Source: an uncultured Candidatus Saccharibacteria bacterium (GTDB taxonomy: Bacteria; Patescibacteriota; Minisyncoccia; Phycocordibacterales; Phycocordibacteraceae). From it: a DNA stretch of 38,439 nt. The notes below the pieces were generated by a model. The model saw only the letters and a list, made by a program, of their open reading frames with translations, searched no databases and was not told the DNA's origin. The stretch spans positions 1 to 38,439 of the forward strand of contig CAYITJ010000006.1 of assembly GCA_964366435.1 (NCBI GenBank). Direction: 5' to 3'. Below are positions 1-38,439 of the stretch, one piece after another (positions within the stretch are counted from its first letter, which is position 1; the number at the start of each line of letters is the position of its first letter). Both the position numbers and the translations under genes were made by a program.

Positions 1-52
1 CGCTGTAAACGTGATGGCACTGCCTTCGTTGGTTCGAATCCAACCTGGCGCA
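1..52 (+). tRNA. tRNA-Tyr(GTA), 5' part cut off by the window edge
   Basis: Anticodon loop CTGTAAA, long variable arm, T-arm GTTGG-TTCGAAT-CCAAC (28-44), acceptor 3' strand CTGGCGC and discriminator A52. CCA is not encoded. Confidence 0.9.
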
Positions 53-54
53 CA

Positions 55-85
55 AATGAAAACCCCGTAAGGGGTCTTTTCATTT
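55..85 (+). terminator. Intrinsic terminator-like hairpin after the tRNA
   Basis: AAATGAAAA-CCCC-GTAA-GGGG-TC-TTTTCATTT inverted repeat with a GNRA loop. Confidence 0.7.
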
Positions 86-116
86 CCCGCCCAAGCTCCG
101 CTATACTGTACCTACT

Positions 117-2273
117 ATGCAGCGCGCGCTTGCCCTCATGCTTATGGTGCTTATCAGTGGCGTACCTGCTTTTGCTGTTGCGCAGGAAGTACCCGAGCAG
201 GTGCTCGTTGTAGAAACTCCTACTGAAGCAGTAACAACCCCTACAGAAGTACTTACCCCATCAGAAGAGCCAGCGCCGCCAGCTGCAGAAGAAGTGGAGG
301 AGCTTCCTGGCACCTATGTGGAGGGTGAAGTGATTGTTAAGTACAAAGAATCAAAGATTGACCTAGAAGACCACGGCGACCAGCAAGCTGCGGACACTGT
401 CGTGGAATCGCTTTCTATGGAAACGGTGGACGTCATTGAGGGCATGAATATGGCGGTCATAGAAACAGCAGAGGACACAACGGTAGCAGAGGCAATCGCA
501 GAGCTTGAGTCTAATCCTGCCGTTGAATACGCAGAACCAAACTACGTTCGCTCTATTGAGACACTCGCTTCAACCAGTGTAGAGCTTGCAAACTCGTGGG
601 CGCTTCAGAACACGGGGCAAACGGCGCAAGGAGTGACGGGTACGTTGGGAGCTGACATCGACGCCCTGTCCGCGTGGGACATTGCTTCTGGCACTGCAGT
701 TACCGTCGCGGTGATTGATACGGGCGTTGACTACACACACCCGGAACTTGCAGATAGCATGTGGGATGGTAGCACCTGCGTGAGTGAGACAGGCACCACC
801 TCGTGGAGCTGTGTCCACGGCTACGATTTTGAATACGACACCAGCGACCCGCAAGCTACCACCACCGACAGCACCAGCGCACACGGTACACATGTCGCAG
901 GAGTTATTGCCGCTGCACACGACGACGTGGGTGTGGTTGGCGTTGCATACGGAGCAAAGATTATGGCGCTCCGTTTTGGTCTTGATACCGCGTCTGAGAT
1001 TCGTGCCATAGATTTTGCTATTCAAAACAACATAAAGATTATTAATGCGAGCTTCGGGGGCGATACCTTTTCACAAGCTGAGTACGACGCAGTAGAACGA
1101 TTCCAAAATGCAGGAGGACTGTTCGTGGCCTCCGCAGGCAACAGCGGAGAAGACCTTGATGCCGTTGCCGAGCCTGCCTACCCCGCAAGCTACGATTTGC
1201 CAGGGATTGTGAGCGTTGCTGCAACTGATGCCTTTGACACGCTTGCGTCCTATTCCAACTTTGGCGCAACCCGGGTCGACTTAGCGGCTCCTGGTTCAAA
1301 TATCAGGAGCACCATTCCGCTTGGCGGTTATAGTTACAAGTCGGGTACTTCTATGGCAGCACCGCTTGTTTCGGGAGTCGCAGCACTTTTGTGGTCACAC
1401 GACCCGACCCTTACCGCAGCGGAAGTGAAGGCGGCACTTATGGACAGTGGGGACGAGCTCGCGACACTCTCTGGAAAGACAGTCTCTGGAAAGCGCCTGA
1501 ACGCGTACACCGCACTCGCATCAGTGGCTACTGTACCTCCTGTGGCGGATACCGAGGCACCCGTTATCACCCTTCTTGGCGACAACCCAATGAATCTAAC
1601 CATCGGAAATACATTCACAGACCCGGGCGCCGAAGTTACCGATAATGTAGACGCGACTACCACCGTCATGGGAGTGGGCACTGTGGACAGCGCTACCGCT
1701 GGTTCCTACACGCTCACCTACAGCGCAACTGACACCGCAGGGAATGTTGCGACAACGTCCACACGCAGTGTTGTGGTCTCTGCTCCTGTTGTAAGTGGTG
1801 GTGGAGGCGGAGGAGGGTCTTCTTCGTCCACGTCTCGTCGTGGTGGCGGGGGAGGCGGTTCAACCATCACTCGAGCAACTACGCCTGTGTCTGTCGCACG
1901 ACCACTCACTTCCACTGTTGCTACCCCTCGAGTGCTTGGCGCGACTACTTTTACATTCACACAAGACCTCACCGTGGGCAGTACAGGGAACGATGTGACG
2001 GAGCTGCAGCGCACCCTCACCACACTTGGCTTCTACTCAGGGCCAGTCACTGGATACTTTGGTCCACTCACTGCAAGCGCTGTCTCGGCATTTCAAAACG
2101 CGCGAGGGCTTACGTCCGCGGGACGAGTAGGCCCACAAACTCGAGCGTTACTGAATCAAGGGCAGACAGGGACACCCGTAGCAACAGTATCTCCTACGCC
2201 ATCTATGGCAGACATGCAGGCCAAACTAGTCTCGCTCTTGGCGCAGCTTGCGGCGCTCCAAGCCATGCAATAG
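117..2273 (+). CDS. Secreted S8 (subtilisin-like) serine protease with Ig-like (DUF5011-type) and peptidoglycan-binding domains
   Basis: Signal peptide; catalytic motifs VAVIDTG, HGTHVAG, SGTSMAAP; DTEAPVITLLG..YSATD Ig-like module; Gly/Ser linker; PG_binding_1-like C-terminus (GSTGNDVTELQ..TGYFGPLT..AVSAFQ..GRVGPQTR). Confidence 0.9.
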   Translation: MQRALALMLMVLISGVPAFAVAQEVPEQVLVVETPTEAVTTPTEVLTPSEEPAPPAAEEVEELPGTYVEGEVIVKYKESKIDLEDHGDQQAADTVVESLSMETVDVIEGMNMAVIETAEDTTVAEAIAELESNPAVEYAEPNYVRSIETLASTSVELANSWALQNTGQTAQGVTGTLGADIDALSAWDIASGTAVTVAVIDTGVDYTHPELADSMWDGSTCVSETGTTSWSCVHGYDFEYDTSDPQATTTDSTSAHGTHVAGVIAAAHDDVGVVGVAYGAKIMALRFGLDTASEIRAIDFAIQNNIKIINASFGGDTFSQAEYDAVERFQNAGGLFVASAGNSGEDLDAVAEPAYPASYDLPGIVSVAATDAFDTLASYSNFGATRVDLAAPGSNIRSTIPLGGYSYKSGTSMAAPLVSGVAALLWSHDPTLTAAEVKAALMDSGDELATLSGKTVSGKRLNAYTALASVATVPPVADTEAPVITLLGDNPMNLTIGNTFTDPGAEVTDNVDATTTVMGVGTVDSATAGSYTLTYSATDTAGNVATTSTRSVVVSAPVVSGGGGGGGSSSSTSRRGGGGGGSTITRATTPVSVARPLTSTVATPRVLGATTFTFTQDLTVGSTGNDVTELQRTLTTLGFYSGPVTGYFGPLTASAVSAFQNARGLTSAGRVGPQTRALLNQGQTGTPVATVSPTPSMADMQAKLVSLLAQLAALQAMQ

Positions 2274-2301
2274 TTGTCATTTACACATATCGTTGTAGAG
2301 T
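2274..2301 (+). promoter_or_regulatory. Putative sigma70 promoter for the first Gre-like gene
   Basis: TTGTCA-16nt-TAGAGT, with AGGGGG as SD upstream of the TTG start at 2356. Confidence 0.5.
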
Positions 2302-2355
2302 AGGAATGCGGCCAACCGGCCGCATTCACATTGAACCTTCTAAAGGGGGAACGAA

Positions 2356-2955
2356 TTGTCTCACGATATACCTGAAACCGGTCCACTCCCGTGGACTTCG
2401 CTTGGCATCCTGCGTCAGCAGCGTGTCGTAGCGGAAGCCAAGGCCAGGTACGATGCAGCCGTCCAGGCCCTGGGCAGCCAGGAGGGTGTGCTGCACGAAG
2501 AGCAGCGCCTGGAAGCTCTTCCGTCCAAAGATGAGCGCGATCTGCTTCGCCACATCTGGAAGGCGGCTGAGGTGCTCTACGGGCGTCTGCAGCCCCTCCC
2601 CAAGACCATCACCACCAACCGTGGTTGCACGGGCCTGGTCGTGAAGCTCGCTCACCAGAGCGACGAGATGATCGAGAAGCGTGGCAACACCGAAATTCTC
2701 GGTCTCGGAGGGCCTGGCGAAAACGACACGGAGAGCAAACTCCGCATCTTCGGCATCAACTCCCCGATTGGGGCAGCGCTGAAGGGCAAGGATGTCGGCG
2801 ACATTGTCCGCGTGTTCACACCGGACGACGGCCATTACGATGTCGAGATCCTCTCGTTAGAAACGCTCACCGCGTTCCTCGAACGTCTGCCGACTTCCAT
2901 GGACGGCCTCGACGCCGCCCAACTGGAACTCGGGTTCGGAACATCGCCGGCCTGA
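2356..2955 (+). CDS. Divergent GreA/GreB-family transcription factor (paralog 1)
   Basis: N-terminal WTSLG (cf. lTxxG) and a helical hairpin; C-terminal Gre motif INSPIGAALKGKDVGDIVRVFTPDDG..VEILSLE. TTG start with SD. Confidence 0.8.
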   Translation: MSHDIPETGPLPWTSLGILRQQRVVAEAKARYDAAVQALGSQEGVLHEEQRLEALPSKDERDLLRHIWKAAEVLYGRLQPLPKTITTNRGCTGLVVKLAHQSDEMIEKRGNTEILGLGGPGENDTESKLRIFGINSPIGAALKGKDVGDIVRVFTPDDGHYDVEILSLETLTAFLERLPTSMDGLDAAQLELGFGTSPA

Positions 2956-3164
2956 CACCCAATCGACAACACGCGTAAGCGTGAAGTCACGGGAGCAGAA
3001 GCTCCCAAGCGCCGCAAGCCTAGAACGGGCCTGCGGCGTTTCAATTTCTATACACAGCTCAGCCTGGCTATTGAAACTCACAGGAGTATGCTTCTACCCA
3101 GGCCCTGTACATTTGGGCCAACAAGAAACTATTCGAGGAAACACCCAACCAATAGGGGGAATAG

Positions 3165-3722
3165 ATGAGCGATAGAAGGTACTATGGTAAGTTCATCACA
3201 ACGAGAGGAAGGATCGAACTGGACCGACAGATAGAGGAGTGGAAAGCGAAGTTGGCAGAAAGCCTCAAGGTCAACGGAAGCCGGGCTACCCGTGGTTGCG
3301 ACAGCAGCTCTAACGGTCACCCCGGCACCGACAGCGTTGCCGCTGACCACGAGAACATGCGCCGCATCATCACTGATCTCACTCTGCTTCGTTCGCAAGC
3401 GACTCGTGCGGAGCCACCCGCTTCAAGAGAAGTTCTTCGTGTAGACATGGTGGCAACACTCATGTATAAGACGGAGGGCTCAAGCAGGAACGGGAGAGAA
3501 GTTCGTTCGCAGATCCACGTTGTCGGTTTCAACGAGAGCGATTGCGACTCGGTGCCGCGCAAGGTCTGCTACGAGGCGGCTCTCGTGCGTCCGTTCCTTG
3601 GACGAGAGGTGGGTGCCCAAGCCCACGTTTACATCGAGGGTAAGGTACGCCTAGTCACGATGACAGGTATATATTTCCTCAGTGATAGGCGAGTGAAGAA
3701 GCCTGCAGTAACCGATACGTAG
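3165..3722 (+). CDS. Divergent GreA/GreB-family transcription factor (paralog 2)
   Basis: FITTRGRIELDRQIEE N-terminus and coiled coil; C-terminal IHVVGFNESD..KVCYEAALVRPFLGREVG. SD AGGGGG. Confidence 0.7.
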   Translation: MSDRRYYGKFITTRGRIELDRQIEEWKAKLAESLKVNGSRATRGCDSSSNGHPGTDSVAADHENMRRIITDLTLLRSQATRAEPPASREVLRVDMVATLMYKTEGSSRNGREVRSQIHVVGFNESDCDSVPRKVCYEAALVRPFLGREVGAQAHVYIEGKVRLVTMTGIYFLSDRRVKKPAVTDT

Positions 3723-3741
3723 TTTCCGTTTCGGCAGTAAG

Positions 3742-3775
3742 CGCCGGCTCCGCAGAACGCGGGCCGGTGTTTCCA
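3742..3775 (+). terminator. Terminator-like hairpin after the Gre-like pair
   Basis: CGCCGGCTCCGC..GCGGGCCGGTG followed by TTT. Confidence 0.55.
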
Positions 3776-3812
3776 TTTCAACACAAGCAAGGGAGCATGG
3801 TATCGTATTTCC

Positions 3813-4766
3813 ATGACAAGCAGGCCTATTCTACTTTCGGGCATAAAGCCAACCGGCGACCCGCATATCGGCAACTACTTTGGTGCGCTCAAACAATTCG
3901 TGGACATGCAGAACCGTGGCAATCACGAGTGCTACTTCATGATTGCCGACTACCACGCACTTAACAGCGTGCAGGACGGTGACCAGATGCGCGCGCTCAC
4001 GTTAGAGCTCGCTCGCACGTTCCTGGCTATTGGCATAGACCCAAAGAAGTCAGTGATGTTTAAGCAGTCAGACGTTTCGGCACACACAGAACTCGCGTGG
4101 ATTTTTGACACTATCACCACCATGCCCTACCTGATGCGCGCGCACGCCTACAAAGACTCTGAGGCAAAGAACAAAGAAATTGTGGTGGGAACCTTTAACT
4201 ACCCAATGCTTATGGCGGCAGATATTTTGCTCTACGACACGGCAACCGTGCCGGTGGGACAAGACCAAAAACAACACATAGAATACGCGCGCGACGCTGC
4301 AGAGAAGTTCAATCGAACCTACGAGGAGGTCTTCCGACTACCTACAGAGATGATTGTTCCAGAAGTAGCTATTGTGCCAGGAGTAGACGGGGAGAAGATG
4401 AGCAAGAGCTACGGCAACACTATTCCGCTTTTTGCTACTCGTGAGGAGATTACTCAGAAAGTCATGGGTATCGTCACCGACTCTGACGGAGACGTACCAA
4501 CAAACGTATACGCCATACACCGACTCGTAAAGACTGCCGAGCAGCTCGCGCCACTGTACGAGGAGCACCGCGGACGATACAAGGCGCTCAAAGATGCGTT
4601 GGTGGATGATTTAGATGCGTTTATTGCGCCCATGCGTGCCAAGTACGAAGCACTCGGGAAGAGTCCAGAGAAAGTAGCCAAGATTTTGAGCGAAGGAGGA
4701 AAGAAGGCAAACAAGAAAGCAGAGCAGAAGATGAAGCAGGTGCGCAAGGCGGTTGGCGTGCGCTAA
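3813..4766 (+). CDS. trpS: Tryptophan--tRNA ligase
   Basis: SGIKPTG, HIGN, VPVGQDQKQH and KMSKS motifs. Confidence 0.97.
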   Translation: MTSRPILLSGIKPTGDPHIGNYFGALKQFVDMQNRGNHECYFMIADYHALNSVQDGDQMRALTLELARTFLAIGIDPKKSVMFKQSDVSAHTELAWIFDTITTMPYLMRAHAYKDSEAKNKEIVVGTFNYPMLMAADILLYDTATVPVGQDQKQHIEYARDAAEKFNRTYEEVFRLPTEMIVPEVAIVPGVDGEKMSKSYGNTIPLFATREEITQKVMGIVTDSDGDVPTNVYAIHRLVKTAEQLAPLYEEHRGRYKALKDALVDDLDAFIAPMRAKYEALGKSPEKVAKILSEGGKKANKKAEQKMKQVRKAVGVR

Positions 4767-4834
4767 TTATTGCTTTTCCCTGTAGCAAGAGTATTGTGCG
4801 AGCGACTGTCCAAGAGACAGAAGGAGGGTGACGA

Positions 4835-5104
4835 ATGGTCTTTCAAGAAGTCTTTATTTCTCTCTGGGAATTAACCCCCGAAACTCGACAGGCCCTCGTC
4901 ATTCGACTCCTAAATCATTCAGGGCCTGTCTCCTGTGAGTTGCCTGACAGCCTACCTGCGGGTGAGGAGTTTGATCGGGTTGTCTCACACCTGGCCCTGT
5001 ACGAGGACGTAGCGCGGAGGACTCGTCTGCTCGCAGACTTCACTGCGTTTCTGATGAGCGAGCATCGCATATGGCTGTATCGAACGCAGGCGCCGTCTAC
5101 CTAG
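4835..5104 (+). CDS. Hypothetical protein (89 aa)
   Basis: ORF with strong SD AAGGAGG and upstream TTGCTT-16-TATTGT. No family recognised. Confidence 0.6.
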   Translation: MVFQEVFISLWELTPETRQALVIRLLNHSGPVSCELPDSLPAGEEFDRVVSHLALYEDVARRTRLLADFTAFLMSEHRIWLYRTQAPST

Positions 5105-5173
5105 TACTACGCAACTGGTGGTCTGGACTTACGACCCAGACCACCTGCAACGACAAAAAAGAGGACGAATTAC

Positions 5174-5350
5174 GTGCAACATCATCTGTTCAAGGGGAGA
5201 CAGCCCTTTCAAATGCTGAAGGAGTGGCAGGGCAGAAAGGCTGCCCGCGACAAGGCCGTGGAGGTCTGTGGGTACTACATCGGCTCTGAACGTCATACCC
5301 TGTACGTGTTCTACGAAACCGAAACTTGCGACCGCCCCGCCAACGAGTAA
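5174..5350 (+). CDS. Small hypothetical protein (58 aa, not in the ORF track)
   Basis: GTG start 8 nt after GAGGA. Translates as MQHHLFKGRQPFQMLKEWQGRKAARDKAVEVCGYYIGSERHTLYVFYETETCDRPANE*. The stop lies in hairpin 5333-5364. Confidence 0.5.
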   Translation: MQHHLFKGRQPFQMLKEWQGRKAARDKAVEVCGYYIGSERHTLYVFYETETCDRPANE

Positions 5351-5381
5351 ATCTTGGCGGGGCGTGCTATTTTATAGCCAT

Positions 5382-6773
5382 ATGGAACGCACACTTATTG
5401 GGGAGCTTGGGGCACATATCGGAGAGACGGTGTCTATTTCAGGTTTTGTAGACGTTCGCCGCGACCAGGGAAAAATGGTCTTCTTTGATTTCCGTGACCG
5501 CTCCGGCATGGTGCAGGGCGTAGTGCTCCCTAACTCTGAGGCTCTTGAGACAGCAAAAGAGGTTCGCAACGAATACGTGGTGACAATCACCGGTATCGTG
5601 AACGCACGCCCCGAGAAGAACGTGCAGGCCGACAAAGTGAATGGAAACATAGAGCTTGAGGTGACGGGTATTGAAGTGCTTTCAGAAGCAGAGACGCTTC
5701 CATTTGATATCACAACCGATACCAGTGTTATAGACGAAAGTGTTCGTCTAAAGTACCGCTATCTCGATTTGCGATCGGAACGTATGCAGCGAAATATAAA
5801 GATGCGCAGCGAGTACGTACGTCGCTGCCGCGAATTCCTATTCCAGAAAGACTTCACTGAAATTGAAACACCGCTCCTTACTGAATCCACACCAGAGGGC
5901 TCGCGCGACTTCGTGGTGCCAAGCCGCCTGAACCCTGGAAAGTTCTATGCGCTTCCACAGTCACCACAGCAGTACAAGCAGCTACTCATGACCGCTGGAT
6001 TTGAACGGTACTTCCAAACAGCACGCGCTCTTCGCGATGAAGACCTTCGTGCAGACCGTGGCTTTGAGCACACACAAATTGACATAGAGATGTCTTACGT
6101 CTCCATGGAAGATGTCATGAGTACTGTGGAAGAAATGGTGACCAAGACTGTGGAAGCTATGGGGTTCACCATTAAAGAGAAGCCCTTTCCTCGCATCTCG
6201 TACAAGGAGGCGATGGAGAAGTACGGCGCTGATAAGTTTGACTTGCGTACAGAGGAGGACAAAGCAAACAATGTTCTTGCATACGCCTGGGTTGTAAACT
6301 TCCCATTCTTTGAGAAGACCGATGAGGGCGGTTGGACTTTCACGCACAACCCTTTTTCAATGCCTATTCCCGAGCACGTTGAATGGCTTATGAAAGGCGA
6401 GAACATTGGCGACATTCTTACCACGCAGTATGACCTCGTATGCAATGGGTACGAGGCTGGAGGTGGTTCTATTCGCGCGCACCGTCCTGAAATTTTGCAG
6501 GCAACATACAAAGCCATGGGATATTCCGAGCAGGAAACTGAGGATAGTGTTGGGCACATGATTGAAGCCTTCAAGTACGGCACCCCGCCACATGGAGGAA
6601 TTGCGCTTGGTGTGGAGCGCAGTCTAATGAATCTCATGGACGAAACGTACTTGAGAGAGGTACAGGCATTCCCAATGACGCGCGGTGGGCAAACAGCTGT
6701 CATGAAGGCGCCGAAGTTTCTTGAGGAAAAACAGTTGAAGGAACTGGGACTTAAGGTAGAGAAGAAAGATTAG
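5382..6773 (+). CDS. aspS: Aspartate--tRNA ligase, short form without GAD insertion
   Basis: OB-fold N-terminus (RRDQGK..FRDRSG), RLKYRYLDLR, TPEGSRDF, LPQSPQQYKQLLM, GTPPHGGIALG. Start moved to ATG 5382. Confidence 0.95.
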   Translation: MERTLIGELGAHIGETVSISGFVDVRRDQGKMVFFDFRDRSGMVQGVVLPNSEALETAKEVRNEYVVTITGIVNARPEKNVQADKVNGNIELEVTGIEVLSEAETLPFDITTDTSVIDESVRLKYRYLDLRSERMQRNIKMRSEYVRRCREFLFQKDFTEIETPLLTESTPEGSRDFVVPSRLNPGKFYALPQSPQQYKQLLMTAGFERYFQTARALRDEDLRADRGFEHTQIDIEMSYVSMEDVMSTVEEMVTKTVEAMGFTIKEKPFPRISYKEAMEKYGADKFDLRTEEDKANNVLAYAWVVNFPFFEKTDEGGWTFTHNPFSMPIPEHVEWLMKGENIGDILTTQYDLVCNGYEAGGGSIRAHRPEILQATYKAMGYSEQETEDSVGHMIEAFKYGTPPHGGIALGVERSLMNLMDETYLREVQAFPMTRGGQTAVMKAPKFLEEKQLKELGLKVEKKD

Positions 6774-6778
6774 CGAGT

Positions 6779-8185
6779 ATGAAATTCACGTACACACCAG
6801 CAAGCCTTGCGAAGGCTCCCAAAGGATTCACTCGTGTACGACTCACCGAAGACCAAAAGGGAACGCGCCGCTTGGTGCGCGAAGCGGGTGAGGAATTCCT
6901 CGAGATTGGAACCGGCAAGCAGAGCGAGATAACACTACGCTCCTTTGTGCCGCTTGTTCGCTCTATTGCACAAACCGCAAAGAAGGAGCGTGTAAAGAAA
7001 ATTGCTCTCGAGTTTCCACTCGCTACCTTTCCAAAAATAAAAAATATAGAGGCACCAGAACTCGCCTCGCTCATTGCGCAGAACTTGCTGATGGCGACCT
7101 ACGAGTTCACCACCTACAAAACCGAACCCAAGGATGGGTTCCGGGGCGTGACTGATGTATGCGTCTGTGGAGCAACCAGCAAGGCTATTCAAGCTGGGTT
7201 CAAGAAGGGCCAGACCATTGGGGAAGAGGTGAATGCGTGCCGAGAGCTTGCCAACACTCCAGGAGGCGATATGACCCCTAAAAGCCTCGCCAGAGCCGCC
7301 AAAATGGCCGTAGCGGGCCTGCCTGTCACCGTGCGCACTCTGGGAGTACCCGAGATGAAAAAACTCGGTATGGGGGCAATTTTGGGAGTGGGTCGCGGCT
7401 CGGTAGAGGCGCCCACGTTCACCATCCTTGAGTACAAGGGCGGGGCGGGGAAGCCGATTGTCTTTGCCGGGAAGGGCATCACCTTTGACTCGGGAGGTAT
7501 CAATCTTAAGAATGGCGATGGGCACGAAATGCACATGGATATGTCGGGTGCTGCCTCTGTCATACATGCCGTTGCGCTTGCAGCTAGGTTGAAGAGTAAG
7601 AAGCACGTCATCGGCCTTATCCCCGCGGCAGAGAACATGCCAGGCGGAAATTCACTACGCCCTCACGACATTCTCACGTCACTTTCTGGCAAGACCATTG
7701 AAGTAATTAATACCGACGCTGAAGGGCGCCTCGTGCTTGCGGACGCGCTCACCTATGCAAAGCGTTTCAAGCCAGGTGTTGTGATAGATGTAGCAACACT
7801 CACCGGTGGTTCGCTCTCAGCACTCGGTCTCTACGCAAGCGGACTCCTTACGAGAGACGATGCACTCGCTGACCAACTACTCACGCTTTCAGAAACAGCA
7901 GGGGACTATCTCTGGCGTCTTCCTATGTGGGACGTATACGAGGATTCGGTAAAGAGCGGCGTTGCTGATGTTGCCAACTCGGTGTCAGGCGGCGCGGGTC
8001 GCTACGCAAGCGCGACCAATGGCGGCATGTTCCTCTGGCAGTTTGCAAAAGAGCTTGGCTGCCCATGGGCGCACCTTGATATCGCTCCAAGAATGACGAG
8101 TGCTCCTGGTGACGAGCTCGCGAAAGGTGCGGCAGGAGAACCAGTGCGCCTTTTGTATGCTTTTATAGAGGAATGGAAAGCGTAG
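6779..8185 (+). CDS. pepA: M17 leucyl aminopeptidase
   Basis: GKGITFDSGG, DMSGAA, AENMP, NTDAEGRLVLAD, ATLTG and WAHLDIA motifs. Confidence 0.95.
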   Translation: MKFTYTPASLAKAPKGFTRVRLTEDQKGTRRLVREAGEEFLEIGTGKQSEITLRSFVPLVRSIAQTAKKERVKKIALEFPLATFPKIKNIEAPELASLIAQNLLMATYEFTTYKTEPKDGFRGVTDVCVCGATSKAIQAGFKKGQTIGEEVNACRELANTPGGDMTPKSLARAAKMAVAGLPVTVRTLGVPEMKKLGMGAILGVGRGSVEAPTFTILEYKGGAGKPIVFAGKGITFDSGGINLKNGDGHEMHMDMSGAASVIHAVALAARLKSKKHVIGLIPAAENMPGGNSLRPHDILTSLSGKTIEVINTDAEGRLVLADALTYAKRFKPGVVIDVATLTGGSLSALGLYASGLLTRDDALADQLLTLSETAGDYLWRLPMWDVYEDSVKSGVADVANSVSGGAGRYASATNGGMFLWQFAKELGCPWAHLDIAPRMTSAPGDELAKGAAGEPVRLLYAFIEEWKA

Positions 8186-8916
8186 CGCACGACCAGGGAT
8201 TTCACATACGCACCCACGTCTACGAAGGACCCTTCGGTCTTATTCTTGATTTGATTGAAAAGCGAAAGCTCTCCGTGAATGAGCTTTCGCTTGCGCAGGT
8301 AACGGACGACTACATTCAGTTTGTCCGGGGGCAGGGACAGTTTCCTATGGAGGAGGCTGCGCAATTTATCGGCACTGCAGCAACACTGCTCCTTATCAAA
8401 TCAAAGTCGCTTATTCCAGAGCTTGAGCTCTCTGGTGAGGAAGAAGAGGACGTGGACGATTTGAAGAAGCGCTTGGCAGAGTACGAGCGTGTGCGTGAGT
8501 ACGCACGGGAAGTAGCAAGACTGTACGGACACTACGTGATGGTGGAGGCTGGCGTGCGTGTGCCCGAGCCATTCTTTGCTCCGTCGCGCGACCTCACGCT
8601 TCCAAACCTCACCGAGGCCTTAGAGGGCGCACTGGCAGCCCTGGAGAAGGCACAGGAGAAACTACCGGAGGCGCGTGTGCGCACCCTCGTTTCTATAGAA
8701 GAAGTGATGGATACACTCCTTACGCGAGTTCAGCGAGCTATGACGCTTTCATTCAAGGAATTCTCAGGCGACAAGACCGAGCGAGTAGAGGTCATTGTGT
8801 CCTTTTTAGCGCTCCTTGAGCTGGTGAAACAGGGGGCAGTGGACGCACTCCAGCACGAGAGCTTCTCTGATATCAGCATCACGAACACGAGCGGCTCGGT
8901 GCCGCACTACGGCTAA
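8173..8916 (+). CDS. scpA: Segregation/condensation protein A
   Basis: YEGPFGLILDLIEKRKL, AATLLLIKSKSLIP, VSFLALLELVK. Confidence 0.92.
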   Translation: MESVAHDQGFHIRTHVYEGPFGLILDLIEKRKLSVNELSLAQVTDDYIQFVRGQGQFPMEEAAQFIGTAATLLLIKSKSLIPELELSGEEEEDVDDLKKRLAEYERVREYAREVARLYGHYVMVEAGVRVPEPFFAPSRDLTLPNLTEALEGALAALEKAQEKLPEARVRTLVSIEEVMDTLLTRVQRAMTLSFKEFSGDKTERVEVIVSFLALLELVKQGAVDALQHESFSDISITNTSGSVPHYG

Positions 8917-8979
8917 GCCCCGCGTCCCCATGTGTGCGGGTTCCGTAGCCCTGGTCTGTGCGGTATTCTATATCTACCT

Positions 8980-9534
8980 ATGATACTTTCTCCTTCGGCC
9001 CAGCTTGAGGCACTTTTGTTTGCAGAGGGTGGTCCACTCACGAAGAAGCAATTGTGCGGGCTGCTTGATCTGTCTAGTGACGCGCTTGAGCTTGCCGTAG
9101 ACGAGCTCGTGGTGGCGCTGGCTTCTCGAGGACTTTCAGTCGTGCAAACAGAGACGGAGCTTGAACTACGCACCAGCCCATGGGCCGCAGACACCATACG
9201 TAAACTTCGGGAAAGCGAGCTTGCGCGCGACCTAGGGAAAGCGTCCCTTGAAACGCTCGCTATTATTTTGTACCGAGGGTCTGCAACACGCTCTGATATT
9301 GATTGGGTGCGCGGCGTAAATTCAGCAGCAGCGCTGCGTGCACTATCGCTGCGCGGCTTAATTGAGCGAAGTGAAGACGAGACAGACAAGCGACGCGCGC
9401 GCTATCGCGCTACGGTGGACGCGCTTGCACACCTTGGCGTCGGTAAACGCGAAGATTTGCCACGCTACACTGAACTCACGAGCGCTATTGCAGAAGGGGA
9501 GGTGCGCAGAGAACTAGCAGAAACAGATGTATGA
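8980..9534 (+). CDS. scpB: Segregation/condensation protein B
   Basis: LEALLF, LETLAIILY..TRSDIDWVRGVNS. Follows scpA. Start set to ATG 8980. Confidence 0.92.
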   Translation: MILSPSAQLEALLFAEGGPLTKKQLCGLLDLSSDALELAVDELVVALASRGLSVVQTETELELRTSPWAADTIRKLRESELARDLGKASLETLAIILYRGSATRSDIDWVRGVNSAAALRALSLRGLIERSEDETDKRRARYRATVDALAHLGVGKREDLPRYTELTSAIAEGEVRRELAETDV

Positions 9535-10520
9535 AGCCTGCCCAGTACCCTGATTTGAAAGTGCTCATACAGAAACTCGATAAGCGTAACAAGGAGCGCC
9601 AGGCGGCGCGCGTTATTCTTGCGGGCTCTGCGGTGCTTGGTCTCTTGGTTCTTGTTTCTCCGCTTCTTCCAAAGCCTACGCAGCAAGTAGCAGTGACCGA
9701 GCCTGAGGTGGTAGTACCTGCTCCCGTGGACGCATATGGCGCCGTGCGCCTTGAGGGCCGCGCTGCCATTGTGTACGACCTCACCACCAAAGAAGTGTTG
9801 TTCCAGAAGAACGCAAAGGCACAGCTACCGCTTGCCTCCCTTACCAAACTTCTCACTGCCTATGTAGGGGCCACCACGCTTGGTCGTGATGCCACCGTTG
9901 CCATTACCGAATCAGCAGCGGCAGTAGAAGGAGACAGCGGCCTTATGGTGGGCGAGGAGTTCACGCTGGCAAATGCTGCGAAGCTTGCGCTTGTAGCCTC
10001 GTCAAACGATGCAGCGGCAGCCATTACGGAGGCGGCCGAAGCAAAAGCTGCCACCAGCAAGAAGACCCTTATGGCTTCAGCCATCTCTGCCATTGGTCTG
10101 CCACAGACCTACGCGGTTAACGGCACTGGACTTGATGTAAGTACCACTCTCTCTGGCGGATACGGTTCAGCCTACGATGTGGCGCAGCTAGCCGGTGCGC
10201 TCATTGCTGTTGCTCCTGAGATAGCGCAAGCAACTGCGCAAAGCTCCGTCACTGTTTCCTCAAGAGCGGGCGTAGCTCACACCCTAAAGAACACCAACCA
10301 GAGCGCGGTGCGCATTCCAAACTTGTTGTTGTCTAAGACTGGCTACACCGACCTTGCGGGTGGAAACTTGGCCGTCGTGTACGACGCAGGTATCGGGCAC
10401 CCAGTTGCTATCGTCGTACTTGGCTCATCTGTTGACGGGCGCTTCTCGGATGTTTCCACACTCCTGTCTCTCACCCGCAATCACTTTGCGGGCATCGCCT
10501 ACAGCACACCATCTCCGTAA
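9531..10520 (+). CDS. S11 D-alanyl-D-alanine carboxypeptidase
   Basis: PLASLTK (SxxK), SSNDAA (SxN), KTGYT (KTG), and an N-terminal TM segment. Confidence 0.9.
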   Translation: MKPAQYPDLKVLIQKLDKRNKERQAARVILAGSAVLGLLVLVSPLLPKPTQQVAVTEPEVVVPAPVDAYGAVRLEGRAAIVYDLTTKEVLFQKNAKAQLPLASLTKLLTAYVGATTLGRDATVAITESAAAVEGDSGLMVGEEFTLANAAKLALVASSNDAAAAITEAAEAKAATSKKTLMASAISAIGLPQTYAVNGTGLDVSTTLSGGYGSAYDVAQLAGALIAVAPEIAQATAQSSVTVSSRAGVAHTLKNTNQSAVRIPNLLLSKTGYTDLAGGNLAVVYDAGIGHPVAIVVLGSSVDGRFSDVSTLLSLTRNHFAGIAYSTPSP

Positions 10521-10529
10521 TATTTTCCT

Positions 10530-11591
10530 ATGCTTCTTGATGCTGCCAGAGTCCTCATTCCCTCCGTCGTCGCCTTCATCATAGGAATAGGCCTCGCCCC
10601 CGTACTTGCACACTACCTCTACCAGTTCCGCGCCTGGAAGAAGAAAGGAGGGAAGGGGAAGGGAATAGGAGACGACACTGGCACACCACTCTTTGACGAG
10701 CTTCATAAGGAGCGCGAAGTCTCCACACCGCGCATGGGCGGCATATTGGTGTGGGGCTCAGTGGGTATCACCGCAGCGCTCCTGCTTGTACTTGGCAGCG
10801 TATTCGGGGAAACTGTGGCGCAGTTTGATTTTGTGAATCGTGGGCAGACCTGGCTGCCACTCTTCGCGCTTATTGTGGGCGCATTCTTTGGCGCCATTGA
10901 TGACGTGCTTGAGATTACCAAAAGTTCAGGTGGACTTCGTCTACGTTGGCGTCTAGCGGTAGTCGCGGTGCTGTCTGGCTTTATTGGGTGGTGGTTCTTT
11001 GCAAAGCTTGGCGTTGCTGCGGTAGGCATTCCATTTGTTGGCACTATTGCGCTTGGCTGGTTCTTTATTCCGTTTTTTATACTGGTGGCGCTCGCACTCT
11101 ACGCGGGGGGAGTCATCGACGGCATAGACGGACTCGCAGGTGGTGTGTTTGCGTTCATCTTTATGACGTATGCGGGCATTGCTTTTGCACAGAACCAGAT
11201 AGCGCTCGCAGCGTTTGCCGCAACCGTGGCCGGCGCACTCTTTGCGTTCCTGTGGTTCAACATTCCGCCTGCGCGCTTCTACCTGTCAGAAACGGGTACT
11301 ATGGCGCTTACCATGGCGCTAGCTGTCACGGCATTCTCCGCAGACGTCCTTGGCGACGGTGTTGGCGTGGCGGTGCTTCCCATCATCGCGCTTCCACTCA
11401 CCGTCACGGTGGTTACGAGCATCATGCAGACGCTCTCAAAGAAGCTATTCAAAAAAAAGCTCTTCCGCATCGCACCTATTCACCATCATTTTGAAGCTAT
11501 CGGCTGGCCTGCGTATAAGGTGACCATGCGGTACTGGGTTATCACCATCATTGCGGGTATTTTGGGGCTTGCACTCGCACTACTAAAATAA
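10530..11591 (+). CDS. mraY: Phospho-N-acetylmuramoyl-pentapeptide transferase
   Basis: TPRMGG, GAIDD, DGIDGL, APIHHHFEAIGW; polytopic membrane protein. Confidence 0.93.
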   Translation: MLLDAARVLIPSVVAFIIGIGLAPVLAHYLYQFRAWKKKGGKGKGIGDDTGTPLFDELHKEREVSTPRMGGILVWGSVGITAALLLVLGSVFGETVAQFDFVNRGQTWLPLFALIVGAFFGAIDDVLEITKSSGGLRLRWRLAVVAVLSGFIGWWFFAKLGVAAVGIPFVGTIALGWFFIPFFILVALALYAGGVIDGIDGLAGGVFAFIFMTYAGIAFAQNQIALAAFAATVAGALFAFLWFNIPPARFYLSETGTMALTMALAVTAFSADVLGDGVGVAVLPIIALPLTVTVVTSIMQTLSKKLFKKKLFRIAPIHHHFEAIGWPAYKVTMRYWVITIIAGILGLALALLK

Positions 11592-11596
11592 GGACT

Positions 11597-12721
11597 ATGC
11601 CTGGTCTGTCATCAAAACTATTTGGAGACCGACTCTTCGCCCTTATTGTAGCCATTCTTGTGGTGGGGGGCACAAGTGTGTTTTTCTCTGCGGCGCTCGG
11701 CCTGCTTGCGCGCGAAGGAGGGTCTATCGGACACATCGCTCTCACCCAGCTCGCGCTTGGCCTTGTTCCAGGTCTTATAGCGCTCGCGCTTTTGCGGTTC
11801 GCACCGCCCGCATGGATTGAGAAGGCGATTCTCCCGCTCTTTGTTCTCGCCATTCTTGCCACACTACTGGTGTTTGTCCCTGGCGTGGGTCACCACGTAA
11901 ACGGCGCAACACGCTGGATTGCTATTGGTCCGTTTACCGTGCAGCCGGCCGAGTTCCTAAAGATTGCGACCATTCTCATGCTCTCGCTGTACTTGGCAAA
12001 GATGCGCACCAAGCTCTCTGACATGCGCTACGGACTACTTGGATTCTGCACTATTGTGGGAGTGCCCGCGCTTCTGCTTCTTGCACAACCAAACACTTCC
12101 ACAACACTCGTCATTGGCTTCACTGCCGCAGCACTCTACTTCGTTGCGGGGGCACCACTGCGCGATTTCGCAATTCTTGCCTGCATTGCACTTATTGGAG
12201 CAGGTGCACTCGTGGCAACGCGCCCGTACCTGATGCACCGTGTCCAGACTTTCATAAACCCAGATCAGAACGCACTTTCTACGGGGTACCAGATTCAACA
12301 GTCTCTTATTGCGGTTGGCTCGGGCGGCATGCTCGGACGAGGCTTTGGGCAAAGTGTGCAGAAATTTAACTACCTACCCGAGCCAGTAGGGGACTCGGTC
12401 TTTGCCGTGTACGCGGAGGAGTTTGGGTTCCTCGGCACGGTTATCCTGGTTCTCCTGTTTACGGGATTTGCTGCCCGCGGCTTTGCGATAGCAGCAGGAG
12501 CAGCCACGAGCTTTGGATCGCTTGCTGCCACTGGCCTCACTCTACTCATTACCATTTCAGCATTTATGAACATTGGCGCCATGCTCGGCATCATGCCACT
12601 TACGGGTCTTCCGCTCCCATTTGTTTCCCATGGAGGAACAGCACTCCTGGCAGCGCTTGCGTCCGTAGGTATCATTTTGAATGTCGCTGCGCACCGCCCG
12701 AAGCGCAAAGCCGCACATTGA
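11597..12721 (+). CDS. ftsW: FtsW/RodA/SpoVE SEDS peptidoglycan glycosyltransferase
   Basis: NGATRW, QPAEFLK, GYQIQQS, YLPE..DSVFA..AEEFG, TGLPLPFVSHGG. Lies between mraY and murG. Confidence 0.9.
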   Translation: MPGLSSKLFGDRLFALIVAILVVGGTSVFFSAALGLLAREGGSIGHIALTQLALGLVPGLIALALLRFAPPAWIEKAILPLFVLAILATLLVFVPGVGHHVNGATRWIAIGPFTVQPAEFLKIATILMLSLYLAKMRTKLSDMRYGLLGFCTIVGVPALLLLAQPNTSTTLVIGFTAAALYFVAGAPLRDFAILACIALIGAGALVATRPYLMHRVQTFINPDQNALSTGYQIQQSLIAVGSGGMLGRGFGQSVQKFNYLPEPVGDSVFAVYAEEFGFLGTVILVLLFTGFAARGFAIAAGAATSFGSLAATGLTLLITISAFMNIGAMLGIMPLTGLPLPFVSHGGTALLAALASVGIILNVAAHRPKRKAAH

Positions 12722-12746
12722 TTCCGCACAGAAGTGGTGCTATCGT
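12718..12746 (+). promoter_or_regulatory. Putative tmRNA promoter
   Basis: TTGATT-17nt-TATCGT with TG extension, overlapping the ftsW stop codon. Confidence 0.55.
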
Positions 12747-12751
12747 CATCT

Positions 12752-13165
12752 TGGCTACGCGGTGTGACGAGTAATAAGCGGACTGGACCCGGGTGCGATT
12801 CCCGGCGCCTCCACCACTACCTCACCCCTTGATCTTTTAGTGAAGGGGGCGATCAGCATCGACAGACGTGTAAAAACGTCACCGAGCTTCGAGCTCAAGC
12901 TGCCTGCCAATTCTAAACGCCAACGATAACTTCGTGGTGACTGCTGAGGAAGACGCGGGCGACCGCGTTCTCCTCGCCGCCTAATAGGGTCCGCTAACCC
13001 GACCCAGGCGAAAAGTCCTTCGTCCCTTCACCAGGATTAAGGCTGGGCCCGGAGGGAGCCTGCAAACAGAATCCCTCCACCTCATTCTAGAATCGACGCA
13101 AGCTTTTCCGCGAGAGGGCGCGTGGGTCGGGGGGCCCCCGGTTGCATCGCAACCGGGGGCTTTTC
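12752..13165 (+). ncRNA. ssrA: Circularly permuted (two-piece) tmRNA
   Basis: Acceptor piece comes first (T-arm CCGGG-TGCGATT-CCCGG 12789-12805, CGCCTCCA-CCA 12806-12816). A 28-nt intervening segment follows. Then the coding piece begins GGGGGCG-ATCAGCATCGAC (12845), giving a G3:U70 pair. Tag ORF 12919-12987 reads ANDNFVVTAEEDAGDRVLLAA**. Confidence 0.95.
13134..13165 (+). terminator. Intrinsic terminator of the tmRNA gene
   Basis: GCCCCCGGTTGC-ATC-GCAACCGGGGGC-TTTT. Confidence 0.85.
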
Positions 13166-13211
13166 TCATTCAATGCCGTTAAATGTGCTATAAATAAAAG
13201 ACGAAACATCT

Positions 13212-14372
13212 ATGAAGGTTGTCTTTACCGGAGCTGCAGGAGGGCACTTCTACCCGCTTATTGCGATAGCTGAAGCCCTAGAGGAAATTGTCCTTGAACG
13301 CCGTCTGGTGTCTCCCCAGATGTTCTATCTTTCCGACCAGCCAAACGACGAGCAGACCCTCTTTGCGAGCAATCTGACATTTGTGCGCATTCCAGCAGGG
13401 CGCATGCGTCGCTACTTCTCCATTAAGAATTTCACTGACGCATTTGTCACACTCCATGGATTCTTTGTTGCACTCTTCACACTCTTTCGTATTTATCCCG
13501 ACGTCGTCATTTCAAAGGGAAGTTATGCTAGCGTTCCTGTCGTACTAGCAGCACACCTACTTCGTATTCCTATTATCATTCACGAATCAGACGCGAAGCC
13601 GGGACGGGCAAACATTTTGGCGTCTACTCGCGCAACACGCATCGCGGTCTCTTACGAAAGCTCTATTCCATTTTTCCCCGTGAAGACGCGGAGCAAGATT
13701 GCTCGTGTTGGTATTCCTATTCGCCGTGCTCTTCGCCAGCTTCCCGAGAAGCAAGCCTCTGTCGCCGCTCTTTCACTCGACTCAAGCGTTCCTACAGTGC
13801 TTGTCATCGGTGGCTCTCAGGGCTCGCAGAAAATTAACGAGACACTCATAGACGCACTACACGACCTGGTGCCGTACGTGAACGTTGTTCACCAAACAGG
13901 AAGAGCGCACATCGATGAGGTAGTAAAGCGCTCACACGTAGTACTGAGTACTAGTCCCTTTACTGCTCGCTATCATCCGCTCTCATACCTCTCAGCAGAG
14001 CAGCTACGCACTGCAGCAGGCGCATGTGACGTGGTGGTATCACGCGCAGGCGCTACTTCTATCGCAGAGATTTCGCTGTGGGGAAAGCCAGCAATCCTTA
14101 TTCCTATTCCAGAATCAATCAGTCACGACCAGCGCACCAATGCGTACGCCTATGCACACACGGGCGCCGCAGTGGTACTTGAAGAAGCCAACATGACTTC
14201 GCACGTACTCCAAAGTGAAATTCTTTCTATTGCTCGCTCTCTAGAGCTTGCACAGAGCATGAGTGCACACGCAGCAGGGTTTTCTAACCCAGAGGCCGCA
14301 CGCATGATTGCAGAAGAAATCGTACGCATTGGCCTCTCGCACGAGCCTCAGACTCCCGCACCTGTTGTATGA
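13212..14372 (+). CDS. murG: UDP-GlcNAc:lipid I N-acetylglucosamine transferase
   Basis: GGHFYP, KGSYASVP, HESD..PGRAN, GGSQGS, SRAGATS, HDQRTNA. Confidence 0.95.
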   Translation: MKVVFTGAAGGHFYPLIAIAEALEEIVLERRLVSPQMFYLSDQPNDEQTLFASNLTFVRIPAGRMRRYFSIKNFTDAFVTLHGFFVALFTLFRIYPDVVISKGSYASVPVVLAAHLLRIPIIIHESDAKPGRANILASTRATRIAVSYESSIPFFPVKTRSKIARVGIPIRRALRQLPEKQASVAALSLDSSVPTVLVIGGSQGSQKINETLIDALHDLVPYVNVVHQTGRAHIDEVVKRSHVVLSTSPFTARYHPLSYLSAEQLRTAAGACDVVVSRAGATSIAEISLWGKPAILIPIPESISHDQRTNAYAYAHTGAAVVLEEANMTSHVLQSEILSIARSLELAQSMSAHAAGFSNPEAARMIAEEIVRIGLSHEPQTPAPVV

Positions 14373-15799
14373 GCGTACGCACCCGATTTGCACCAAGTCC
14401 GACCGGCTTCCTCCACGTAGGGAGCGCACGCACTGCGCTGTATGCGTGGCTCTATGCACGTCGCCATGGCGGACAGTTTATTCTGCGTATTGAAGACACC
14501 GACAAGGAGCGTGAGGTGGAAGGCGCTATCGGACACGTCATGGAGTCGCTCCGATGGCTTGGTATACAGTGGGACGAGGGAGTGGACGTAGACGGCCCGT
14601 ACGCGCCCTATATTCAGTCACAGCGCCTTCCACTCTATCGGAAGTATGCTGAGCAGCTCCTTGCTGCTGGATTTGCGTACCCAGACCCGTACACCGAGGA
14701 AGAGGTGGCGGTATTTCGCGCTACGGCAGAGGCGGAGAAGCGCCCGTTTCTTTTCCGTGACCATCGCCCAGAGACAGTAGGGGAGTGGGACGGTTCACGA
14801 CCATTACGCTTTCGTACGCCACGCATTGCCCGCTACGAGTGGGACGACGCAGTGCTCGGCAATCTTTCCGCAGGGGAAGAGGCACTGGATGATTTTATTT
14901 TGATAAAGGGCGACGGCTACCCGACCTACAACTTTGCACACGTGGTGGACGATATTGAGATGAAGATTACGCACGTTATGCGTGGTCAAGAATTTGTTTC
15001 TTCTACCCCAAAATTCCTAGCGCTCTACGAGGCGTTAGACACGGCCCCGCCAGTATTTGCGACACTTCCTCCCATTCTCGGAGAGTCCGGCACGAAGAAA
15101 CTTTCGAAGCGCGACGGCGCAAAGGATGTGCTCGATTACAAGCGCGAAGGATACCTTCCAGAAGCATTGGTTAACTTCCTGGCGCTACTTGGCTGGAACC
15201 CAGGAGGGGACGAGGAGTTCTTTACTCCCGATCAACTTATCGCCACGTTCTCTCTGGAGCGCGTTCAGCGTTCGGGGGCGCAGTTTAACGATGAGAAGCT
15301 GCTTCACCTAAATCGGGAGTGGATGCGCACTTTGACTGACGACGGGTACCTAGCGCAGCTTGGCTCTGACGAAGACATAACGGTTCTTGCACGAGCTCTT
15401 CCCATTCTCAAAGAACGCGCACAAACATTCGCAGAAGCGCGCAGCATGCTCGAAACAGAGCTCGACTTCCTGTTTACTGCACCCACACTTGACCCAGCGC
15501 TCCTCACCGCCAAGGAGCCTGGAGAGCGCCCTGGGTGCACCAAAGAGATGCTCTCGCTCGTGCTCGCCACCTTGCGCCTGGAGAGCGATCAGTCCACTCC
15601 AGAGGCAGTGAAGGAGCTCCTTATGCCGGTCGCAGATCTTGAGGAAGCAAAAGGGAAGGGGGGACGTGGCGCAATGCTCTGGCCACTTCGCTACGGACTT
15701 TCTGGTAAGGAACGGTCTCCTGACCCGTTTACTCTTGTAGCGGTGCTTGGCACTGAGGAAGCAATTTCTCGAGTTGAGCGCGCACTTGCTATACTGTAA
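14369..15799 (+). CDS. gltX: Glutamate--tRNA ligase
   Basis: RTRFAPSPTG, HVGS, LRIEDTD, ITHVMRG, KLSKR. Confidence 0.96.
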   Translation: MSVRTRFAPSPTGFLHVGSARTALYAWLYARRHGGQFILRIEDTDKEREVEGAIGHVMESLRWLGIQWDEGVDVDGPYAPYIQSQRLPLYRKYAEQLLAAGFAYPDPYTEEEVAVFRATAEAEKRPFLFRDHRPETVGEWDGSRPLRFRTPRIARYEWDDAVLGNLSAGEEALDDFILIKGDGYPTYNFAHVVDDIEMKITHVMRGQEFVSSTPKFLALYEALDTAPPVFATLPPILGESGTKKLSKRDGAKDVLDYKREGYLPEALVNFLALLGWNPGGDEEFFTPDQLIATFSLERVQRSGAQFNDEKLLHLNREWMRTLTDDGYLAQLGSDEDITVLARALPILKERAQTFAEARSMLETELDFLFTAPTLDPALLTAKEPGERPGCTKEMLSLVLATLRLESDQSTPEAVKELLMPVADLEEAKGKGGRGAMLWPLRYGLSGKERSPDPFTLVAVLGTEEAISRVERALAIL

Positions 15800-15802
15800 G
15801 CG

Positions 15803-17152
15803 ATGCCTCCTTTCGTACGTTCACTCTCATCACTTTTCATACTTACGCTTCTCCTTGCTGGATTCTCGCAGATTTCGGTTGATAGCGCGTACGCTGAGAC
15901 CGTAGACGACATCAAGGACCAAATTGAATCCCACAACGAGAAGATTCAGGCTATTGAGCGGGAAATTGCCGCCTACCAAAAGCAGTTGAATGTGCTTGGT
16001 GCTCAGGGACAGACACTGCAAACTGCTATCAAGTCCATCGACGTGACGCGTCAGCAAACGACCTCGCAAATTAACGCGACGCAGAATCGCATCAGTGCCA
16101 GCAACCTAAAGCTTAATGAACTGGCCTACGAGATAGCTGACAAGGAAGACATTATTCGCCTTGACCGCGAAGTACTTGCGCGCTCATTCCGCAATTTGCA
16201 AGCTGCCACTGACTCAAGCTTGATTGAGCAGCTTCTTGCCACCGATTCTCTCACTGATGCTTGGATTATGGTTGATACGACTGCCGATCTCTCGCGTGCG
16301 CTTCAAGAACACACACAAAATTTGGGAGCTGCAAAAGCAGAGCTCACCGTACAACACACTTCCGTTGCTGCTACCAAGTCAAAGCTCTCTGAACTCAACG
16401 AGGACCTGAAACAGCAGAAGAAATCACTCGATCTTGCAAAGGCGGAGAAGGATAAGCTGTTGAAGCAGACCAAGAGCCAGGAGACAACGTACCAGAGCTT
16501 GATTGCAAAGAAGCGCGCGGAGCAGAAAGTATTTGAGGCTGCGCTCTCTGGTCTTGAGAACAGTCTTAAGTCCGTTGGCTCTGCCGGCATCCCGAGCGTT
16601 GGAAAGGGTATCCTGGCCTGGCCGTTTAGACCTGCCTTTATGGCTACCTGTCCTGGCAAGGCAGGTGCGCTCGGCAACAACTTCTGCATCACGCAGTACT
16701 TTGGCAACACCGCGTTTGCAACCGCAAACGCACAGATTTACAACGGCTCAGGTCACAACGCCATTGATATGGGTGTACCAACTGGCACACCGGTAACTGC
16801 AGCACTCTCAGGCACCGTCATGGCTACCGGCAACACTGACACAGTCCCTGGCTGTTATTCATACGGAAAGTGGGTAGTGGTAAAACATGCAAACGGCTTG
16901 GCCACCCTCTATGCCCACCTTTCATCAATTGGAGTATCTTCGGGACAGGTGGTGACCACCGGGGAAGTCATTGGCAACTCTGGCATGACTGGCTACGCCA
17001 CCGGCCCACACCTTCACTTCAGCGTGTTCGCTTCTGCAGGAGTGCAAATCATGACGCTCCGAGAGTACCGCGGAGCAACGACCCCGTGTGCGAACGCATC
17101 TATGCCAGTAGCACCAAAAGACGCCTACCTGAACCCGATGTCGTATCTATAA
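15803..17152 (+). CDS. Coiled-coil plus M23 peptidase (murein hydrolase/EnvC-like)
   Basis: Signal peptide, long coiled coil, HNAID (HxxxD), LYAHLS, TGPHLHF (HxH). Confidence 0.9.
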   Translation: MPPFVRSLSSLFILTLLLAGFSQISVDSAYAETVDDIKDQIESHNEKIQAIEREIAAYQKQLNVLGAQGQTLQTAIKSIDVTRQQTTSQINATQNRISASNLKLNELAYEIADKEDIIRLDREVLARSFRNLQAATDSSLIEQLLATDSLTDAWIMVDTTADLSRALQEHTQNLGAAKAELTVQHTSVAATKSKLSELNEDLKQQKKSLDLAKAEKDKLLKQTKSQETTYQSLIAKKRAEQKVFEAALSGLENSLKSVGSAGIPSVGKGILAWPFRPAFMATCPGKAGALGNNFCITQYFGNTAFATANAQIYNGSGHNAIDMGVPTGTPVTAALSGTVMATGNTDTVPGCYSYGKWVVVKHANGLATLYAHLSSIGVSSGQVVTTGEVIGNSGMTGYATGPHLHFSVFASAGVQIMTLREYRGATTPCANASMPVAPKDAYLNPMSYL

Positions 17153-17166
17153 TCGAAATAATTTAT

Positions 17167-17937
17167 ATGTCCGAATCTCTTGAGAGAAGAAGGGTGCACA
17201 AGGAGTCTGCGTCGCTGCAAGAGGGAGGAGGAGAAGCTATTCGTAATGCTTTTGAGTACGTTGATTCTTCTCTTAATCGTCCTGGAGACTTTAGATCCTT
17301 TCAGGGAACATTTCGGAATCTTTTGCCAGAAGGGCAGGAGGACCTACGCGTGTATATTGAGAACACGCTTCAGGAACGCAAGGGGCACGCAGTTGGCGTA
17401 GAATTTGGCGGGCCTGGCGTAGCCCTTTTTGAGGACTTCACTCCTCACTTTTTTAGAAAGACTATAGGGGTCACCTTGCGCGAACATAGAAGGCCCGAGC
17501 AAATCATGGATCTTGAGACGCACACAGTGCTCGAGGGAGATGTTCGCACATCGACAACGTACAGGGCGCTTGAGGAGAAATTGGGTGGTGAAAGAGCCGA
17601 TTTAATTGTTGAACGCCTTCTTGGCGGATGGGACTTCATTCAGAACGATCCGAGGCTTTTTGGGGCAATGCTTAAAAAGTGGTACTCCTTTCTTAACGAG
17701 GATGGTCTTCTTATTGCAGAGGGGCCACCACCCTTCCAAACGGCACATAAGGAAGAGAGAGACTTCTTCCCACTCCTTCAGCGTTGGGCGGATGTACTAG
17801 AGGAACGTCACCCAGAATCTCTCACTGTGCGTGTAGCTAGGTCGCCAGAATTTCGTTCGCCAGTCTTTAGTTTGCAGCGTAAGCAGGGCGCCCCGGAGGA
17901 ACTGCCGCTCCTTGAAGGGCCTGATGGAATTTGGTAA
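17167..17937 (+). CDS. Putative class I SAM-dependent methyltransferase-fold protein
   Basis: VGVEFGGPG (motif I-like), LEGDV, ADLIV, FLNEDGLLIAE. Start set to ATG 17167. Confidence 0.55.
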   Translation: MSESLERRRVHKESASLQEGGGEAIRNAFEYVDSSLNRPGDFRSFQGTFRNLLPEGQEDLRVYIENTLQERKGHAVGVEFGGPGVALFEDFTPHFFRKTIGVTLREHRRPEQIMDLETHTVLEGDVRTSTTYRALEEKLGGERADLIVERLLGGWDFIQNDPRLFGAMLKKWYSFLNEDGLLIAEGPPPFQTAHKEERDFFPLLQRWADVLEERHPESLTVRVARSPEFRSPVFSLQRKQGAPEELPLLEGPDGIW

Positions 17938-18010
17938 GTGCTTATGTAGCAAGACTGTGCATAGTCAGTCACGCGCCCATAAGGTCGTGATAGCCTACTA
18001 GTAACGTAGT

Positions 18011-18490
18011 ATGTACGGTACACAACAAGCACGCGGTTTTACCCTTATTGAGCTATTAGTTGTAATTGCCATCATTGGCATCCTTTCGTCTGTAGTGCTT
18101 TCTGCACTTAACACCGCAAGGACCAAGGGATCGGACTCTGCAATTAAATCAAACCTTTCCGGTGCTCGCTCCCAGGCCGAACTCTTTTATGATGCAAGCG
18201 GAGGTTCGTACAACACCGTATGCACAAACGTCTCAGCGCCTGGCGGTGTCAAAAGCATCTACGCAAATGTACTAGCTGCAGCAGAGGCAGCCGGTCTTTC
18301 TGGTTTCTCTGTAGACCTTGCTGCAGGGGGCTCTACCGGCACCGCTGTGTGTAATGACGGCGCAAGTGGCTGGCTAGCCCAAGTGCAACTGAAGAGTAAC
18401 AGCGCACATTTCTTCTGCGTAGACAGCTCTGGTGCTGCGAAAACAAATACCTACAGCATGGTGAGCAATGCCGTTGATTACAGCTGCTAG
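18011..18490 (+). CDS. Type IV pilin-like protein
   Basis: RG|FTLIELLVVIAIIGILSSVVL prepilin N-methylation motif; FFCVDSSG C-terminal region. Confidence 0.92.
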   Translation: MYGTQQARGFTLIELLVVIAIIGILSSVVLSALNTARTKGSDSAIKSNLSGARSQAELFYDASGGSYNTVCTNVSAPGGVKSIYANVLAAAEAAGLSGFSVDLAAGGSTGTAVCNDGASGWLAQVQLKSNSAHFFCVDSSGAAKTNTYSMVSNAVDYSC

Positions 18491-19158
18491 TCTTTTGCGT
18501 CGCGCACCCTCCACAGTACGCGGCACGCGTAGGAACGGTGCGGCGACCACTGCTGTGCAATCAGCTCAATCTCTGCAATAGGTGCGTCTTTAGGTAGTCC
18601 ATAGAGTGCTTCTACAGAACGACGAAGACCCAAGTCACCAGGCGAGAATACGTCCTCTTTCTGAAGAGCAAATATAAGAAACATCTCGGCCGTCCAGCGC
18701 CCAATACCCCAAATAGCTGAGAGCGCAGCCACAGCGTCGTCCTCGGGCATTGCGCCGAGTTTCTTCAAATCAAGCGCACCTTCGGTAAGGGCTTTTGAAA
18801 GCTGCTTGAGAGTCTTTATCTTTGCCGCAGACAGTCCTGCTTTGCGCATCGTCGTCTCACGCAAGCGAAGTATTGCTTCTGGCGTCACGGTACCCTTGCA
18901 AGCTTTCTCCAATCGCGCCCAAATAGTGTCAGCTGCCTTGGTGGAGAGCTGCTGACTCACAATAGAGCCCGCAAGGGCAGGGAAGAGTGCATCGTATCGC
19001 CTGCGGTGCTCCATACTCGCCAGAATGGTGTCGTGGTGGGGAAGTGCGGCCCGGTAGAGCTTCGGGTCAGCTTTCTTCAAATGCATGAGTGCTGGATGGG
19101 GGAGCGAGCCTCCCCTTTTGTTCACTTGCTTCTTAGTGGCAGTCTTTTTTACGGCCAT
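18487..19158 (-). CDS. alkA: DNA-3-methyladenine glycosylase II (AlkA/HhH-GPD family)
   Basis: SIVSQQLSTKAA, GIGRWTAEMFLIF, DLGLRR, WSPHRSYA. Likely start ATG 19158. Confidence 0.88.
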   Translation of the reverse strand: MAVKKTATKKQVNKRGGSLPHPALMHLKKADPKLYRAALPHHDTILASMEHRRRYDALFPALAGSIVSQQLSTKAADTIWARLEKACKGTVTPEAILRLRETTMRKAGLSAAKIKTLKQLSKALTEGALDLKKLGAMPEDDAVAALSAIWGIGRWTAEMFLIFALQKEDVFSPGDLGLRRSVEALYGLPKDAPIAEIELIAQQWSPHRSYACRVLWRVRDAKD

Positions 19159-19164
19159 GCCCAT

Positions 19165-19172
19165 AGTATACT
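19165..19172. promoter_or_regulatory. Palindromic -10 element shared by two divergent genes
   Basis: AGTATACT reads TATACT on both strands, 6 nt from the alkA ATG and 7 nt from ATG 19180. Confidence 0.6.
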
Positions 19173-19179
19173 TTTTTAC

Positions 19180-19377
19180 ATGATTAGATTCATCATTGTG
19201 CTTGCCATTGGGGTACTCGTACTTTCCTACCTTGGCATTTCTATTCGCTCCATCGTAGAGAGCCCGTACGGCCAGGACAATTTCTCCTTCCTCTGGGACC
19301 TCATTTCAAACGGCTGGAACATTGTCGTGGCGTGGGTTACGGGCTTCGCCGAGAATGTAATGAACACCGTCTCCTAA
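19180..19377 (+). CDS. Small membrane protein (65 aa)
   Basis: MIRFIIVLAIGVLVLSYLGISIRSIVES.. with a hydrophobic N-terminus. Confidence 0.7.
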   Translation: MIRFIIVLAIGVLVLSYLGISIRSIVESPYGQDNFSFLWDLISNGWNIVVAWVTGFAENVMNTVS

Positions 19378-19391
19378 CCGTCTACATTTCT

Positions 19392-19649
19392 ATGAACCCT
19401 GAGCAACCAAAACAAATTGAAATTGCCATCGGTCCTGATGCGCGCCCGGCCTTTACCAACGCCACCCAGGTAACCGTCTCCGACGACTCGGTAGTTATCC
19501 AGTTTGCATACATGCGCCCGAGCTCTCCTATGGGCCAACTGGTGAGCGAGGTGGTCCTTTCTCCAAAGCACGCAATCGACTTTAGTCGCGCGCTAGACGC
19601 TACCATCAAGCAACATTTCACCCGACACCTCGAAGGATTGGACAAATAG
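19392..19649 (+). CDS. DUF3467-like protein
   Basis: PAFTNATQV..DSVVIQFA..LVSEVVLSPKHAIDF pattern recalled for DUF3467. Confidence 0.7.
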   Translation: MNPEQPKQIEIAIGPDARPAFTNATQVTVSDDSVVIQFAYMRPSSPMGQLVSEVVLSPKHAIDFSRALDATIKQHFTRHLEGLDK

Positions 19650-19671
19650 TCCCGTACGGGTCTATGCTGAG

Positions 19672-20002
19672 CGTGTGCGGATCTTTGTCGCACGATTTGT
19701 ACCGGAGGCTACGATGCTTTCTCGCAAGCACCAGATTGACCTGGTTCGTTCGGTCACCCTGGGGACTACGGCCAATCCGGAGTGTGATTGGAAGGAAGAC
19801 GGCCACACGAAGCGGCCCCCTGACGACGGGTAGTTTAGACTCCAGCATCGGCAGCACATCCTCGTTCTGCCGCTACTAGACTCTGAGCAACTCGGTCTAC
19901 GGACCTTGAGCGAAAGCTCTCAGTCACACACACCGTCCTTGGCCTCGTAAGAAGGACTCGGCCACTACCGACTTTGGACTCCCCCGGGAGTCCAAATTTT
20001 TT
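19672..20002 (+). ncRNA. Unassigned ~330-nt structured RNA candidate
   Basis: Upstream TGGACA-18-TATGCT; at least nine hairpins including GAGC-GAAA-GCTC; 3' H-type pseudoknot; strong terminator; no credible ORF. Confidence 0.6.
19973..20002 (+). terminator. Intrinsic terminator
   Basis: TTTGGACTCC-CCCG-GGAGTCCAAA-TTTTTT. Confidence 0.85.
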
Positions 20003-20177
20003 GTATCGGGGGAGTGGCTCAGAATTCCTTTTCTGAAGAATCTTGCCAGGCACGTGTACAGGGGACAGACATCCTCGCCCACGTACACGCACCTCTACGG
20101 ATGCAAGGATAGTGCAAGGGAAGTACCAGACCCAAATCAGCTCAAGGCGCCACAGCGCCTATATACTATGTAGAATT

Positions 20178-20205
20178 AGTGCGTAAAAGATATATTGTGC
20201 GCACA
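20178..20205. other. dif-like Xer recombination site (candidate)
   Basis: AGTGCGTAAAA-GATATA-TTGTGCGCACA, an 11-6-11 layout with both arms resembling the E. coli XerC arm GGTGCGCATAA. Confidence 0.5.
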
Positions 20206-20524
20206 TTAAGTGAAGAACTCCCCTGGAGCAAATTTAATTTGAACCGACCCTAGTCGCTGATCACCACCCTCCTCTTCCCTCTCTATGGGTGGCCAAAATA
20301 TTTCTGGATCTCTATGCGCACTCAAACTTCCCTCCAGCAATCTTAAAAGTCGTAAAATGGACCACTTCCCCGATTCTCCAAAAATGCGCTAGGGAAGTCC
20401 TAAATCGCATAATTGACCACTTCCCCATTGACTGGTTTTTTTGTCAGATTGAGTGTAAAGATGCATTGCATACGCACGATGCAATCTGGTATCCATAGAG
20501 CTTCCCGGAAATAAGGATACGACG

Positions 20525-20749
20525 ATGGCCGACGACTCGCCTTTCGACCCTGAAAAACTGTTCGACATCAGTGACCTGCCCGAGGATATGCAACGCATCA
20601 TCAGGGAGCAGATGGCGATGACGGACGAAGAAGTCCAGGAATATCTGGTTGAGCACGGCCTGGAATATCTGGTGACCCCCGAACGCGTTGACAAAGCCCT
20701 GCGAGACGCCATGGCTGTTGTCGAAGCGCGCCGGCGTAAGCTGAACTGA
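20525..20749 (+). CDS. Small acidic hypothetical protein (74 aa)
   Basis: SD AAGGA, GC3-rich codons, terminator hairpin at 20778-20812. Confidence 0.75.
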   Translation: MADDSPFDPEKLFDISDLPEDMQRIIREQMAMTDEEVQEYLVEHGLEYLVTPERVDKALRDAMAVVEARRRKLN

Positions 20750-20956
20750 ACCAAGTTTCGGAATCTCCCGGAAAGGTGCCCACCCGAGTCAAACGACGGA
20801 GGTGGGCATTTTCATATGCATTCTCCTACCCTGCTGATGTGTGATACATTCCACTTGTAGATATGGACATCGTAAGTCCATATATGGATGGAACCAGGTA
20901 CTTTGTAGTTTCTCTAGCGAAGTCCAGAATGAGATAGTTAGCCACTTCCCCATTAC

Positions 20957-20984
20957 TTGACTTCATGGGTTTTCGGCGTATAAA
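20957..20984 (+). promoter_or_regulatory. Putative sigma70 promoter
   Basis: TTGACT-16nt-TATAAA upstream of the ORF at 21031. Confidence 0.55.
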
Positions 20985-21030
20985 TCTCGTAGGCGCACAT
21001 CCGTTCGCCAGCAGCACAGGAATGCCCGAA

Positions 21031-21231
21031 ATGTCGAACTCCAACAACCGTGGCAGCAGTGTCACCAACTGGGTGATTGCCTTCCTTCTCGCCGCCCTGA
21101 TCATCATCGTCCTGGCGGGTGTCCTGGGCGGCGGCAGGACCGAGGCCCCGCCCAACGCGCCGGCTGCCGCCGAGTCGCGCGACGGCGCTGGCCCTCCGGC
21201 CACCTCCCGCAACGGCAATGAGCCGGGCTAG
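21031..21231 (+). CDS. Small single-TM protein with a Pro/Ala-rich tail (66 aa)
   Basis: SD AGGA 9 nt upstream; TM segment WVIAFLLAALIIIVLAGVL; very GC3-rich codons. Confidence 0.7.
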   Translation: MSNSNNRGSSVTNWVIAFLLAALIIIVLAGVLGGGRTEAPPNAPAAAESRDGAGPPATSRNGNEPG

Positions 21232-21266
21232 TTCCAGCCCAATCCGCGTCTGTATGACGCACCCTG

Positions 21267-21301
21267 GTGCCCGCCCCCGACTTTGTTGGGGCGGGCACTT
21301 T
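21267..21301 (+). terminator. Terminator between convergent genes
   Basis: GTGCCCGCCCC..GGGGCGGGCAC-TTT. Confidence 0.75.
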
Positions 21302-21305
21302 CCTT

Positions 21306-21539
21306 TTATATGGTCGTATCCTCTGGTATTGGCTCTGGCTCCTGAATTTTGCGGAAGATGTAGCGCAGCACCGGCTGCGCACCACTCCCTGTTTCCATTT
21401 TCTCACCACCGGCGTGCCAGGGGTCTGCGGAGAGCTCCCACCCTTTGTCGCGGTACATCACCGTCTCTTCCTCAGTCAGAGGTTGTGACGCGTAGCGCTC
21501 CAAGATAAGCCCGAAGCCGTCTTCGGTAATAGTTTCCAT
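21306..21539 (-). CDS. Small hypothetical protein, DUF4177-like
   Basis: KGWEL..RYIFRK pattern; CATACT lies 6 nt before ATG 21539. Confidence 0.55.
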   Translation of the reverse strand: METITEDGFGLILERYASQPLTEEETVMYRDKGWELSADPWHAGGEKMETGSGAQPVLRYIFRKIQEPEPIPEDTTI

Positions 21540-21588
21540 AGTGACAGTATGCACTCCCCCACCCTTTCTCGCACCTGACACTACCGCG

Positions 21589-22356
21589 CTAGCAAGAAAC
21601 GTTCTTGGTGATGTACTCGTACGCTTCGTCTACCGAGTCCACAATGTGGAAGAGCTCCATATCCTCAGCATCAATGGCGTGGTACTTCATGAGCAAGTGG
21701 TCGCGGAACAAGTTCACAATCGGAGTCCAGTACTCTTTACTATAGAGCACAATAGGCACGCGCTTAATCTTCTTTGTTTGAATGAGCGTGAGAATTTCGC
21801 TGAATTCATCAATAGTGCCAAATCCTCCCGGGAAGCAAATGTACACTTCGGAGGCAAACGCGAGCATCACTTTGCGCACAAAGAAATGGTCAAAGGTCGT
21901 AGACTCGGTCACATACTTATTCCCTGCCTGCTCGTGTGGCAAACGAATGTTCAAACCGATGGAAGCGCCGCCCGCTTCGTATGCGCCGCGGTTTGCTGCC
22001 TCCATAAGGCCACTACTACCTCCGGTGATGACGGCGTAGCCTGCCTTTGCCAGACGTCCAGAAAGCGCCGTTGCATCTGTGTACACATTTTCTGGCAGTG
22101 TGTCGCGCGCGGTTCCAAAGAACGTAATAGCAAGTCCATAGCGACGAATAGCCTCAAACCCGTCCACGAACTCGGCCATAATTTTAAACACTCTCCAGCT
22201 CTCAAGCTTCTGTGGCTTACACACCAGTGGCTCTGGGTTCTCAGGAACATCAGTCTTCCCTTCTTCTATAGCGCGTGCGAGTGTTGCGCCCAATTGTGCG
22301 TGTCGCTCCTTCGTAGAAAGTTTAGAGGAGTTGGTCGGTATTACGTCGTCAGCCAT
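21589..22356 (-). CDS. LOG family (TIGR00730) Rossmann-fold nucleotide-binding protein
   Basis: ITFFGTAR, TGGSSGLMEAANRGA, FFVRKVM, FPGGFGTIDE. Confidence 0.92.
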   Translation of the reverse strand: MADDVIPTNSSKLSTKERHAQLGATLARAIEEGKTDVPENPEPLVCKPQKLESWRVFKIMAEFVDGFEAIRRYGLAITFFGTARDTLPENVYTDATALSGRLAKAGYAVITGGSSGLMEAANRGAYEAGGASIGLNIRLPHEQAGNKYVTESTTFDHFFVRKVMLAFASEVYICFPGGFGTIDEFSEILTLIQTKKIKRVPIVLYSKEYWTPIVNLFRDHLLMKYHAIDAEDMELFHIVDSVDEAYEYITKNVSC

Positions 22357-22937
22357 GGTATGTCAAAGGATGTGAATTCAGGTAATGCTTTCTTAGTATA
22401 CGCGATACGCGAGATAACTTCTGCATGACACAGCGCTCCCGTGAGTGCATTGTGTGGACGCGGTTCTTCAGGAATGCCGCAATAGCGAAGTGCGAAGTCT
22501 AGATTAATAGACGAGCGGTGCTTGTCGGTGGGCACTGGTACGCCATGCATCGTCATGTGTGCCCAGACAAGCGTGTGCACATCTATGGTGCGCTTACCAA
22601 ATGGACACTCAATGCCCGCGCGCTCGCAGGCAGCCTGCACAAACTCTAAATCGTATGACGGGTTCTGCGCCGCAAGGGTGCGATACACAGGGCGGTCTGT
22701 CGCCCATGCCACAAACCCTGCAATAAGTTCCGCCTCACTCTTGCGCGAAGGGTCGGTTATTTCCTCACGAGTGAATCCATTGATAGCGAGCGCCTCGTCT
22801 TCAATCACGGCTCCGTCCCACACACGGCACTCGTCATAGAACTGATTAGTCGGCTCATCCAAATCGACAGCACCAATCGACAGTATGGAATTCTTGGTTG
22901 CGATGAGGCCACTGCCCTCTACATCTAAAACAATCAT
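22341..22937 (-). CDS. DEDDh 3'-5' exonuclease
   Basis: LDVEGSGL (ExoI), QNPSYDL (ExoII), HNALTGA (ExoIII, with Gly at the usual Asp position). Confidence 0.85.
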   Translation of the reverse strand: MIVLDVEGSGLIATKNSILSIGAVDLDEPTNQFYDECRVWDGAVIEDEALAINGFTREEITDPSRKSEAELIAGFVAWATDRPVYRTLAAQNPSYDLEFVQAACERAGIECPFGKRTIDVHTLVWAHMTMHGVPVPTDKHRSSINLDFALRYCGIPEEPRPHNALTGALCHAEVISRIAYTKKALPEFTSFDIPWLTT

Positions 22938-22955
22938 TCCCTCTATTCTACCGCA

Positions 22956-23378
22956 TCACAAACCAGGACAGTTTGATGCGGGCGTCAGCCCCGCCGCCTC
23001 GGCGTCTGCCTTAGTCGCATACCACACCTTATTCTCCTCCTTTATCCGCCCTACCCCACTACAGGTGGGCAGGTAATACTTCGTACCGCTCTTAGACGCC
23101 ACGTATCCTTGACCTGGCACCCCCAGAATGGGAGCTATGGCCGCTGCGGGCAGTGCTCCAGGCGCCATCCGCTCCCCTTTCTGGTCCAGTATCTGAAGAC
23201 CCTCTTGCTTGCCCGTAACGGGCACTAAGTGACCAGGAGCAGTCATATCCCGCCCAGCCAGGACCCCAAGCCCAAAGGAGGCCGTGGAGGATAGCACCAA
23301 AATGAGCACAATAGCCGTGTGAGGAGGCAAAAGGGCCAGTTTGGCCTTGCCCCACTCCCCTATATCTGCTATATTCAT
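22956..23378 (-). CDS. Membrane-anchored protein with a C-terminal Ada-like metal-binding domain
   Basis: TM segment; YVASKSGTKYYLPTC..IKEENKVWY..AEAAGLTPASNC. Confidence 0.75.
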   Translation of the reverse strand: MNIADIGEWGKAKLALLPPHTAIVLILVLSSTASFGLGVLAGRDMTAPGHLVPVTGKQEGLQILDQKGERMAPGALPAAAIAPILGVPGQGYVASKSGTKYYLPTCSGVGRIKEENKVWYATKADAEAAGLTPASNCPGL

Positions 23379-23390
23379 AACACCTAAATT

Positions 23391-23672
23391 ATGGCACATA
23401 CAAAAGCAGGAGGTTCGTCAAAGAACGGCCGAGACTCAAACCCTAAATACCTTGGAATCAAGCTTGGTGACGGCCAGGCTGCTCGTCCAGGCATGGTTAT
23501 CGTGCGCCAGCGCGGCACCAAGATTGAGGCTGGTCACAACGTAAAGGTTGGCCACGACCACACCCTCTACTCTATGATTACCGGCAAGGTTCTCTACCGC
23601 GATCGTCGCAAGACTAACTTCGACGGAAAAGTAGTCCGCAAGAAGGTAGTAGACGTCCTCGCAGCCGCTTAA
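23391..23672 (+). CDS. rpmA: 50S ribosomal protein L27
   Basis: [24 protein letters not shown]. Confidence 0.98.
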
Positions 23673-23713
23673 ATACAAGCTTCTGTGCCACTCAAGAGCC
23701 CCGTTTGGGGCTC

Positions 23714-23742
23714 TTGACATTTGCTTGTTGTGTTGTTATTAT
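23714..23742 (+). promoter_or_regulatory. Near-consensus sigma70 promoter overlapping the rpmA terminator hairpin (23692-23717)
   Basis: TTGACA-17nt-TATTAT with TG extension. Confidence 0.75.
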
Positions 23743-23830
23743 TCGTCCCGTGGTCTGGAGTGCGCATGACGCGCCTCCGCAGGACCAAATGTTCCAAACC
23801 CGTAGAAAGAAAATAGAAGGATACCGAGCA

Positions 23831-24658
23831 ATGTCCAAGTTCTGGATGATGATCCTCGCGATCATCGCCCTGGTCTGGGTCGGCGGCTACGCCACCGACG
23901 CCAGCGCCAAGACCAACGAGCAGATCCGCGACTGCGTGGACCAACGCTTCGCCATGGCGCCCTTCACGGGCACCCTGGCGCAGAAGGAAGAGCAAGCCCG
24001 TCAGCTCCCGGCCAACAAACCCTTCGGCAATCCCCAGATCACGCTGCCGCAAGGTGGCACCCTCTGGGGCTACTGCGAGACCCTGCCGGCCCCTGCGGCC
24101 GCGACCACCAAGGTCGCGAACCTCGGGGTCGCCGACGGCGCCCTGAAGCGCGAAGTCACCCGTCTCGAAGGCCTGGCCTACGAGACCATCAACGCGCGCG
24201 ACCGCAACGGCTTCATTGCGGACGGCAATACCTGGCAGGGCCACGCCGCGACCCTGAAGGGTGAGCTCGACACCGCCAACGACAAGGTGGACTCGACGTT
24301 CCTCATCGCGCTCTGCCTCGGCCTGCTCGCCGTGTTTCTGGGCATCTGTCTCGTTCTTCTGGGGCGTGCGCTCATCAGCAACAAGGCCTCGCTGAAGAAG
24401 GCCAGGACCGCCCTGGAGAACTCCGAGTTCAACTTGGAGATCCTGCGCGGCAAGATGGCGTCGACCCAACCCGAAGTCCCCACGCCGCCCTCGGGCGACG
24501 CGAACCTGGACGCTCCGACGGCTCCGGAAGCTGCTTCGGCCCCGGAAGCCACGCCGGAGCCGGTCGCGGAAGCTCCGGCTCCCGCGACCGAAACGGCTCC
24601 TGAAGCTCCGACGCCCCAGCCGGAAGTTCCGGAATTCCTGGAGCGCCTCAAGAAGTAG
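23831..24658 (+). CDS. Exported/membrane protein with coiled coil, TM segment and Pro/Ala/Glu-rich tail
   Basis: SD AAGGA; signal peptide MSKFWMMILAII..ASA; TM FLIALCLGLLAVFLGICLVLL; APEA repeats; GC3-rich codons. Confidence 0.8.
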   Translation: MSKFWMMILAIIALVWVGGYATDASAKTNEQIRDCVDQRFAMAPFTGTLAQKEEQARQLPANKPFGNPQITLPQGGTLWGYCETLPAPAAATTKVANLGVADGALKREVTRLEGLAYETINARDRNGFIADGNTWQGHAATLKGELDTANDKVDSTFLIALCLGLLAVFLGICLVLLGRALISNKASLKKARTALENSEFNLEILRGKMASTQPEVPTPPSGDANLDAPTAPEAASAPEATPEPVAEAPAPATETAPEAPTPQPEVPEFLERLKK

Positions 24659-24828
24659 GTCCTCACCGACCAAACTTCTACTTCTACAAGCACCTTCGCT
24701 TCTGACCTGCATATGTAGCGCCCGCACCTCAATCGGATTGAGGGCTCCCCGCAAGGGTTGAGCGTAGAGGCTGCTCTGCACGTCACGCAGGACTTCGGTC
24801 CTGTGCACACAAGCAAAACTTACGCAAA

Positions 24829-24856
24829 AAGGCGGCCCCATAAAGGCCGCCTTCTT
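24829..24856. terminator. Bidirectional terminator
   Basis: AAGGCGGCC..GGCCGCCTT between convergent genes. Confidence 0.7.
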
Positions 24857-24879
24857 CATTTCTATACACTCTCAATCTC

Positions 24880-25305
24880 CTACTCAGCCTCGATGAAAAT
24901 CACAATGCTGCCGAAGTTTGGTCCCATTGCAACAGGCACTGCAAATTCTCCTAAGTCCTTAATCGGCTTCTCAAGCTTGATAGCCTCTACTGGAAGGTCG
25001 GTAGCAGCCGCAATCTCAGCAGCGTCTACCCCGTCGTACAGGTGACCCTGCTCGTTTGCCTTCTTTACGATAGTAATCTTGCCCTCAGCAAGTGCGTTCA
25101 AGCGGCTCTCGATAAGCTTCACATCGAGCTCCTTACGGTCCTGATACTGCTTTGCGCGACTCTCGGCAATCTTAATGTTTGCAGGAGTTGCAACCACTGC
25201 AAGACCACGAGGAATAAGCATGTTCTGTGCGTGACCGTCCGAGCACTCAATAACCGCCCCGGCCCGGCCCGTGTTCTTCACGTCTTTTAGTAGTACGACT
25301 TTCAT
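24880..25305 (-). CDS. rplI: 50S ribosomal protein L9
   Basis: MKVVLLKDVKNTGRAG..DGHAQNMLIPRGLA, GHLYDGV, PIKDLGEF. Confidence 0.96.
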   Translation of the reverse strand: MKVVLLKDVKNTGRAGAVIECSDGHAQNMLIPRGLAVVATPANIKIAESRAKQYQDRKELDVKLIESRLNALAEGKITIVKKANEQGHLYDGVDAAEIAAATDLPVEAIKLEKPIKDLGEFAVPVAMGPNFGSIVIFIEAE

Positions 25306-25349
25306 ATAGCCCTATCCTAGCGTTTATATACGTATTGCGCAACGCATAC

Positions 25350-25379
25350 TTGACAAAGCACCACTATGTGTGATACAGT
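25350..25379 (+). promoter_or_regulatory. Putative sigma70 promoter
   Basis: TTGACA-18nt-TACAGT with TG extension; SD GGGAG before ATG 25414. Confidence 0.65.
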
Positions 25380-25413
25380 GTTTGTGAAGTGCAATGCTCT
25401 ATGGGAGATAAAC

Positions 25414-25818
25414 ATGAGCGACCAAAAGCGTGAAAACCCCCTCATCGGCCTGCTCGTTGGATTCGGCCTCGGCGCCATCGCTGGTGGCATCGCCATGGGC
25501 GCGATCGGATCCAGCTCGGTTCCGAGTCCGTCCGAGGTTCAGGCCAAGCTGGACGCCGAGCGCACCGAGGCGTTCGTCGCCGGCCTCTGCCTCGACCGCA
25601 CGCCCTGTGAAGGGCGACTGCTGATCAAGGCGGTCGAGGCGCCGCTGCAAGGGGATCTCCGGATCACCATGAACCGGCTCTACTCCGTCCGGAGCGGAGA
25701 CCTGGCGATCGTACCGCCCGCCTGCACCAACGAGCGCGATGTGATGGGCAACTCCTGCAAGTTCGTTCCGGACAAGCCGGCGGTCACCGTCTACAACCCG
25801 GCGACCGCCGTCGAATAG
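25414..25818 (+). CDS. Hypothetical membrane-anchored protein with four Cys (134 aa)
   Basis: N-terminal Gly-rich TM segment; GC3-rich codons; own promoter and terminator. Confidence 0.75.
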   Translation: MSDQKRENPLIGLLVGFGLGAIAGGIAMGAIGSSSVPSPSEVQAKLDAERTEAFVAGLCLDRTPCEGRLLIKAVEAPLQGDLRITMNRLYSVRSGDLAIVPPACTNERDVMGNSCKFVPDKPAVTVYNPATAVE

Positions 25819-25842
25819 CATCGCCGGTAGCGCAACGTCGTG

Positions 25843-25879
25843 AAAGGGCGGACATCCAACGAGATGTCCGCCCTTTTTC
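25843..25879 (+). terminator. Intrinsic terminator
   Basis: AAAGGGCGGACATC..GATGTCCGCCCTTTTT. Confidence 0.85.
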
Positions 25880-25900
25880 TATTTTCACCCACAGAGCGAA

Positions 25901-26050
25901 TGTGCTAAATGATGCACTAAACCGAAAGCAGTCTGCACTGCACGGAGCCGAGAAGAAAAATGGATTTAGCGCAGCGCTCGTCTATTTCTCGCTGCGAGGC
26001 AACAATGCAGTGCGACGCCCTGGAGGACGGGCTGTGCATCATTTCGCACA
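25901..26050 (+). ncRNA. 150-nt irregular hairpin; 6S RNA candidate, alternatively a MITE/REP-like element
   Basis: Closing stem 25901-25917/26034-26050 (16/17 paired), central bubble, stem GCACTGCA/TGCAGTGC, interrupted apical stems. Confidence 0.4.
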
Positions 26051-26057
26051 CGAGCGA

Positions 26058-27359
26058 CTACTTCCCTTTTGTTAGAAACTCCACCGCACGCACCATCTGA
26101 GGGTCCTTCCCAGCCTTAGCGTCCTCTCCGGTACGCTCCACTACTACGTCAGGAGCAAGCCCTCCGTCAGAAATAGACTTGCCACTTGGGGTGAGCCAAC
26201 GCGCGATAGTCACCTTGAGCGCGCCGCCATCAATATCAATCAATTCTTGTACTGAACCCTTACCAAATGAGCGCGTGCCTACGAGCGTCGCAATCTTTCC
26301 ATCTTGGAGTGCTCCTGCAAGAATCTCAGACGCTGACGCAGAGCCCTTGTCAATAAGTACGACCACCTTGCTACCCTCTGGAATGCCACCGGTACCGCGA
26401 CTACGGTGCTCGTTGTTTGGCTCCTTACCCTTGTAGTCCTCCGTCACAATAAGCGTGCCCTCGGGGAGGAAGTGGCTTGCCATAGACACTGCTGAAGAGA
26501 GGTACCCACCAGGGTTTCCACGCACGTCTAGAATCAAGAGACGAGAACCCGACGCACGGTACGCTGCAAGTGCCTTATCAAAGAGCGCGTTTGAAGTAGC
26601 AGTGAACTCGTAGATAGAGATGGTGAACACGCCCGTAGCAGCGTCGTACTTGTGCTCGATGGTAGGCACGGCGATAGTATCGCGCACCACCTTCACATCA
26701 AGCACTGCGCCCTCACGCATGATTTTAAGTTCTACCGTCGTGCCCTTCTTTCCGCGAATTTGCTTCACTGCCCCATCAATGGTGATGCCGTCGGTAGATG
26801 TGCCGTCAATGGCGATGATCGTATCTCCCGCCAAAAGTCCCGCGCGTTCTGCAGGCGTACCCTTAAGGGGCGCAATGATAGTGAGCGCCTTGTCCTTAAT
26901 GCCCATTTCCATACCAACACCCCCAAACTCGCCCGAGATAGTCTCTTGGAATGCCTGCGCCTCCTGTGGTGGCATAAACACGGTGTACGGGTCACCGAAT
27001 GAATCAGTCATACCCGCAATGGCACCCCACAACTTCTCCTTGGTGGTTGGCGCACTTGAGGTGCCGTGCGTCTCTACGAAGCGAGTATCAAGAGCATTCC
27101 ACGCTTTCCAAAACGTAGAGAAATCCGCCGACGGGTCTGGTGTCGCATCAAGCGAGTCGCCAATAATCGGAATGTTTGAAAGTGAGTACGCACTACCCGA
27201 AGCACCTACTTTAAGGCCCCCGGCAAATCCGACAACGAGTACGAGCGCAAAGATAGCTGCCGTGCGCACGATGTGCGGCACGCGCGGACGATACGGGGAG
27301 GGCGCGAACGCCTCGTCGGTAAGCTGCTCTTCGTCTACTAAATGTGGGTCGCGCTCCAT
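26058..27359 (-). CDS. ctpA: S41 C-terminal processing peptidase with PDZ domain
   Basis: GDPYT, PDZ (GVGMEMG..PAERAGL), LDVRGNPGG, SASASEILAGAL, SFGKGSVQ. Start codon uncertain. Confidence 0.92.
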   Translation of the reverse strand: MERDPHLVDEEQLTDEAFAPSPYRPRVPHIVRTAAIFALVLVVGFAGGLKVGASGSAYSLSNIPIIGDSLDATPDPSADFSTFWKAWNALDTRFVETHGTSSAPTTKEKLWGAIAGMTDSFGDPYTVFMPPQEAQAFQETISGEFGGVGMEMGIKDKALTIIAPLKGTPAERAGLLAGDTIIAIDGTSTDGITIDGAVKQIRGKKGTTVELKIMREGAVLDVKVVRDTIAVPTIEHKYDAATGVFTISIYEFTATSNALFDKALAAYRASGSRLLILDVRGNPGGYLSSAVSMASHFLPEGTLIVTEDYKGKEPNNEHRSRGTGGIPEGSKVVVLIDKGSASASEILAGALQDGKIATLVGTRSFGKGSVQELIDIDGGALKVTIARWLTPSGKSISDGGLAPDVVVERTGEDAKAGKDPQMVRAVEFLTKGK

Positions 27360-27450
27360 AGATATACCCATACTACCATCAGTCGTATACATTCTTCTAC
27401 TGTGAGTAGCGACCAGTATCACTGCGCGCGGGGGCTATACTAATGGAAGC

Positions 27451-28368
27451 ATGATGACGCGACACACCCGAGGCAAAGTGACCTGGATTGACCTAGAGTC
27501 TCCTACCCACCAAGAGTTAAATGCGGTAATGGAGGAGTTCAACATTAACTCTCGCATTGAGGACGAGATTATTTCTCCTACTCCCTACCCCATCAGCATC
27601 ACCTTCCCTGACTATGAATACATGGTGCTGCATTTCCCTACCGCAGGAGGCGCTGAAGGTACCCGCACGCAGGAGGTGGACTTCATTGTTGGCAAACACT
27701 TTCTCATTACCGCGCGCTACGAAGTAGTGGAGTCGCTCCACAGCTTGCACCGCGTGTTTGAAGCAGAAGAGCTGCTTGGTGTTCCTGACAAGGACCTCTC
27801 TACGCAAGTGCTGGTAGAGCAATCACTCCGTAGACTCTACGCGGCCATTAGTGGCGAGGCCGAGCGCCTCCTGCGTGCGCTTGAACGCATTGAAGACGAC
27901 ATCTTCTCTGGAAAGGAGCGCGCCACCGTGCGTTCCATTTCTGAAGTAAGTCGCATTCTGCTTAAATTTGATACTGTCCTTACTCGCCACAAGGAACCAC
28001 TCACAGAGTTTTTGACCGAGCTTCAGTCCAGCAATTTCTTCGGCAAGCAGTTTGCGGAATATGCCTCTCGCATTGAGGCTGAGCGCGAGCACGCAGCGTC
28101 CATTGTGGCTTCCTACCGCGCGGTAGCCAGCGAACTTCGCATTACCAACGACTCCCTTCTCTCAGCTGCACAGAACGAAATCATGAAGCAGCTCACCATC
28201 ATGTCCTTCATCATCCTTCCACTTACACTTATCACCGGAGTGTTCGGCATGAACGTAGAGACTATGCCTATTGTGCACACCGCAGAGGCCTTCTGGGTGA
28301 TTCTCGCTCTCATGACAACACTCATTGTGCTCTTTTTCGGCTTCTTCAAATGGAAGCGTTGGTTCTAG
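27451..28368 (+). CDS. corA: CorA-family Mg2+/Co2+ transporter
   Basis: WIDL N-terminus; NEIMKQLT..PLTLITGVFGMN (GMN motif); two C-terminal TM segments. Confidence 0.9.
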   Translation: MMTRHTRGKVTWIDLESPTHQELNAVMEEFNINSRIEDEIISPTPYPISITFPDYEYMVLHFPTAGGAEGTRTQEVDFIVGKHFLITARYEVVESLHSLHRVFEAEELLGVPDKDLSTQVLVEQSLRRLYAAISGEAERLLRALERIEDDIFSGKERATVRSISEVSRILLKFDTVLTRHKEPLTEFLTELQSSNFFGKQFAEYASRIEAEREHAASIVASYRAVASELRITNDSLLSAAQNEIMKQLTIMSFIILPLTLITGVFGMNVETMPIVHTAEAFWVILALMTTLIVLFFGFFKWKRWF

Positions 28369-28393
28369 TGGCTGCCCTGCTATAGTTATAGCC

Positions 28394-29869
28394 ATGGCTT
28401 GGTTTCCTGTATTTTGGCGTCGCCCTGATTCGCACACGGTAAGCAGCGCGCCCATTCTCCTTAGCAACACACTCACCGGAAAGAAGGAGATATTCACTCC
28501 GCACAAGGCGGGCGTCGCTACGCTCTATTCCTGCGGTCCTACGGTGTATTCGAAAGCACAGATTGGAAACCTGCGCGCCTATGTATTCGCCGACACACTT
28601 TCGCGCATGCTTTCGCAGGCGGGCTACCGGGTACGGCGCGTGATAAACATCACCGACGTTGGACACCTCGTCTCAGACGCAGACGAGGGCGAGGACAAGA
28701 TGCTGGTGGGTAGTGCGCGTGAAGGGTTGTCTGCAGAGGACATAGCACTCAAATACACCAACCTGTTTATGACTGACCTGGCACTCCTTGGCATCGACGT
28801 GTCTGACATCCGCTTCCCAAAGGCGACCGAGTATATCCCCGAGCAGATTGCCCTCACCAAGGAGCTCGAGAACAAGGGGCACACCTACCGCACGAGCGAC
28901 GGCATATACTTCGATACCTCCTCTTTCCCGGGATACGACGTGTTTGGTACTCACGGCAAGCATTCCACCAAGGAAGCCGCGGTCGCAGACATCGGGCGAC
29001 GAATTACCCTTAACAAGGAGAAGCGCTCCCCAGCAGACTTTGCACTCTGGCGTTTTAGTACTCCAAGCAGCGCCCGCCTGCAGGAATGGGACAGCCCGTG
29101 GGGTCGCGGGTTCCCTGGCTGGCATGTTGAGTGCTCTGCTATGGCGCGTGCCCTCTTAGGTCAGCCAATAGATATTCATACGGGTGGGGTTGATCACATT
29201 CCCGTGCATCACACCAACGAGATAGCGCAGTCGCAAGCTGCCTATGGCACTCCCCTTGCGCGCTACTGGATGCACCAGGCATTCCTCACCATAGACGGCA
29301 CCAAAGTATCAAAATCGCTTGGTAACGACGTGTATCTTGCAGATATTGCCGACCGCGGGTACCACCCACTTGCGCTGCGCTACTTCTTCCTCCAGGCGCA
29401 CTACAGCTCGAGCGTATCGTTTACCTGGGACGCCCTTGCCGCAAGTGATGAGGCACTGAAGAGACTCTGGCGCCTCTCTCGCGATGCGCGCGCACTCTCA
29501 AGCGAAAAGCGGCAGGCAAACGAAGTGAGCCGACGCATCATGGCACTCGTACGAGACGACCTCGCTACCCCGCAAGCGCTTGCGCTCCTGTGGGAGACAG
29601 TGAAAGACGACGAGATTCCTCCGGCCCAGCTGTGGGACTCTATATGCGTTGCTGAGGAAGTGTTTGGACTTCGCCTTACCAATCCACCAGCCGTGCAAGC
29701 ACCCGCGCCCCTTCCAGAGGATATACAGGCACTTGTTATCGAGCGTGATGCTGCCAGAGAAGTGCGCGACTTTACCCGCTCTGACGAGCTTCGTATCCAC
29801 ATACAGAACAGGGGATATCTTGTGGAAGACTCGCCTTCTGGGACGGTGGTCACCAAGGGACGAGGTTGA
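28394..29869 (+). CDS. cysS: Cysteine--tRNA ligase
   Basis: CGPTVY, QIGN, NITDVGH, DFALW, PGWHVECS, DIHTGG, KVSKSLGN. Start ATG 28394. Confidence 0.96.
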   Translation: MAWFPVFWRRPDSHTVSSAPILLSNTLTGKKEIFTPHKAGVATLYSCGPTVYSKAQIGNLRAYVFADTLSRMLSQAGYRVRRVINITDVGHLVSDADEGEDKMLVGSAREGLSAEDIALKYTNLFMTDLALLGIDVSDIRFPKATEYIPEQIALTKELENKGHTYRTSDGIYFDTSSFPGYDVFGTHGKHSTKEAAVADIGRRITLNKEKRSPADFALWRFSTPSSARLQEWDSPWGRGFPGWHVECSAMARALLGQPIDIHTGGVDHIPVHHTNEIAQSQAAYGTPLARYWMHQAFLTIDGTKVSKSLGNDVYLADIADRGYHPLALRYFFLQAHYSSSVSFTWDALAASDEALKRLWRLSRDARALSSEKRQANEVSRRIMALVRDDLATPQALALLWETVKDDEIPPAQLWDSICVAEEVFGLRLTNPPAVQAPAPLPEDIQALVIERDAAREVRDFTRSDELRIHIQNRGYLVEDSPSGTVVTKGRG

Positions 29870-29881
29870 TAGACTAGGGGT

Positions 29882-31243
29882 ATGAGCACCCCCGTGAACC
29901 GTATTCCGCCGCAAAGTCTAGACGCAGAGCGAGCACTTCTCGGTGCACTCCTTTTGAAGCCTGACGCGATTCACGACATCTCGGACCTCGTAAAGCCCGA
30001 TTCGTTTTATGCAGAGAAGCATCGGCTGATTTACGAGGCGATGCGCGAGCTTACTGAGCGTGGCGAGCCTATCGATATGCTTTCGCTTGGCGAGCGTCTA
30101 CAGTCAAAAAGTTTGCTCGAGCGTGTGGGCGGCCGTGCCTACATTGCAGAACTTGCCGGCCAAGCTCCCTCCCCCGGCAACTTCAGCCACTATGCTGACC
30201 TCGTGTCGCGCAAGCACCTCATGCGCTCACTTATTGATGTGACCTACGACATAACGGAGTCAGCGTACGACGAGGCACGCGATCCTATTGAAGTGCTCGA
30301 CACTGCTGAGAAGTCCGTATTCGCTATTTCTAATTCATCGACGAGCCACAAGTTTATCGCCATCAAGGATAAGCTCGACGCTACCTGGGACCGCATTGAG
30401 CACATGTCCAAGAATCAGGACGTGGTGCGTGGTACACCAACCGGCTTCCCCGAGCTCGATAACCTACTCTCTGGTCTTCACCCTTCCGACCTCATCATTT
30501 TGGCCGCACGCCCGTCTGTGGGTAAGACATCCTTTGCGCTTGATATTGCGCGCAACACCGCTATTCGCCACAACACACCAGTGGGCATCTTCTCGCTTGA
30601 AATGAGCTCGGAGCAGATTATTGACCGTATGCTTTCCGCAGAGAGTTATGTTAATTCTTGGAAGATTCGCACGGGTGCCGTGAACGATGAGCAGGACTTT
30701 AGTCGCATTCGCGACGCGCTTGAGAGCCTATCAAAGGCGCCTATCTATATTGATGACAAGCCGGGCAACAACATTCTCTCCATGCGTGCGGTGGCGCGTC
30801 GTCTAAAGCGCGAGCAAGGTATCGGTCTTATCATCGTGGACTACCTTCAGCTTATGTCGCCAACGACAACCAAGCAGTCGGATTCCATGGTGCAACAGGT
30901 GACCGAAATCTCTCGCTCCCTAAAGGCACTCGCCCGTGAACTTGAGGTGCCCGTACTTGCTCTCTCACAGCTCTCTCGTGCCGTGGAGCAGCGCGGTGGA
31001 AAGCCCCGCCTCTCCGACCTCCGCGACTCTGGTTCCATCGAGCAGGACGCGGACGTGGTGATGTTCATTCACCGCGAGGACCGTACCAATCACGAAAGTG
31101 ACCGCAAGAACATCGCAGAGATTTTGATTGAGAAGCACCGTAACGGCCCAACCGGCCATGTTGAGCTCTACTTTGACGATAAGCGCACGAGCTTTATGTC
31201 TATGGAGAAGTCGGGGTATGGCGACTTGGGTGGTGAGTTTTAA
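29882..31243 (+). CDS. dnaB: Replicative DNA helicase
   Basis: PPQSLDAE, AARPSVGKT (Walker A), FSLEMS, VDYLQL, LSQLSR, DLRDSGSIEQDAD, KHRNGPTG. Confidence 0.97.
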   Translation: MSTPVNRIPPQSLDAERALLGALLLKPDAIHDISDLVKPDSFYAEKHRLIYEAMRELTERGEPIDMLSLGERLQSKSLLERVGGRAYIAELAGQAPSPGNFSHYADLVSRKHLMRSLIDVTYDITESAYDEARDPIEVLDTAEKSVFAISNSSTSHKFIAIKDKLDATWDRIEHMSKNQDVVRGTPTGFPELDNLLSGLHPSDLIILAARPSVGKTSFALDIARNTAIRHNTPVGIFSLEMSSEQIIDRMLSAESYVNSWKIRTGAVNDEQDFSRIRDALESLSKAPIYIDDKPGNNILSMRAVARRLKREQGIGLIIVDYLQLMSPTTTKQSDSMVQQVTEISRSLKALARELEVPVLALSQLSRAVEQRGGKPRLSDLRDSGSIEQDADVVMFIHREDRTNHESDRKNIAEILIEKHRNGPTGHVELYFDDKRTSFMSMEKSGYGDLGGEF

Positions 31244-31270
31244 TTCATATTTATGTATTTACAGACAACG

Positions 31271-31402
31271 GAGTCGGTACGAAACTATGAGGGCTCTCGC
31301 AGCTGCAGCAGCATGGTAATTCCTGAGCTGAAGAGGGGCTGCGGCGAGAGTGAGAGCGTTTTGCCGCTGGGCAAAGCGACTCGTATCCCAGAGAGTCGTA
31401 CC
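31271..31402 (+). other. Structured intergenic element upstream of recR
   Basis: Nested inverted repeats GGTACGA/TCGTACC, CTCTCGC/GCGAGAG, CGTTTTGCC/GGCAAAGCG. Confidence 0.45.
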
Positions 31403-31412
31403 ACGGAGTACT

Positions 31413-32018
31413 ATGTCTGATCGCATTGAAGACCTTGCACGTGCCTTTGAACGTTTCCCTGGTATAGGGCCACGCCAAGCCAGGCGCTTTGTCTATCACC
31501 TACTCCAAACAAGCCCCTTTGACCGCTCACGCCTTGCTGACCTTATTGCACACGTAAGCGACGACATTCACCAGTGCACTATGTGCATGCGCTTTGCCCC
31601 TACTGAGACTGACGGCCTGTGCGCATACTGCAACGACCGCTCGCGCGACGACACCATGCTCATGGTGCTTGAGAAGGACCAAGACCTGCTTGCGGTTGAG
31701 CGCGCAGGCGCATATCGTGGGCGTTACTTTGTGCTTGGTGGTGTGATTACCCTCTCAGGCAAGGGGCAGATTCGTGAGCGCGAATTAATCCGTGTTGTAG
31801 AGGCACGTAGCAAGCAAGGCCTCGCCGAAATTGTTCTAGCACTCTCAGCTACAAGTGAGGGCGAGCATACTGCTGACCGCGTGCGCGATTTACTCTCACC
31901 TCTTCGTGGCCCTCTCAAGCTCTCAGAGCTTGGTCGCGGGCTTGCCACGGGAAGCGAGCTTGAGTATGCCGACGGCCCGACACTCACGAGCGCGCTCCAC
32001 AACCGCAAGGAGACCTAA
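31413..32018 (+). CDS. recR: Recombination mediator RecR
   Basis: FPGIGPRQA (HhH), C4 zinc finger CTMC..CAYC, YRGRYFVLGG, EGEHTA, ELEYAD. Confidence 0.95.
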   Translation: MSDRIEDLARAFERFPGIGPRQARRFVYHLLQTSPFDRSRLADLIAHVSDDIHQCTMCMRFAPTETDGLCAYCNDRSRDDTMLMVLEKDQDLLAVERAGAYRGRYFVLGGVITLSGKGQIRERELIRVVEARSKQGLAEIVLALSATSEGEHTADRVRDLLSPLRGPLKLSELGRGLATGSELEYADGPTLTSALHNRKET

Positions 32019-32048
32019 ACGAAACGCGGTCGGCTGCTAGCCGACCGC

Positions 32049-32180
32049 TCATTCCAAATACTTCCGCAACCGGTAGAACTGAAATTCGACCCAGCCCACA
32101 AAGACCGGACCTGCGAACAACAGCATCACACCAGCATACTTGCCGAGCAGTACCCATGCAGGGGTTTCTTTATCAGCCAT
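32049..32180 (-). CDS. Small membrane protein (43 aa, not in the ORF track)
   Basis: MADKETPAWVLLGKYAGVMLLFAGPVFVGWVEFQFYRLRKYLE*; SD GAGAGGAA; TTGACT-16-TATGCT promoter; hairpin 32026-32048 right after the stop. Confidence 0.65.
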   Translation of the reverse strand: MADKETPAWVLLGKYAGVMLLFAGPVFVGWVEFQFYRLRKYLE

Positions 32181-32237
32181 TGGAGTTCCTCTCGAGACCT
32201 GGACTACCTGTCAGCATAGTCGTACTGCCTATAAAGT

Positions 32238-32263
32238 CAAAACCCGCCGTGAGGCGGGTTTTG
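32238..32263 (-). terminator. rplU terminator
   Basis: CAAAACCCGCC-GTGA-GGCGGGTTTTG. Confidence 0.8.
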
Positions 32264-32269
32264 CTTGTC

Positions 32270-32602
32270 TTACGAAACCTTGTCGATCTTAACCTTAATC
32301 TCAGGCTGGCGGTGTCCGCGGCGCTTTAGGTAGTTGCTCTTTGCCTTGTACTTCACCACATCAATCTTCTTTGCGCGACCAACTGAGTACACCGTAGCAG
32401 TGACGGCCTTACCAGCGATGGTAGGAGCTCCCACGGTGGTCTTCTTGCCGTCATCGGTAAGTAGTACCTCAGAGAAGGTGACGGTATCACCCTTCTTCAC
32501 CTCCTGTGTAGCGGCACCACGACCAAGCTTCTCAATAGTAACGAGAGCTCCGGGGGTGACCACGTACTGCTTGCCTCCTGTCTTAATAACGGCGTATTCC
32601 AT
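32270..32602 (-). CDS. rplU: 50S ribosomal protein L21
   Basis: MEYAVIKTGGKQY..KRRGHRQ. Start ATG 32602. Confidence 0.97.
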   Translation of the reverse strand: MEYAVIKTGGKQYVVTPGALVTIEKLGRGAATQEVKKGDTVTFSEVLLTDDGKKTTVGAPTIAGKAVTATVYSVGRAKKIDVVKYKAKSNYLKRRGHRQPEIKVKIDKVS

Positions 32603-32692
32603 AGATACTGCGTATTCTAGCGGTTTATAGAAAAAAAGCAAGCAACTACGCTGAAGGCCGCTCCCCCGTGGGAGCGGCCTGGTGGCTTTGGG

Positions 32693-33001
32693 CTAGGTCT
32701 CGTATCGGCCCATGTCTAGGCCCTCCTTCTTCTTGTACCGCTTGCGGGCTGGCGTGTCGTAGTTGGGCTTGTATCCAGGCGCTACGCTCGGAGACACACT
32801 CGCCGGCTCAGTCGCCATAGCCCTGACGGGCGGTGCTGACAGAAGCCACCCCAGCGAGAACATAATGAATGCCGCGCCAAGGACAAGTCCGAGCAGCGGA
32901 CGAGTACGCAGGCCGTCACTGCGAAGGCTGTAGAGCCCATCTGCCACAAGCGCCATTCCCACAAGGAGGAGGGCGGCGAGCACTATGCTTATAACAAACA
33001 T
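32693..33001 (-). CDS. Hypothetical two-TM membrane protein
   Basis: Two hydrophobic segments; SD GAGAGGAA; TTGGCG-17-TACTAT; hairpin at ~32656-32681 downstream. Confidence 0.65.
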   Translation of the reverse strand: MFVISIVLAALLLVGMALVADGLYSLRSDGLRTRPLLGLVLGAAFIMFSLGWLLSAPPVRAMATEPASVSPSVAPGYKPNYDTPARKRYKKKEGLDMGRYET

Positions 33002-33094
33002 CTCGTGTTCCTCTCGGGCTAGTGTTGTAGCACCCTAATGAGCACCTTTCTCTATAGTAGCTGACACTTCTATACGCGCCAAAGGACACGAGAA

Positions 33095-34147
33095 CTAATC
33101 ATCAATTCCTGCTCCTGGCTTCTCCAATAGGAGGGACTCAACACCAATCTTCTCTTCGGTGATTCTGTAGACGTCCTTGTCTATCTTGCCGAGCTCTTTG
33201 TAGCCGCTGTTGTAGTGCGATACGGCGGTACCAAGTGCGTTGCCAAGCTTCTTGTAGTACTCCTCGTAGGCGCCCACGTGCTTACCAAGCTCTCCCACGC
33301 GCTTTTGAATATCCAGTGCCTTCTGCTCTATCTGGAGCGCCTTAAGCCCCTGCATGACGGTCTGGAGGTATGCCAAGAACGAGGTTGGTGAGACGATGAT
33401 GACCTTGTACTTACCGCTTGCCCGCTGGATGAGGTTTTCGTCCTCCCCCGCCCCTACCTGGTTAGTAAGTAAGTCGTAGTAAATACCCTCTGATGGAATG
33501 AACATGAACGCAAAGTCCATGGTCCCCTCCTCGGGGCGGATATACTTGGCAGTTTCCTGAATGCGCAGCTTTAGGTCATTCACAAACGCCTTCTCAAGCG
33601 CAACGCGCTCCGCGCCCTCTGCATGAATGTAGCGATTGTAGTTATCAAGCGAGAACTTGGAATCAATCGGCACAATCTTCTTATCAATAAAGACTACGGC
33701 GTCCACAATCTCTCCATTTGGAAACGGGTACTGCATCTGGAACATGCCTGGTGGCAGCACATTCTTAAGCACGGTCTCAAGATAGTACTCACCCAGAATG
33801 CCGCGCTGCTTTGGGTTCTTTAGAATGTCCTGTAAGTTCTTCAGCTGCTCTGCGAATTTCCCCGTCTCGCGGCCAATCTCCTTCACACTCGTAATCTCCT
33901 CAGTGATTTCTTTAATTAAGCGAGACGATTCACCCAGCTGACTGCGCATCGTGTCATGCATCTGACGAGAGGATTCCGCCATACGGGAATCAAGCGAGCG
34001 CTCCAGGCTCTCCAAGCGCTGCATCAACAGAGGAGCAGTCTGGTCTTCCACTTTCTGCTCCTCCTTACGACGAAGCAATAGGTAGAGCCCCACGCCCTGG
34101 AGGAAGAACAGCACGAGTACAATAAGGCCAATGACAAAGGGATCCAT
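33095..34147 (-). CDS. rmuC: DNA recombination protein RmuC
   Basis: N-terminal TM and coiled coil; PKQRGILGE, PIDSKF, DFAFMFIPSEGIY, VSPTSF. Start ATG 34147. Confidence 0.93.
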   Translation of the reverse strand: MDPFVIGLIVLVLFFLQGVGLYLLLRRKEEQKVEDQTAPLLMQRLESLERSLDSRMAESSRQMHDTMRSQLGESSRLIKEITEEITSVKEIGRETGKFAEQLKNLQDILKNPKQRGILGEYYLETVLKNVLPPGMFQMQYPFPNGEIVDAVVFIDKKIVPIDSKFSLDNYNRYIHAEGAERVALEKAFVNDLKLRIQETAKYIRPEEGTMDFAFMFIPSEGIYYDLLTNQVGAGEDENLIQRASGKYKVIIVSPTSFLAYLQTVMQGLKALQIEQKALDIQKRVGELGKHVGAYEEYYKKLGNALGTAVSHYNSGYKELGKIDKDVYRITEEKIGVESLLLEKPGAGIDD

Positions 34148-34154
34148 AGGGTGA

Positions 34155-36806
34155 TTATACCTTGCCGAGAGTGGCCCTCGCACGGCGGCGCTCTGGTCCT
34201 ATAAAGAGAACCTCTTTTGCGAATTCTATGACTGCAACATTCGCCAGTCCATAAAGAAGAAGGAGTGCTAGGTCAGTAGCAGACAGCGGCACTGTCTTTA
34301 CCACCGCAGCAACAGCAGGAACAAAGAGCGCCACCATAAGCATGAGCGCACTCACGCCAAGTGAGATAAGGAGGACCGGGTTGCCCATGGGAGAAAGTTT
34401 CCATAGTGGCGTACCAAAACTCTTTAGCGAGTACGCACCTACTACCGAGCCAATGGAGAGCGCTACAAACATCACGGTACGCAGTTCCTCCTCAGGTACG
34501 TTGTTTGCAAGCAGCAGTCCCTGAAGAAGCAACAAGAGTCCGCCACTTAGGAAGCCGACGAGCGCAATCAGTTTGAGCAAATCAGCAGAGACAATTTTTG
34601 CTACGTCTGGGTGCTTGGGTGAGCGCTTCATTGCCGACGGGTACAGGGGTTCAAAGGCGAGTGCAATATTCATGAGTCCGCCTTCAATAAGATTTGCCCA
34701 CATGATTTGGGTGGGAAGAATAGGTAGCGCAAGCCCTGCTCCAAGCGACACACTTATCACGATAAGCTCACTAAAGTTGGTGGCGAGCATGTAGGCAAGC
34801 AGCTTCTTTACGTTGTCGCGCAGTCGTCTTCCCTCTTCAATGGCGCGCGTAATCACCGAGAAGCTGTCAGTGAGCAGCACAATGTCCGCCGCCTCCTTAG
34901 CCACATCAGTTCCGCTTCCGAGCGCCACTCCAATAGCTGCCGCCTCAAGCGCAGGCGCATCATTCACGCCGTCTCCCGTCATAGCTACCACCTCACCCGC
35001 TCCCGTGAGTACGCGCGCAATACGCAACTTGTCGCTTGGCGACACGCGAGCAAACACTTGCTCGGTGCGAAGTAGGAGCAGCAAATCGCTGTCGTTCAGT
35101 AGCGCAATCTCGGCTCCAGTAACGGCACGCGTTCCCTCCTGTGAAATGCCAACCTCCTGCGCAAACCACCTAGCAGTCTCGGGATTGTCGCCGGTGAGCA
35201 TAATGACGCGCGCACCAGCTCCCTGGATGCGCGCAATAGCTTCTGCTGCGTCTTTGCGAATGACGTCGGAGAAAATGATAAAGCCGTACAATTCAACGCC
35301 GTGAATGAACTTCTCCAATTCACTCTCGGGTGGAAACTCTGTCTTAGTACTCGGCACCCTACCCACCGCAAGCACCCGCTTCCCTTCCATGGCGGCGCGT
35401 CCAAGAGCGTCTTCATAAAACTCGCGTTCACTCTTAGGAAACTTTGCGTGCTCCAGGAACACTTCGGGCGCACCACTAATATAGGTGTTAGTCTTCTTCC
35501 CCTCCTGCACCATTACTCCTGCATAGCGACGCACTGACGAGAACGCGAGCTGACTGACGCGCGGCACCTCTACTCGCAAGTGTGCTTCGGCAAGACCCGC
35601 CTCAAGTCCTGCACGAATAATTGCCTGGTCCATAGGGCGTCCACGCACCACAATACTGTCGGAGCCGGTGGACGGCGCGTCTACTTCCTCTGTGAATCCG
35701 TCAGACACAAGAATGCCCGCGCGAAGCATACGGCGAGCTACGTCTCCTTCAATCGTCTCAGTCGTCTTGCCAAGGGTAATGAATCCTACTGCCTCCATCT
35801 TCCCTTCGGTCAGAGTTCCTGTCTTGTCGGTCAAGATAATGCTGGTAGCGCCAAGTGTCTCAGCGCCAAGAAGGCTTCGCACAAGCCCTCCACTTTTTAG
35901 AATGCGCTCCATACCAAGCGCGAGCACCACGGTAATAGCAGCTGGAAGTCCTTCGGGGATTGAAGCTACTGCAAGCGCAATAGCCATAAGCAACACGTCT
36001 GCAAGTGGCAGACCGCGCACGAGCGCAAGCCCTACGATAACCACTATCACAGCACCAATTACGAGCAGGAGTATGCGCGAGACCTGCTTCATGTCTCGTT
36101 GTAGCGGCGTCTCAGTGTGCCGAGCGCTCGCCAGCTCGTCTGCAATAGCGCCGAACTCGGTCTGACTACCGATAGCCACTACCACAGCACTACCAGAGCC
36201 ACTCGTCACCAGTGTCCCTGCGTAGAGCATGCAGGAACGCTCTGCAAGCGCTGCGTGCTCGAGCACGGGCTCCACCGTCTTTTCGGTTGGCACCCATTCT
36301 CCAGTAAGCGCCGCTTCTTGTACCTCAAGTCCATTAGCAGACAGTACGCGGGCGTCTGCGGGAATCTTTACACCAGGAGACAGAACAATAATGTCGCCTG
36401 CTACCACCGTCTCTGCTCCAACTTCTTGGCGCTTGCCACCACGAAGCACCACCGCCCGAACAGCCTCACCCTTTGCAAGCGCACTAAACGAGCGCGACGC
36501 CCGCCCTTCCTGAAAGACGCCAATGACAACATTCACGAGAAGTGCTGCAGCAATGACAAGCGCATCAGTGTAGTGCGAAATGAGGACCGTCACCATGGCT
36601 GCGGCAAGCAGCACGAAAGCGATAGGGCTCTTCAGCTGACGAAACACTAGTAGCCACCATGAAGCAGGCTTTGGCTTGGGAAGTGCGTTCGCACCCTTTT
36701 TATGGCGCACGAGGGCTTCCTCGTCAGCAAGCCCCACAAGCGGGTCCACCATGAGCATGCGGCTCACCTCGCCCACATGGGTACTGTGCCAGGAATAACC
36801 ATTCAT
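34155..36806 (-). CDS. Cation-transporting P-type ATPase (P2-type)
   Basis: TGEW, IPEGLP, DKTGTLT, KDAA..TGDN, MTGDGVNDAPAL. Confidence 0.93.
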   Translation of the reverse strand: MNGYSWHSTHVGEVSRMLMVDPLVGLADEEALVRHKKGANALPKPKPASWWLLVFRQLKSPIAFVLLAAAMVTVLISHYTDALVIAAALLVNVVIGVFQEGRASRSFSALAKGEAVRAVVLRGGKRQEVGAETVVAGDIIVLSPGVKIPADARVLSANGLEVQEAALTGEWVPTEKTVEPVLEHAALAERSCMLYAGTLVTSGSGSAVVVAIGSQTEFGAIADELASARHTETPLQRDMKQVSRILLLVIGAVIVVIVGLALVRGLPLADVLLMAIALAVASIPEGLPAAITVVLALGMERILKSGGLVRSLLGAETLGATSIILTDKTGTLTEGKMEAVGFITLGKTTETIEGDVARRMLRAGILVSDGFTEEVDAPSTGSDSIVVRGRPMDQAIIRAGLEAGLAEAHLRVEVPRVSQLAFSSVRRYAGVMVQEGKKTNTYISGAPEVFLEHAKFPKSEREFYEDALGRAAMEGKRVLAVGRVPSTKTEFPPESELEKFIHGVELYGFIIFSDVIRKDAAEAIARIQGAGARVIMLTGDNPETARWFAQEVGISQEGTRAVTGAEIALLNDSDLLLLLRTEQVFARVSPSDKLRIARVLTGAGEVVAMTGDGVNDAPALEAAAIGVALGSGTDVAKEAADIVLLTDSFSVITRAIEEGRRLRDNVKKLLAYMLATNFSELIVISVSLGAGLALPILPTQIMWANLIEGGLMNIALAFEPLYPSAMKRSPKHPDVAKIVSADLLKLIALVGFLSGGLLLLLQGLLLANNVPEEELRTVMFVALSIGSVVGAYSLKSFGTPLWKLSPMGNPVLLISLGVSALMLMVALFVPAVAAVVKTVPLSATDLALLLLYGLANVAVIEFAKEVLFIGPERRRARATLGKV

Positions 36807-36852
36807 ATGTCGTACAGACAGTATAGCAAGGCATATGCTACTCTTTTCCCAT

Positions 36853-37311
36853 ATGACTATTCACCAATCCATCAAAGCTTCTATTGTTGAGGCTATGCGC
36901 GCCAAGGACGAGGTTCGTCTGCGCACTGTGCGCTCGCTCGTGACCATGATGACGAACGAAGTGGTAGCGAAGAAGCGAAAGCCAGACGAGTTCCTCGCAG
37001 ACGAGGAAGCACTTGCCGTTTTAAAGCGCGCTGCCAATCAGCGCAAAGACTCCATTGAGCAGTTCACGCAAGCTGGGAGGCCGGAGCTCGCAGAGCCCGA
37101 GATTGCCGAGCTCGCCATCATTTCTTCATACCTCCCCACCCTTATGAGTCGCGAAGAGATTGCAACCATTGTGGACGCGAAGCTTAGAGAGCATGGCCCA
37201 CTTGATAAAGCAGGTGCGGGCAAATTTATGGGCATGCTTATGAAAGAACTTGCAGGACGTGCAGACGGACCTGACGTGAAGGCGGTCATCGACGAGCGAG
37301 TGAGTGCGTAG
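36853..37311 (+). CDS. yqeY: GatB/YqeY domain protein
   Basis: AMRAKD..QRKDSIEQF..GRPELAE.E..YLP..GKFMG..GRADG. Confidence 0.9.
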   Translation: MTIHQSIKASIVEAMRAKDEVRLRTVRSLVTMMTNEVVAKKRKPDEFLADEEALAVLKRAANQRKDSIEQFTQAGRPELAEPEIAELAIISSYLPTLMSREEIATIVDAKLREHGPLDKAGAGKFMGMLMKELAGRADGPDVKAVIDERVSA

Positions 37312-37394
37312 ATTTTCCACTCATTTCGTGTTCTAATGGGGTCCGAAGGGCACGAGCCTTTCGTTGTACACAACCTTAGAAAAGGGGTAGCTCA

Positions 37395-37727
37395 ATGCTC
37401 ACCTTCTACGACGGCCACTTGGTGCTGGGTCAAAATCGCGCCGGCATGATTATCGGAATCGTTCCATCTGAGGACGGCCTGCGCAAGCTGGCCGCCAATA
37501 CGGATCTGGTACGACTTCTGGAAGATACGAGCATCTGTGGAAAGTCGTTCGAGTACCACAGCGACTTCATCGGCTCGATGTTTGTCTGCAAAGCAGACAA
37601 CGCGAACCAGTGGCAACTGGACCTTGAGGTGAAGGACATTGCAGAAACACTCCGGACGGGGTATGACTTCAACCTTCTCATCATCGAGGGACGCTACTGC
37701 CGCCTCGTCACTGACCTGGCTGCCTAA
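37395..37727 (+). CDS. Hypothetical protein (110 aa)
   Basis: SD AAGGGG; ORF followed by a hairpin at 37727-37780. Confidence 0.65.
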   Translation: MLTFYDGHLVLGQNRAGMIIGIVPSEDGLRKLAANTDLVRLLEDTSICGKSFEYHSDFIGSMFVCKADNANQWQLDLEVKDIAETLRTGYDFNLLIIEGRYCRLVTDLAA

Positions 37728-37870
37728 GGAAAACCAAGACCGCCTCGGACGCAGAACGCGTTCCGCACGGCGGTTTTCCTATTTACATACTGGCTCTCTG
37801 TACTTGGTCGTGATAGATTTGCTTTTGTCGCGCTGTTTGGGCGCGACTGAAGAAAACGGGAGAGAGAATC

Positions 37871-38062
37871 TTGATTGGTACTGGTTCCATGGAAGACACA
37901 ATGTATGGCCACCTTGAAGTGGCCATGGATTCTCGTGAAAAGGCCGATACGCTTCACGCCTGTGGTGACGTGCGTCAGGCTCGCGTTTTCGAGGGCATGT
38001 ATCGTGAACACACGGACGCGGCCCTCGGTCTCGAAAAGCGCATGCGGGAACATCCCGCCTAA
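37871..38062 (+). CDS. Small hypothetical protein (57-63 aa)
   Basis: TTG start after GGGAGA, or ATG 37889; helical sequence; terminator GGGCCGGCACGC..GCGTGCCGGCCC at 38078-38105. Confidence 0.5.
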   Translation: MIGTGSMEDTMYGHLEVAMDSREKADTLHACGDVRQARVFEGMYREHTDAALGLEKRMREHPA

Positions 38063-38133
38063 ACCAGGACTCCCAGCGGGGCCGGCACGCACTGCGTGCC
38101 GGCCCTAAGTTTTTTATTTGCTACACTTTCCCC

Positions 38134-38409
38134 ATGAAACGCTTTGTCGTACTAGATAAGAAGATTGGCCAGACACCACTTGAAGCGCTCACCCTTTGGA
38201 AACAAGCGCATCCAAAGTACGCGAACATGCCTGCAACCTATGCAGGCCGACTAGACCCGCTCGCGTCAGGAAAACTTCTTGTCTTGCTTGGAGAAGAATG
38301 CAAGCGAAAGGACACATACACGGGATTAGATAAAGAGTACGAAGTAAGCATCCTGCTGGACCTTGCTACCGACACGGGCGATTTGCTAGGTATTCCAAAC
38401 AGAGGATAG
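38134..38409 (+). CDS. truB: tRNA pseudouridine-55 synthase, N-terminal part with a premature TAG near the window end
   Basis: DKKIGQTP, YAGRLDPLASG.L (catalytic Asp), KEY, TDTGD. Only 91 aa before the stop. Confidence 0.8.
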   Translation: MKRFVVLDKKIGQTPLEALTLWKQAHPKYANMPATYAGRLDPLASGKLLVLLGEECKRKDTYTGLDKEYEVSILLDLATDTGDLLGIPNRG

Positions 38410-38439
38410 GAGGCGCCCTGTCCCAACAGAAAAAATTTA

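Follow-up and report, generated by a model that had tools for sequence, protein, structure and literature searches.

The tmRNA-SmpB system is nearly universal, usually single-copy, and regarded as vertically inherited. A stretch of 38,439 nt (hereafter the window) from the genome of a CPR bacterium raises the question of how a tmRNA gene whose two ends have changed places came to lie between ftsW and murG, and whether it arose in that lineage. A preliminary description of this DNA had proposed a circularly permuted two-piece-type tmRNA at positions 12752-13165 in a CPR-like genome and had taken it for another permuted lineage. The permuted form of tmRNA serves as a marker for three bacterial clades, according to the consulted parts of two papers (PMC11915505, PMC9004378). 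Below, G000 is the genome of the window, G228 and G118 are the two other carrier genomes of the same genus, and all features of the window lie on the + strand.

A permuted tmRNA gene between ftsW and murG

The proposed gene was borne out by Rfam covariance models. RF01849 (alpha_tmRNA) matched it with 115.8 bits (E 4e-31, model positions 1-355) and RF04321 (tmRNA_permuted) with 98 bits (E 5e-18, model positions 1-213), both above their curated cut-offs of 50 and 47 bits, respectively. Since both models were matched over the full length and well over the cut-offs, the gene is far beyond chance. RF00023, the standard tmRNA form, scored only 21.1 bits at the same locus. Every element named in the preliminary description is present in the sequence where it had been placed.

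The gene lies inside an ftsW-murG cluster, as had been recognized, and both flanks are supported by Pfam. The upstream ORF is ftsW (11597..12721, stop TGA 12719-12721; FTSW_RODA_SPOVE PF01098, 298.8 bits) and the downstream ORF is murG (13212..14372; Glyco_transf_28 PF03033 and Glyco_tran_28_C PF04101). FtsW of G000 is 55-70% identical to that of genus relatives and 97% to that of G228; MurG is 53-63% identical to that of genus relatives, 94% to that of G228 and 59% to that of G118.

In the permuted order, the T-arm, the acceptor 3' strand and CCA come before the acceptor 5' strand, the tag frame (12919-12981) and the pseudoknots. The acceptor piece (12752..12816, with an approximate 5' end; delimited by Rfam alignments and pair counts) is composed of the P2 5' strands (12760-12769 and 12779-12785), GAC, the T-arm (12789-12805), the acceptor 3' strand CGCCTCC (12806-12812), the discriminator A (12813) and the encoded CCA (12814-12816). 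An intervening segment of 28 nt (12817..12844) separates CCA from G1, so the normal 3' end indeed precedes the normal 5' end. The start of the coding piece (12845..12918) consists of the acceptor 5' strand GGGGGCG (12845-12851), the GATCAGCATCGAC linker and a pre-tag stretch, and the Rfam alignment and folds place in it the P2 3' strands (12863-12868 and 12877-12884) and a hairpin (12884-12896). Here GGGGGCGATCAGCATCGACAGACG is the Caulobacter sequence save for position 5.

The acceptor stem has 7 of 7 standard pairs, including the Ala identity pair G3:U70 (12847:12810) already pointed out. CGGTGTGACG (12760-12769) and CGTCACCG (12877-12884), which had been said to hold the pieces together, form 8 pairs round a 2-nt bulge, and the Rfam alignment has the same helix. 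In the rest of the tRNA-Ala-like domain, the T-arm has 5/5 pairs with a 7-nt loop, P2a has 5/6 and P2b has 6/7; the P2a mismatch is the purine-purine mismatch typical of the alpha tmRNA family. P2b of the G118 copy is weak (4/7 pairs by our own column mapping). An intermolecular cofold of the two pieces yields the acceptor stem and the T-arm. On alignment A3, in which the T-arm and most acceptor columns are invariant through the choice of rows, structural pairing was 85.6% vs 39.5-45.7% with the partners slid, and 9 pairs were changed on both sides. Judged by its sequence and fold, the window gene is a genuine two-piece tmRNA gene that belongs to the alphaproteobacterial family and has the form seen in Caulobacterales.

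Expression signals and the 3' part of the gene

A promoter-like extended -10 element, TGCTATCGT (12738..12746), is located about 6-8 nt before the proposed RNA start. The pattern TGnTATnnT recurs in each of the three CPR copies (TGCTATCGT, TGATATAGT and TGGTATATT; alignment A1), and the element aligns with UAUAUU at the 5' end of RF01849 and with the Caulobacter TATATT (alignment A2). It was not among the calls of a simple promoter scan. The element may be a working promoter, from which transcription would start at about 12752 and end at the hairpin 13134-13160. Enzymes of tRNA processing would then trim the 3' end to the CCA at 12816 and RNase P would cut before G12845, so that the 28-nt spacer (12817-12844) would be lost, by analogy with known two-piece tmRNAs. 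The spacer length is 22-42 nt in Caulobacterales genes and 23-29 nt in the CPR copies. The acceptor piece of about 65 nt and the coding piece would be held together by the acceptor stem and the two P2 helices, and AlaRS would charge the RNA through G3:U70.

Behind the tag frame, a variable region (12988..13040) aligns poorly with G118 and Caulobacterales. It is followed by a terminal pseudoknot-type element (13041..13081), with which the alpha model ends. Stem 1 pairs GGAGGGA (13051-13057) with TCCCTCC (13072-13078) and is backed by an inverted repeat (I4) and folds; stem 2 pairs GGGC (13045-13048) or AGGC (13040-13043) with GCCT (13058-13061), and G118 has GGGT/ACCT where G000 has GGGC/GCCT. 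By analogy, the element probably folds as a pseudoknot. Past the alpha model there is a variable 3' extension (13082..13132); those of G228 and G118 have GTCGTTCGCAGG in common and fold as a local hairpin. The locus ends with an intrinsic-terminator-like hairpin (13134..13167; inverted repeat I3), composed of a perfect 12-bp stem with a 3-nt loop (13134-13160) and TTTTCTC. G228 and G118 likewise form a hairpin at this position, built of different letters. A simple terminator scan did not have the hairpin 13134-13160 among its calls.

The preliminary description had also proposed a helix that closes a 3' domain. The pairing of CCCGACCCA with TGGGTCGGG does exist, within a 13-nt inverted repeat of 92% complementarity (12998-13010 and 13119-13131, the latter arm lying in the 3' extension), but it is not conserved as an RNA-family feature. 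Alignment and folds showed that the helix is not preserved in the related copies of G228 and G118. Near-identical contigs from X1 and X2, two independent public DNA runs that were compared by Logan contigs, have five clustered differences at 13109-13130, and the changes G>C at 13124, G>T at 13126 and G>C at 13130 disrupt the helix. Thus, it is a feature of one sequence version only, and we rejected it as a feature of the RNA family.

Tag peptide

The tag reading frame (12919..12987) has 21 codons (12919-12981) and then TAA TAG (12982-12987), as previously described. It encodes ANDNFVVTAEEDAGDRVLLAA (frame GCC...GCC). Like other alpha-tmRNA tags, it resumes at an alanine codon and has a hydrophobic and Ala-Ala end before the stop. 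It had been called unusually long; the 21 residues correspond to the usual 13-residue Caulobacterales-type tag with an in-frame expansion of 24 nt (about 12936-12959 in alignment A2), which folds as a hairpin (12946-12975). The expansion is present in G000 and G228 and absent in G118. The tags of the other carriers are ANDNFVVTAGEDAGDRVLLAA (G228) and ANDNMVVQAQLAA (G118), and the ...LAA end with the stop is retained in all three CPR copies. Caulobacterales tags are ANDNFAEEFAVAA and similar, and have the ANDNF start in common with the window gene. Tags with the ...LAA end are usually read by ClpX, Lon and SspB. These three were not found in G000, where the search turned up no more than ClpP, FtsH and a ClpB-like ATPase.

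The host and its resident tmRNA

The genome is CPR-like, as had been noticed: it is 745 kb in size and 100% complete by markers, and both the flanking genes in the window and the genome as a whole cluster with a genus of the CPR. The host belongs to the Paceibacterota (CPR) and has a tiny genome. Elsewhere in G000 there is an intact one-piece tmRNA gene (94.7 bits), which is located about 400 bp from the only smpB. The search for smpB proposed earlier found this single SmpB (PF01668, 141.6 bits) at C5:48620-49045. The tag of the one-piece tmRNA is conserved in the three carriers, has 23-26 residues and ends with FAFAYA or FAFATA.

The permuted gene and the resident one-piece tmRNA (RF00023) share G3:U70 and, presumably, the partners SmpB, AlaRS and the ribosome. 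However, the resident gene has the standard order, adjoins smpB and encodes its own tag, and there is no likeness between the two past the universal tRNA-like letters: the best BLAST piece is 31 nt at 74% (E 0.07), and 23 of 32 T-arm/acceptor letters match. The preliminary description would have been called into question by an intact one-piece ssrA elsewhere together with a silent permuted copy. The one-piece gene exists, but silence is disfavoured, since the strong sequence constraint described below argues that the permuted copy is not silent.

Affinity to the Caulobacterales form

The prototype two-piece tmRNA is reportedly that of Caulobacter, described by Keiler, Shapiro and Williams in 2000. 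The window gene has all traits of the Caulobacterales subtype, namely the T-arm/acceptor letters, the GATCAGCATCGAC linker, ANDNF, the short spacer and GGAGGGAGCCTGCnAACAGAATCCCTCC. The 32-nt T-arm/acceptor motif was found, exact, in at least 120 genome stretches. Among the 80 matches listed, 68 named Caulobacterales taxa (Caulobacter, Brevundimonas, Phenylobacterium, Asticcacaulis, Glycocaulis, Caulobacteraceae or Caulobacterales), and the other 12 were 2 one-piece tmRNAs, 1 Paceibacterota and 9 unspecific or other names; the assignment of the donor leans on this motif, which was picked from the CPR sequence itself. The one Candidatus Paceibacterota record (L152) carries a G118-type copy. The Caulobacterales motif records have GGGGCCGATCAGCATCGACAGACG, spacers of 22-42 nt and ANDNF... 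tags in common.

Besides the permuted order, the window gene shares with the Caulobacterales genes 31 identical specified T-arm/acceptor letters, GGGGnCGATCAGCATCGACAGACG after a spacer of comparable length (28 nt vs 22-42 nt), P2a with the purine-purine mismatch, a -10 box at the matching place, and a tag that starts with ANDNF and ends with ...AA. BLAST against the Caulobacter gene gave 106 nt at 84% (E 2e-26) and 41 nt at 95% (E 6e-15), and the 41-nt terminal pseudoknot element is 95% identical to that of Caulobacter L095. Overall identity is 63-64% to Caulobacter and 55-56% to Paracoccus and Shinella. The likeness to Caulobacterales extends to unpaired stretches.

There are also differences. 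The CPR copies score 116-143 bits with RF01849 (123.6 bits in G228 and 142.8 bits in G118), whereas true alphaproteobacterial genes score 233-303 bits. The 5' hairpin GTCCGG...CCGGAC of Caulobacterales is missing from the window gene, its P2b is rebuilt with other letters, the 24-nt in-frame expansion gives the 21-residue tag, and the gene continues at the 3' side for about 85 nt more, with a terminator of its own. At acceptor pair 5:68, G000 and G228 have G:C, unlike Caulobacterales; the pair is changed on both sides between the carriers, being C:G in G118. Moreover, the gene is hosted by a Paceibacterota genome in which a one-piece tmRNA is found too. The usual hosts of RF01849 are alphaproteobacteria, but G000 groups with a CPR genus. 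Since sequence and structure fit RF01849 and the host is a CPR bacterium, the gene is a family member living in a foreign host. The earlier notion of another permuted lineage has therefore to be given up: the gene belongs to the Caulobacterales form of the alphaproteobacterial family, is unlike the host's own tmRNA and was found in few of the genomes searched.

Alpha-type two-piece tmRNA genes are also borne by phages, e.g. the OM43 phage Melnitz, according to the consulted part of the report (PMC9004378), and our BLAST and Rfam searches found them in Caulobacter and Rhodobacter phages as well. Like the window gene, they occur outside alphaproteobacterial chromosomes and have low RF01849 scores (50-98 bits). 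The exact 32-nt motif is present in five IMG/VR contigs, one of which (L083) has a similar tag, ANDNQVVVAQELPLAA; some of these contigs may be prophages next to a host tmRNA gene. The viral contigs have spacers of 79-84 nt vs 28 nt in the window gene, which lies among chromosomal housekeeping genes with no adjacent phage genes. A tmRNA tree united the three CPR copies (support 0.87) within Caulobacterales, beside copies from phages and viral contigs, a grouping with phage copies that rests on long branches. Unselected phage and plasmid BLASTs gave solely alphaproteobacterial hosts, with Caulobacter phages best.

Distribution and constraint

BLAST found the permuted gene in 3 of 222 genomes of the genus (G000, G228 and G118), in each case in the same ftsW-murG gap and beside a one-piece gene. 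The remaining 219 of the 222 had no permuted gene above the cut-off. Covariance-model searches of samples from the order, class and phylum found 1/150 (of a different type), 0/150 and 0/150, respectively. In G433, which belongs to another family of the same order and is the sole genome of its genus in the collection, the alpha-type copy is a different one and lies between rpsJ and xth; this genome has its own one-piece gene as well. RF04321 and RF01849 also gave weak hits in relatives and in the phylum sample, but these are the 3' ends of standard one-piece tmRNAs and were discarded; RF00023 scored 75-115 bits at each of the 8 loci inspected from the phylum sample. BLAST produced some short hits in the genus, which were likewise discarded, because no tmRNA family matched in the 8 loci examined, 7 of which hold tRNA genes.

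The ftsW-murG gap varies within the genus: it contains two ORFs in G020 and 430-850 bp of other DNA in G006, G016 and G027. Remnants of the gene were sought in the ftsW-murG loci of seven relatives, five with larger gaps (G020, G006, G016, G027 and G002) and two close ones, with 0 Rfam matches at E<=0.1. BLAST of the spacer in the gaps of relatives gave chance-level pieces only. In a two-protein tree (supports from FastTree; an IQ-TREE tree without bootstraps served as a check), G021 is sister to G118 (support 1.0), yet its gap measures no more than about 50 bp. All carriers are united in a clade with a support of 0.29. With G021 empty and the carriers so weakly united, a single gain needs at least one clean loss, or recombination among relatives.

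The copy of G000 is 87% identical to that of G228 and 57% to that of G118. Between G000 and G228, the flanking genes are different at 187 of 347 four-fold sites (54%), whereas the RNA core differs at 8 of 248: 0/65 in the acceptor piece, 3/46 and 0/27 in the start of the coding piece, 4/69 in the tag and 1/41 in the terminal element. The spacer (12817-12844) has 2 substitutions and one gap in 28 positions, the post-tag region 12 substitutions and 4 gaps in about 54, and the 3' extension (13082-13132) 16 substitutions in 50. Strong purifying selection acts on the tRNA-like part, on the tag frame and on the last pseudoknot.

Origin of the gene

The gene is of foreign origin, resides in the chromosome and coexists with the native system. 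We consider it probable that a Caulobacterales-form gene was laterally acquired by a Paceibacterota subclade and kept as a second tmRNA beside the native one-piece gene and the single smpB. A small subclade of one genus would have taken up the gene, possibly via phage, and the ftsW-murG spacer, which is variable in length and content within the genus, would have been the landing site. With the resident SmpB, the RNA would enter stalled ribosomes and append A-NDNFVVTAEEDAGDRVLLAA, while the native tag ends with FAFAYA instead.

An origin by permutation within the CPR, in which the lineage's own tmRNA was rearranged into two pieces, would fit the location in a CPR chromosome with conserved synteny and the features that the copies have of their own (the 21-residue tag, G5:C68, the lack of the 5' hairpin and the 3' extension). 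It is already contradicted by the evidence and extremely improbable: an intact one-piece tmRNA of the lineage itself adjoins smpB in 3/3 carriers, the permuted gene is unlike it (BLAST E 0.07, 23/32 letters and a different tag) and matches Caulobacterales even in unpaired stretches, and it is confined to 3/222 genomes of the genus, with 1/150 of a different type in the order and 0/150 in both class and phylum. The idea that Caulobacterales DNA was misjoined to, or binned with, a CPR genome takes some substance from the Logan contigs of run X1, which break within 12771-12816, from high-depth short unitigs of other organisms that share the T-arm/acceptor letters (depths <=250 vs 46-48 for the flanks), and from the caution, in the consulted part of a tmRNA database paper, that misbinning produces cross-phylum instances (PMC11915505). 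Its probability is nevertheless practically negligible. The genes on either side, within 490 bp, are those of a CPR bacterium and share one 38-kb contig, three species genomes have diverged copies (87% and 57%) at one site, and all 32 contigs have a G+C content of 50-54.5%. A contig of X2 covers 12593-13139, from ftsW into the tmRNA, and a 26.9-kb contig of X1 covers 12778-14000, from the tmRNA into murG. In addition, an identity of only 63-64% to any Caulobacterales gene compared is not that of fresh contaminant DNA.

It is less easy to decide what the acquired gene does. A transferred gene could have been kept without a role in rescue, as a relic, a decoy for SmpB or AlaRS, a landing site of mobile elements or a regulatory RNA. 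The native rescue system is complete and would seem to have no need of a second RNA; none of the customary tag readers (ClpX, Lon and SspB) was found in G000; the closest relative of G118, G021, lives without the gene; and tmRNA genes are common integration sites, while phage molecules consisting of the TLD only are discussed as inhibitors, in the consulted part of one paper (PMC4131195). We think a role outside rescue unlikely, because the constraint also covers the tag frame (4/69, an expansion of 24 nt that stays in frame, and ...LAA with the stop in 3/3) and, beyond the tRNA-like part, the last pseudoknot (1/41), and no integrase or mobile gene is adjacent. A decaying relic is ruled out by the 8/248 differences in the core against 54% at four-fold sites. 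Lateral acquisition may also have been repeated within the genus, or the gene may have spread by recombination via the ftsW and murG flanks, rather than descending vertically from one ancestral gain. G000 is nearer to Caulobacter (63-64%) than to G118 (57%), G021 is sister to G118 (1.0) yet has no copy, the carrier clade has a support of 0.29, the gap is variable (two ORFs in G020; 430-850 bp in G006, G016 and G027), and G433 has an unrelated second type. Against this, the three copies group in the tmRNA tree (0.87), have an identical insertion site and share traits that the compared Caulobacterales lack: a tag offset of 74-76 nt (vs 79-84 nt), VV at tag residues 6-7, the absence of the 5' hairpin, and the 3' extension, in which G228 and G118 have GTCGTTCGCAGG, together with the terminator. 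We regard repeated gain or spread by recombination as rather unlikely.

Significance and detection

Genomes with several tmRNA genes are known, and G000 resembles them in having more than one. In the consulted part of one paper on such genomes, none of them is described as having a native one-piece gene together with a foreign two-piece gene; G000 differs also in its size of only 745 kb and in that its two genes differ in form and origin. The literature found on tmRNA in Patescibacteria or Parcubacteria, on its transfer and on permuted forms, mostly as represented by titles and abstracts, touches on the subject through methods or references and describes no two-piece tmRNA of the CPR.

A pared-down genome of 745 kb thus retains, next to its own tmRNA, a permuted one that is foreign and strongly constrained, and tmRNA genes are able to cross phylum borders and persist. 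Since a foreign tmRNA has been kept across phyla, not all "cross-phylum" tmRNA hits in MAGs are binning errors. The locus is also a natural test case for whether a single SmpB and a single ribosome are able to work with two tmRNAs so unlike each other and with two different tags. The Caulobacterales signature is a lead to the organisms or phages that exchange DNA with these uncultured CPR bacteria.

A broader proposal is that some ultra-small Paceibacterota run, besides the one-piece tmRNA native to them, a two-piece tmRNA that was captured from alphaproteobacteria and has a different degradation tag, and that such captures were repeated in the CPR. At least two unrelated alpha-type copies occur in one order, the ftsW-murG type and the G433 type, but we put this proposal forward tentatively, as a possibility well short of an even chance. 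If it is true, repeated capture would indicate a real benefit of the second tmRNA, such as a second fate for rescued proteins or a backup when the native tmRNA is attacked. It may also be linked to a life near Caulobacterales or other alphaproteobacterial neighbours, with the borrowed gene as a marker.

For practical purposes, the choice of search tool matters. ARAGORN made no call in the window or in G228 and called the G118 copy, with the tag ANDNMVVQAQLAA. It also missed two true Caulobacterales genes, those of Caulobacter and Brevundimonas, so that its silence on the window carries no meaning. ARAGORN detected three of the six loci tested, and Rfam found the window copy and both Caulobacterales genes that ARAGORN had missed.

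Results

The genes ftsW (positions 11597-12721, plus strand; PF01098, 298.8 bits) and murG (13212-14372, plus strand; PF03033 and PF04101) are separated by a gap of 490 bp (12722-13211). They are part of a series of cell-wall genes encoding a D-Ala-D-Ala carboxypeptidase, an MraY-type family-4 glycosyltransferase, FtsW and MurG, followed by GltX and an M23 peptidase. The preliminary description had proposed a circularly permuted two-piece tmRNA gene in this gap, and this was borne out: RF01849 (alpha_tmRNA) of Rfam matched 12714-13081 with 115.8 bits (E 4e-31) and RF04321 (tmRNA_permuted) matched 12760-12984 with 98 bits, each over the whole model length. All the element coordinates proposed for it were confirmed in the sequence. 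On the plus strand, inspection places the T-arm at 12789-12805 and the acceptor 3' strand at 12806-12812, then A and CCA ending at 12816; a 28-nt spacer (12817-12844) separates CCA from the acceptor 5' strand GGGGGCG (12845-12851). All 7 pairs of the acceptor stem form, G3:U70 included, and CGGTGTGACG and CGTCACCG form a helix of 8 pairs with a 2-nt bulge. The reading frame of the tag (12919-12981, plus strand) encodes ANDNFVVTAEEDAGDRVLLAA, followed by TAA TAG. ARAGORN called no tmRNA in the window, which carries no weight because the same tool also missed real Caulobacter and Brevundimonas genes. Since it did call the copy of the genus relative G118, that copy may already be in a tmRNA database. 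CCTCCACC is present at the acceptor 3' end (12808-12815) and again at 13074-13081, where both the last pseudoknot element and the alpha model end. It is likewise found at the second place in Caulobacterales genes, and our guess is that this second copy plays a part in forming the 3' end of the coding piece.

BLAST of the permuted gene against all 222 genomes of the genus found it in the relatives G228 (87% identical over the gene length) and G118 (77% over a 100-nt core) and in no other relative. These copies score 123.6 and 142.8 bits, respectively, and occupy the same ftsW-murG gap, and both genomes also keep the one-piece gene. The eight loci with short hits that were examined had no tmRNA-family match, and tRNA genes were present in seven of them. 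In 40 relatives (24 from the genus, 16 from the order) no RF04321 match exceeded the cut-off, nor did any RF01849 match in 150 genomes sampled from the phylum and 150 from the class; among 150 sampled from the order, RF01849 matched one, G433, which belongs to another family. A literature search covering titles, abstracts and some passages found no description of a two-piece tmRNA in CPR.

The gene had been taken for another permuted lineage; instead, its T-arm/acceptor motif, linker, tag and pseudoknot likeness place it in the Caulobacterales type. When one genome per prokaryote species was scanned with the 32-nt T-arm/acceptor motif, one position being free, at least 120 stretches matched. 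Among the 80 matches listed, 68 were named Caulobacter, Brevundimonas, Phenylobacterium, Asticcacaulis, Glycocaulis, Caulobacteraceae or Caulobacterales, 9 had unspecific or other names, 2 were ordinary one-piece tmRNAs with the same 3' end, and 1, titled Candidatus Paceibacterota, bore the G118-type copy. Caulobacterales permuted genes carry GGGGCCGATCAGCATCGACAGACG, which is the same in the window except at acceptor position 5. Their spacer is 22-42 nt as against 28 nt in the window, their tag begins 79-84 nt after G1, and it reads, for example, ANDNFAEEFAVAA. The likeness extends over unpaired stretches and the last pseudoknot element (alignment A2, with Caulobacter genes). With a Caulobacter gene, BLAST of the window gene aligned 106 nt at 84% identity (E 2e-26) and a further 41 nt at 95% (E 6e-15); with the one-piece tmRNA of its own genome, the best piece was 31 nt at 74% (E 0.07). 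Overall, it is 63-64% identical to the Caulobacter genes and 55-56% to those of Paracoccus and Shinella. Unselected BLAST searches of phage and plasmid records matched solely alphaproteobacterial phages or replicons, Caulobacter phages being the best matches (94% over 35-36 nt). Scores with RF01849 are 233-303 bits for true alphaproteobacterial genes, 116-143 bits for the CPR copies and 50-98 bits for copies in phages or viral contigs. By these scores the CPR gene is a diverged member of the alpha family and not fresh contaminant DNA. RF04321 combines the alpha, beta and cyano models, and its authors distinguish three main clades of permuted tmRNA genes (PMC11915505). In locus L095 of Caulobacter sp., GGGAGCCTGCCAACAGAATCCCTCCAC is found twice past the end of the tmRNA model, about 90 nt apart, as seen in two Caulobacter records.

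The permuted gene at ftsW-murG is not an assembly artefact. Diverged permuted copies are found at one site in three species genomes, and contigs of public DNA sequencing runs from different studies cover the region: run X2 contributes a 547-nt contig over 12593-13139, and run X1 one of 26.9 kb over 12778-14000. The X1 contigs are broken inside 12771-12816, where short unitigs of more abundant organisms have identical letters. The T-arm/acceptor letters there are matched in X1 and X7 by short unitigs, together with a 22-kb contig at a depth of 150-250, and the depth of the CPR flanks is 46-48 in X1 and 2-4 in X7. The deeper sequences indicate that abundant organisms whose tmRNAs have this same 3' end share those waters. 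X1 and X2 contigs match the window except for five clustered differences (13109 C>A, 13117 G>C, 13124 G>C, 13126 G>T and 13130 G>C); run X6 has the 13109 and 13117 changes and X7 that at 13109 alone. The X1/X2 changes convert TGGGTCGGG to TCGTTCGC, a string found in G228 and G118, and give a local hairpin (GAATCGACGC with GCGTCGTTC) in place of the long-range helix. The window version of 13109-13130 comes either from a minority strain or from local mixing in the assembly.

Between the source genome (G000) and G228, 187 of 347 four-fold degenerate sites in ftsW and murG differ (54%). Substitutions number 0/65 in the acceptor piece, 3/46 in the 5' acceptor and P2, 0/27 in the pre-tag stretch, 4/69 in the tag frame and 1/41 in the last pseudoknot element, and 11/30 in the upstream 30 nt, 12/50 in the post-tag region, 16/50 in the 3' extension and 13/35 in the terminator hairpin, which nevertheless forms in all three CPR copies. 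This pattern indicates that the permuted gene is under selection. Other features also point to constraint. Acceptor pair 5:68 is C5:G68 in G118, as in Caulobacterales, and G5:C68 in G000 and G228; a P2a pair is C:G in G118 versus U:A in the other two. In a 23-row alignment, where the choice of rows leaves no variation in the T-arm or in most acceptor columns, 85.6% of cells are paired in the named structure versus 39.5-45.7% with slid partners, and 9 pairs have changes on both sides. G000 and G228 owe their longer tag to an in-frame insertion of 24 nt, which folds into a hairpin, and the G118 tag stays at 13 residues.

The G000 assembly comprises 32 contigs, all at 50-54.5% G+C, totals 745,045 bases and is 100% complete by marker genes. 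It carries a standard one-piece tmRNA (94.7 bits, G3:U70) at 47807-48226 of contig C5 (L001 1501-1920, minus strand in that locus). A search for smpB elsewhere in the genome found a single copy (141.6 bits), about 400 bp from the one-piece gene. As to the case, raised in the preliminary description, of a one-piece ssrA beside a silent permuted copy, the one-piece gene does exist, whereas the substitution pattern shows constraint on the permuted copy. The one-piece tag is AKNSLASVKDTVSPYFGVKDFAFAYA in G000 and is conserved as AKNSLASVKSPYFGKSDFAFATA in G228 and AKNTLASVKSPYFGTKDFAFAYA in G118; it is long (23-26 residues) and ends in FAFAYA or FAFATA. The native one-piece 3' end is CCG, CTA or CCT across the three genomes, with no encoded CCA. 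Long tags ending in YAFA are Lon substrates in Mycoplasma. Of the factors that might act on the ...LLAA tag of the permuted gene, ClpP, FtsH and a ClpB-like ATPase are present in G000; ClpX, Lon and SspB were sought there and none was found.

Discussion

The tmRNA tree joins the three CPR copies in one group (support 0.87) within Caulobacterales, beside phage and viral-contig copies, on long branches. In an FtsW+MurG tree of 32 genomes, G000 and G228 are sisters (support 1.0), as are G118 and the non-carrier G021 (support 1.0), and the four form one clade with weak support (0.29). The G021 gap is about 50 bp. Among 27 relatives with both genes in the fetched locus, the gap, as estimated from tblastn ends, is less than about 80 bp in 22 and about 155-1,390 bp in 5. 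One gain followed by loss is the simplest history; recombination spreading the gene via the conserved flanks, or two gains, is a possible alternative. In another non-carrier, G020, the gap (L014 2655-4008) holds two unrelated ORFs, one of 164 aa and a longer one of 293 aa that resembles a membrane protein, and the inserts of about 155-850 bp in four relatives (L029, L031, L040, L030) had no Rfam match. Phages are documented to carry alpha-type two-piece genes (PMC9004378). The exact 32-nt motif occurs in five IMG/VR contigs, one of which has the tag ANDNQVVVAQELPLAA; some of these contigs may be prophages beside a host gene.

The alpha-type permuted tmRNA of G433 (contig C19, L209 ~1501-1947, minus strand; RF01849, 127.2 bits) is of another type, with a spacer of about 165 nt and a T-loop like the general alpha consensus. 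Its tag is ANTKANENGAPRGFAMAA, which ARAGORN reads as ANENGAPRGFAMAA. It is flanked by rpsJ and an exonuclease gene, with clpP further out; S10, EF-Tu and ClpP are 74-80% identical to those of G000 and the exonuclease 45%. Its best phage matches are Rhodobacterales phages, and G433 has its own one-piece tmRNA (109.6 bits). Alpha-type two-piece genes have thus entered the order at least twice.

Judging from its family, the permuted gene probably works as follows. Transcription would begin near 12752, driven by a conserved extended -10 (TGCTATCGT, 12738-12746), and would terminate at the hairpin at 13134-13160 with its T run. The tRNA-processing enzymes would excise 12817-12844, leaving two pieces held together by the acceptor stem and P2. 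AlaRS would charge the permuted RNA by way of G3:U70, and the single SmpB would deliver it to stalled ribosomes. A second extended -10-like box, TGCTATAAA, lies at 13185-13211, just upstream of murG. The three carriers share it with G021, a genome without the permuted tmRNA, and it is probably murG's own promoter.

Follow-up and report, generated by a model that had tools for sequence, protein, structure and literature searches.

A short conserved reading frame with a folded 3' tail beside a dif-like site in a Candidatus Saccharibacteria genome

What kind of element lies at positions 19639-20002, between the DUF3467 gene and the dif-like Xer site of a 745-kb Candidatus Saccharibacteria genome, was the question raised by this locus; all positions are those of the window, by which the whole analysed stretch of 38,439 nucleotides is meant. 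The earlier note had read the element as a large, multi-junction non-coding RNA. According to the analysis given here, it is probably a short transcript with a conserved 39-codon frame and a tightly folded tail, carried by a few related ultra-small bacteria, and not a new large structured RNA. The features to which the text refers are the following.

19392..19649, plus strand: DUF3467 gene, upstream context (Pfam PF11950, E = 2.2e-9)
19639..19668, plus strand: promoter-like site, with -35 TGGACA at 19639-19644, an 18-nt spacer and -10 TATGCT at 19663-19668
19675..19693, plus strand: 5' hairpin GUGCGG-AUCUUUG-UCGCAC, where the transcript is predicted to begin; folds in 4/4 genomes
19704..19708, plus strand: GGAGG box, 5 nt before the ATG; GG[AG]GG stands 5-7 nt before the ATG in 4/4 genomes
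19714..19833, plus strand: small ORF of 39 codons plus TAG, MLSRKHQIDLVRSVTLGTTANPECDWKEDGHTKRPPDDG; ATG and TAG kept in relatives
19828..19921, plus strand: conserved 3' stem-loop module (z = -3.83), structure kept in relatives
19828-19893, plus strand: long irregular hairpin of the 3' module, with the stop codon in its base
19894-19905, plus strand: hairpin GGUC-UACG-GACC of the 3' module
19908-19919, plus strand: hairpin GAGC-GAAA-GCUC of the 3' module
19935..19963, plus strand: hairpin GUCCUU/AAGGAC with two GGCC words, previously taken for a pseudoknot (z = -0.52)
19973..20002, plus strand: intrinsic terminator, with a 10-bp stem, a 4-nt loop and a T6 run (19973-19996)
20180..20207, no strand assigned: dif-like Xer site AGTGCGTAAAA-GATATA-TTGTGCGCACA, context, marking the replication terminus

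Known RNA families did not account for the element. Rfam 15 gave no match to it at gathering score or at E<=10, as had been expected in the earlier note; for the whole window at gathering score the sole match was the tmRNA at 12714-13081, and at E<=10 the interval 19400-20300 returned nothing beyond a 21-nt minus-strand chance match (E = 2). RNase P, SRP, 6S and tmRNA have the size range of about 330 nt in common with the element, and their signatures had been described as absent; this was borne out, with no model match at E<=10. RNase P RNA was rejected as an identity because the genome's own copy (RF00010, 119.3 bits) lies on another contig (C9:18238-18611), the element being unmatched. For 6S RNA (RF00013), no match was obtained in the region or in the genome. 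A divergent SRP RNA, considered on account of the GGAAGGAAG word and of a genome devoid of a recognized SRP RNA, was likewise rejected: the models RF00169 and RF01854 had no match in the region or in the genome, the Ffh and FtsY domains (PF02978, PF00448) had none in the genome, and presence in 2/221 genomes by BLASTN makes the element a poor fit to an essential RNA. As an observation on the host itself, no SRP component was detected in its genome by RNA and domain searches.

The distribution of the element is narrow. Among 221 other genomes of the same genus it was matched by BLASTN in two (G237 and G192), which fits a widespread new RNA family poorly; a third, divergent copy, outside the BLASTN matches, was located through synteny in G231. 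Across the element the window and G192 are 65% identical (223/344), and G237 is 90% identical to the window outside a replaced segment at the supposed pseudoknot; the DNA of G231 can barely be aligned with that of the window, yet its layout matches. BLASTN against 60 relatives returned a single 25-nt chance match to the element, and nhmmer with a three-sequence profile found zero new members in all fetched loci (G231 scored E = 3.4). The covariance model R1, run against 40 loci (123,604 bases), picked out G231, where synteny places it, with no more than 12 bits (E = 1.4), and nothing else; run against the element's own genome, it matched the element itself alone, which is single-copy. When genome contigs were scanned by pattern, G237 and G192 came up once more and nothing further, and two AT-rich chance matches from the scan of metagenome contigs (L046 and L047) were rejected as homologues. 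The element is confined to a small clade within one Saccharibacteria genus. Relatives of the neighbouring DUF3467 gene, with 68-77% identity, were present in 9 of the 36 same-genus genomes sampled. The accessible portions of the literature on DUF3467, Saccharibacteria dif/XerC, SRP/ffh, leaderless or Shine-Dalgarno initiation, and small or non-coding RNA hold nothing on the element.

Judged from its letters, the element has the look of a self-contained transcription unit of about 330 nt, as had been proposed: a -35/-10 pair, a 5' hairpin and a terminator recur in 4/4 element-bearing genomes. The promoter-like sequence TGGACA-18-TATGCT is present at 19639-19668, but the count of such sites is no better than chance, with one observed in 19000-20800 against 1.5 +/- 1.1 in shuffles; the form [TC][CG]GACA-18-TATGCT is common to all four genomes with the element. 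The -35-like hexamer falls inside the last codons of the DUF3467 gene (in G231, outside that coding sequence), and the spacer contains a palindrome, TAGTCCC-GTAC-GGGTCTA, which overlaps the DUF3467 stop. The -10 box precedes a GTG at 19675 by 12 nt, the modal spacing of the leaderless genes of this genome; after TATGCT come 6 nt and then the GUGCG... hairpin, an arrangement kept in all four genomes, with an 8-bp version and a different 3' strand in G231. The terminator is present as the earlier note described; its stem is invariant in G237 and G192, where the loop alone is changed in G192, and at the equivalent place in G231 the sequence shows a separate strong hairpin of terminator type, followed by a U-run.

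The whole 334 nt folded at -125.2 kcal/mol (z = -2.89), with 0/100 shuffles as good, and the minus strand was about equal to the plus strand (z = -2.79). When the plus strand was divided into parts, z was +0.13 for 19669-19713, which puts the energy of the 5' hairpin no better than that of shuffles, +0.99 for 19704-19833, -3.83 for 19828-19921 and -0.52 for 19922-19972. Since the signal is confined to one part, the description of the region as almost entirely helical holds beyond chance for about 94 nt plus the terminator, the other parts being no better than chance. Most of the listed helices are present, and the minimum-energy fold has GUGCGG/UCGCAC, CCAG..UGACC/GGUCA..CUGG, GGCC/GGCC, CGGCAG/CUGCCG, GGUC/GACC and GAGC-GAAA-GCUC, but the 5' two thirds do not surpass shuffles in folding energy. 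Over three alignable sequences the covariation term of RNAalifold for the whole region was -0.19 kcal/mol, and many pairs of the 5' half are broken in G192. The H-type pseudoknot was recovered in the window as to its parts, GTCCTT/AAGGAC and both GGCC words, but its pairings are not kept in G237 and G192, which have another hairpin, ACCUA..UCC/GGA..UAGGU, at this position, without the GGCC pair. A large multi-junction non-coding RNA is not supported, given this fold behaviour of the 5' two thirds, the broken pairs in G192 and a middle part with a conserved 38-42-codon ORF.

The reading preferred here, held with about even confidence, is that the element may be the mRNA of a clade-restricted small protein, opening with a 5' hairpin, closing with an intrinsic terminator and having a conserved 3' stem-loop module that sets in at the stop codon. 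The main alternative, held more tentatively, is a clade-specific non-coding or dual-function sRNA, in which the conserved 3' module and its conserved single-stranded blocks would be functional (e.g. in protein binding or target pairing) and the ORF fortuitous or vestigial. The ORF itself bears on both. The statement that the region holds no credible ORF was wrong, for the 39-codon ORF at 19714-19833 is conserved in position and frame: ATG and TAG are the same in the window, G237 and G192 (39, 39 and 42 codons), the peptide of G237 differs from that of the window at one residue, and in G231 a 38-codon ORF ends at the homologous TAG (TAG-TTT). Frame, start and stop are thus kept in four genomes, and a fifth peptide, the metagenome protein P0003 (39 aa, 72% identical, E = 5e-9), was the sole further match when 1.84 billion representatives were searched with HMMER; this conservation argues against the sRNA. 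Distinct peptides of this kind recorded in 5.8 billion protein clusters number four, and three of the peptides looked up were already gene calls in their sources. A further argument against the sRNA is given by the distance from ATG to TAG, which differs between the window and G192 by 9 nt, a multiple of three (MAFFT puts indels of 6 nt and 3 nt within the ORF), whereas the indels outside the ORF in the same alignment measure 1, 2, 2, 1 and 4 nt. Frame 0 also gives the best peptide similarity, with an aligned-peptide BLOSUM62 score of 74, the other two frames scoring 51 and 24; column shuffles gave 41.6 +/- 14.8, a score of 74 was reached by 1.5% of them, and just 11.9% were stop-free. Over 39 codons, differences at the first, second and third positions numbered 20/10/19, the second position being the least variable.

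Protein-level constraint is weak, with 5 synonymous versus 26 non-synonymous codon differences. In frame, pS/pN was 0.59/0.37, and in frame +1 it was almost equal at 0.56/0.35; this dN/dS-type signal fails to separate the two frames, a point in favour of the sRNA. The nucleotide identity of the ORF to G192, about 58%, is below that of the blocks in the 3' module. These family statistics rest on three to four related sequences because the peptide family is tiny (four proteins). The peptide has a basic N-terminus, an acidic C-terminus and a conserved motif, E-[CS]-D-W-K-x-D-G; its AlphaFold model was poor (pLDDT 58.5, pTM 0.17), and ESM Atlas gave no lead for it. As the peptide is hydrophilic, a type I toxin is unlikely. 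Other frames were considered and rejected: an overlapping 71-aa ORF (19664-19879) loses its frame in G237 through a 1-nt indel and matches no Pfam family, and the minus-strand ORFs of the region are not conserved. Read-through of the TAG, beyond which the window's frame stays open for 46 further codons, was rejected because indels of 2 nt and 1 nt in G192 break the downstream frame.

The 3' third of the element is a real, conserved plus-strand RNA structure. Its z-scores were -3.83 in the window, -5.29 in G192 and -6.19 in G231, and 94.4% of the module's cells pair, as compared with 26-46% when partners were slid. Among three alignable sequences, 3/30 pairs are changed on both sides versus 1.0 +/- 0.8 in shuffles, of which 15/500 reach three. 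The GGUC/GACC helix becomes GGCC/GGCC in G237, and G231 has the same layout of a long hairpin followed by short hairpins in unrelated sequence. R1 scored 110.9 bits on the plus strand and 28.3 bits on the minus strand. That the plus strand is favoured had been argued from G-U pairs and a GNRA loop: the G.U pairs do lie on the plus strand, but the GAAA loop is ACAU in G192. Several of these results would suit an sRNA, namely that the most conserved blocks of the element sit in the 3' module and not in the ORF, that the structure of this module is significant and kept in three lineages, and that the G.U pairs and the score of the covariance model both point to an RNA of the plus strand; the absence of any matching Rfam family was also counted in its favour. 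Against it stand the 5' 165 nt, which fold no better than shuffles and whose predicted pairs are often broken in G192, and the narrow distribution by BLASTN, which leaves little room for a general RNA function.

How the ORF might be translated depends on the manner of initiation in this genome, and here Shine-Dalgarno pairing seems to be dispensed with, a leader often being absent as well. No positional peak of GGAG/GAGG was found before 402 well-defined starts, nor any Shine-Dalgarno enrichment in the genome, and the usual anti-SD pentamer is missing from the 16S 3' region located on contig C27. The conserved GGAGG before the ATG is therefore not evidence of a ribosome-binding site, and a host without the mechanism that would give the GGAGG-ATG pair meaning is one more point on the side of the sRNA. 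In 159/400 genes a -10 box stands just 12-15 nt before the ATG, for which reason these genes are regarded as leaderless; the ATG at 19714 is without such a box. The GUG at the predicted 5' end is in frame with the AUG in the window, and in G231 its stop overlaps the start (AUGA).

If the element is a small-protein mRNA, a sigma-70-type promoter would start the RNA near 19675, the first 19 nt would form the 5'-terminal hairpin, and the 39-codon ORF (19714-19833) would follow. The long hairpin, with the UAG in its base, and the two short hairpins (together 19828-19921) would combine with the terminator to give a stable 3' end, and the hairpins at both ends may guard against 5'-end-dependent and 3'-exonucleolytic decay of the short message. 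A ribosome completing the ORF would have to open the base of the long hairpin, so that translation and 3' structure would be coupled. As Shine-Dalgarno pairing appears not to be used, ribosomes may come to the internal AUG after loading at the 5'-terminal GUG, in the way they would on the leaderless mRNAs of this organism. A bolder version, which we consider rather doubtful, is a new clade-specific riboregulator or dual-function RNA whose active part would be a 95-nt module from the stop codon (acting e.g. in protein binding or as a decoy), with its accessibility set by translation of the ORF; it may be a cassette acquired beside the dif-like site.

A Xer site is about 28 bp long, its 6-bp centre flanked by 11-bp arms that are imperfect inverted repeats, and occurs once per chromosome, opposite the origin. 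Positions 20180-20207 have the layout, conservation and position of a Xer/dif site: the site was matched in 113/221 other same-genus genomes with flanks that are not conserved, it lies roughly opposite dnaA in 5/5 closed or near-closed relatives, and the host genome has one tyrosine recombinase gene (PF00589). The element adjoins this site, and its placement beside the terminus was correctly noted. The interval from the DUF3467 gene to the dif-like site is variable among relatives; 5/10 of the loci read carry a small secreted-protein gene there, and in G002 and G026 the site lies within about 60-210 nt of the DUF3467 stop. Such variability would suit a functionless relic, i.e. variable terminus DNA such as the remains of a gene or module beside the dif-like site, with hairpins that are undecayed terminators or palindromes, and so would the element's occurrence in few species and the resemblance of the 5' hairpin to an inverted left arm of the dif-like site at 19681-19693, with 2 mismatches in 13. 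A relic is nevertheless unlikely. Inverted-arm matches of that quality number 4 in the window versus 3.3 expected, and the match is weak; G192, at 65% identity, keeps the promoter boxes, the 5' hairpin, the ORF ends, the long hairpin (with compensatory changes) and the terminator; and the same layout is found in G231 with almost no sequence identity, a retention that neutral decay would not produce.

A leader-peptide transcription attenuator, in which translation of the short ORF would set terminator formation and so control a downstream gene, is very improbable: a short ORF is indeed followed by hairpins and a terminator, its stop codon is embedded in a hairpin and there is a likeness between UUUAGACUCC (19834-19843), on the 5' side of the long hairpin, and UUUGGACUCC (19973-19982), the 5' arm of the terminator, but this likeness is absent in G231, no regulatory-codon run was seen in the peptide, and no regulated gene lies directly downstream, with no plus-strand gene for about 520 nt after the terminator and the next plus-strand ORF beginning at 20525, past the intervening dif-like site and behind its own repeat/promoter-like element.

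Among known systems, SgrS/SgrT, RNAIII/delta-haemolysin and SR1/SR1P are bacterial small-ORF mRNAs or dual-function sRNAs, with which the element shares a transcript length of some hundreds of nucleotides, a promoter and a terminator of its own, an ORF of 30-50 codons and conserved structure outside the ORF. Unlike them, it has no sequence or Rfam relation to such RNAs, stands in a host without Shine-Dalgarno use and is represented by four recorded peptides. Ends of bacterial mRNAs are stabilized by REP-type 3' hairpins and by the ompA-type 5' hairpin; the element is similar in its stable hairpin at the very 5' end, in its series of hairpins before the terminator and in the conservation of structure over sequence, but its long hairpin sets in at the stop codon and, occurring once in the genome, is not a dispersed repeat. 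The leader-peptide attenuators of the trp and his types likewise have a short ORF, hairpins and an intrinsic terminator; unlike these, the element has no downstream regulated gene, and no conserved antiterminator alternative was found. Modules beside Xer sites are described, in the portions of the sources available, as IMEX elements and Acinetobacter dif modules (PMC10132070, PMC12907356); as far as those portions go, the likeness lies in a small, variably present cassette that adjoins a dif-like site and whose far end bears a partial, inverted dif-arm copy, and the difference in that the far copy of the element is one arm with 2 mismatches, not significant alone, and that there is no second full site.

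If the small-protein mRNA reading is true, the element would join the lineage-restricted small genes whose untranslated ends are structured, without being a new RNA class, and it would be useful for the annotation of Saccharibacteria. Its value lies mainly in its being a worked case, in which helices drawn by hand suggested a large non-coding RNA, and fold statistics together with three relatives show an ORF and a 3' module. The context may outweigh the element itself: a well-defined dif-like site of the genus with a variable neighbourhood, translation starts that appear free of Shine-Dalgarno pairing and often of leaders, and a genome in which no SRP component was detected.

The element at 19639–20002 (+) was compared with its surroundings in the window and with same-genus relatives, and the following features were used (coordinates, strand, description):

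19392–19649, plus strand: DUF3467 gene, upstream neighbour of the element (Pfam match, E = 2.2e-9)
19639–19668, plus strand: promoter-like TGGACA-18-TATGCT (pattern scan)
19675–19693, plus strand: 5′ hairpin, kept in four genomes
19714 to 19831–19833, plus strand: small ORF, ATG to TAG, 39 codons
19828–19921, plus strand: 3′ stem-loop module (94 nt), a long, irregular hairpin with the stop codon in its base and then two hairpins of 4 bp
19973–20002, plus strand: terminator with a 10-bp stem and T6
20180–20207: dif-like site, 28-bp imperfect palindrome AGTGCGTAAAA-GATATA-TTGTGCGCACA

From comparison of these sequences, the best-supported reading, which we would accept about as readily as doubt, is a short clade-restricted transcript in which a 5′ hairpin, protective in role, precedes a conserved 39-codon ORF, and the conserved 3′ stem-loop module and the terminator come after it. 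BLASTN of 19639–20002 against 60 relatives gave no real match; with 19650–20520 as the query, the element was found in 2 of 221 other same-genus genomes, G237 (87% identical) and G192 (76%), and over the element itself the window agreed with G237 at 316/350 positions and with G192 at 223/344. In a third genome, G231, the DUF3467 gene and the conserved site downstream are both present, separated by a longer insert that can barely be aligned. In a GTDB-wide pattern scan the only records recovered were those of G237 and G192. No further copies came from an nhmmer profile search or from a covariance model built on the 3′ module; the model scored G231 at the position expected from synteny with no more than 12 bits (E = 1.4). 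Two metagenome contigs matched by pattern scan (L046 and L047) were AT-rich and were rejected as chance. No description of the element was found in those portions of the literature that were accessible.

ORFs were listed for the three alignable genomes (window, G237 and G192), and one frame was common to all. The G237 peptide differs from that of the window by one residue, the G192 ORF has 42 codons with start and stop as in the window, and G231 has a 38-codon ORF ending at the homologous TAG-TTT. The ORF lengths of the window and G192, from ATG to TAG, are 9 nt apart; in the MAFFT alignment the indels within the ORF are 6 nt and 3 nt and those outside it 1, 2, 2, 1 and 4 nt. A longer ORF of 71 aa at 19664 was discarded, being destroyed by a 1-nt indel in G237. 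HMMER over 1.84 billion representative proteins identified one further member (39 aa, 72% identical, E = 5e-9), searching 5.8 billion clusters with a profile gave four members in total, and the three peptides looked up were gene calls already in their sources. Residues M1, H6, Q7, L16, T19, E23, D25, W26, K27, D29, G30, D37 and D38 are invariant. An AlphaFold model of the peptide was poor (pLDDT 58.5), and an ESM Atlas search gave no lead.

Codon-position differences were 20/10/19, the second position varying least, and 5 codon differences were synonymous vs 26 non-synonymous; pS/pN was 0.59/0.37 in frame and nearly equal, 0.56/0.35, in frame +1. The peptide BLOSUM score was best in frame 0 (74 vs 51 and 24) and lay above 98.5% of column shuffles, a null that ignores the clustering of conserved columns. 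That the element acts as a non-coding or dual-function sRNA is a possible though doubtful account; these substitution ratios and the conserved 3′ module speak for it, the shared frame and its in-frame indels against it.

A GG[AG]GG box lies 5–7 nt upstream of the ATG in 4/4 genomes. Since no GGAG/GAGG positional peak was seen upstream of 402 well-defined starts in the window's genome, the 16S 3′ region on its contig C27 is without the usual anti-Shine–Dalgarno pentamer and 159/400 genes have a leaderless-type TANNNT box 12–15 nt upstream of the ATG, the GG[AG]GG box gives no grounds for assuming a ribosome-binding site. Translation starts in this genome look leaderless and free of Shine–Dalgarno pairing. 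In the window the frame of GUG 19675 is continuous with the small ORF (52 aa). In G231 its stop is a TGA that overlaps the small-ORF ATG, in G192 it stops 14 nt short of the ATG, and in G237 it stops within the small ORF; given these frame ends, ribosomes could load at the transcript 5′ end and then re-initiate at the small ORF.

The earlier note had proposed a large multi-junction ncRNA of unknown family with a 3′ pseudoknot. Its observations hold in part: most of the helices it listed are present in the minimum-energy fold, and no Rfam family was matched by the element, either at gathering score or at E ≤ 10. A folding energy better than that of shuffles was found for the whole 334 nt (z = −2.89; minus strand −2.79) and for the 3′ module (−3.83), and not for the 5′ end at 19669–19713 (+0.13), the middle at 19704–19833 (+0.99) or the "pseudoknot" part at 19922–19972 (−0.52). 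The folding signal is thus local and not whole-molecule, many predicted pairs of the 5′ half are broken in G192, and the large multi-junction molecule was not borne out; neither the pseudoknot nor the GNRA loop is conserved in relatives. For the region as a whole, RNAalifold gave a covariation term of −0.19 kcal/mol.

The module fold has an ensemble frequency of 0.48 in the window, and z-scores in G192 and G231 were −5.29 and −6.19; in G231 the sequence is unrelated and the layout unchanged. In the three-sequence alignment 94.4% of cells could pair, vs 26–46% with partners slid. Two-sided changes were counted at 3/30 pairs vs 1.0 ± 0.8 in shuffles (reached by 15/500), one of them in G237, where GGUC/GACC has become GGCC/GGCC in an otherwise almost identical sequence. 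The plus strand has the invariant G.U pairs and scored 110.9 bits with the covariance model vs 28.3 bits for the minus strand. A functionless relic, against which the kept module layout may be set, is improbable.

Among the known RNAs of this genome, RNase P RNA maps to a different contig, and a permuted (two-piece type) tmRNA was observed at 12714–13081 (alpha_tmRNA model 115.8 bits, tmRNA_permuted 98 bits). The genome gave no match to PF02978, PF00448, RF00169 or RF01854; RF00169 was matched in 0/61 genomes (this one and order-level relatives), and PF00448 in 25 genomes gave four weak matches only, all within model positions 1–43, with search controls matched in 12–14 of 14 known genomes. 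Signal recognition particle components are undetected in this genome and its order-level relatives, a result that needs independent checking and for which no report was found in the accessible portions of the literature.

Promoter-like sequence and terminator were located where the earlier note had put them. Such promoter-like sites are at chance level (1 in the 1.8 kb scanned vs 1.5 ± 1.1 in shuffles). The −10 TATGCT precedes GTG 19675 by exactly 12 nt, and a transcript 5′ end at this GUG would therefore fit. The 5′ hairpin has a different 3′ strand in G231, and its folding energy is unremarkable. A palindrome at 19646–19665 (TAGTCCC-GTAC-GGGTCTA) fills the promoter spacer and shares bases with the DUF3467 stop codon. 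G237 has it in perfect form and G192 with a change confined to its centre; it could form an RNA hairpin at which the DUF3467 message ends, or bind a protein. Downstream of the element, a non-coding tract of ~520 nt ends where the next ORF on the plus strand begins (20525). A leader-peptide attenuator, to which the small ORF with its stop codon in a stem-loop and the terminator could be assigned, is, with this tract following, very improbable. Three copies of a 41-nt repeat with inverted words GGGAAGT ... ACTTCCC (20334–20374, 20389–20429 and 20914–20954) precede two small terminator-flanked ORFs, 20525–20749 (74 aa) and 20965–21231 (88 aa), and resemble operators or promoters common to both.

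The dif-like site has matches in 113/221 other same-genus genomes, with variable flanks, and lies roughly opposite dnaA in 5/5 closed or near-closed relatives. The genome (745 kb, 32 contigs, the window being contig C6) has a single tyrosine recombinase (C4:32165–32686), and 20180–20207 probably serves as dif in a Xer system with one recombinase. At 7/32 loci (L010, L027, L033, L034, L036, L038 and L044) the left arm of dif recurs in inverted orientation, with ≤2 mismatches, 13–100 nt upstream of dif, in some of them as part of a dif-like site with a longer centre. The window (19681–19693) and G237 have a 2-mismatch inverted arm ~480 nt upstream of dif, at the 5′ end of the small-ORF unit; the window copy is not significant by itself. 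Several genomes have, 10–20 nt upstream of the dif-like site, a GC-rich hairpin and after it a TATA-rich word (window 20144–20170, with the word TATATACTATG, and equivalents in L019, L021, L031 and L041). This arrangement could represent a promoter directed across dif, or else belong to an extended site.

At L007, L009, L012, L013 and L014 a small gene whose product starts like a signal peptide (MKK..., conserved ATYAYVN..GEVMT), flanked by TTCATGAAG-type palindromes, follows DUF3467 instead of the small-ORF unit. Across relatives' loci the interval from DUF3467 to the dif-like site is variable: a small secreted-protein gene occupies it in 5/10 loci read, and in G002 and G026 the site lies within ~60–210 nt of the DUF3467 stop. 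The variable terminus region is therefore occupied by the small-ORF unit in one clade only.
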